From contig NIVC01004289.1 of the NCBI GenBank assembly GCA_002269645.1, forward strand, positions 1 to 51,609: a stretch of DNA of 51,609 bases, in the 5' to 3' direction. The stretch is from Macrostomum lignano. Taxonomy: Eukaryota. Under the pieces are notes generated by a model that had not been told where the DNA came from, did not search any database, and saw nothing but the letters and a program-made list of their open reading frames with translations. Positions 1 through 51,609 of this stretch are shown in pieces; positions within the stretch are counted from its first letter, which is position 1; each line of letters begins with the position of its first letter. A program made the translations under genes and the position numbers.

Positions 1-392
1 GCAGGCCGTTCGAGCCTTCGAGAACGCAGTCGAGGCCGGAGCCCGAAGGCCTCGCCCACAGCGCCAGCGAGTCGCTCAGGCAGCTCTGCGTCTCCAGACG
101 GCGTCACGAAGGGCGACAGCCGCAACGGCGGGCCGGGCAGTCAGGCAGCCAAGAGGACAGCGAGCAGAGCTCGGGCTGGAAATCGCACTAAAAAAACACT
201 GACACGGCTGCCTACCTGAGAATTGAATGTTGGTCAGCATTTCTTTGCTTTATTCTCTGAATCAGGAGCTTTGCGATGTTTGGCTGGACAAAAAATTGAA
301 TGTCTCTTTGATTTATGCTGAGCACTGAGCACTGCTGCAGCTGTTCTGTGCACCAATCATGTTGTCATCGGGAAATTTAATTGCAGACGGTT

Positions 393-941
<549 letters not shown>

Positions 942-1380
942 GGAAACATGTAGACAGTAGTTTTTAGCAAGAAATTCGATAAATTTCAACATGCTTAATT
1001 TACTTTTCTTGACTACTTCTGCAAAGCTACTATAAGTAGAGTGTTCAGCGCCAGCGAAGAGAACGTTTATCGAATTTGTTTTTCTGCTTAGCAACTGTGT
1101 TTTAATGGGACTCTCGCTCACGCCTGTTGCGCTTTTACGAGTACTGTGCCATTATTGCAGCTGTTGTGCAGTCCTAATTGCAGAAGTATTTTGGCTTTAT
1201 AGGATGGAGGATTCAATCAGCGGGGATTTTAAAAGAGTCGCAGCTGCTAAGCTTGTGCAGCTAATACACGGATTAGATTAGAAAGCCGGAAGCATGCGTT
1301 GAATAGTTGCCCGATTTAGTTAGAAACTGTCTCTTGTTTTTTGTGTAAAAACGGACTTGATGAAAAATTTACAACTATTC

Positions 1381-1962
1381 TGGGGCGCCATCTTGGGGGC
1401 GCACCATTGGGCGCCACCCTGGGTTGCGCCATCCTGGGGGGGCATCATGGAGGCACCATCTTATAAGGGCGCCATCCTGGGGGGCGCCATCCTGGGGACG
1501 CCATCCTGGGGGGTGCCATCCTGGGGGACGCCATCCTGGGGGCGCCATCCTGGGGCGCCATCCTGGGGGCGCCATTCTGGGGAGCATCATCTTATAAGGG
1601 CGCCATCATGGGGCGCCATCTTGGGGGGCGCCATCTTGGGGGGGGGCATCATGGAGGCACCATCTTATAAGGGCGCCATCCTGGGGGGCGCCATCCAGGG
1701 GGATGCCATCATGGGGGGCACCATCATGGGAGCGCCATTATGGGGGCGCCATCCGGAGCGCCATCCTGAGCGCCATCCTGGGGGGCACCATCTTATAAGA
1801 TCTTATAAGGGCGCCATCCTGGGGGATGCCATCCTGGGGACGACATCCTGGGGCGCCATCCTGGGGGACGGCATCCTGGTGGCGCCATTCTGGGGGGCAT
1901 CATCTTATAAGGGCGCCATCATGGGGGCGCCATCTTGGGGGGGGGCGCCATCTTGGGGGCGC
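1381..1962. repeat. G-rich ~14-15 bp minisatellite (GGGGGCGCCATCCT core)
   Basis: Many degenerate copies of gggggcgccatc(c/t)t, some with a cttataag variant; related units resume at 3239-3292, after the mariner. Confidence 0.9.
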
Positions 1963-1968
1963 TATATA

Positions 1969-3236
1969 TTAGGGTGAGCCAAAAGTTTCCGGAATTTGAA
2001 CAATTTAAAACTATAACAAATAGTGTCAAGAACAAACAGTTTATAGCGATGTGATGTAGTTGCCATTCAAGGCCCTGACCCTCTCCCATCTTGCTGGCAA
2101 TGCCTCAATCCCCTCCCTCCAGAAGCTCGCAGGCTTTGAATCAATCCATTTCTGCACTGCCTGCTCCACATGTTGCTTGTTGGCGAACCGCTGTCCATCA
2201 CAAAAGCTCTGGAGAGACCTGAACACATGATAGTCGCATGGCGAGAGGTCTGGTGAGTATGGTGGGTGGGGCAAAACACTGTAGCCCAGGCTTGCCAGCT
2301 TGGCCTGGGTGAGTCTTGCTTTGTGAAGCCGCGCAATGTCGAAGAGGAGCACCTTGTCGCGGTGCCCCGGGCACACGGATCGCAGCAAACGGGCGATCTG
2401 CTCCAGTTCGCTGCAGATCACCTCCGCGTTCACAGCCATGCCATGCGGGATGACCTCCCAGAAAACAGGGCCAGACGAGCAGAACCAGAGAGAGAGCAGC
2501 TCCTTGCCGCAGTGGGCGTTCCGCATTGGGCAGCTGGGTGGTTCTTCAGAAGCATCGACCCAGACGGCTGATGTGCTTGGGTTCTCATAGCAGACCCACT
2601 TCTCGTCTTGAGCGATTATCGACTTGAGAAAGTTTGGCGAACCGGCATAGCGAAGATTCGAAGTTGCCACATCCACCCTGGCTCTCAGCTGCTGAGGTGT
2701 CAGCTCATGGGGCACCAGAGTTGGCTTCTTCGGCACCTTGTCCGCAGCATGCAGGCTCCGCCGGACCGTGCCACAGGACACCCCAGTAGCGGCTGACAAC
2801 GCTGTAGTCCGGAGTGTCCTCAAGGGCTTGGAGAACGGCATCGCCATCAGCAGCAGGGGGTCGGCCTGACCTCGGCTTGTCCTTCAGCTCATAGTTCTCC
2901 TCAGCAAAGCGAGAGAACCACTCGTACACCGACGACTTTGAGGGTGCATGTGGGCCCATCAGCTGCAACAACTCGCGATGTGCCTCGGCTGCTTTGCGTC
3001 CCGCATGAAAGTGGCTGAGCAGAATTGCTCGCCATTCAGTTCTTGGCAGTTCCATTGGATGCGTTTGCTGGCTTAAGTAGGCAGGGTCTGGGAAACTGAG
3101 CGATGTTAAGCTAAAGAGTGATGATAAGGCTGGCCAACAGCATAGTAGATGGTTGCTGCTTTTAAGCTTTTCCATAGACAAAAATTAACTAAAAGTTCGA
3201 TTCTAAAAAATTCCGGAAACTTTTGGCTCACCCTAA
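1969..3236 (-). mobile_element. Mariner (DD34D) transposon, full length (1268 bp)
   Basis: Perfect 29-bp TIRs (ttagggtgagccaaaagtttccggaattt) flanked by TA at 1967-68 and 3237-38; transposase inside. Confidence 0.96.
2041..3055 (-). pseudogene. Mariner transposase with one frameshift (~2805-2815)
   Basis: N-terminal HTH region MELPRTEW...KDKPRSGRP in one frame; VPHEL, QDEKW, FDIARLH and YSPDLSPCDY in another; 34 residues between the second and third catalytic D. Confidence 0.93.
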
Positions 3237-3967
3237 TATCTTTGGAGTGGCATTATCTGGGAGCGCCAGGTTGGAGGCGCCACCTGAGGGGCAGTTATTA
3301 GTTTCCAATCCAATTGACGCTAGAGACTATCTAAACTAGAAGTCCATGACTGTCACACATTCAATGCAACTACAATACCGTAGTTGCATGCGGGCGGAGG
3401 CCATGAGAGGGAGCGATATGAGAGATCGAGGAAGTGAAATCGGCTTGGCCTGCAGTTCTTTCAAATCCTCAATAATCATATTTGGCGGGCCAATAGTTAA
3501 AGAAACCCAAAGCAGCAATGCTTTGCGAGAAGAAGAGAGTATTAAACACTTAGAAGTTTATCAGCCTATGAAGCGGTTGGTTAATTTCTTTTAACACCCC
3601 GGGGCAATATCTTTTTTCTCTGTGTCCCAGCCATTGCTGCGGTTTGGCTTTTTGTCATAATTTGTGAAAGTGTTTATTGCCATTTTTTACGACCAAGCCT
3701 GGCAGACGGCCGCTAAGTTAGTGCCTTCTTTTTTACTCCACTGAGCCGCTCCGCGACTGCAGGCGTGTTGGCGTGGCCGCTTTTATTTACTCAATAAGTT
3801 TCGCTTAAGCTCGGTTTATTTTCCCTTTTAAGAGGCCGACAGTTTCAATAGTTATAAGCTCACAGAGCCTCCACAATTATATTTTATTTGCAAGTCGCTT
3901 TCTCCTGCGAAGCTTGGCGTAATTTTGTAGACTGAAAGCATTTGCATATCTCAAAACTGAATTTACT

Positions 3968-4501
<534 letters not shown>

Positions 4502-4795
4502 ATAGGTGACTAGCATAACAGAATTATTTATAATTATTGAAATTGCTCATCCGAGCGACAACTCAAACGAATGACCCGTGGGAAAATCGACATTTTATTG
4601 GCCAGTTTCGATGCGCTATGAATTCGATTTCAGCTCGGGTCATTAATAAGCCACCGATTAGACATTGACATCGGCCTGGCCCTAATTTATGAGTGTCACT
4701 GCAGCTCACTGGCAGTAGCAGAGACTATGACATCTAATACCCGAAATGACAAATCATTTTATTCAATTGAGTCAGACTTTAAAAGATAGTCCTTA

Positions 4796-5100
4796 TTGTT
4801 TTGTTCTGTTTTCTGTTGCTTGTTTGTTGTTGTTTGTTGTTTGTTGTCTGTTGTTTGCTATATGCTCTTTGTTCTTTGTCGTTTGCAACGACCACTGAAG
4901 TCACTTAAGTAGTCCTTGTTCGTTTGTTGTTTGTCGTTTGTTGTATGTTGTTTGTTGTTTGTTTGTTTATTGTTGTTTGTTGTCTGTTGTTTGTTGTCTG
5001 TTGTTTGTTCCTTCTTGTCTGTTGTTTGTTCCTTGTTGTCTGTTGTTTGCTTTATGTTATTTGTTATTTGTTTGTTATTTGTTGTTTGTTGTTTGTCGCT
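4796..5100. repeat. Degenerate (GTT/GTTT)n low-complexity tract
   Basis: Mixed gttt/gtt/gtct units. Confidence 0.85.
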
Positions 5101-5814
5101 GCTTGCCTGCTTTGGTTACTGTTGAAAACTGGCTATCATTGGTTTCTCATCCCCATCAGTTCCAAGCCGAACTCCCCAATTCGTCTTAATTATAGCTTGG
5201 CCCACTCCAAGGATAGCTTGCAGTTAATGCTTAGCACTGATTGGATTCTTATATTTTGGTGCAGGCGGCTTGACCCGTCGCGACTCATAGTCTTTGCATT
5301 AAATTAGTCTCAAAGCTTCTGACAGTCAGGGGCAGCAGCCGAGAGTCAGGGGGGATATGGAAGAGGCCACTCAGCGATAAAAACTCTATCAAAACCGACT
5401 CAGAAAAACACAGGGCTTGAGCTCTCAAGATTGGATGACGCTGCTATTGCTCGTAAGGAGAAGCTGGGCAGCCGGGATGGCGGGGGATTCTGGGCAATCA
5501 ACTCCATCATTTCTCTTATCCGGTTTCATTTCGCCTCGGAGGCCCTGACCTCCATTATGAAGATATTAATGCAATTAAGCTTGGGCTCGACTTTAGCCCC
5601 TGCGATATCGGAGACCCGCAGTTCTTGTCCATCCTTGATGTTTGGCATTGGAAAACCCCCAAGGCTTGATGTACATGCCGGACATTTAGAAAGTCGGGGC
5701 CGCTGTGTGAGCCCGTCTGTCTCTACACTACAAAATATTAGGGGCTTGCTGAGTTTGCAGGGATGCAGGGTTTGAGAAATGAAGAGTTGATTTGAGGAAT
5801 GAAAGGCTTGTTGA

Positions 5815-6540
5815 AGGGAGGAAGGTTTGGAAGAATGAAGGGTTGGAAGAATGAAGGGTTGGAAGAATGAAGGGTTGGAAGAATGAAGGGTTGGAAGAAT
5901 GAAGGGTTGGAAGAATGAAGGGATGGAAGAATGAAGGGTTGGAAGAATGAAGGGATGGAAGAATGAAGGGTTGGAAGAATGAAGGATTGGAAGAATGAAG
6001 GGTTGAAAGAATGAAGGGTTGAAGAAATGCAGGGTTGGAAGAATGAAAGGTTGGAGAAATGCAGGGTTGGAAGAATGAAGGGTTGGAAGAATGAAGGGTT
6101 GGAAGAATGAAGGGTTGGAAGAATGAAGGGTTGGAAGAATGAAGGGTTGGAAGAATGAAGGGTTGAAAGAATGAAAGGTTGGAGAAATGCAGGGTTGGAA
6201 GAATGAAGGGTTGGAAGAATGAAGGGTTGGAGAAATGCAGGGTTGGAAGAATGAAGGGTTGGAAGAATGAAGGGTTGGAAGAATGCAGGGTTGGAAGAAT
6301 GAAAGGTTGGAGAAATGCAGGGTTGGAAGAATGAAGGATTGGAAGAATGAAGGGTTGAAAGAATGAAGGGTTGGAGAAATGCAGGGTTGGAAGAATGAAG
6401 GGTTGGAAGAATGAAGGGTTGGAGAAATGCAGGGTTGGAAGAATGAAAGGTTGGAGAAATGCAGGGTTGGAAGAATGAAGGGTTGGAAGAATGAAAGGTT
6501 GGAGAAATGCAGGGTTGGAAGAATATGAAGTTGGAGAATT
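5815..6540. repeat. 16-bp minisatellite (TTGGAAGAATGAAGGG)
   Basis: Tandem units with the variant ttggagaaatgcaggg. Confidence 0.95.
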
Positions 6541-7323
6541 GCATGGAAATGAAGATTTGGATGAATAAAAATATACTAGCGCTGATATTTGACGAAATAA
6601 AAGTAAAGCAAGTTAAAAAGCCTCGAGTGTTTCGCAAATGCTACCCAGTTGTTACAGAATGAGTTTATGACTAGCAAACTGACATGAAGATAATGATGGC
6701 ATAAAATTCTCTGCACACACACTTGCAACGGATTCACAGGAACTGAAGTTCCGTATATAAAATAAGACTTTGCAAGAAAATTGTGTTCCGTTTCGATTAG
6801 TGTGTTAGATTAGCAATTCTATAAGGTAAATACGTTTATGCAGGTGTGTTTGTTAGACACTTTTCTGGAATAAAAGTTTTGAAGGTTGTTATCTCTATAG
6901 CACTTACACCTCAATAAACAGCTTAGCGGCAATACTTGGCAGCACATGTAACTGAATTCTGCTAATGAAATTGCGATGTCTGCAATATTATTTTTCTGAA
7001 TTTAAATTGGCGTCATACAGAAATGCATTGAAATCTGCATTCTCATGAAATTGTAAGAAACAAACGACCGAAGGATGTGTGCAACAGACCCCTATTAGCT
7101 TGAAACTATGGACGTCATAACGGTGGGTTCATGTAATGTTTTAGTGTAAACAATGAGTGACTCTTGATCCGACAGTTTACAGGAAAGATTAATAATTAAA
7201 ATTATTCTAGTTTACACGCAGTTGATTTTCTGCATTATGGGTTTAATTTCATGAAGCAGATTGTTTAAAATGAAAATTATTTGCATTAAGGGGAATTGGT
7301 AAGGCTGGAGAGGTAGGCAGAGG

Positions 7324-9378
7324 ATGGTAGATAGAGTAGATATGGTAGACACTTGATGGTAGATAGAGTAGATATGGTAGACACTTAATGGTAGATGGAG
7401 TAGATATGGTAGACACTTGATGGTAGATAGAGTAGATATGGTAGACACTTGATGGTAGATAGAGGAGATATGGTAAACACTTGATGGTAGACAGAGTAGA
7501 TATGGTGTAGACACTTGATGGTAGACAGAAGATATGGTAGACACTTAATGGTAGATGGAGTAGATATGGTAGACACTTGATGGTAGATAGAGGAGATATG
7601 ATAGACACTTGATGGTAGATAGAGGAGATATGATAGACACTTGATGGTAGATAGAGGAGATATGGTAGACACTTGATGGTAGATAGAGTAGATATGGTAG
7701 ACACTTGATGGTAGACAGAAGATATGGTAGACACTTAATGGTAGATGGAGTAGATATGGTAGACACTTGATGGTAGATAGAGGAGATATGATAGACACTT
7801 GATGGTAGATAGAGTAGATATGGTAGACACTTGATGGTAGATAGAGGAGATATGATAGACACTTGATGGTAGATAGAGGAGATATGGTAGACACTTGATG
7901 GTAGATAGAGTAGATATGGTAGACACTTGATGGTCGATAGAGTAGATATGGTAGACACTTGATGGTCGATAGAGTAGATATGGTGTAGACACTTGATGGT
8001 AGATAGAGGAGATATGATAGACACTTGATGGTAGATAGAGGAGATATGGTAGACACTTGATGGTCGATAGAGTAGATATGGTAGACACTTGATGGTAGAT
8101 AGAGTAGATATGGTAGACACTTGATGTTAGATAGAGTAGATATGGTAGACACTTGATAGTAGATAGAGTAGATATGGTAGACACTTGATGGTAGATAGAG
8201 TAGATATGGTAGACACTTGATGTTAGATAGAGTAGATATGGTAGACACTTGATGGTAGATAGAGGAGATATGGTAGACACTTGATGGTCGATAGAGTATA
8301 TATGGTAGACACTTGATGGTAGATAGAGTAGATATGGTAGACACTTGATGGTAGATAGAGGAGATATGGTAGACACTTGATGGTAGATAGAGTAGATATG
8401 GTAGACACTTGATGTTAGATAGAGTAGATATGGTAGACACTTGATGGTAGATAGAGGAGATATGGTAGACACTTGATGTTCGATAGAGTATATATGGTAG
8501 ACACTTGATGGTAGATAGAGTCGATATGGTAGACACTTGATGGTAGATAGAGGAGATATGGTAGACACTTGATGGTAGATAGAGGAGATATGGTAGACAC
8601 TTGATGGTAGATAGAGTAGATATGGTAGACACTTGATGTTAGATAGAGTAGATATGGTAGACACTTGATGGTAGATAGAGTAGATATGGTAGACACTTGA
8701 TGGTAGATAGAGTAGATATGGTAGACACTTGATGGTAGATAGAGTAGATATGGTAGACACTTGATGGTAGATAGAGGAGATATGGTAAACACTTGATGGT
8801 AGACAGAGTAGATATGGTGTAGACACTTGATGGTAGACAGAAGATATGGTAGACACTTGATGGTAGATAGAGGAGATATGGTAGACACTTGATGGTCGAT
8901 AGAGTAGATATGGTAGACACTTGATGGTAGACAGAGTAGATATGGTGTAAACACTTGATGGTAGATAGAGTAGATATGGTAGACACTTGATGGTAGATAG
9001 AGGAGATATGGTAGACACTTGATGGTAGATAGAGGAGATATGGTAGACACTTGATGGTAGACAGAGTAGATATGGTGTAAACACTTGATGGTAGATAGAG
9101 TAGATATGGTAGACACTTGATGGTAGATAGAGTAGATATGGTAGACACTTGATGGTAGATAGAGTAGATATGGTCTTGACTTACTTGATGGTAGACAGAG
9201 TAGATATGGTAGACACTTGATGGTAGATAGAGTAGATATGGTAGACACTTGATGGTAGACAGAGTAGATATGGTGTAAACACTTGATGGTAGATAGAGGA
9301 GATATGGTAGACACTTGATGGTAGATAGAGTATATATGGTAGACACTTGATGGTAGATAAAGTAGACATGGCAGACAG
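7324..9378. repeat. 32-bp minisatellite (GATGGTAGATAGAGTAGATATGGTAGACACTT)
   Basis: About 2 kb tandem array with recurring variants; one or two diverged monomers also at ~10015-10070. Confidence 0.97.
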
Positions 9379-10091
9379 AAGATAGCCAGAGGAGTGCAGA
9401 GGGAACCGTACAAGTACAAGTTATTTCTTTAAGTTTCCCGTACTAAGAAAAGAAAAAGCCGAACCAAACATTAAAAATGACAAAAAAGATTCTGCCCAGA
9501 CCTTCAAACTTGAATTTGATTAACTAAGCAACTGTTTAATTAAGAGTGATAGAAAATTAGGTCACTGTAGATAGAATGAATGCAATTCAATCAGTGAACA
9601 AACCTGCGACTTGGTGGGCAAACCAGATTTATGACCCCAGTGTGCGTCTGGTTGCTATGCTGTTGCTGCTTTCGTAATAAAATATCAAATTTCAGATTGT
9701 GGAGAAAAAACTTTGCAAAGACTTCGGTCATGCAGCATAGCACAACAGGCCCTTGACCAAATTTCAAAATCGTTCTATGCAAAATATAATTGGAAAACAT
9801 AAAAAAATGATTCCAGATAGTGAACAGCATAGCAACCATATGGTTTAGTTTATCCATAATTGACCACCTTGACAATTGATACTCGATATTCGAACCCCTC
9901 AAACTAGAACAAAATCTAACCCTATGTGTGAGCTGTGATGCAAGAGGAAGTTCTGATAAAAATTGACAGACTAGAATAGATATGTATATACATGTAGAGA
10001 TATATTGCAATAGATGTAGAATAGATATGGTAGCCACGTAATGGTAGATAAAATAGATATGGTAGACAGGAGATTGTTGAGAATATTGATG

Positions 10092-10910
10092 AGAGAAGCA
10101 CACCCTTAAAAGCATACCCCGAGAAGCACACCCTAAGAAGCACACCCTGAGAAGCACACCCTAAGAAGCACAGCCTGAGAAGCACACCCTAAGAAGCACA
10201 CCCTGAGAAGCACACCCTAAGAAGCACACCCTGAGAAGCACACCCTAAGAAGCACCCCCTAAGAAGCACACCCTAAGAAGCACACCCTAAGAAGCACACC
10301 CTAAGAAGCACACCCTAAGAAGCACACCCTGAGAAGCACACCCTAAGAAGCACACCCTAAGAAGCACACCCTGAGAAGCACACCCTAAGAAGCACACCCT
10401 AAGAAGCACACCCTGAGAAGCACACCCTAAGAAGCACACCCTAAGAAGCACACCCTGAGAAGCACACCCTAAGAAGCACACCCTAAGAAGCACACTCTGA
10501 GAAGTACACTCTGAGAAGCACTCCCTGAGAAGCACACCCTAAGAAGCACACCCTAAGAAGCACACCCTGACCCTGAGAAGCACAACCTGAGAAGCACACC
10601 CTAAGAAGCACACCCTAAGAAGCACACCCTGAGAAGCACACCCTAAGAAGCACACTCTGAGAAGTACACTCTGAGAAGCACTCCCTGAGAAGCACACCCT
10701 AAGAAGCACACCCTAAGAAGCACACCCTGACCCTGAGAAGCACAACTTGAGAAGCACACCCTAAGAAGCACACCCTAAGAAGCACACCCTGACCCTGAGA
10801 AGCACAACCTGAGAAGCACACCCTGAGAAGTACACCCTGAGAAGTACACCCTGAGAAGTACACCCTGAGAAGTACACCCTGAGAAGCACACTCTGACCCT
10901 GAGAAGCACT
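10092..10910. repeat. 14-bp minisatellite (GAAGCACACCCTAA/GA)
   Basis: Tandem array ending ~550 bp upstream of the Nkx6 ATG. Confidence 0.96.
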
Positions 10911-11464
10911 CGCACATTCAAAGTTATCATCGATAATTGCCCCGATAATACTTACATTCGATCAGAATCATCCATGAGATAATAAGCATCAATCCAGGAA
11001 ATCACGTTTAACGAGAATCAGTCTTAGAGTCACCTCTGAGAATCACCCATAATTTTAAGTGAAGATTGAGATCTAGAATCACCTCTAATGAGAAGCACCC
11101 CCGAAAGTCACCTCGGAGAATCACCCGTAATGAGAGTCACCTTTAATGGGAATCACCCGAAAATCTGTAACTTGCGCAATTAGCAGCTTATTCGATACAC
11201 TCCACTGTCTAATGGATCGCTCTGCAAATCAATCATAATGAATGCATCCTCAGCATCACGGGGTCCCTCACGCTCCACTTCCTGGCCCCAAATTTCTCTC
11301 TCGACCAATAGAAAACCAGCTTGGATCCCGCTGCTTCCTGATTGGCTGGAGGGCCCCCAAGCTCAACTGAAGACAAAACCGGGCAGCAGAAGTGGAAAAT
11401 ATTCCTTTCTAATCTACTGTCGTGTTCTCTCAAAAAGCAACAAATTTGAATCAGACAAAAAACA

Positions 11465-11798
11465 ATGGCCACCCCATTCAGTATCTCGGATATTCTTGGC
11501 AAAAATTCTGCCAGTTGCAACGGCCCTATGATAAGTCCACTTCAGCAGCAGCAACAGCAACAGCAGCAACACGAGCAGCAATTGTTGCAATTGCAGCAAT
11601 ATTCTCACCTGTTGCAAGCACTGCCGCCGTGGATTGTTGCAAAAGAGCATCAGCAGGAGCAGCAGAGCGTGCTGCTGCATCCACCTCATCAGCATCCGAT
11701 GCAGCTGTGGTCTCATCTGTTGCAGCAGCAGCAGCCGCCCCAGCCGCTGCCTCATCAGCTTCTTGGAATGGGAATTCCAGCTTGGAAGTCTGCGCTCA
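11465..11798 (+). CDS. nkx6: Nkx6 homeobox gene, coding exon 1
   Basis: MATPFSISDILG is an eh1/tinman (TN) Groucho-binding motif; poly-Q; donor A|GTGAGT at 11799, phase 1. An upstream exon cannot be excluded. Confidence 0.85.
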
Positions 11799-11832
11799 GT
11801 GAGTGCCTTGAATTGTAGCGTTTCTCGGTCTC

Positions 11833-12250
11833 TGGGGTATTCATCTGACAGGATCTGCTTGATGAGTGTCAGAGGGTATTTATCTGACTGGATCTGCTTG
11901 ATGAGTGTCAGAGGGTATTTATCTGACTGGATCTGCTTGATGAGTGTCAGAGGGTATTTATCTGACTGGATCTGCTTGATGAGTGTCAGGGGGTATTCAT
12001 CTGACTGGATCTGCTTGATGAGTGTCAGAGGGTATTTATCTGACTGGATCTGCTTGAGGAGTGTCAGAGGGTATTTATCTGACTGGATCTGCTTGAAGAG
12101 TGTCAGAGGGTATTTATCTGACAGGATCTACTTGATGAGTATCAGACGGTATTTATCTGACTGGATCTGCTTGATGAGTGTCATGGGGTATTTATCTTAC
12201 AGGATCTGCTTGAAGAGTGTCAGGGGGTATTTTTTACGAAGGATCTATTT
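11833..12250. repeat. 39-bp minisatellite in Nkx6 intron 1
   Basis: About 10 directly adjacent copies of tatttatctgactggatctgcttgatgagtgtcagaggg with no spacers. Confidence 0.95.
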
Positions 12251-12476
12251 TTCAACCATTGATAAACTGATGAAGAGAATCTCCTTGTAGGATGCTGAGT
12301 AATGGTCGGAGCTCGTAAAACAGATTTGCATGTTGCACAGATTTCATCAAATTGCCTGCCTATTTCTGCATAAACACGGACAGGAAATTACAACAGAAAA
12401 TGCGCCTCCATCTTTATCGTTTCTGCTGCAACCCTTTCATATGATTTGAAAAATCTGCCTCAAAATCTGCATATAA

Positions 12477-13885
<1,409 letters not shown>

Positions 13886-14627
13886 CAGCAGTGCCAAGCA
13901 GGGTTCGAACCCCGGACCTGCGCAACGACCCGGTGTAAAAAGTCAAGAATAAAAAGTATTAATTACAGCCGGTCCAGATGTGGCTGTCGGTCCTCTGGGC
14001 GGTAACCCTACAGCTATTATATCGCGTATGGCACAACCCCAGAGACAGCTGTGGCCCCCACTTCTTACGCCCAGGAAGTGACACAATATCTACATATTCA
14101 AGGGGGGGGGGAGGCGTCACGCTTTCAGGCAGCAGGGCGGCAGTTGTCAGAAGCAGAAATGATGCAGTGGAAAATAAAACTTCTCCACCGAAAGCAGATG
14201 ACTTTAAAAACCTCGGGCGCCGGGCGGGAAAAGACAGGGAAGTGAATTTCGATGTAGCACCTTTGTTCCCCCCGCACGAAGCCGTGACAAAATAGCGGCC
14301 GCTTAAACTTTCGCAGAATATTTTCCCCTCTGTTTCTATACGGTCTTTACATAAGCGGACTTCTTCTTTTTGAGCCCGAGGCTGTCGACTTCTGTCGCCT
14401 GTTGCAAAATTTGTCAAAACTTTGGAGGGCCACTGGTTCCGCCATATAATATCCATGATGCTTTGGCTTGTATAAACTTTGATATAAACGGGAGCAGGGC
14501 TTCCACCAATGTTCATCATAGCTTGCAGGCACGAAATGCTGCAGAGAAGTCTGCAAAGATGTGGTTGGTGATGATTTTTTCCTGGTGCCAATGTGATGTT
14601 TAATAAATCCTGCCAGTTGCCAACGTC

Positions 14628-15342
14628 CATGCTCCCCTTACTAGCGCTCCCCTTACTGGCGCTCCCTTACTGGCGCCCCCTTACTGGCGCTCCCTCACTG
14701 GCGCTCCCTTACCGGCGCTCCCTTACTGGCGCTCCCTCACTGGCGCTCCCTTACTGGCGCTCCCTTACTGGCGCTCCCTCACTGGCGCTCCCTCACTGGC
14801 GCTCCCTCACTGGCGCTCCTTCACTGGCGCTCCCTTACTGGCGCTCCCTTACTGGCGCTCCCTCGCTGGCGCTCCCTCACTGGCGCTCCCTCACTGGCGC
14901 TCCTTCACTGGCGCTCCCTCACTGGCGCTCCCTCACTGGCGCTCCTTCACTGGCGCTCCCTCACTGGCGCTCCCTCACTGGCGCTCCCTTACTGGCGCTC
15001 CCTTACTGGCGCTCCCTCACTGGCGCTCCCTCACTGGCGCTCCCTCACTGGCGCTCCCTCACTGGCGCTCCCTCACTGGCGCTCCCTCACTGGCGCTCCC
15101 TTACCGGCGCTCCCTCACTGGCGCTCCCTCACTGGCGCTCCCTCACTGGCGCTCCCTCACTGGCGCTCCTTCACTGGCGCTCCCTCACTGGCGCCCTTTT
15201 TACTCGCGTTCCCTTTACTGGCGCTCCTTTTCTGGCGCCCCCTTACTGGCGCCCCCTTACTGGCGCCTTTCTTACTCGCGCCTCCTTTACTGGCGCTCCT
15301 TTTCTGGCGCCCCCTTACTGGCGCCACCTCACTGGCGCCCCA
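14628..15342. repeat. 14/15-bp minisatellite (ACTGGCGCTCCCTC/TT)
   Basis: Tandem array in Nkx6 intron 2. Confidence 0.95.
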
Positions 15343-16134
15343 TTTCCCAGCTGCAGGCTTTCCCTCCCTCGTATTCGACCTAACTCCGATCCAAGCGCAG
15401 CTAATTGTGAAGCATACACATAAAATAGGTTCGTTTCTTTCACACCTCATTCGGCGCGGCGGAATATCATATTCATCGAATATGATGGCCAGGAAACAAA
15501 ATGGCATGTAGGGTGCAGTCGTTGAGCTTGAGGAGCGCAAACTCAATAAAAAAGAGCTTAGCAGATCCCCCCAGCTCTCTCTCTCACCACAGCTAAATGG
15601 TCCTGGTCTGCATAATCGATTGCAATAGACAATAAAAACAGCACAATAACAGCTATATGCTAATTTTCTTCGTTTACGACGCTGCAGCAATGCGAGACTC
15701 CAGAACCCCCCCCCCCCAGCAGCTCCACACAGGACTGGGCTGACTTTGAAGAATTAAAATGCTTGAGACCCAACAAAACTATGAGCTCATTTAAAGAGAG
15801 AGAGAGAGAGAACAAAATGTAATTAGTTGCCGCGTGAGAACCGCATTTCAGACAGGCGCTCACGCCCTGAGAGCAACTCTACACTGCTGTATCATGCTAA
15901 ACACCCCTGAGTGCCAGCAGCAGCCCCTGTTCCCCCTCTGGTCCTCTGATCTGCACGTTGGCAACTGACAACAAACTGAGGGATCAGTCACCTCGGAGTC
16001 CCCCACCACCCGAGGCGTTGCTAAAATTTCAATAAGTTTTCTTCTCCTCCCGTTTCCAGCTCAGCTGGCAATAAAAACAATAAAAATTGCTTTTAATAAG
16101 TTGTGGATTAAGCCGTCAAGTCTATCTTGCTCGT

Positions 16135-16670
<536 letters not shown>

Positions 16671-17277
16671 GTCATGTAATCATGAATTTTTTGCACCATG
16701 TGGTCCTATGCAACAACCATGAATTAATTTTCGTTCCATCTCTACACGAAGTCCCGCCGAAAGCATGCTTTTCCCATTTCCGACAGTCATAAACCAATTA
16801 ACTGCAGCAATTAAACAAAGCTAACCCCTCTTTCACACCAGCCACAATGGCCTTGAAATCCCAAGAATCGAATACAGATATGCACCACCGCACGTTGGTT
16901 TCGTGCAGCGCACGCAGCAACATTGACTGAGCGGCCATATAACTCCATAATCATTCATATTGAGGATCTCGAATTTGAAGGAAAATAATAAATACGGGAT
17001 TTACAACCGCCCTTTACTTTGCTTTCCCGTTCGAGCTTTTATTCGAGTCGGTTTTGCGAGCTGAAAAAAAATTGCATTTTGAAATTCAATCCCTGCTTTC
17101 TTTGCAAGACACAATAAAACAGTAATAAGATTGGGATCCATGTGCTACATGTACACGGCTCTTATTTCCCTAAATAAACCAAATCGTTTGTAGCTCTGTC
17201 TGCGATGGCTGGAACTTTTAATGGTTTTTCAAAACAAGTTTCAACGCTGGACAAACTTTCTGCTACGAATTCCCGAA

Positions 17278-17710
17278 TGCTGGCGCCTCTGGTGCTGGCG
17301 CCTCTGGTGCTGGCGCCTCTGGTGCTGGCGCCTCTGGTGCTGGCGCCTCTGGTGCTGGCGCCTCTGGTGCTGGCGCCTCTGGTGCTGGCGCCTCTGGTGT
17401 TGGCGCCTCTGGTGCTGGCGCCTCTGGTGCTGGCGCCTCTGGTGCTGGCGCCTCTGGTGCTGGCGCCTCTGGTGCTGGCGCCTCTGGTGCTGGCGCCTCT
17501 GGTGCTGGCGCCTCTGGTGCTGGCGCCTCTGGTGCTGGCGCCTCTGGTGCTGGCGCCTGGTGGTGTTAAAGCCCCTGGTTCTAAAGCCTCTGGTGCTATT
17601 GTCCCTGGTGCTATTGTCCCTGGTGCTAACGCCCCTGGTGCTAAAGCCCCTTGGTGCTAAAGCCTCTGGTGATAAAGCCTCTGGTGCTAAAGCCCCTGGT
17701 GCTAAAGCTC
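17278..17710. repeat. 15-bp minisatellite (TGGCGCCTCTGGTGC)
   Basis: About 18 near-perfect copies to ~17560, then degenerate ctaaagcc(t/c)ctggtg copies. Confidence 0.95.
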
Positions 17711-17820
17711 CCCGAATTTAGCCTCAAGGTATCCTGTGTCCTAATAAACCTTCAAGCACTTCAACATTTGAGCCATTGATCAACGTCTCCCATCCCAAAT
17801 ACCCCTTGTTCCCCATGCAG

Positions 17821-18201
17821 GTTTGGTTCCAGAACCGGCGCACCAAGTGGCGCAAGAAACACGCCGCCGACAATGCCGCCACATCGCGCCGACCTGGCGC
17901 CCAGCACCCGCCGCCGCCGCCGACAGGGCCGCCAACCTCGTCGTCGACAACGACAACTTCGTCGGCAGCTTCTGTCGCTGCGGCAGCCGCCGCAGCTGCC
18001 GCTGCAGTTGCCGCCTGCGGCAGTCGACGGCATCAAAACCGACGCTCTGTTGTCGGAGACAGCGACGGCAGCTGCGGTCTGCTCCAGGACGACGAGACCG
18101 ACGGTCAGGACCAAGACGACGATGTAGACTTTGTCGACTGCTGCTCGAACTCGAATGCTTCATCACTGGCTGACGGTGAAGCCGGAGCCGTTCCTACCTG
18201 A
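17821..18201 (+). CDS. nkx6: Nkx6 coding exon 3 (helix 3 and acidic C-terminus)
   Basis: Acceptor ccccatgcag at 17820; VWFQNRRTKWRKKHAAD completes the Nkx6-type homeodomain; stop TGA at 18199-18201. Exons total 981 nt, i.e. 326 aa. Confidence 0.96.
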   Translation, partial: VWFQNRRTKWRKKHAADNAATSRRPGAQHPPPPPTGPPTSSSTTTTSSAASVAAAAAAAAAAVAACGSRRHQNRRSVVGDSDGSCGLLQDDETDGQDQDDDVDFVDCCSNSNASSLADGEAGAVPT

Positions 18202-19670
18202 ATTTTTCTGCGGCTAAGATGATGTTATTTTAAGAAATAGTTGAGAATGCACCAGTTTTTTGAGTCCTGCATGGACAGCCAGAGCAGAGTGTCAAGGAGG
18301 GCTTGAACTTTGTGGTGTTCTCGAAATTCCTGTCGGTCATTTATAGGCTCATACGCTCAGGATCTTTAAAATTGAGTTAACCTAACAAAATTAACAGCGT
18401 CAAAAATAGCGTTAGTTTGAGTCCAAGTTGCGCCACTAAACTTACCCCCCCCAAGTCCGAGGTCTCAAATGACTTTTAACTCATTTCTCATATGTTCTGT
18501 CTATGAGATACATATTATCGCAATAACCTATATATGTTTGTCGATATATTTGATTTGCTTCGATGTCCATCTTGATCCTCAATGTCTCTGCATGTGTGTG
18601 TCCCCATGGAGCTATACCTTCCGTCTTTCTTTGTTCCCATTTGCCTATCGTAGCTTCACTATTCATCAAACTTCAATGATTGTTTTTCTCAATGCCGGTT
18701 TCAAATTTTTATTTGCTGACTCAGCAATGCAGTTTGATTTGATTCTGCTATGATATTTGATTTTACTTGTGAAAGAGTTGTTCAAAGCTGTTCAGAGGCT
18801 ATTCCCCCACATGGATAACTGAAGGACGGTGGACATGAGCTGCTAGGCCAGTAGCTATAAGGACAATGCTCTCGGGAAATCAGTTTTTTCATGACCTATT
18901 TTGTCTATGGCCTCCCTGCTCATTTCTAAGAAATCTAGTATACACATTTTGACTCACTGCAATATGTAGACTTTTACCCTGCAATTGTACTTTAAAAAAT
19001 GTGCAATCGTAAATTGCACCAATCCATATTTCACTACTCATTTCTCTAATAACGAAACTATTTTTGCAGTAGTCAATTCCTGTCTATATCTATAAATGAA
19101 TTGAAATTGCCTGTTTAATCTTCCTCGACCCCCCTCATTGCTTTGTTTGTTTTGACTGATGCATAATGTAAAACATGAGTCATCTATTACAGTCAGCTAT
19201 GCTTCCAAACTCTCTCAAAGTTATTACCTGAAGTTTTACGTTAATTGTACGCACGCTGTTTACGCGTTAATGTTATTTAATTCAAAGTCTACCCAAGCAT
19301 ATTATAGCTACCGCTGCCTGAGCGGCTTTTGCGCACCCAACAATGGGCCGAACTTATATGCTTATACAGTGCTATAACATATAATTATACTAAGTTGCTG
19401 CTGTTAACATTCTTGCAGATAATCTCATCATTTGATAGTAGAATATATATAAATAAACCATGTAATAAAACAATTTCTTATCTTATTGATCGTTATTGAT
19501 AATAATTTGAAAATTTATTTTTACGGTGGACCTGCACCACGTCGCAACTTCTCTAAAAGTGATGATTTAAAGAGTCAAGAGTCTGTAGCTACAAAATTAG
19601 CAACGGATAACCACTTTTGAGAGCTTTTCTGTAGCAATCATTTTCTATGAAACTTATGAACAGCCGTCTA

Positions 19671-20541
19671 TAGGGAATACAATCCCGAGATTGACCATTG
19701 GGATCCCGATCCGGCTTTGCGGTAATTAAATCATTAATTCGCGAATAGTAGTATCTGCAGCTGAGATACTTGTCAGTTGAAAACCATAACCCAGTTGTCC
19801 TACTTTGATTTCTTAATCTTGTAAGCATGCAGGCTAGTGAGTAGAGGTTATAGGGCTTCACGGATACAAAACTGAAGCTGTTAGCAGGTCGTAATTTACG
19901 GTGTAATAATCCCTACCTTCAAAACTCCTTGGCCGTAGTTGGGATTAGAACAGTGGGACCTTGCTATCGGACCACAAACCAAGCTACCCATTCTCCATCT
20001 AGGGCGGGTGCCCCTGGGATGGTGATGTCTGATCCCCTTCTAACCTGGTGTCAGTCAGTACCTGGGACCATAGCTCAGTAAGCTACCTGGTATCATTCCC
20101 CAGGTTGCATCACAATCAACTGTGATTTTCCTGAGCTGATACTGGCATGTAAAAAAGCACATCTTACGCCAGCGCGTACATCACACTCCAATTCAGGGCT
20201 CACTGTCAGTTTCTTGTTTGCAATTTTTTTTCTACATTTATTATTGAAAGCCCTTTAAAACCAGGTTAGAGGGCTTAGTAAACCGAAATTGCACCAACAA
20301 TTAGATTTGAAACTTTTTCAATCCCGGGATCGGGATCCCGGCCCAATTTGTCGGGATCCCAAAGTCAGATATCTCGATCCCGTGAGTTCTGGGATTGGCA
20401 AAGTCAGATATCTCGATCCCGTGAGTTCTGGGATTGGCAAAGTCAGATATCTCGATCCCGTGAGTTCTGGGATTGGCAAAGTCAGATATCTCGATCCCGT
20501 GAGTCCCGGGATTGGGAAAATTCGGGATTTTGTATTCCCTA
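19671..20541. mobile_element. Non-autonomous hAT-like MITE
   Basis: TIRs tagggaatacaa(aa)tcccg; 8-bp flanks gccgtcta / gtcgtcca (6/8); internal 4 x 39-bp repeat at ~20361-20516. Confidence 0.75.
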
Positions 20542-21374
20542 GTCGTCCATTTGATCGTCATTAATTAGCAACCATTGTCTCTAGTAAATCTGCATCTGCG
20601 TAAATCCGCGTCTGTAAAGAGGTTGAGGAGCTTTTGTCTATGGTAAAACCTGCCTCGTGCAATTCATTCTGAAGCCTTCCTGTGGCAGTCGTGGCGATAA
20701 ATTTCTCTAGCCAATCACGAGCCTTGATGAGAAATTTATCGTGTACGTAACATTTAAAAGCTGTACATGCAGCCTTTCGAGTTGCACTGTTTTTCTGGAA
20801 TACTTACATAAGTATATGCAGATAAGGCTTCCTCAACTGCTCTGCCACCGTCCTGTGCATGGTCAGATACAGACGTAGTTGGTTTTCGTCACTTCCTGAG
20901 AGCCGCTATATTTTTAATCGGAAGTGGGGAAGAGGGAAGATTGCTCTTCATACGCTCGATCATTTGAATTGAGGTTCTGAATCAACAATTAGATTTTTGC
21001 ACATGCAGTCAGTAAATTATATTTGACGGAATCGTCTGCAGGCGCACAAAATCAGAATTTTATTGTTTCGGTTGGAACAAAATCGATTTTTTGCGCAATT
21101 TCCGCTTCAAAATGGGATTTAGGAACGTTGTTGCTATTACCGAATATCTTGTTACGCTTGCTAATAAGTGTACTCGTATTTTTATTTTCAATAAAACCGA
21201 TAGAATTGTAGAAATCATTCTTATGGTACTTGTGAATTCATGAATCATTTTTGAGGGGCTTAAAATATTTAGGATTTAGTGTAAAGGTTTTATAATATTT
21301 TGTTTAATGTAACTACTTCGTTTTGCTTGTTTCAGGTAAATATAGCTATACATGTACGAGTACTTCTTTAGAGG

Positions 21375-21697
21375 CAGGGGTTCGCGGGCCACATCCGGCC
21401 CGCAAAGCCTCTCTATCCTTTGAAACCGGCCAGCTCAAGGTTGGTGTCTCTCCTCAGCTCTCTTTTCTCTAATCTCCTCTCTCTTTTTCTTTCCTCTCTC
21501 CTCTCTCATCTCTCTTCTTTCCTCCTCATCTCCTCTCTTTTTGCCTCGTCTAGCCTCTCGCCTCTCGTCTCTGCTTTCTCCCAATGTCTCATATCTCACC
21601 TCTCTCCTCCTCTTTCCTCTCTCCCTCCTCTCGCCCGTAGTTATACGCTAGATTCTCTATCTGGCCATTGAGGTAAAGAAAAGTTGGCCGACCCCTG
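21375..21697. mobile_element. hAT/Charlie-like MITE with CT-rich interior
   Basis: Ends caggggtt...acccctg; ctttagag on both flanks (one extra g on the left). Confidence 0.75.
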
Positions 21698-21979
21698 CTT
21701 TAGAGGCAAAATGCATTAATTATTGGTAGTGTCTGTCTATTTGGGACTCATACCCACAGTCCACACCCCAGGCGCTGGTCTTTGTCTGGCCGCACGGTCA
21801 TCACTGTACGCCCAATGCCCACAAAAGTCTGCCTGTCTGCACCCCGCACCCCAGCAAGCAGAGGCCTGGTTGGGATTGTGCTACCCCTGCAGGGGAGCAG
21901 TCGAATAATTATAAAACAGCCTGCGAGGTTCACAAACACATTTTGTCTTTCATTTCATTTCATTTGGAGTAAGATCGGC

Positions 21980-22620
21980 ATGGTGGAGCCTTTCGAGGAG
22001 GGAAAAGACTGGTTGCACCTACGAGGAGCGCCTCGCCCTCTATATGAGCGCAAACAGAGTCAAGGACGAGAGCCAGAAGAAAGCGGTGTTTTTACTTTAA
22101 TCAGCCGCCAAAGCTCTGCGAGTGCGACATTACGAAAACTGTGCTCGGGAGGGAAGCCTTCTTCCGAAATTCCCGAGCGGTCATTGCCGAGCGGTTTCGC
22201 TTCTACAAGGACGGAGGGTCGGTCAGTTGGCGGCGCAGTTCTGGAGGAGACCTGCAGCATCGGCACCTTTCTGGAAGACGCACTGCGTAACTGCTTCGTC
22301 AGTGGACTACGGGAGCCGCAAGTGAAAAAGCGGTTGTTGAATGACACCCTGACGCTCGAGAAGGCAAAGGAAATCGCTCAAGCAGCAGAAATCGCGCGGA
22401 AGCGGAGGCCAACAGCTGGCGCGCCAAGTTGGAGGTCAATCTGGTCGGTAAAGCCGCGTCACCCTGCATGCGCTGCGGCTCCAGGCAGTACCTGTCGACT
22501 GAGTGCGAAAACCAAGTGTCACGCCTATGACAAGCTGGGCCACTTGAAGGTCGTCTGTCTAGCGAGTCAAAAGACCAGCGTTGGAAGGGCCCTAGCAGTC
22601 AACAGCGCGACTTGAACTTC
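21980..22620 (+). pseudogene. Decayed Ty3/Gypsy (Mag-like) gag
   Basis: MVEPFEEGKDW, LEDALRNCFVSGLREPQVKKRLL, TLTLEKAKEIAQAAE and a degenerate knuckle (CHAYDKLGHLKVVC); frameshifted. Confidence 0.7.
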
Positions 22621-22889
22621 AGTGGCCACAAGAACAGGAAGCCTATCAGGGCCGTCTATCAAGACGAGAGCGAGGAGGAGCCCTGAACCCGCGTCGGTGA
22701 AAGGGTCTCCAAAATGGGCCGGTTTCGTCCCGTGAAGCGTTATCCGTTCTCAATCGGCCAGTGCAGGCGACTCTGGCACTGGCCGGACCAAATGTACCGC
22801 GCTCTCTCAACCCGGGATTGCGCTTTCTGTGCAGCGTTGAACTCTGTTGGACTTCCTCAAGCGCATTTTTCCTTTGAGGACCACTTAAG

Positions 22890-25723
22890 CCGGCTTGGCT
22901 GGCTCGCCTCATCATCATCAGAGCCAGAGGCGTTGAACGAAACCCAGGACCGCCGAAGATCTACCTGTGTGGACGTTGCAAGCTGCGCATTCACGCTTCT
23001 TTCCCGTCGGTAGTCTGTAATAACTGTCAATCCTGGCTCCACTTTGCAGAGTTAAAGACGTCAACTGCGCTGGGATCCCCGCCTCCGGTTGGAGCCCAGC
23101 CTACATCGGCCCTGCTGTCCTAATAGCAGCCTGACGCCCAGCAGCAACACTGCACCGACTGTAACCTTTAACGCCAGCACCTCCGCCGGATCTTTACTTA
23201 CCATAAATAAAAAACTTGAAAGGCCCAGTTCTAAAAAATCAAACAAAAAAGAAAACAACGACGGTGTCAACAGCAGCACTCAAACCAGCACCCCAGCCAA
23301 ACCTGCCGCCTCAGCTAACATCAAAGTTCTTCAATGGACCGCCAATGGAATTAGCAACAAAATCAAGGAGCTCGAATACCTCAGCCGCAACGTCAAACCG
23401 CACGTGATCGCCATCCAGGAGACTGAGCTCACTAGCAACGCCGCCGATCCTGTTCTACCCGGTTACTCCTGTGTCCATTCAGACCGCCTGCGCTCCAAAG
23501 GTGGCGGCCTCCTCCTCTACATCCTCGACTCCATCCGGTTCAAGCCCGCCAACTGTGCCGACCTCGCTCCCGAACCAGTAGAAGCGCAAGGAATCGACCT
23601 TCATTGGACGAGCAACCACGTCATTCGGGTCTTCAACACTTACTTCCCGACCGTCAGCAGCTGCGCCACCGGTTTCATACCTGACATCAGCATGCTACTC
23701 TCACCGACACGCCAACCATCGTCTGCGGGGACTGGAACGCTCACCATGCCGCGTGGGAGTCCGACCTCGACTCCACCCCTCGTGGTGATTTGCTGGCCAG
23801 CCAAGCTAAAGCAGTCCCGTACGACTTCCTATCCGTACCGGTACAATCAAGAGTCCCAAGCCACAGACCCCCAATGTCATGGCAGTACACCAGCCGCTAC
23901 TTCTCAGCGCGAGCACTCCATCCTGCCAACGCTCTCTAGCGGCCACCTGCCGATCCTCTCCTGTTTCGGCCAGATCGCTGGGGGCCACCAAACGCTGCTT
24001 AATTAATTTCCGCCGCGCCAACTAGAACCTCATCAGCTCTATGCTGGATGACTCGTTGTCCAACTTCAGCACCGACGGCAACGCCCACGGCGTCGAGAAA
24101 AGCCTTCGCCGGCTCATTCTGAAGGCGATGATGGCAGCCATCCCAGAAGGCAGATTACAGCGCCAAGAAACCTCGTCTTGTCCGGCTGAAATTCGCCACC
24201 TCCAAACAAAACGTGACAAGCTGCGCTGTGCCGACCCCAGTAACCCACAGATCCCTGAGCTCCAGAGCCTCATCACCTCACAGGTTGAAGAAGAGCGTCG
24301 CACCCGCTGGAACATCAGTTGTGGTGCATCATCATCGGGCCGCGTCACGTCCTCTGCTTGTAATACGGTCCTCAGCTTCGCTGGAAAACCGACCAAGAGC
24401 GACACAGGGGTGGCCAATCGGCTCAATCAACAGTCCACGCAACCGCGAGCGCACTGTGCGAGCTCACTGTAGGAATCCCGCTATGCGTTTCGTCCGCCGA
24501 AAAGTTGCCGCCCTCCCACGCGAAGACCTGACCACCCTGTACTTCTCGAAAGACAATCTTGTTCAGGCCATCAAACGCTCCAAACTTTCGAAGGCCATTC
24601 CATCAGTGCGCTCCTCGGCCCGTTTAATCTTTCACTGCATCATCATAAAATTCCTGCGGTGTGGAAAAAATCCTTGATCTGCCCGCTTATCAAGAGCGGC
24701 AAGCCTCAAGATGATGGCGCCACTTCCCGATCTTGTTCTCCTCGCTTACGAAAATCTTCGAGAAGCTGCTGTTACCTCTCCTGACCGATCACCTGAAGCT
24801 CCCTGCTTGGCAGCATGGCTTCCGCCCGATGCATTCCACTACCACAGCTGTGTGCCAGATCGTTGAGCAGATCGGTGCTGAATTCTGCCAAGCCAAGCCC
24901 CCCGGTGATAACCGGCGCAGTAGCCCTTGAACTTTGATTGCGTTGACCACTGTGAGCTTATCACTGATATTTTTAACTCTGACCTGCCGAACCTTATCAA
25001 AGGCTGCATGGCTGCTCGGACGCCTATAGCCCCCACCGTGCTACGCGACTGTTAGTCCGCCTGGCGCCAAGCTCGCATGGGCATGGCCCAGGGCAGCGCG
25101 ATAGCCCGCTCCTCTTCGCCTTTTATCTGAAGAACACCCCAACGCCGGACAATCCCGACTCCAGCCGTATCGGATACGCCGACGACCTGACTGGCGGCAT
25201 CTTCCCCTTCAATCTCCAACATCCAAGAGCGGCTGAACGCCTACCTCGCGCGTCTGGCGCGTTTCTCGACGCCCGCAAGATCAAGGTCTCGGCCGCAAAG
25301 TGCACGACGACGTTATTCACCCCGACCAGCGTGAATACGCCAGGGCTCTCGAGGTCAACTTTGATGGTGTCGGTCTTCCCCAGGCCCTCTATCCTAAACT
25401 CCTGGGATTCAATCTTGATTCAAAGTGGTTTAAATGCGGCTATCCGGAGCATTACTGGTTGCACTACCACCCACCATGGCCTCTGCCGAACTTCATTGTG
25501 AGACTCAGATGCTCCCTGTCCTCCAGCACAACACAAGCTTCTATCTATTCCGTTCGCCCAGAACACCTTTGTCACAATATTTCCGTTGGCCCGCGGTTCC
25601 ATGCCGGCTCATGAAGCCGTCTATCTTCACGGCACCGCCTTTCAACGCATCCTGGCAGCCAGTCGCCACCCCGGCGGTCCTCGACGACGCGGCAGCCTGG
25701 GACAGAGCGAGGCGAGCACAACA
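22890..25723 (+). mobile_element. Decayed non-LTR retrotransposon, Ingi/Vingi-like (2A-PHD-APE-RT)
   Basis: GVERNPGP (22929-52); CGRC...CNNCQSWLH PHD; APE motifs LQWTANG, IAIQET, GGGLLLY, SGHLPI; RT motifs QHGFRPMHST, QGS, YADD (25175-86), KLLG; many frameshifts; no RNase H seen. Confidence 0.85.
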
Positions 25724-27005
25724 TACGCTTATTGTACAAGACTGCATCGACTGTACATAGACCTCCACAAGGACGACTTACATGTACATGTAGATATCGT
25801 ATGTTAGTTAGTCTTTATAAATAGTCCTTGCCTCCTTGGACTTTCGGTCATTGTGGACCTCAAAGGGTCAAATGAAAAAGTGGAACCAACGATCTTTTAG
25901 AGTATTAGACCCTCAACTGGGCAAGGCCAGCTGGTTTAGCGGGAAAGATTGACTACTGGTGGTAATTTATTTCAAAACTGAAAATAATAGTGATACTCTT
26001 AGTTAAAAACAGTGAAACAATAGCGTTTAGCGTGTTTCTCTGTTTATTTAAACCTGCTTTTGTTAAACGACTCTTTTCGCAAATTTAAAATTTTGACTTG
26101 ACTTGATTCGTTTTTGGTTTTTGACTCACTTATATCTCGTCGTTGCTGCAGCAAGTTTCAGGGTTCACGTTCCAGTGGACTTGCCATTCGTGTACCAGTG
26201 TTATATAAAATTGTATATGTATAGATAAGTCAACATAATCATCGTTAAGTCAGTAGCATGCCGCATATAAGAAGGGTTAAGATTTTAAGATTTCTAAGTC
26301 TCTAACTACAGGACTCCACACTTTAAAGTCTTGAAATTTAAAAGTCTTCTCTAAATTTATTTTTATAATTATTAATATTAAATATATAGCCTAATTTATT
26401 TATTTTTAGACTTAGTTTGGATTCTAATCCTAGGCCTAATTAAATTAATAAATAAAATTTCTAATAGTTTTAATGATAGATTTATAGAAATACTGATTAT
26501 TTATAGATAATAATACTTTTGTCTTTATTTTATATAAATTTTAGGTTTTATTCTATGATAATATTGATTTTTATTAGATTTGCATTTTGATTTGACCTTA
26601 GCCTACTCAATTATCTAATAGTGCTTATCTACCTAGTTAGTTACTAGTATAGTAAGAAATAGGCCCCTAATTATAGCAAAATCTTTAGTTCTTTCAAATG
26701 TGCCAAACTATGTTTTCCTTAGCCTTCTCTTTGCTAGATAGCCTTTAGATATGCCATAGTCCAGATCATATTGGGTGCATGCCTAAACAAACATACATGC
26801 GCAACTGCTGGCCGACCTGGCCGATTCGGCCACCGTAAATCGTGGCTGACCAGGGGTAAGTCGCAAAATTGAGTCAACCAAAAACAGAAAAACACAAGAA
26901 CCAAGAAAGGCAAGAGGAAAGCGAAAGAAAGAGCAGTTCAGGGAAAATAACGAAGCAAAAGAAAAACAATTCGCAAAAGAAGCAAACTAAGTTGTAAAAA
27001 TAATC

Positions 27006-27915
27006 AGGTAAGTCGCAAAAAGGATCAGGTAAGTCGCAACAGGAATCAGGTAAGTCGCAAAAGGGTTAGGTAAGTCGCAAAAAGGATTAGGTAAGTCGCA
27101 AAAAGGATTAGGTAAGTCGCAAAAAGGATCAGGTAAGTCGCAAAAAGAATCAGGTAAGTCGCAAAAGGATCAGGTAAGTCGCAAAAGGATCAGCTAAGTC
27201 GCAAAAGGGTTAGGTAAGTCGCAAAAGGGTTAGGTAAGTCACAAAAGGGTTAGGTAAGTCGCAAAAGGGTTAGGTAAGTCGCAAAAGGATCAGCTAAGTC
27301 GCAAAAGGATTAGGTAAGTCGCAAAAAGGATTAGGTAAGTCGCAAAAAGGATTAGGTAAGTCGCAAAAAGGATTAGGTAAGTCGCAAAAGGATTAAGTAA
27401 GTCGCAAAAAGGATTAAGTAAGTCGCAAAAAGGATTAAGTAAGTCGCAAAAGGGTTAGGTAAGTCGCAAAAGGATTAGGTAAGTCGCAAAAAGGATTAAG
27501 TAAGTCGCAAAAAGGATTAGGTAAGTCGCAAAAAGGATTAGGTAAGTCACAAAGGGTTAGGTAAGTCACAAAGGGTTAGGTAAGTCGCAAAAGGGTTAGG
27601 TAAGTCGCAAAAGGATTAGGTAAGTCGCAAAAAGGATTAAGTAAGTCGCAAAAAGGATTAGGTAAGTCGCAAAAAGGATTAGGTAAGTCACAAAGGGTTA
27701 GGTAAGTCGCAAAGGGTTAGGTAAGTCGCAAAAGGATTAAGTAAGTCGCAAAAAGGATTAAGTAAGTCGCAAAAAGGATTAAGTAAGTCGCAAAAAGGAT
27801 TAGGTAAGTCGCAAAAGGGTTAGGTAAGTCGCAAAAGGATTAGGTAAGTCGCAAAAAGGATTAAGTAAGTCGCAAAAAGGATTAGGTAAGTCGCAAAAAG
27901 AAGCAACTAAGTCGC
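27006..27915. repeat. 20-21 bp minisatellite (AGGTAAGTCGCAAAA(A)GGATT)
   Basis: About 40 copies inside the 2.6-kb element. Confidence 0.96.
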
Positions 27916-28060
27916 AATAAGAGGGAAGTAAGTCACAATCAGAGGCAATCAGGGGGTAGTAGGTGCAAGTGTGGCAGGAGAGCAAAAACAGAATAGAAGC
28001 CTTCAACCACAGACAAGATCTTTGAAATCAGAAGCCCGCGTCATTTCTTTAACTCTGGAG

Positions 28061-28830
28061 CAGGGGTTGGCAAACTCCGGCTCGCGAAGCCCCTCTATCT
28101 GGCCCTCGCCCCTCGGGTTCTTTGAAACTTCCTAACTACGAGTAGCAAGGTTGGTGTCTCTTCAACTCTCATCTCTCTCTTCTTCTCTACCTTGCCTCCC
28201 CTCTTCTCTCTCTCCCCCTTTTCCCTCTTCTCTCTCCTCTCATTTTTACTCTCCTCTCTTCTCCCCTTTCTCTCTACCCTTTCTCCTCAATGCCCTCTTC
28301 TCTCCTCTTATCTTCAGCAAAAATATGTGCATATTTTCTTACTTCAAAGTAGAGGGAATAGAAGATTAGAGATAAGCAAACAGAGGAGAGGCGAGCGATG
28401 CGATGGGAGAAAAGATGGAAGAGGAGAGAAAAGCTGAGGGAGGAAAAAGAGATGAGAGAGAAGAGGAGATTAGAGAAAAGAGGAAAGAAAAGATGATGGA
28501 TAAGATCAGAAGAGAGGAAAGAGGAAAGAGGAGAGAGTAGATGAGAGAAGAGAGGATAAAGAGGAGATGAGAGGAGAGTGAAGAGAGGAGAGATGAGAGA
28601 GTAGAAAAGAGAGGAGAGATAATGAGAGAGTAGAGTGGAGAGAGACGAGAGGGAAGATAAGATGAGAGAGTAGAGTGGAATGGAGAGAGACGAGAGGAGA
28701 GATAAGAATGTAGAGAGGAGACAGAAGAGATAGGAGAGGAGAGGAAAGAGAGGAGAGAGGAGAGGAAAGAGAGAAGGGGTAAGGGATGAGAGAGAAAAGA
28801 AAAAGAGGATGAGAAGATTGAGGAATGGAG
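28061..28830. mobile_element. Charlie-like MITE end plus CT-rich and AG-rich low-complexity blocks
   Basis: caggggttggcaaac start; shares aaggttggtgtctct and a CT filler with the 21375 copy; right end not identified. Confidence 0.55.
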
Positions 28831-31618
28831 AGAATTTGCAAAGGCCTCAAATCTTAGTTTAACATGCATTACTCCATCTTTGCCTTTTTCCTAACTGTTA
28901 ACAAGTTTTTGTTTGAGCATGACTTCAAATTTAGAATCTATGCAAAAATAGTTCCGGGAATTAGAATTCAGTGGTTTAAAAATCTGTGGGTTTTCACAGC
29001 TTGTATCTCTACTGGATTCGTATTCTGCATCTGATGAGCCATCTGAATCAGGGCTCTCATCTTCCATGCCAAATCGTCTAGCAAATCGTTCTTGAGCTAT
29101 AGGTCACACTGTATTCACTTCACTTACTTCTGGACATTCATGAATCATGACTTTTGTAGTATGCTCACTACACTGTACTGACAATTTACTAATTGCTTCA
29201 TGCCGCCACTAGATGACACTGATTAGCTGTTATAAAAACGCGGAATCTGCACGCAGCACTAATTAGCTGGCGAGGCATTTAGCTTTAAAAATATGGTCAT
29301 AGTTACTCCTGCCGTTTACCTAAAGTTTTTGCTTGGCTCTTTCATAGGTAAGTCGCATTTTTTATCGAAAACTAAGTCGCACGGCCAGCGTAATTTCAGA
29401 AGTTGCGCATGTATGTAAACAAAAATCAAATAATTATAAATGCATACCAAACTTTTGAGTGCATGCCTATTCTCAAAACTATGCCAATGTTGTGACAATA
29501 AATGACCTTTTTTGAATTGTGTAATCAATCCTTTTTGGCAGATAAATTGGTTAATTTTTCTGCTTTTTTAGCAATACTATTTCTAGTAGAAAATTGATAC
29601 ACATATAAATTTGTTTAAATGCTTCTATATGAGCTTAAAAACCTGGAAACCTTGAAATTTATACTTAAAAATGAACTTTTTTATCTTTATTCTATTTCAA
29701 AATAACTCCTCTATGTGATTATATATGTGATTCCCTATGCTAAGTATGCATGCATATTATTTTCTTAGGAATGATGCACGCCAATTGTGCAGACCTACTT
29801 TTAGCATGCAAGGCCAATGCATGCCCAAATTTTTGGGCATATACTACATGATCCAGAGTGTGGAGAATATGGCAATTCAATGTCTTGACTTAAAGTATAC
29901 TCATTGGCTAGGGCCCATGGTTGGGAAAGCAACATGTACACCAGGAAATCCGGCATACAACAAGGGTCTTACTATTTTCAGCATATATCAAGATATCTGC
30001 TATGTTATATACTGGCATATATAACATAGCAGATATATTGTATCAAATGACAAATTTTTGTATTGGTGCACAAACCCAGTGTACAAACAAGGTCTCGTCA
30101 TTCTTTTCCAGCATTATACCTGGCAAACACTAATATATGATCTAATCCAAACTATGGGCTAGGGGTTAATATTGGTTTTTTGATTATATTTTAGCAAGTA
30201 TAAATTCTATTTTCCCTAGTAATATTGTATCTTCTATCTACAATTAGGCCAATGTATTTTTTATCAGTGGGATTAGGGATGTTTATATATATACATATAT
30301 ATATGTTTATATAAATAATGTATTTAATTTTGATATTAAGAAAGCATTAAGTATATTGCATATATATCCCTTCCAGTCTTAGGCATTCTCAAAATTAGAG
30401 CTTTAAAGTTTTTAGTATTCTATATGTATGCCTTGAGATCTACTTTATCTTTTACTTTAGTTTTTTTTCAAATCAAATAAATTATCAATAGTATATGTGG
30501 CATAAGTTTCTTCCACTTCATTTCACTAAAAAAGCTACTAAGTTAAATTGAATTCTCTAAGGTTTTACTTGGACCAGCTTATTAATCATTAACTTTATTA
30601 TTCAAGGCTTGAACTAAATCATGGTGGGCAAGGTTGGTCTTCCTTACCAGAAACTAAATTGGTAAAATCTAATAAATACCAATCATTGAATCCCAAAATT
30701 ATAGTGCATTTATAGCAATAGCAAAAAAGAATTTGCAATTTTTTTGGAAAATGTCTATAGTAAAACAATGCATTTTTCTTAGATTGGCATGGATCTAAAA
30801 TTGCATAGAAATTTTGATTTTTTGAATAAAAAAAGTAGGCTTTCCATATAACCACTATCTTATACCCTCTTGATAACAATTTTGAATGCACTATTTGTAT
30901 CTATAAATATATATATATAAGCATATTTACCCTTGGCTGACAAAAAGGAATGCACTAACTACTCGTATACACAGAGAGAGAGTTATAGACAAAATAGAAT
31001 TCACTTGCTTAGATAGAATAAGAAGAGCAATAATAATGAGATTTAGTTTTCAGAGTTGACAGTTAACTAATTATCATTCTTGGACAGCTACTAATTAGAG
31101 CCCATCTTTAACACTGACCTTTAGTTCGCCATCACCAGCTTGCAAGATTGATAGAAAATTGATTAGCCATTCTATTCCTATAATACTTTCCTTATCTTAG
31201 TTCCCAAAATTGCAATCCCAAATTTAAAGTCATATTCAAACAAAAACTTGTTAATACCTTAAGATAGCAAATAAAAAAAATGGAATTAATTTGTAATTAA
31301 TTAGGATTTGAAGCAATAGTTGGATCTTGTTGGCTGGGTGTTGTATAAAATGATGGGCAACATCAATCTCATTTATATTTTCTGCTTAAAAACATGCTTT
31401 TAACTCTAATTAGTAATTGCTCCTTAACTCCATAATTGTAATCACAAGTTTTCAAATTCAGAATTGCCCCTAAACTCTGAAAATATTATTTTGGTTTATG
31501 GCACAATAAATTTGCATGACACCCCCAACCCCTTATATATAGTTGATGCATTTGACTATTCACCTTAAAAACTTACCTAAATCTATATACTAAAATTTTA
31601 CCTAAAAACTCTTTAGTG

Positions 31619-31968
31619 CAGGCAGACCCTTTTACCCCAAGGGCCAGATTAAAAACCTAAGCATGACTGCAAGCTGGATGAGGGGAGAGAGGAGAGATTA
31701 GATAAGTAAAAAGGAAAATAAGAGAAAGTGGAGGCGAGAAAATAAAGAAAAGGAGACAACACGAGTGACAAACAAGAGAGAAAAGAAGAGAGAAAAAGAG
31801 AAGCAAGAGGAGAGAGGAAGAGAAGAGATTAGAAAGAAGAGCACTGAGAAGAGATATAGACATTGAGTGGGCTGGATTGCTATTGTAAAGTTTCGAAGGA
31901 CCCAAGGGCCACATAGAGAGTCTTTGCAGGCCGCATGTGGCCTGCGGGCTGAAGTTTGCCAACCCCTG
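31619..31968. mobile_element. Charlie-like MITE copy in opposite orientation
   Basis: Ends gtttgccaacccctg; AG-rich interior; flanks ctttagtg / ctttattt (5/8). Confidence 0.55.
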
Positions 31969-33140
31969 CTTTATTTAGCGCATCTAACCATCTCCCTTGT
32001 TTTCTGTCGCTGTAGCTTGCTTGTCTTAATGGGGTTACGAATGGCTTTTAAAACAAGGGAGAAGGATCAATAACTTGGAGCTTCAGGGTAAAGGCATTTG
32101 AGTGAGTAGGGGAAAGAAGAGATGTGCGTGTTGCAATATAATTATCAAGTTATAATGAAGAAAGGCGAAGCTGGAACGCTTTTGAATTGAAAGTATACAC
32201 TTTAGGGTGACGCAATGCAAGACTTTTGCACCTAGCAAAAGGAATATTCGAAGTGATGCAAAATAGAATTCAAAGGGTTTAAGGGACATAATAGATTTAA
32301 AATGTTATTCTTTGGTGTTGGTGGTCTAACTTCGCATCTTTTGGAGGCTGCCCCCTCCCCCTATTTTAATTTGTGCAATAGGGCTTGTTGCCTGGGGGGG
32401 GGGGGTTCGTGCGATTCCCGACTAACCCCCAAGACACAGGGGTGGAGTCGCCATAATAAACCTGAAAATCACAACTCCAAAAGCGCTTCCCATCATAAAC
32501 CCAAAATATCACAAACAAACCCGAAATATCATAACTCCGAAACCGAAAACCAAAATAGTGTTGGACATTGCTAGAACTTTCGGAGTTTGATATTTCGAGT
32601 TTGTGGTATTTCGGGGTTTATGATATTTCGGGTTTATGATGGAGGGCGCTTTTCGGAGTTGTGATTTTTCGGGTTTGTGATGTCCCCTCGCAAAACCCCT
32701 GCTTCCTGCTCATTGGCTGCTATTTTTAGCTCACTTCCCATACCGACCTATAAAAATTAGGTCGGTTATGGCAACTATATAACTAACTATATAAATAAAT
32801 TGTCTGGTGGTTCGAAAACTAGCTAAGAAGGGAGGGCTCGCTGGCGGTGGTGGGTAGAGAGATACTGTAAATGTGTATGGGTGTGTTTGCAAGGTATCCT
32901 AGTGTGTTTGAAACCCTCTAGCCAATGAGCATGAAGGAGGGGTTTTAGGGGTTGCTTCCCCAGGCTCCTCACCAGAGAGAGGCCTGGGGAAAACCCCTTT
33001 TTAAATAAGGCCTGCGAACCAAAGTAGCAATACTTAAACTAATTTGAACCAGCTAAGCAAACTTAGCTCATAACGAAATGGAAGAACAGTCTTAATCATC
33101 CAAATTTCCGAGAAAAAGAAAAGGAACTCATGGCAGCTCT

Positions 33141-33515
33141 TGCTGCTGAGCGATGTCTCTGGCAGGAGTGTCCTTCCATACTCTTCCAAAGGACAACAAA
33201 ATGAAGAACAAGTGGCTAATAGCGCTGAGGCGTAAAAATTTCGAGCCAACACCATCCGCGTGAGTCTGCTCGATTCATTTTGAGGAATCTTGCTTCAAGT
33301 AGCAATTTTCTGGCTTTCTGCCTAACGTCAAAAGACAGTTGTATCCGAACTCCGTTCCTCCTATCTTCCCCATGTTTCCTGGCCATCTGCAGCCGAAAGC
33401 TGAAAAGACTGCCACCGCGGCCGCAGCTCGCAAAGTTGATTTCACTGCGTTTTTCAAATCAACAGAAAGCATTAGCCGCGAGCCGGAAGCTCCAGTGGCT
33501 GACAATGAAGATTAA
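33141..33515 (+). pseudogene. THAP-domain remnant (P-element-type transposase N-terminus)
   Basis: One frame: CC*AMSLAGVSFHTLPKDNKMKNKWLIALRRKNFEPTPSA*VCSIHFEESCFK*QFSGFLPNVKRQLYPNSVPPIF. It shows the THAP W, CxxHF and AVPTIF-like motifs; in-frame stops at 33147, 33261, 33300 and 33513. Confidence 0.8.
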
Positions 33516-33994
33516 GATCCAGGACCTGATCTTAATGTTAACTGCGATAAGAGGGTCAAGGTGAGAGAATAATTCGATAAGATGAGAGCGATGGATGACG
33601 GGTGTTGCGTACATAGGGGCCGAGGCGCTGATCAATTAAGAATAAGGTGGATGGTTAGGTAGAGAGGGGAGCAAGTGCAGGCGCACTCATACTCAAATAA
33701 CAATTTAGCGACAAGCTACTCATAGCTGTTCCAATAAAAATTCAAATGCTAATTGATATATTTTTACTTAAAAGAAGTGTTTTAAGGAAAGTCTTTGACT
33801 TGTGTCAATTCATCCGATTTTTTTCGATTCAGTTTAGTAGAGCTATAACACAGTTACACAGCATTGTTCATTGACTGCATATTAGGAAGGAGTAATAATT
33901 TGTATCGGCAAGCGGGTGAGCAGATCAGCCTGGATTGGCCCGTCTCATCTGGTGTCTTGATATGGGGGAACGCAGGGGAGTGTCAAAGGTCTAA

Positions 33995-34666
<672 letters not shown>

Positions 34667-34734
34667 TAACTTGATTTTGCTTTTTTCAATGGTTATTCAA
34701 TACGGTTCTACATACTTTATTGTGCCCCTGGTGT

Positions 34735-35020
34735 CTCACTGTAATTCTACACACTGTATTACCCAACCTCTCCGTGGGATTCTACATCCTGATTGTATTA
34801 CCCAACCTCTATTGTCTTCCAGTGGGATTCTACACCCTGTATACTTGTATTACCCCACCTTTACTGTCTTCCAGTGGGATTCTACACCATGTATACTTGT
34901 ATTACCCCACCATTACTGTCTTTCAGTGGGATTCTACACCCTGTATACTTGTATTACCCCACCTCTACGGCTCTACTGTCTTTCAGTGGGATTCTACACC
35001 CTTTATTACCCCACCTCTGC
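34735..35020. repeat. ~52-bp minisatellite in zinc-finger intron 1
   Basis: agtgggattctacacc recurs at 34821, 34873, 34925 and 34985. Confidence 0.85.
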
Positions 35021-35150
35021 TGTATTTCAGTGAGTCAAGCCCATTCCATTGCTACTATAAGTGTTATCCATTCTATTTTTTTTACAAAATTGCAACCTAA
35101 AATAATAAAATACGATGCTTTAGTGGTCACGACCCGTGCACATCCGGTAT

Positions 35151-35591
35151 CATAACAGATACTAGAATAGCTACGAGCGTAGATGGGGCCACTCAGCACA
35201 TTTGCGTGTTAGCTACTTTCAGTTCAGTAGTAAGTTAAACAGAAGCATTTTACTGTATTTTTAAAGCCAAGGCTCTTACCCCAGCTTAAACCCTCCAACC
35301 GCGCCTTTCCATACCCCCCGCTCCGCCCCAATTTTTATTGCCTTCTCGGAATTCTAGCCTACGAGCTAAATCTGCCATGTACATTTCAGTGGACTGGCTA
35401 ATGTACATTATTGCTGAGCCAATTAGCAAGTTGTTTACGCCTGCAAGCTCGGCTTCTTAACTTATCAAAGTAATTTCAGCTGTCTTTATTTTTATAAAAT
35501 AGCTTATGTACTCTTCCTTGCTACTGATACTGAACTGAAAGTAGAATTCCCGAGTGGCCCATCTAGTTATTTTAGTATCTACGCTCGTATG
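35151..35591. mobile_element. P-like MITE copy 1 (intron 1)
   Basis: Long imperfect TIRs, CAT..ATG ends, 8-bp flanks tccggtat / gccgggat (6/8); interior is the reverse complement of 37674-38120. Confidence 0.8.
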
Positions 35592-35787
35592 GCCGGGATC
35601 GAGAGCTTGGATTGGTGTGTTGACTTCAACCAACCAGTCAGCTTGGTGTGTCTGGGGCAAATGACTCACGCCACTTGTCTGCTCACCTCCCTATGCCTTG
35701 CCCCCCAGTCATTGTACTCTTCTCTCTCGCACTATCCTCTTACGAGCCTCTAAAATAACATACTACGTATTTACTACTTTTTGACAG

Positions 35788-36249
35788 GCTCGCTTAACCG
35801 GCACAAGCAGACACACATCAGGCGTCTGCAACAACAACAGCTAGCAGATTTGCCGGACGAAACTTCGAGCGAGCAATTATTATCAAAACCGCCTGAGCTG
35901 GCCCAGCAACAGTCAACAGCTGACTCAGATAGCAAAGTCAATCAGTTGGAGGCATCTGCACCCGCGGTTACTTCGGCAGTATTAGCTGTAAACGGTACAA
36001 CAGAATCTTCTCCAACAGAATCGAAGCCACTTCTCCAGAAGCAGCAGCAGCAGCAGCAGCAACAGCAATCTGTTTTAGTCAACTTTTCATCCCAAAACGG
36101 TCAGGCAGTGCTGATGAGCGTGCCGACACCAAGCCTTAATGTGGTCGGATCGGCCGCTTTGCGATCTTGCGTCGCTTGCGGAGGTCGCGAGTTCGATTCC
36201 GAAGAGGCTTATCAGCAACATCAGCGGGAGCACTACTTAGCTAGCATTA
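35788..36249 (+). CDS. Zinc-finger TF exon 2
   Basis: Acceptor tttttgacag at 35787 completes finger 2 (G-SLNRHKQTH); poly-Q; degenerate finger CVACGGREF...HQREH; inferred donor A|GTCAGT at 36250, phase 1. Confidence 0.8.
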
Positions 36250-36282
36250 GTCAGTTGCGAGCCTCACCTTCAATTAGCCTCC

Positions 36283-36975
36283 CAGAGAATCCGCCCCCTC
36301 CCAGAAAATTCACCCCCTCCCAAAGAATCCGCCCCTTCCCAGATAATTCGCCCCTCCCTACGAATCTGCCCCCAGAGAATCCGCCCCCCCCCTCAGAGAA
36401 TCCGCCCCCCCTCAGAGAATCCGCCCCATCAAAGAATCCGCCCCCCCCTCAGAGAATTCGCCCCCTCTCAAAGAATCCGCCCCTTCCCTGATAATTCGCC
36501 TTTCCCTACGAATCTGCCCCCAGAGAATCCGCCCCCCTCAAAGAATCCGCCCCCCTCAAAGAATCCGCCCCCTCAAAGAATCCGCCCCCCTCAAATAATC
36601 CGCCCCCCTCAAAGAATCCGCCCCCCTCAGAGAATCCGCCCTCCTCCCAGAGAATCCGCCCTCCTCCCAGAGAATCCGCCCTCCTCCCAGAGAATCCACC
36701 TCCTCCCAGAGAATCCACCTCCTCCCAGAGAATCCACCTCCTCCCAGAGAATCCGCCCTCCTCCCAGAGAATCCACCTCCTCCCAGAGAATCCACCTCCT
36801 CCCAGAGAATCCACCTCCTCCCAGAGAATCCGCCCTCCTCCCAGAGAATCCACCTCCTCCCAGAGAATCCGCCCTCCTCCCAGAGAATCCGCCCTCCTCC
36901 CAGAGAATCCGCCCTCCTCCCAGAGAATCCGCCCTCCTAGTGAAATGCCCCCCCCCTGAGAATCCGCCCTTCAAG
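36283..36975. repeat. C-rich ~19-20 bp minisatellite (CAGAGAATCC(G/A)CCCTCCTCC) in intron 2
   Basis: Tandem array, G-rich on the minus strand. Confidence 0.93.
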
Positions 36976-37085
36976 CCGCGCCATCCTTGAGAATCCGCCA
37001 TTCAATCTGTCCTCTTCCTCCCTGAGAATTTGCCCTCTCTATGAGAGTCTTCTCTCAAATTATCGAACTCCGTATTCAATTTTAG

Positions 37086-37640
37086 CCGGCCTCTTCACCG
37101 GAGCGGCGCCAGCTCTGCCTCAGGCTACCCAGGAGCAGCTGCAGCAGCTGCAGCAATTGCAACGCTTGCAGCAGCAGCAGCAGACTCCGCCACTGTTCCT
37201 ACCGATACCCGCAGCTGCGACGGCTTTTTTGTCTCAGCAGCAGCAGCAGCAGCTAACCCCCTACTTAGCTTTGCAATTGAAAACCCCACTAGCTGAACAG
37301 CAACCCCAATCAGTGTCGCTTCCAAAGCCAATTGTCGGAGCTTCCGACATTGTTGAAACGACAATTAGCGCCGATGCCGACCAGCAGCCTTTGTGCTTGT
37401 CAGTGAAAAATCGACAACCACCAGATGGCCAGAGGCCTGAAGTTGAGCAGGACGGAGACGAGTCTGTCTTGTCTGAGCGAGGAATCTCTTCAGCCTGCGC
37501 GACCGGTGAAGATTCGAGTACTCAGGCTGCTGAGACTGAGAATATTGATGAGCTGCCGTACCGGTGCAAGATGTGCCACTGCCGGTTCAGACTGGCTGAG
37601 CAGCTGGATGAGCATTCCTCTTTTCACGATACGCCTGAAG
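37086..37640 (+). CDS. Zinc-finger TF exon 3
   Basis: Acceptor caattttag at 37085 in phase 1; Q-rich; PLCLS (PxDLS-like); finger YRCKMC...HSSFH; donor G|GTAGG at 37641. Confidence 0.82.
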
Positions 37641-37673
37641 GTAGGGACTTTTGTTTCAATTTTTAGGCTGGAT

Positions 37674-38120
37674 CACAGATGCTAGAATAACTAGATGGGC
37701 CACTCAGGCATTTATACTTAGTAAAACAGCTTTCTACTTCCAGTTCAGTAGCAAGGAAGAATACATAAGCTATTTTATAAAAAAAAGACAGCTGAAAACA
37801 TTTGATAAGTCTAGAAGCCCAAGCTTGCAGGCGTGTAAACAGCTTGCTAATTTGTTCAGCCAAAATGTACATTAGCCGCTGTAATGTACATGGCAGATTT
37901 AGTCTGGAACAACCGAGGAAGGTAATAAAATTTGGGCGGTGGGGCGGGGGTAGAGGTTCTTTGTGGAGTTTGAGGGTTTAAGCTTGGGGGGGGGTAAGAG
38001 CTAATAAATAATCTGTCTTTAAAAATACAGTAAAATGCTTTTGTTTAACATACTACTGAACTGAAAGTAGCTTAAACTCAAATGTGCTGAGTGGCCCATC
38101 TAGTTATTCTGGTATCTGTG
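37674..38120. mobile_element. P-like MITE copy 2 (intron 3)
   Basis: TIRs cacagat(g/a)c(t/c)agaataactagatgggccactcag; perfect 8-bp TSD ggctggat (37666-73 and 38121-28). Confidence 0.88.
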
Positions 38121-38419
38121 GGCTGGATGCAAGGCTAGATATGGGCTAGAATTGCGCTGCGTATCTGAAGGCTGCCTACGGCTGTTCAGTCCAAGGGCTG
38201 AGGGATTGCCACACCCTCAATGACCCCAGCTAATGCCAATAATCCGACTCACCCTGTGAAAGAAGCAGCAAAGATAACGTAATTTTGGGTAAACGGCAAA
38301 AGTAACTATGACTATTATTTTAGGCTAGATGCCTCGTCATCTACTTAGTTTAACCTCTGTATTTTCGGGTGGGAATTTACGCGACTTACCTTGGCTGGGC
38401 CAGGTGTTGCGCATGTATG

Positions 38420-38515
38420 TGAAGCAATGCAGAGTTAAGTGGTCTTGCTCAAGGAACATAGTCGAAAATCGAACCCCCGACCAGTCGTGAGACACTAGGC
38501 TACAACTCCCTGTCG
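38420..38515 (-). mobile_element. tRNA-derived SINE head with CORE-like segment
   Basis: Minus strand: A-box-like TAGCCTAGTG, B-box GGTTCGATT, then gttccttgagcaagaccacttaactct resembling the MIR/CORE domain; A-B spacing is short. Confidence 0.55.
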
Positions 38516-38644
38516 TAACCCATAGGTCCAATATTCACAACAAAGACTTGGGCCTTATGATGTACAGCAAGGACTATTTTATTCAGAGGCCTCCCTAAAG
38601 AAAATCCATGTCAGAAACAGAAAAAACGGTAAATTAATCCGCAG

Positions 38645-39387
38645 GCAAAATCTGCAGCGACTGCGGCAAAGAATTCTCTTGCGCCTCGGCGTTGCGCATC
38701 CATTTTCGCAAGCACAGTGGCGAACGCCCGTTCGTGTGTCCGGACTGCGGCCGGTCGTTCTCGCAGAACGGCACCCTGAAACGGCATAGGAATAAATGCT
38801 GCAGCAAACTGCTTTCGGCATCGGCAACAACAGAACCGCCAGAATCTGCTTCTACAAAAGAGCCAAAATCGTCTAACCCGGCAGTTGAGTCCATGAACTG
38901 CGACAAAGAAAACATTGTTAATCATCAAGTCTATACTCGGCCATCGTCGCCATTTTCCGAATCTATATCCGCTATTAGCAGCGTCAGTTACCATAGCAAC
39001 AACAACAGCAACAAGCGTCGGCTATCTTCGGCCTCATTAGCCTCCGCTGGCCTGTTAGTAGACGGAATCTGTGCTCAATTGGCTACGAAACGAGCCGCTT
39101 TGGCCAACAATGCCACCGCGAAGCCGACAGCCGCCGCCTGCGCAGTTGAAGGCATCGAAACCCGACCAATTGGCACTGTGCCTATCGATGATCTGCTGAT
39201 GTACCTGCAGAGTACCGGCGGCGTGTACAGGTGCGCCCATTGCCAGGTGCTGTTCACGGACGCCGAGATGCACCGGCTGCATATGAGCCAGCACGATGTC
39301 GACTCCGGCCTGGCGTTCAAGTGCGCTAAATGCGGATTTCTGGCTAAAGATAAGATGGGCTTTTGGATGCACTTTGTGCAGCATTAG
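38645..39387 (+). CDS. Zinc-finger TF exon 4
   Basis: Acceptor aatccgcag at 38644 in phase 1; fingers CSDC..HFRKH-SGERPF-CPDC; terminal pair YRCAHCQVLFTDAEMHRLHMSQH and FKCAKCGFLAKDKMGFWMHFVQH; stop TAG. Exons total 2094 nt, i.e. 697 aa. Confidence 0.92.
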
Positions 39388-39534
39388 TAGGGCAAAGTGC
39401 ATCTCTCCTCACCTGCCTTCAGGGTGAGATTTCGTCTGATAAGGCTCTTAGAAAGTGGCCATTTTATCAGTTGAGACTAAGCTTGCTATGATTCTAAGAG
39501 GCGAAATTTTCTTTCTGGTGACATTGTTAATTTG

Positions 39535-40230
39535 TTAGGGGTGAGATTCTTTGGTTTGAAATTTTTAGGGGTGAGATTCTTTGGTTTGAAATTCTTAGGG
39601 GTAAGATTCTAAAGTTTAAGATTCTTAGGGGTGAGATTCTTAGGTTTGAAATTCTTAGGGGTGAGATTCTTAGGTTTGAAATTCTTAGGGGTAAGATTCT
39701 TAGGGGTGAGATTCTTAGGTTTTTAATTCTTAGGGGTAAGATTCTAAAGTTTGAGATTCTTAGGGGTGAGACTCTTAGGTGTGAAATTCTTAGGGTAAGA
39801 TTCTAAAGTTTGAGATTATTAGGGGTGAGATTCTTTGGTTTGAAATTCTTTGGCGTGAGATTCTTAGATTTGAAATTCTTAGGGGTAAGATTCTAAAGTT
39901 CGAGATTCTTAGGGGTAAGATTCTAAAGTTCGAGATTCTTAGGGGTAAGATTCTAAAGTTCGAGATTCTTAGGGGTAAGATTCTTAGGTTTGAAATTCTT
40001 AGGGGTAAGATTCAAAAGTTTGAGATTCTTAGGGGTGAGATTCTTAGGTTTGAGACTCTTAGGGGCAAGATTCAAAAGTTTGAGATTGTTAGGGGTGAGA
40101 TTCTTAGGTTTGAAAAATTCTTAGGCTTGAGATTCTTAGGCTTGAGATTCTTAGGTTTGAGACTCTTAGAGGTGAGATTCTTAGGGGTAAGATTCAAAGG
40201 TTTGAGATTCTTAGGGTGAGATTTTTGCAA
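39535..40230. repeat. ~15-16 bp unit minisatellite (TTAGGGGT(G/A)AGATTC) downstream of the zinc-finger stop
   Basis: Alternating ttaggggt(a/g)agattc and taaagtttgagattc units. Confidence 0.92.
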
Positions 40231-41196
40231 ATGAGTCTTTTTTAGTCAGGTTTTTAGGGGTCAGATTTTAAGGGGGTGAGAATATTGTGTATATGTATAT
40301 ATAAATAGCATACTACTCGTAAATCCAATCCAAATCCAAATCCAATGAAAGCTGTGTCGTCTCGCGGACACAAAAGTCGGTTTTGTGCATAGCAATTTTT
40401 ATTTATGCTTACCAATGCACGTCCCGGTCAAATACCGTTTAAAATATTTTGTTTTACTGAACTGTACTGTACCCATGTATGAATATCAGATATCAGTGCT
40501 TTAGTCGCATGCTGCTACTTGCAGTAGGAGTTGCGCTTATTTTTGTTTCCCAGAAGGCAATCAGCATTTACGTATGGAAGGCGATGGTCAGTTCATTTTT
40601 ATTCTTGTTTATGGCTTAATACTCTGTAAATAACTCGTGTTTGCATTTACCTGCTGTCGCGGTTTTTTTGTTTTCATTTCAGGCGTATAAACGTGTGCTT
40701 GTTAAATCTATTATTTAATTTATTTGCATGTTATATCCAAGTATTTTTATATAATAAATGTTTCACCCGCAATCTCAAAGACTGTGTCTTTTAACTGAAT
40801 TTATTTAAATTATTACTGTCAAAATATACCTGCTGTTGCTTGGCATTTGTACGCGATAATATTTATTTTAATTATAACAAATCAACGCTTTTCTGTTATG
40901 CACCAAACAGTAATTATCTTTATGAAATTGCGAACTAATCTGTGTATATAAAAATTAAAGCTCTGTCTGTGTGTGTACAAATTTAAGCGCTATGGACTCC
41001 CATAGCTTCTCTCGCTTCTCTCTTATCTCCCCACTTTCTGACTCGTACATGTAAGAGAGGAGAAATGATAGAGTAGAGAGGAAAGAGAAGAGATGAGAGA
41101 GTAGGGGAGAGAGAAAAGAGGAGAGAAGTTTCATGGGGACCCAAGCGAGGCGACGACCAGGGTTAGGGGGTTTAAAACCCACGGGTTGCAACAGCT

Positions 41197-42465
41197 TGTT
41201 TGACTTACTTGACTTAGCTGCAGGCGGCGTCCGGCGGATGCAGCGAGGAGGCGGAGGAGACCGCCCATTTCGCTAGCCCCTGGCGACCAATGGCTTCCGA
41301 CGAAGCGATGTCGCTCAGGGGGACCCGTCGGTCTCGCCTGCAGCGCGGTCCTCCTCACCGGCGGTGGGGAAGAGATCAGCTCGTCCCGTGTCCCTGAGGT
41401 ACCGGGCGAGCGGCGGGATGCTCTCGGAAAGAACCGGGTTTGGCCCGAGGTAAGTGAGCCTGGCCCTGGTGAAAACCGGGCAGGGGCAGTGGCAGATAAA
41501 GTGCTCGGCGTTTTCACTGCCTGAGCGGCAGAAGGGGCACCGCTCCTCGGGTACTTGGCCCTGAATGAAGCTGTGGCGAGAGAAGCAGCCATGCCCGGAG
41601 AGGGCCATGCTGACTGCTCTGAGGGATCTGCGGTTGAGCCTGAGGAGGGCTCTACGCAGGAGAGGAGAGGGGAAGGGGACGGCCGCACGGGATTGCCTGC
41701 AATTCCAGGTGTCGCGCCACCTGCGGAGATGCTCGGAATCAGTCCAGCGCTTAACGCGGGAGTTGATCACTGAGGGGGATGGGGGCCCCCGGGCCCGGCC
41801 CCAGCAGCGCGCCGGCGGAGCCAGCAGGTCAGCGCGCTCGTGGCCGAGGAAACCAGCGTGGCCCAGGATCCATCTGAGCTCCACCTGGTTGCCTAGCGCC
41901 AGCCCGTTGAGCTGGGTGTTGCAGTCCAGGACAGATTTGGAGCTGGTGGTGCTGCGGCGGAGGGCCCGAAGGGCTGCTTGGCTTTCAGAGTGAAAAATAA
42001 ATTTCCGACCGCTGAGCTGCCTTCGGCGCAGCTCTGCCGCGCAGGAGCTGATAGCAAGCACCTCGCTCTGAAATACACTGGAGTTGAGCCCAGTGTGCTG
42101 GGAGTAGCTCCACACCGCTTCTCCCTTGAAGAAGGCGCAGCTCCGAAGCCTGAGAGACCATGCCTCATAGAGCCGTCAGTGTAACAGTGGACTTCAGAAT
42201 CGCTCCAGCTGTTACTCGCCTCGTGTCGAGGCTGAATAGTGACCTTATACTTTTGAAGAAGGGTGGCTGGGATCGAGTCCGTGAGAATGTTGAGCCCGCC
42301 AAACTCCTCGAGAGCCTTGAGGCAGAGGTCAGAGTGCGGGATAAGCGACCGCTTCTTAAAGGCCCGCACTTTCTTGAAGGCCACCCCAGCATCCAAAAGA
42401 CGCCGGGTGCTCTTCGCCGCCTCTCCTTTGACATAAATATCCAGAGGAAGGCAAAGGGAGTAGAG
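41197..42465 (-). mobile_element. 3-prime fragment of a LOA/R1-type LINE (RT thumb end, RNase H, zinc knuckle)
   Basis: CLPLDIYVKGEAA, CYTDGS, SVFQSEVLAI, SESQAAL, WILGHAGFLGHERADLLA, LSGHG, CPFC...ENAEHFICHCP; short (aagt/aagtc) tail at ~41197-41217. Confidence 0.88.
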
Positions 42466-42486
42466 GGTGGGGCGCCCATAGTCAAA

Positions 42487-42760
42487 ATGGACAATGGACA
42501 TCTGTGAAGGAGCTATAAGGCTCAAGTCCAGGAGTTTGAAGGACAAAAATTTATCGCTATTCACAAGTTTTACCGACACGGCAGCACGGCAAGTCTGAAG
42601 CCAGGCGTCCCAGGATTCAACCTGAATGTTTACCAATGGGAGAAATTGAAGTAGGTGAAACGCTCACTCGTGATTGCCGCACGCAACAACGAGCCCAAGG
42701 TCGTGAAACTCGGCTTTGATAAGTTTATGGAAGTGAAGGGCGGCATCATTTGGCCTTTAC
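42487..42760 (+). pseudogene. PC4/Sub1-like ssDNA-binding protein fragment (probably part of the Polinton)
   Basis: One frame: MDNGHL*RSYKAQVQEFEGQKFIAIHKFYRHGSTASLKPGVPGFNLNVYQWEKLK*VKRS..., matching the PC4 pattern V.EF.G...I.IR.YY....LKPG..G..L...QW..LK; stops at 42505 and 42652. Confidence 0.7.
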
Positions 42761-45143
42761 ATCTTGGACATGGCGGCGACCATCGGCTTGTGGTCCGTGA
42801 AAGCGGTGAACGCGCGGCCCTCCAGGAAATAGCGGAAGTGCCGGACCGCCAGGTACAGGGCGAGCAGCTCGCGGTCGAACGCGCTGTACTTCTGCTCGGA
42901 CGGGCACAGCTGCCGGCTGAAGAAGGCGAGCGGCTGCCAGGCGCTGCCAACCCGCTGCTCGAGCGCTGCCCCGACCGCGGTATCGGAGGCGTCGACGGTG
43001 AGGGCAATGGGCGCGTCTGGCCGCGGATGTGCCAGCATGGCGGCGGAGGCAAGCGCCCGCTTCGCTCCGTCGAAAGCGGCGGTCAGCTCGGGCGTCCACC
43101 GGACGAACTTCTCCTTGCCGGCCATGGCCGCATGGATGGGGCGCAGCAGCTGGGCGGCGCGCGGCACGAAGCGGTGGTAGAAATTCACCATGCCGGCGAA
43201 CTCCTGCAGGCCCTTGACGGTGGCTGGCGGTGCGAATCTGGCGATGGCGTCGACTTTGGCGGGCAGCGGCACGGCTCCCTGGGCGCTGATCCGGTGGCCG
43301 AGGAAGTCGATCTTGCTGCGGCCGAACTCGCACTTGGCCGGGTTGACGATAAGGCCGTTGTCCGTCAGGCGCTGGAAAAGCGTCCGCAGGTGCTCCAGGT
43401 GCTCTTGCGGGCTGTTGCTAGCGACCAGGAAGTCGTCGATGTAGGCGAAGACAAAGTCCAGGTCTTGGCAGACGGAGTCCACCAACCGCTGGAAGGCCTG
43501 GGCGGCGTTCTTGAGACCGAATGGCATTCGCAGGAACTCGGAAGAGGCCAAACGGGGTGGTGACGGCGGTCTTGGGCACGTCGGCTGCGGCCACGGGCAC
43601 CTGGTGGTAGCCACGAACCAGGTCGATCTTGGAGAAAACCGAGCAGCCGGCTAGGCGCACTGAGAAGTCCTGGATGTGCGGCACCGGGTAGCGGTCGGGC
43701 ACTGTGGCGTCGTTTAGCCGCCTGAAATCGCCGCAGGGCCGCCAGCCACCGGAGGCTTTTGGGACCATATGCAACGGCGAGGACCAAGGGCTGTTGGACC
43801 GGCGGCGAACGATGCCGAGCTGCTCCAGAAGCCGGAACTCCTCCTTGGCCAACGCCAGCTTGTCCGGCGGCAGGCGGCGAGGGCGGGCATGGACCGGCGG
43901 ACCCTGCGTCGGGATGTGGTGCTCCACCCCGTGTCGTGGCTCAGCCCGCTGGAAACTGGGCTCGGTGAGAGCGGGGAACTCGGCCAACAGCTGGCTGTAC
44001 GGGTCCGCAGCGGCGGCTGCGGCGAGTTGCAGTCCGGGCCCCGCGCCGTCCAGCAGGTGCACGCTGGCGAGCGAGCGGGCGTCCAGGAGGCGCCGGTGCG
44101 GCAGGTCCACCAGCAGGCCAGCAGGCCGTGGTGCCGCAGAAAGTCGGCGCCGATCAGCGGGCGGGAGACCTCGGCCAGAAGGAACGGCCAGGAGCAGCGC
44201 CGGATGCCGAGGTCCAACGTGAGCTGGCGGGTGCCGAAGGTTCGGATGAGGCTGCCGTTGGCTGCAAAAAGCGGCGGGCCTGGCGAGTGCAGGCGGGCGT
44301 CGGAACCGGCGACGGGGAAAATGCTGACCTCGGCGCCGGTGTCGACCAGGAAACGCCGGCCCGTCTGCACATCTGGGATGAGGAGCAGGCTGCTGCTGTT
44401 GCCGGCCGTCGAGCTGTTCACTGACGGCCGGCCTGCCCGTTTCCCTGGAAGCTGCACGGGAGTTCACAGCGGCGGGCCTTCGCACCGAAACGACGGTGAA
44501 AGAAACACAGGCCGTCGTCCGGGCGGTGCTGCTGGGCCGTCTCTGTCTGGCGCCCTTGCTAGCCGCAAAGACTGCCGGCTGGGCTTGCTGGGCCGGCTCT
44601 ACCGCCGGCTGCTGGACGGAGGCCGCCACCAGCTGCGGCCAGCTGGCCCAGAGCTTGTCTGCCTCCTGCGCTGCTGCCCAGGGGTCCGCGAAACTGACGG
44701 TTGTCATGGCCATGCGTACTTCCGGTGGCAGCTGCTGGCGGAACAGCTCCTCGAACAGCAGGCAGGGGCGGTGGTTCCCCAGCAGGGCGAGCATCTCGTC
44801 CATCAGCTCGGAAGGCCGCCGGTCGCCGAGGCCGGACATGCTGAGCAGGCGACTGGCCCGCTGCTGAGGAGTCAAATCGAAAGTGCTGTTGAGGCGCTCC
44901 TTTAGCTGAGCGTACTTGTTCGCCTCCGGAGGAGCCTCGAGCACATCGAGCAGGCGCTCTGCTGTCTGCTGGTCAAGAGCTGCGACCAGATGGGCGTACT
45001 TGGTCTCGTCCTGAGTGATGCCTCTCAGGGTAAACTGAGCTTCGGCCTGGATTAACCAGGCTCGAGGCTGGGCCGCCCAAAACGTGGGCAGCTTCAGGGA
45101 CACAGCAGAGTCCGGTTTGTTGGGCCATTGCACGAAATGGCTG

Positions 45144-45157
45144 CGTAGGGCTCACCA
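45144..45157 (-). promoter_or_regulatory. Primer binding site, tRNA-Trp type
   Basis: TGGTGAGCCCTACG, 1 nt after the LTR end; 12/14 match to the complement of the tRNA-Trp 3-prime end (TGGTGACCCCGACG), the primer typical of CsRn1 elements. Confidence 0.75.
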
Positions 45158-45158
45158 A

Positions 45159-45370
45159 TGAAGCGGCTTGCGAGTGGAAGCTTGAAAAGCAGCAAGCGAG
45201 CAAAAGCTATTGTGTATATTTGTTTAAGCATAGTCTTTATACTTGAGAGAATAGGGAGGTGTGAGTCAGAGCGAACTGGCTGGCTGGGCAAAACTCCCCA
45301 GCAGCCAGGCGTGCAGGGGCCTGTACACAGGCGGGCCCGCTCTCAACCGTGCACCAGTCTGGCCGCGACA
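45159..45370 (-). repeat. 5-prime LTR (212 bp)
   Basis: TGTCGCGG...CCGCTTCA ends (TG..CA with a short inverted repeat) directly upstream of the PBS. Confidence 0.8.
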
Positions 45371-45713
45371 AGGTACTGCTTACCTTGACTCCGGTTTGAG
45401 TCCTTGCGAGAGCAGAGCTGTTTCTTCCATCTAGTAAAATTCTGCATTGGCTGGGATTTGGAAACCAGGCTGTGAGTCAACTAATTGCAACTGGAGCTCC
45501 TTGTTGAGAACAGTTGGAATGAAAGCCGGCATTGAATGGGGCAACTACCTGTCAAAAATATTTAAGAAAACAATATTCTTCCCGATTCAACGAATCAGTC
45601 TTCTTCACAGCATTCGAGTTCAGCTCCGTGACATCTATGGTTGCCCACTGATTGCACAGACTCACAGCCCTGTTCTGCTCACAGTTCAGATTCGGGAGAA
45701 ACGCATTCAATGA
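45371..45713 (+). pseudogene. Polinton minor capsid (penton) protein, C-terminal part
   Basis: SSLLRTVG...IFKKTIFFPI...HSIRVQLRDIYGCPL...VLLTVQIREK resembles the recalled Polinton mCP C-terminus; 5-prime part cut by the Gypsy LTR. Confidence 0.65.
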
Positions 45714-46087
45714 ACTACCAGCAGCTGATCCAGCAATATTCGGGGGTTTGGACAGGACACGAAAAGCCTGCACTCTATGGCTGTGGGAGCTTCCCAGGGA
45801 TCATGACATACCAGCCTCCGCCAGCGGCTACATCATCATCATCACCCTCGACGCTTAGCAGCGTCAGGCGCAAAAGAAACACTGAAGCAAGTCCGAAACG
45901 ATTGAAGAAGAAGAAGCGCACCCGAAAGGCAACTGGTGGAAATCGCAATAAGAGGTCGAGCAAGGCTAGTGGGAAAAAGCTTAAGAATAGGAAGACAAAA
46001 ACAAAGAAGAATGCAGCAGGCGGAGGAAAGCGAAAGCGAAAAGTCAGCAAGAAAACTGTGAAACGCGTGCTCGACTCTCTGTCATAG
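45710..46087 (+). CDS. Basic K/R-rich putative core (DNA-condensing) protein, 125 aa
   Basis: Intact ORF starting in an ATGA overlap with the mCP stop; LYGCG near the N-terminus; very basic C-terminal half; ends 2 nt before the MCP ATG. Confidence 0.7.
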   Translation: MNYQQLIQQYSGVWTGHEKPALYGCGSFPGIMTYQPPPAATSSSSPSTLSSVRRKRNTEASPKRLKKKKRTRKATGGNRNKRSSKASGKKLKNRKTKTKKNAAGGGKRKRKVSKKTVKRVLDSLS

Positions 46088-46089
46088 AC

Positions 46090-47368
46090 ATGGCTTACGG
46101 ATTCAATCCCCGACTTGATGTACTTAAGACGCCCGTTCTACAAACCTGCATTGAAAAAGCTACTTATGTTGATATTCACCCAGTTAATTCCATTGCTGCA
46201 AATTCTCCCATTGAATTTGACTGCCACCAATCCGCCGATGAATACACTGATCTGCTTAATTCTTTTCTTTATATTCGCTGCCGCCTTGTGAGACTGGATG
46301 GGGGTTTGCTGAGGCAGGATGTTCGAGACGGAGATGGCATCATCACCGAGCGCAGAAACTGATGTGCACCCAGAAAATTTTGTTCTGTCTACAGCCTTCT
46401 CAGATGTAATTGTGAGCATTAACCAGCGAGTGGTGTCTGGTGGAGACCAGCTCTATCCCTACCATGCGTACTTCAAAGCTCTAATCAGCTCATCCGATGC
46501 CCAGCAACTAAAACTTTACCCTGCTGGCTTCCTGGAGCCGGACTCGGCAGCTGAAGAGCACACGGAGAGCCACAGGGAATCCCGATGGATGGAGTATGCG
46601 GGGCCGCTCTTCAGTGATGTTTTCCAGTGCCCAGTGTTTCTGCTAAGCAATCTGCACTTGCACATCAAACTGGTCCCCAGCGATGGGGCCTTTGCCATCA
46701 GAACCCGAATGCAAACAACGCGGCATACCGAATGGAATCTCTCACTGCATTTTGCAACTTCGCCAAGTCAAAGTGGTGCCTCACATCAGCCTGGCCATGA
46801 GCAGGGATTGACAAACCAAAATGCACTATATCCCATCGAGCGAACTGAAATGCAGAACTTCATCTTACCCCAGGGTATCCAGTCAAAAAACATTGAAGGA
46901 TTCACTCATGGAAAATTGCCGAAGTTCATCATGCTGGCCTTCGTGAGCCACTGAGCATTCAACGGTCATCATCACGCGAGTCCGTTCCAGTTCCAGAGCT
47001 TCAACCTCAGCCGGTTGGCTCTAAAGAAAGGTGGATAAACCGTGTGCCACGGCGCCTTTACACCTGAAAACAATTCCTTTGTAAGAGAATACTTGCACTA
47101 TCTGAAAAGCTGTCAATCTGCAAGCCTCACAAATTTGGTCCCGTGGATCCCCTACTAGCTCTTCTCCAACAACACCACGGTGTTTGCATTCGATCTCACA
47201 CCAGAGGGAGCGGCTCTGTGGTACGGACAGAAGGAGGGCAACTTGCGGCTGGAGATTCGCTTCCAACAGGCACTGAATGAAGCGGTGTCCCTGATTGCTA
47301 TGTGCCTGTATGACTCACTGCTTGAAGTCACCAAGCACCGGGAGCTTTTGCTGGACTATTCCTCTTAA
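46090..47368 (+). pseudogene. Polinton double-jelly-roll major capsid protein
   Basis: QTCIEKATYVDIHP..SPIEF, YTDLLNSFLYIRCRL, YPYHAYF, ALYPIER, LPKFIMLAFV, AFNG..SPFQFQSF, FAFDLTP, GNLRLEIRF; frameshift at ~46335 and premature stops. Confidence 0.88.
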
Positions 47369-47373
47369 CTGGC

Positions 47374-47884
47374 ACGGACGCAATTCAACTATTCAATCTC
47401 GCCAAAAAAATTTGCCTGGCCAAAAATTTCTCATAATTACTTTCATTTGCGCTATAAAAATTATCTGCCCTTGAATGTAAAAAGAAAATTTCGATCATCA
47501 ATTTCCCTTGAAAGCAAGTTTGTTTTTGTTCTAATACAGCACAATGGCTCATTTAGTCACTGGGTGGTGTGCTATGTTAGGCAAGGAAATTGCATTGAGA
47601 AGCTCAACTCCCTCGGCTGGGAACCTGAAATTTTATTTGTGGTTAATAATTTGTTTCGAGAGATTAAAACAACTGGCTTTTCGCTCCGAAGCAATATAAA
47701 CAGAATTCAATGTGCCAACTCAAATAAATGCGGAGTGTTTTGCATCTATTTTGCTTATCAAAAGTTTCTGTTTAATCGGTCATTTGAGGGGATTTTGAAG
47801 AGTTTTCACGATGTTGAAAAAAAATATTTGAATGATAGAATCTTACAGAGGTTTGAAGCCAACTTAAGAAAAAGATGTCCGTGA
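47374..47884 (+). pseudogene. Adenain-like cysteine protease (Polinton PRO)
   Basis: SHWV (His), LNSLG (FDSFG-like), IQCANSNKCGVFCIYF (Gln, Cys); N-terminus disrupted and start uncertain. Confidence 0.85.
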
Positions 47885-47913
47885 TTTTCTAGAACTATAT
47901 TTATGCATTAGAC

Positions 47914-48310
47914 ATGGCCGAAAAGCGAGTTTGCTACGATATCCGCCTCAGGCAGGGAAGCTGCATGATTGTCTGCGGGCCCACCAATGCAGGAAAAACA
48001 AACTTTGTCAAACACCTGATCCAGTACAGAGACGCCATGTTTAATGTGAAGCCTGGCAGAGTTCTGTGGTACTATGGGATCTCACAGGCAGGCCATGCAG
48101 AACTGAGCAGCCTAGGTGTGCAGCTGCGCCAGGGATTTCCAACCAACATCGAGGCAGCACTTAGGCCAATGACCTGGTTGTTTTCGATGACTTAATAGAG
48201 GAAACTTCAAATTCTGCTTCAATGCGAAATTTTTTCACAGGAATCGCACATCACTTGCCGTGCTTTTTGGTGATGCTGACTCAGAATATATTTTTCAAGG
48301 GAAAAGAGTT
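47914..48310 (+). pseudogene. A32/FtsK-type packaging ATPase, truncated
   Basis: Walker A GPTNAGKT; after a frameshift at ~48165, Walker B DLVVFDDL and LTQNIF; ends abruptly. Confidence 0.88.
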
Positions 48311-48311
48311 G

Positions 48312-51150
48312 AATAGTTGAATCTTGGCAGCACGGCGAGTTGACGCGAACCAGGACTTCAGTTTAGTGTTGAAAAGTGTGTACATAACAAGCTTTGAATC
48401 GTCCAGAACACATTGGCCGATGTTCGCCGGTCGAGGCGAACGGATGTCTTGCTTAGCTCAAAGATGCTCAAGTTTTCTTTGATGATGCTGAATGTCTTGA
48501 CGTTAGGCTTTGAAGCCAGAACTTGAGCTTGATGATCACTGTTACAGATTCTCACATCTCTCCTCTTCGAACGTTCTCCATAGTCTTTCCAAAAAGACTA
48601 TTGTTCTTGGTCTTGTAGTAGTTCTTTTCGATTTCTGTAGATGCTTTTGAACGCTTTTCGCTGTTGCTATCGATGTAGCTCTTGAACACTCGCTCTTATC
48701 GAAAGCTGATGGCTCGCCGGAACTTGCTTACGCGCATGCCTTGTTGAAGGTAGAACTTGAGCACTCTGCTATGAACAACATAGGCTTCTTTGTCTTGACA
48801 AGTGAGAAGCAGTTTTCGCGTTCCGTGGTACTTTTTACCTGGATTTAGCTGATGCCATAGCTGCTGCATATAGGCTGGAAAGTCTTCAAACTCAATAGTT
48901 CCCTTCTCTGGGGCCAGTGGCAGCTCCTCGGTCTTCTGGTGAATGCATTCTGTATATTGCAGATCGACTTCCATGAGATAGGCATGGGCACCATCATCTT
49001 GCATATTGAGAACAGTGCTTTCATCCCAACTTCGCAGCTCGTCTTGATCGACCCATCGAAATTCACTCACGGGTAGCGGCATAGAGAGAGCCTGACCATA
49101 TAGGTTGTTGACATCTAGCGGAAGTAAGTATCTGTGTTCCTCTTCCTCTTCATCTCCACCGCTCGCGGAGACCTGGTGTACATTGGTGAAAGTAATTCCT
49201 CCTCGGATGCCAGCCTCTACCATGCGGTACATGTCACCATCGACTAGAAGCTCCAAGCGATGTTTCGCACACTTAAGTGCCGATTCGAATGACAATTCTG
49301 GTGCCGTGATAAAGTGCACCGGATCCAAGCCGTCGTCAGCAAGACTCAATCTCCTGAATGATTCGAATGCATCTGCCAATTGGCGGATGTCTAATTCTAG
49401 GTAGGCCATCATGTACTGTCCAAGGTTACTGACCTGCAATTCATGCCACGCTCGCAGTGCATGCTGATAGTCTGCATCAGGACAAGGCGATTGCGTGAGC
49501 ACGTTGAAAAAGTTCTCTTGCGACGGCAGACTCGTAACAAGCAAATCGGCAGGTTTCTTCACAGCGTCGTAGGGAAAAATCCCCTTACTTAGCAGAATAG
49601 CATTAGAAAGTTTCGGATGGTGCACCTTCATCTCCAGCGTAAGAGGGCAACTTTCAGCCGTTAAAGTGCGCATCAAAGTTTCAAGACTACAACCCAGAAA
49701 ATTGAGTGAGTCTAAAAATTGGACGGTAAAATTGAGCGGACGCTTCTTGCCGAACGGTAAGGTGTACTCACCAACTGGAAATTCCGCCTTCAAGCAAAGG
49801 TACCGTTCACTGGTCTGGGGAATCACGCTCAACTTCCAGTGTGTCATCTTGAACAAAGCCGTCGAAAAAATCAGATGTAGGTCGTAGGATTTGAGGTTGT
49901 GGAAGTACACTGGCAAAAAGCGTCGCTTCAACTGAGCCTTGAGGTTGCATGCAGCACACGCAGCACGCGGAAAAGCCCAGTCAGATGATTGTGATCCCAC
50001 AGTTTTTCGGACGGACACGAAAAAGATTCGTCACAGTAGTAGCAACTCTGAGCTGTTTCGAACTTTCGGTTAGCTTCTTCATTGACAATCTTCTTTTGGT
50101 AGCTGTGTTCTCGGTTCCATTGAAAGATTTCCTTTGAAAGCGTCTCAAGGGATCTAAGGAATTGTTCGACACACAGTTCTGGATCGTCTTCTCTGAACAA
50201 TTGGAGGCTTTCATTCCTGCCTTTGAGATCAGGGCCTGCAGTATTTTCGCTTTGTACTAGCAGGTAGCCGACTGCAGCTGGAAGATGCTGGGAAAGCTTT
50301 TTGGTTCCGGCAGCGGCTCCGCGGACTTCATCATCAACATCAGCATTGAATGACTCCATATCAGCGTAGACTGTAAACGGCGGTGAAATAGTTTTCTGCC
50401 AGTTTTGGAAGTCAAGCAGTTGTTTTCCTCCGTTGGTAATACTTCTTTGACGGAAAGCTCGTCTGACTCGTAGCAGCTCTGCCGGTGCTCTTGCAGTCTC
50501 TCCTCTGACCTGAAAGCGGATAGACAGCGCTCGCCACTTGCGCTGGTGAAGTCCATCTTTGCTGTTGAGTAGACTATTCATGTTTACAATCGCACACCAG
50601 TGAGAGCTGCCAGAGTCGTCGTCAATGAGGTGAAGCAATGGCAGAAGGCGGCGCCCTACTGTGATGGCTGCTTCTGGTTGACGCAAAACTTCCACTTTAC
50701 CAGCACGCCAGGAAAGCACTGTGAAGCAGAAGTCAGGGTTCAAGTTCTCAATCTCGTCTAAAGCATAGATACTCACTGGCATGGTTATGCCATTCAAGCA
50801 AATTTCGTGAAGCCAAGGCCGGTAGGTTGCAAGCGCGTGCGGAGATTTTCGCAAACTTTCCTCTCCATGATGCAGCACTGCTAGACAGGCATACAGAAAC
50901 CAATTTTCACCTTCACTCGGTGGGTTGATTACGGCCTGCTTCTGCTTAAGACCTTCGGGAAGTACAAAGCTGCTGCTTCTACCAACATAGTAGCGCACGC
51001 GATCGCCACGGGAAATGCAGACATCAAAGAAGTTGATTCCACCTATGGTCCAACCACTGCCGTTCGTGTTCATGGACTCACAAGTCCTTTCGCAGGCTGC
51101 TAATTGCGACTTCCACCAATCTTCAAAATTCCGAATCTCTTCTAAGCAGC
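48312..51150 (-). pseudogene. Protein-primed family B DNA polymerase (pPolB) with Polinton-type N-terminal region
   Basis: NGSGW, VYADMES, DHNHLTG..CAACNL, FHNLKSYDLH, FLDSLNF, KGIFPYD, GIRGG, LDVNNLYG, KNNSLFGKTMEN; several frameshifts and a stop at 48696; cut just before the YxDTDS motif. Confidence 0.93.
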
Positions 51151-51214
51151 TGCGGGGTGCGGGCAATCGGCACGTCCTGCTCGACATCGGCGGGGCCGGA
51201 AAAATGGGGTGGGC

Positions 51215-51500
51215 GCTCTATAGCAAATCAATGGCTCGCACCTACTACTAACGTTGGTGCATTGCCCACGTTACAGAAGTTGAGGTTAGTGCTGCTGACA
51301 TAGGCCAGCAGCTCCTCGCCTCTGTTGTTGGTGTTCTTGCTGCCCCAATGGAGGTGGTGCGCGTTCACATCCCCTGAAATGAGCAGTTCGAACGGACGGG
51401 ACGCGGCGTAGTCAATAAGGTTAACTAGCGCGTCGCAAACTACTGGGGCATCGCCTTGGAAATAGGAAGATGCTGCCAGTACAGGTTTATTGGGAAGGAG
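51215..51500 (-). pseudogene. APE endonuclease fragment of a LOA/R1-type LINE
   Basis: Translation by hand (absent from the ORF track): VLAASSYFQGDAPVVCDALVNLIDYAASRPFELLISGDVNAHHLHWGSKNTNNRGEELLAYVSSTNLNFCNVGNAPT. Confidence 0.85.
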
Positions 51501-51609
51501 GTTATTTTTTTTTTTTGAACAACACAGATGTCCAAATAAATCACAGAGGTCGAGAGATCAGGTCTCATTCATGCCTCAAAAGCTTTAGCAGCAAAGATCA
51601 GAGATCTTG

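What the first reader, a model, noticed from the sequence alone, without database searches (positions are those of the whole stretch)
45371..51150. Endogenous Polinton/adintovirus-like virus with a full morphogenesis module
Minor capsid, basic core protein, major capsid, adenain protease and packaging ATPase are tightly packed on + (ATGA overlap, 2-nt and ~30-nt gaps, no introns), converging on pPolB on the minus strand. That is the gene set of a virion-forming Polintoviricetes-type element. This copy is dead, but the family may be undescribed for this host and intact copies may exist.
Basis: partly seen in the sequence, partly recalled or inferred. Interest (0 to 1): 0.85.

Follow-up and report, generated by a model that had tools for sequence, protein, structure and literature searches.

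The report
Flatworm Polinton carrying its own TBP
This is a broken copy of a virus-like element (a Polinton) that has multiplied in a flatworm genome, and its sister copies carry their own TATA-binding protein plus a shared DNA signal before most genes, which likely lets the element switch on its capsid genes itself.

Summary
Confirmed as a Polinton/Maverick. 45406-51249 is a dead, internally deleted copy of a multi-copy family in Macrostomum lignano (host named by database hits). 33 other module copies match at 93-95%. Sister copies are 16-17 kb, with AGTAGT inverted ends, 6-bp target duplications (4 of 6 two-ended copies) and an integrase. A sister MCP folds as a double jelly-roll (Foldseek E 3e-15). 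ATPase abuts pPolB here only because 3.35 kb is deleted.

(1) The deleted part normally encodes a two-repeat TBP under purifying selection, with an altered DNA-binding face. It is present in two families only 41% alike in MCP.
(2) TAAGAA lies 42-147 nt before 8 of 12 genes, on the coding strand only, and is kept across saturated synonymous divergence. It is absent before PC4 and pPolB.
(3) Near-identical capsid cassettes (94-99%) carry four pPolBs only 47-57% alike. This copy is itself a mosaic.

That TBP reads the motif is inferred, not shown. Virions and expression are untested. Polymerase swapping is known. TBP is listed once for a MELD virus in print, and this scan noted Polinton TBP plus motif before in other genomes.

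The parts
41318..42485 (-). LINE (RNase H-bearing 3' part) into which the Polinton inserted; not part of the Polinton
   Evidence: PF00075 weak hit. LINE copies align on both sides of the element in the twin contig C286 with 39 nt missing.
42486..42754 (+). Left remnant of the Polinton: 5' part of the PC4-like gene (residues 7-86), C906-type
   Evidence: 94% to C906/C728/C136, no match to C754. The sister protein hits PF02229, E=5.5e-8.
42755..45370 (-). Truncated Ty3/Gypsy retrotransposon (gag, RT, RNase H; one 211-nt LTR at 45160-45370) standing where the PC4 3' end, integrase and mCP 5' half were
   Evidence: Pfam DUF7041, RVT_1, RT_RNaseH. The LTR has 38 other matches among 40 scored.
45406..45713 (+). 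3' remnant of the probable minor capsid (penton) gene
   Evidence: tblastn 96-100% to the sister ORF. The sister model is low confidence, but its named hits are minor capsids, adomavirus LO5 and mavirus penton.
45563..45568 (+). TAAGAA motif, 147 nt before the basic ORF
45710..46087 (+). 125-aa basic ORF, open; probable DNA-binding core protein (inferred from composition)
   Evidence: 35 K+R of 125. dN/dS 0.15-0.31 between distant sister lineages. No Pfam hit.
45982..45987 (+). TAAGAA motif, 108 nt before MCP
46090..47368 (+). Double jelly-roll major capsid pseudogene. Stops at 46952, 47036, 47156; indels near 46359, 46735, 46794 shared with the twin contig; one near 46703 differs between the twins.
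   Evidence: fold of an open sister copy
47374..47884 (+). Adenain-type protease pseudogene (no start codon; indels near 47410 and 47443 shared with the twin)
   Evidence: PF00770 E=2e-3 here and 7e-5 (above cut-off) in a sister copy
47865..47870 (+). TAAGAA motif, 49 nt before the ATPase
47914..48309 (+). Packaging ATPase, residues 1-132 of 215 (Walker A and B visible), cut by the deletion
   Evidence: only weak A32/FtsK Pfam scores
48309..48313 (.). Junction of a 3,348-nt deletion that removed the ATPase 3' end, two small conserved ORFs, the exonuclease-like gene, the TBP-like gene and the pPolB 3' end
   Evidence: blastn against C754; gene map
48313..51153 (-). Protein-primed B-family polymerase with endonuclease VII-like insert, C754-type, truncated at both ends (ends just before catalytic motif C)
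   Evidence: PF03175 E=7e-11; PF02945 E=4e-7 in the sister; 95-99% to C754, 47-57% protein identity to other types
51154..51249 (-). 96 nt beginning AGTAGTAGG at 51249: probable remnant of the right terminus
   Evidence: The LINE match stops exactly at 51250 in all 38 other hits. The piece matches only the window and its twin among held loci.
51250..51609 (-). LINE endonuclease domain, interrupted by the Polinton
   Evidence: PF14529 E=1e-10

Best explanation
The stretch is a dead, internally deleted, mosaic copy of a multi-copy Polinton family of a flatworm, whose sister copies encode their own TBP that likely reads a shared TAAGAA promoter signal to switch on the capsid and packaging genes. 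Steps: (1) Integration by the rve integrase at AGTAGT-ended inverted repeats with a 6-bp target duplication (footprint shown). (2) Excision and protein-primed copying of a linear genome by pPolB (inferred from family knowledge). (3) PC4 and pPolB, which lack the motif, would be early genes on host promoters; the element's TBP would then bind TAAGAA with host TFIIB and Pol II and drive the integrase-capsid-protease-ATPase cassette and its own gene (motif and gene shown; binding inferred). (4) Packaging into a double jelly-roll capsid and protease maturation (fold and purifying selection shown; particles inferred). (5) Co-resident copies recombine, so one capsid cassette is found with several polymerases and end types (pattern shown; mechanism inferred). 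(6) This copy inserted into a LINE, took a Gypsy insertion and lost both its integrase and its TBP through deletions (shown; order of events not shown).
For: Architecture, TIRs (669, 413 and 135 nt) and matching 6-bp flanks in C754, C114, C84 and C738. MCP model pLDDT 84, pTM 0.86; best PDB matches are PBCV-1, mavirus and Sputnik capsids at E 3e-15 to 6e-14. Nei-Gojobori dN/dS between distant open copies: MCP 0.07, integrase 0.03-0.07, mCP 0.18-0.20, protease 0.15, TBP 0.20-0.29. TBP: PF00352 E=8e-25, two repeats; 152 genome matches, 25 identical over 190 aa; present in a second family with 41% MCP identity. TAAGAA ranks first of all 6-mers in the -70..-5 windows (12 of 29 starts, P about 1e-11). 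In the cassette it occurs 9, 9 and 7 times on the coding strand and 0 on the template strand in three lineages (shuffles 1.6-2.4 and 1.3-1.4). It is kept at homologous sites where synonymous divergence is near 1 or saturated and where the encoded residues changed (LKN to PKK, YKK to FKK), and at similar distances in the second family. The TBP clade keeps the YEPE loop and the second-repeat phenylalanines but has fixed changes in repeat 1. Mosaicism: C754 and C114 are 96-98% alike on both sides of pPolB but 57% alike in pPolB protein; the window has a C906-type left end and a C754-type pPolB.
Against: No transcription start site, binding or particle data. The motif was first noticed by eye in the same sequences, so the P values are partly post hoc, and the lineages are related, not independent. 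The total count of TAAGAA inside C906 ORFs (7) is not above synonymous-codon shuffles (mean 5.6, P=0.33): the signal lies in position and retention, and the coding strand is lysine/A-rich. Distances to ATG are uneven (10-147 nt). The protease and the 230-aa ORF lack the motif, and in the second family no motif was found before TBP or the ATPase. In that family the motif often reads ATAAGAA or TATAAGAA, which host TBP could plausibly bind. No TBP-less Polinton was obtained as a control. Two of six two-ended copies (C1944, C1021) show no matching 6-bp flanks. The assembly has single-base errors and twin contigs, so copy numbers and intactness are uncertain.
Confidence: 0.6

Rival explanations
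1. Same Polinton, but TAAGAA is a TATA-box variant read by host TBP or a host TBP-related factor. The element's TBP acts as a decoy that titrates TFIIB or other TBP partners, dampening host genes or its own.
For: In the second family the motif often reads ATAAGAA or TATAAGAA. The element's TBP has lost the canonical residues at two of four DNA-kinking positions and one of two central asparagines while keeping the acidic loop (residue roles recalled), as expected for a partner-binding decoy.
Against: The repeat-1 changes are fixed across proteins under 40% alike, environmental relatives included, which fits a new specificity better than decay. In the first family the motif is mostly CTTAAGAA, a poor canonical TATA box (recalled consensus).
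Confidence: 0.27
2. The family now spreads only inside the genome as a self-synthesising transposon. Capsid genes and motif are carried along from a recent viral ancestor and no particles form.
For: Many assembly copies have stops or frameshifts. No related capsid was found in IMG/VR, phage or JGI metagenome scans. Between very close copies dN/dS is higher for some genes (0.5-0.7 for protease, basic ORF and the 112-aa ORF, on 7-20 changes).
Against: 28 of 102 listed MCP matches span the whole protein without a stop. MCP dN/dS is 0.07-0.17 at every depth. Even the window copy's private changes are mostly synonymous in MCP (22 synonymous, 12 missense, 2 nonsense).
Confidence: 0.1
3. The mosaic copies and fold-back forms are long-read assembly chimeras among repeats rather than real recombinants.
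For: The assembly is repeat-rich, and twin contigs differ by 8 indel columns in 9.1 kb.
Against: The window mosaic is on two contigs. C754 and C114 each have their own matching target duplication. The fold-back element has the same junction on two contigs and matching CTCACT flanks. The polymerase types differ by about 50% in protein, which error cannot create.
Confidence: 0.03

Closest known systems
Animal Polintons/Mavericks (class Polintoviricetes); vertebrate Mavericks of PMC8097293 (passages read)
   Same: pPolB, rve integrase, MCP, mCP, protease and ATPase in two converging modules; intronless; (AGT)2 ends; 6-bp target duplications; purifying selection on capsid genes.
   Different: Carries a two-repeat TBP, a PC4-like and an exonuclease-like gene, and a shared upstream motif. 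That paper has no occurrence of 'TATA'. I did not test whether the 112-aa and 230-aa ORFs match its pw/pz/pm genes.
Alpha adintoviruses and MELD viruses, PMC8502044 (sections 7 and 10 and passages read)
   Same: PF03175-type PolB, adenain, hexon, penton, FtsK-type ATPase and rve integrase. The Fig. 5 legend lists a gene 'similar to TATA binding proteins' in the figure of MELD viruses and related elements.
   Different: The legend does not say which element, the figure could not be seen, and no promoter motif or function is discussed in what I read. No flatworm is mentioned in the main text; supplements were not read.
Nematode Polintons with swapped pPolB1/pPolB2 (10.1101/2023.08.22.554363, passages) and replicase-morphogenesis mosaicism in Polisuviricotina (10.64898/2026.10.13.758929, passages)
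   Same: Near-identical structural genes joined to different polymerases within one host; endonuclease inserts in pPolB.
   Different: Here four polymerases 47-57% alike share one 94-99% cassette, a fifth type rides an 85% cassette, and the switch point recurs in the middle of TBP, so its C-terminal repeat changes together with the polymerase.
Cellular and archaeal TBP (PF00352; best PDB sequence match 1mp9, E=2e-18); viral TBP mimics of beta/gamma herpesviruses that read TATT (recalled, no call)
   Same: Two-repeat core, YEPE loop, second-repeat phenylalanines.
   Different: No N-terminal extension; repeat-1 F to P and F to Y, repeat-2 N to T. A separate clade: 7 sequences score 160-338 bits, then ordinary TBPs at 125 bits or less.

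Membership tests
Polinton/Maverick (Polintoviricetes) | Protein-primed B-family DNA polymerase | tested here: met
   PF03175 E=7e-11 in the window and 7e-20 in a sister; exonuclease and polymerase motifs in the 1,096-aa ORF of C906
Polinton/Maverick (Polintoviricetes) | Retroviral-type (rve) integrase | tested here: met
   Absent from the window copy (deleted). PF00665 E=3e-13 plus chromodomain in sister copies.
Polinton/Maverick (Polintoviricetes) | Terminal inverted repeats with AG/AGT ends | tested here: met
   AGTAGT ends, TIRs of 669, 413 and 135 nt in C754, C114, C84. The window keeps only a probable right-end remnant.
Polinton/Maverick (Polintoviricetes) | 6-bp target site duplication | tested here: met
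   4 of 6 two-ended copies (C754, C114, C84, C738); not in C1944 or C1021; untestable in the window because the left end is lost
Polinton/Maverick (Polintoviricetes) | Double jelly-roll major capsid protein | tested here: met
   AF2 pLDDT 84 on a 26-sequence alignment; Foldseek PBCV-1/mavirus/Sputnik E about 1e-14 to 3e-15, TM 0.55-0.64
Polinton/Maverick (Polintoviricetes) | Single jelly-roll minor capsid protein | tested here: inconclusive
   Model pLDDT 44 (6 sequences). Best Z 7.0 (rmsd 3.8, 115 aligned) to a PBCV-1 capsid chain, mavirus penton Z 5.4, unrelated beta-sandwiches tied. BFVD named hits are mostly minor capsids and LO5 at TM about 0.3. Gene position fits.
Polinton/Maverick (Polintoviricetes) | Adenain/Ulp1-type cysteine protease | tested here: met
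   PF00770 23.0 bits against a cut-off of 21.3 in a sister; His, Asn, Gln and Cys motifs present
Polinton/Maverick (Polintoviricetes) | A32/FtsK-type packaging ATPase | tested here: met
   Walker A and B visible in sequence. Pfam A32/FtsK scores are weak (E 0.01-0.03), so the subfamily call leans on gene context.
Polinton/Maverick (Polintoviricetes) | Length about 15-20 kb, intronless genes | tested here: met
   16.5 kb (C754), 16.8 kb (C114), 16.8 kb (C1021); C84 and C738 are deleted forms of 12.1 and 11.0 kb
Polinton/Maverick (Polintoviricetes) | Forms virions | not testable with these tools
   Only indirect: purifying selection on capsid genes
Alpha adintovirus | PolB of the pfam03175 type | tested here: met
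   definition from PMC8502044 section 7
Alpha adintovirus | N-terminal OTU domain on PolB; placement in the Alpha clade | not tested
   A Cys/His pattern upstream of the exonuclease domain is visible by eye. No profile, fold or tree with named references was run.
Canonical TBP (PF00352) | Two-repeat saddle | tested here: met
   Two Pfam stretches, E=8e-25; PDB sequence matches; no structure was predicted
Canonical TBP (PF00352) | Four DNA-kinking phenylalanines and two central asparagines | tested here: not met
   2 of 4 Phe and 1 of 2 Asn kept in the alignment with a plant and an archaeal-type TBP (residue roles recalled). So it is a TBP-like factor, not a canonical TBP.
Canonical TBP (PF00352) | Binds a core promoter and recruits TFIIB | not testable with these tools
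   The YEPE loop is kept in the genome copies aligned; binding is untested

The most novel reading that the evidence does not exclude
A 16-kb animal Polinton virus runs its own two-stage transcription programme: a self-encoded TBP of changed specificity, helped by a PC4 co-activator, redirects host Pol II to a private TAAGAA late promoter, a trick otherwise recalled only for much larger DNA viruses. The TBP's C-terminal half is exchanged together with the polymerase at a recurring recombination point. The family has very young copies in a transgenic-tractable flatworm, which makes the Polinton life cycle testable in an animal.
Probability: 0.4. Interest if true: 0.8.

Novelty: new variant of a known kind. 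Interest (0 to 1): 0.55.

Why it matters
How animal Polintons control their genes, and whether they form particles, is open. PMC8097293 (abstract) states that Maverick particles have not been observed. A family with a candidate late promoter, a candidate factor to read it, and many near-identical copies (25 identical TBP ORFs; 28 of 102 MCP matches full-length and stop-free) in a laboratory flatworm turns this into direct tests: start-site mapping, binding assays and RNAi. It also gives a within-genome snapshot of polymerase swapping with mappable breakpoints. The flagged copy itself is an ordinary fossil.

Tried and rejected
Expression: the look-up of sequencing runs listed no holder on record as RNA. 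Contigs of three guessed-RNA runs and one run of unknown kind covered all 30 bins of a sister copy, non-coding ends included, with no splice-like joint. This cannot separate transcription from DNA carry-over, so no verdict. Those contigs differ from the assembly copy by a few single-base indels, a further hint that some breaks in assembly copies are read errors.

Pattern scans of IMG/VR with the MCP and TBP alignments and of JGI metagenomes with an MCP alignment found no relative. The integrase scan gave one 26%-identical locus with no capsid or TBP match. Phage records gave no MCP match. So no TBP-less Polinton was available as a motif control, and the range of the TBP outside this host is not mapped.

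Other readings considered: a 'TAGACATG' start motif, seen before MCP and ATPase only, was dropped. The exonuclease ORF's read-on into TBP as a second coding region: the frame is open longer than shuffles give (P 0.008-0.022), but the extension is not conserved as protein (dN/dS above 1 in that frame), so it was not accepted as dual coding. The idea that direct ATPase-pPolB adjacency is an element feature was rejected (deletion). The idea that all breaks in the window are real was rejected: indels near 46703, 48165, 48567, 49965 and 50533 differ between the twin contigs.

Not run: complex prediction (TBP-TFIIB contact needs DNA and no host TFIIB was in hand), a phylogeny with named Polinton references, and Repbase/Dfam (not available). 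Atlas searches gave only unnamed virus-rich or arthropod clusters, with a Maelstrom lead at 0.88 for the exonuclease-like ORF.


Full report
Observation. The window is the whole of contig C4289 in a 764-Mb genome. Database names of near-identical proteins give the host as Macrostomum lignano. The ATGA overlap and the 2-nt and 29-nt gaps are as described. Pfam recognises pPolB (E=7e-11) and weakly the protease (E=2e-3); MCP, mCP and the basic ORF have no Pfam family.

The family. 35 of 42 matches to the module cover nearly all of it: the window, a 99.9% twin on C286 and 33 others at 93-95% (40 of 167 candidates scored; twin contigs mean matches are not insertion counts). C754 and C114 hold 16.5 and 16.8-kb elements with AGTAGT-ended inverted repeats and identical 6-bp flanks; so do the shorter C84 and C738. 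Two further two-ended copies (C1944, C1021) lack matching flanks. The gene order is PC4-like, integrase with chromodomain, mCP, basic ORF, MCP, protease, ATPase, 112-aa and 230-aa ORFs, exonuclease-like, TBP-like, then pPolB with an endonuclease VII-like insert on the other strand. 28 of 102 listed MCP matches span the protein without a stop (98 of 492 candidates scored).

Folds. An open natural MCP, folded on 26 of the 31 sequences at hand (two genome copies plus 24 of 29 homologues; four long and one partial hit left out), gave pLDDT 84 and pTM 0.86. Its best PDB matches are PBCV-1, mavirus and Sputnik capsids (E 3e-15 to 6e-14). In BFVD the top hit is a 26%-identical protein from a Cotesia bracovirus record. 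The mCP model is poor (pLDDT 44); its hits lean to pentons and minor capsids but are not decisive.

State of this copy. It lies inside a high-copy LINE, which stops exactly at 51250 and resumes on the other side in the twin contig with 39 nt missing. 51154-51249 starts with AGTAGTAGG and is probably a right-end remnant. A truncated Gypsy element stands where the integrase was. A 3,348-nt deletion joins the ATPase to pPolB just before catalytic motif C and removes four whole genes, TBP among them. MCP has three stops and three indels shared with the twin; the protease has no start codon and two shared indels; several other indels differ between the twins and are probably assembly errors. Its private substitutions across the module are 33 synonymous and 41 non-synonymous or nonsense (ratio 0.35; P=1.5e-5 against neutrality). 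So most of its 5% divergence arose while its lineage was still under selection, and it died fairly recently (inference).

TBP and motif. The TBP-like ORF hits PF00352 with two repeats (E=8e-25) and solved TBPs. It has 152 matches in the genome, 25 identical (150 of 231 candidates scored), and evolves at dN/dS 0.20-0.29. It is also in a second family with 41% MCP identity. Against 1.84 billion representatives, 7 sequences score 160-338 bits: four named from this host and three unnamed or environmental. Ordinary TBPs follow at 125 bits or less. The clade keeps the acidic YEPE loop and the second-repeat phenylalanines but has fixed changes on the DNA face (residue roles recalled). TAAGAA lies 42-147 nt before 8 of 12 located starts in C906 (integrase, mCP, basic, MCP, ATPase, 112-aa, exonuclease-like, TBP) and not before PC4, pPolB, the protease or the 230-aa ORF; the last two closely follow a motif-bearing gene. 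It is the top 6-mer in an unbiased scan (12 of 29 starts), coding-strand-only in the cassette, kept where synonymous sites are near saturation and residues changed, and placed alike in the second family before mCP, basic, MCP, 112-aa and exonuclease-like genes but not TBP or ATPase. Against it: I saw it first by eye, the lineages are related, its total count in C906 ORFs is not above codon shuffles (P=0.33; in C754, C84 and C130 P=0.04, 0.01 and 0.013), and no TBP-less control was obtained. The window keeps three sites (45563, 45982, 47865).

Mosaicism. From mCP to the first TBP repeat, C906, C754, C114 and C1113 are 94-99% alike in 500-nt tiles (one tile 91%), yet their pPolBs are 47-57% alike as protein and their integrases 78-86%, except C754/C114 at 99%. 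C754 and C114 match at 96-98% on both sides of pPolB. C1113 and C130 share a 73% pPolB under 85% MCPs. The window has a C906-type left end (94%) and a C754-type pPolB (95-99%), a type found only on C754, C1944 and the twin among 40 scored matches. These are identity comparisons among selected copies; no tree or donor test was run.

Mechanism. Shown: integration footprints, capsid fold, purifying selection, the TBP gene, the motif and the mosaic pattern. Inferred: protein-primed replication, particle formation, and TBP-driven late transcription from TAAGAA with host TFIIB and Pol II. I put the Polinton identity at about 0.97 and the TBP-reads-motif step at about 0.55-0.6. The main rival is that host factors read the motif and the element's TBP is a decoy.

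Literature. Searches of the held library for Polinton with Macrostomum (one unrelated paper), M. lignano with transposable elements and Maverick (none), Polinton with TBP/TATA/PC4/promoter terms and general lists found no description of this family or of a Polinton TBP-promoter pair. Subscription papers, Repbase, Dfam and all supplements were not seen, and these may list the family. PMC8502044 (sections 7 and 10, passages) and its preprint 10.1101/697771 (passages) name a TBP-like gene in a MELD-virus figure legend. 10.1101/2025.04.19.649669 (passages) reports Orthopolintovirales insertions in a rhabditophoran flatworm. 10.1101/2023.08.22.554363 and 10.64898/2026.10.13.758929 (passages) describe polymerase swapping. 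PMC8097293 and PMC11161782 (passages) gave family definitions. PMC12801592 and 10.64898/2026.06.19.733378 (term searches) had no Polinton and no TBP mention respectively. PMC4028283 was seen only as a listing with the start of its abstract. After my own, I found three unchecked notes of this scan that report Polinton TBPs in other genomes, two with a shared promoter-like motif read as the TBP's target and one with p53/CREB-like motifs. They are not independent evidence, but they suggest the trait is wider than my searches showed. Nothing was on record for this genome or sequence.

Verdict. The flagged feature is real and is a fossil of a known kind of element. The family behind it is a new variant by its TBP and candidate promoter, with known-type polymerase swapping unusually visible. 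Interest 0.55.

Noticed in passing
G000:C3189:41270-55822 and G000:C2301:56054-70947: One fold-back insertion seen on two contigs: two left arms head to head (98.9% alike), no polymerase, joined at TBP codon 114 / ATPase codon 143, same junction on both, matching 6-bp flanks CTCACT. It resembles a copy-back defective genome that integrated after rearranging, which would point to an extrachromosomal stage.
   Followed up: partly
L021:7210-8302; L050:720-1812: In both families the exonuclease-like ORF reads on 109-128 codons into the TBP gene in the -1 frame (shuffle P 0.008-0.022), yet the extension is not conserved as protein. Unexplained.
   Followed up: partly
TBP codon about 112-116 in C906, C754, C84, C130: Synonymous divergence jumps from 0.09-0.16 in the first TBP repeat to over 3 or saturated in the second for otherwise close pairs: a recurring recombination point next to the polymerase module.
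   Followed up: partly
G000:C738:322283-333319; G000:C110:296001-308567: A second Polinton family (MCP 41%, integrase 53-57% to the first) with different gene order, also with TBP, exonuclease-like and PC4-like genes. The two copies seen have deleted polymerases.
   Followed up: partly
window:42755-45370: Gypsy family with 211-nt LTRs about 4.1 kb apart in several contigs and 85-98% LTR identity.
   Followed up: no
window:38638-39387: Host C2H2 zinc-finger exon on the + strand (PF00096 E=2e-10), with glutamine-rich ORFs upstream at 35754-37666 that may belong to the same gene.
   Followed up: no
window:1-18000: Dense run of strand-biased satellites of period 4-39 nt.
   Followed up: no
P0029, P0035, P0036, P0038: Public gene models for this host fuse Polinton ORFs, TBP included, into long chimeric proteins under misleading names (Parvo_NS1, Ig-like, ABC transporter), which would hide the element's TBP in annotation.
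   Followed up: no
window:45371-45405: 35 nt between the Gypsy LTR and the mCP remnant that did not match the sister Polinton tested.
   Followed up: no
G000:C1944:71276-76993: A 5.7-kb insertion splits the integrase of this copy; its 6-bp flanks are reverse complements of each other rather than a direct duplication.
   Followed up: no
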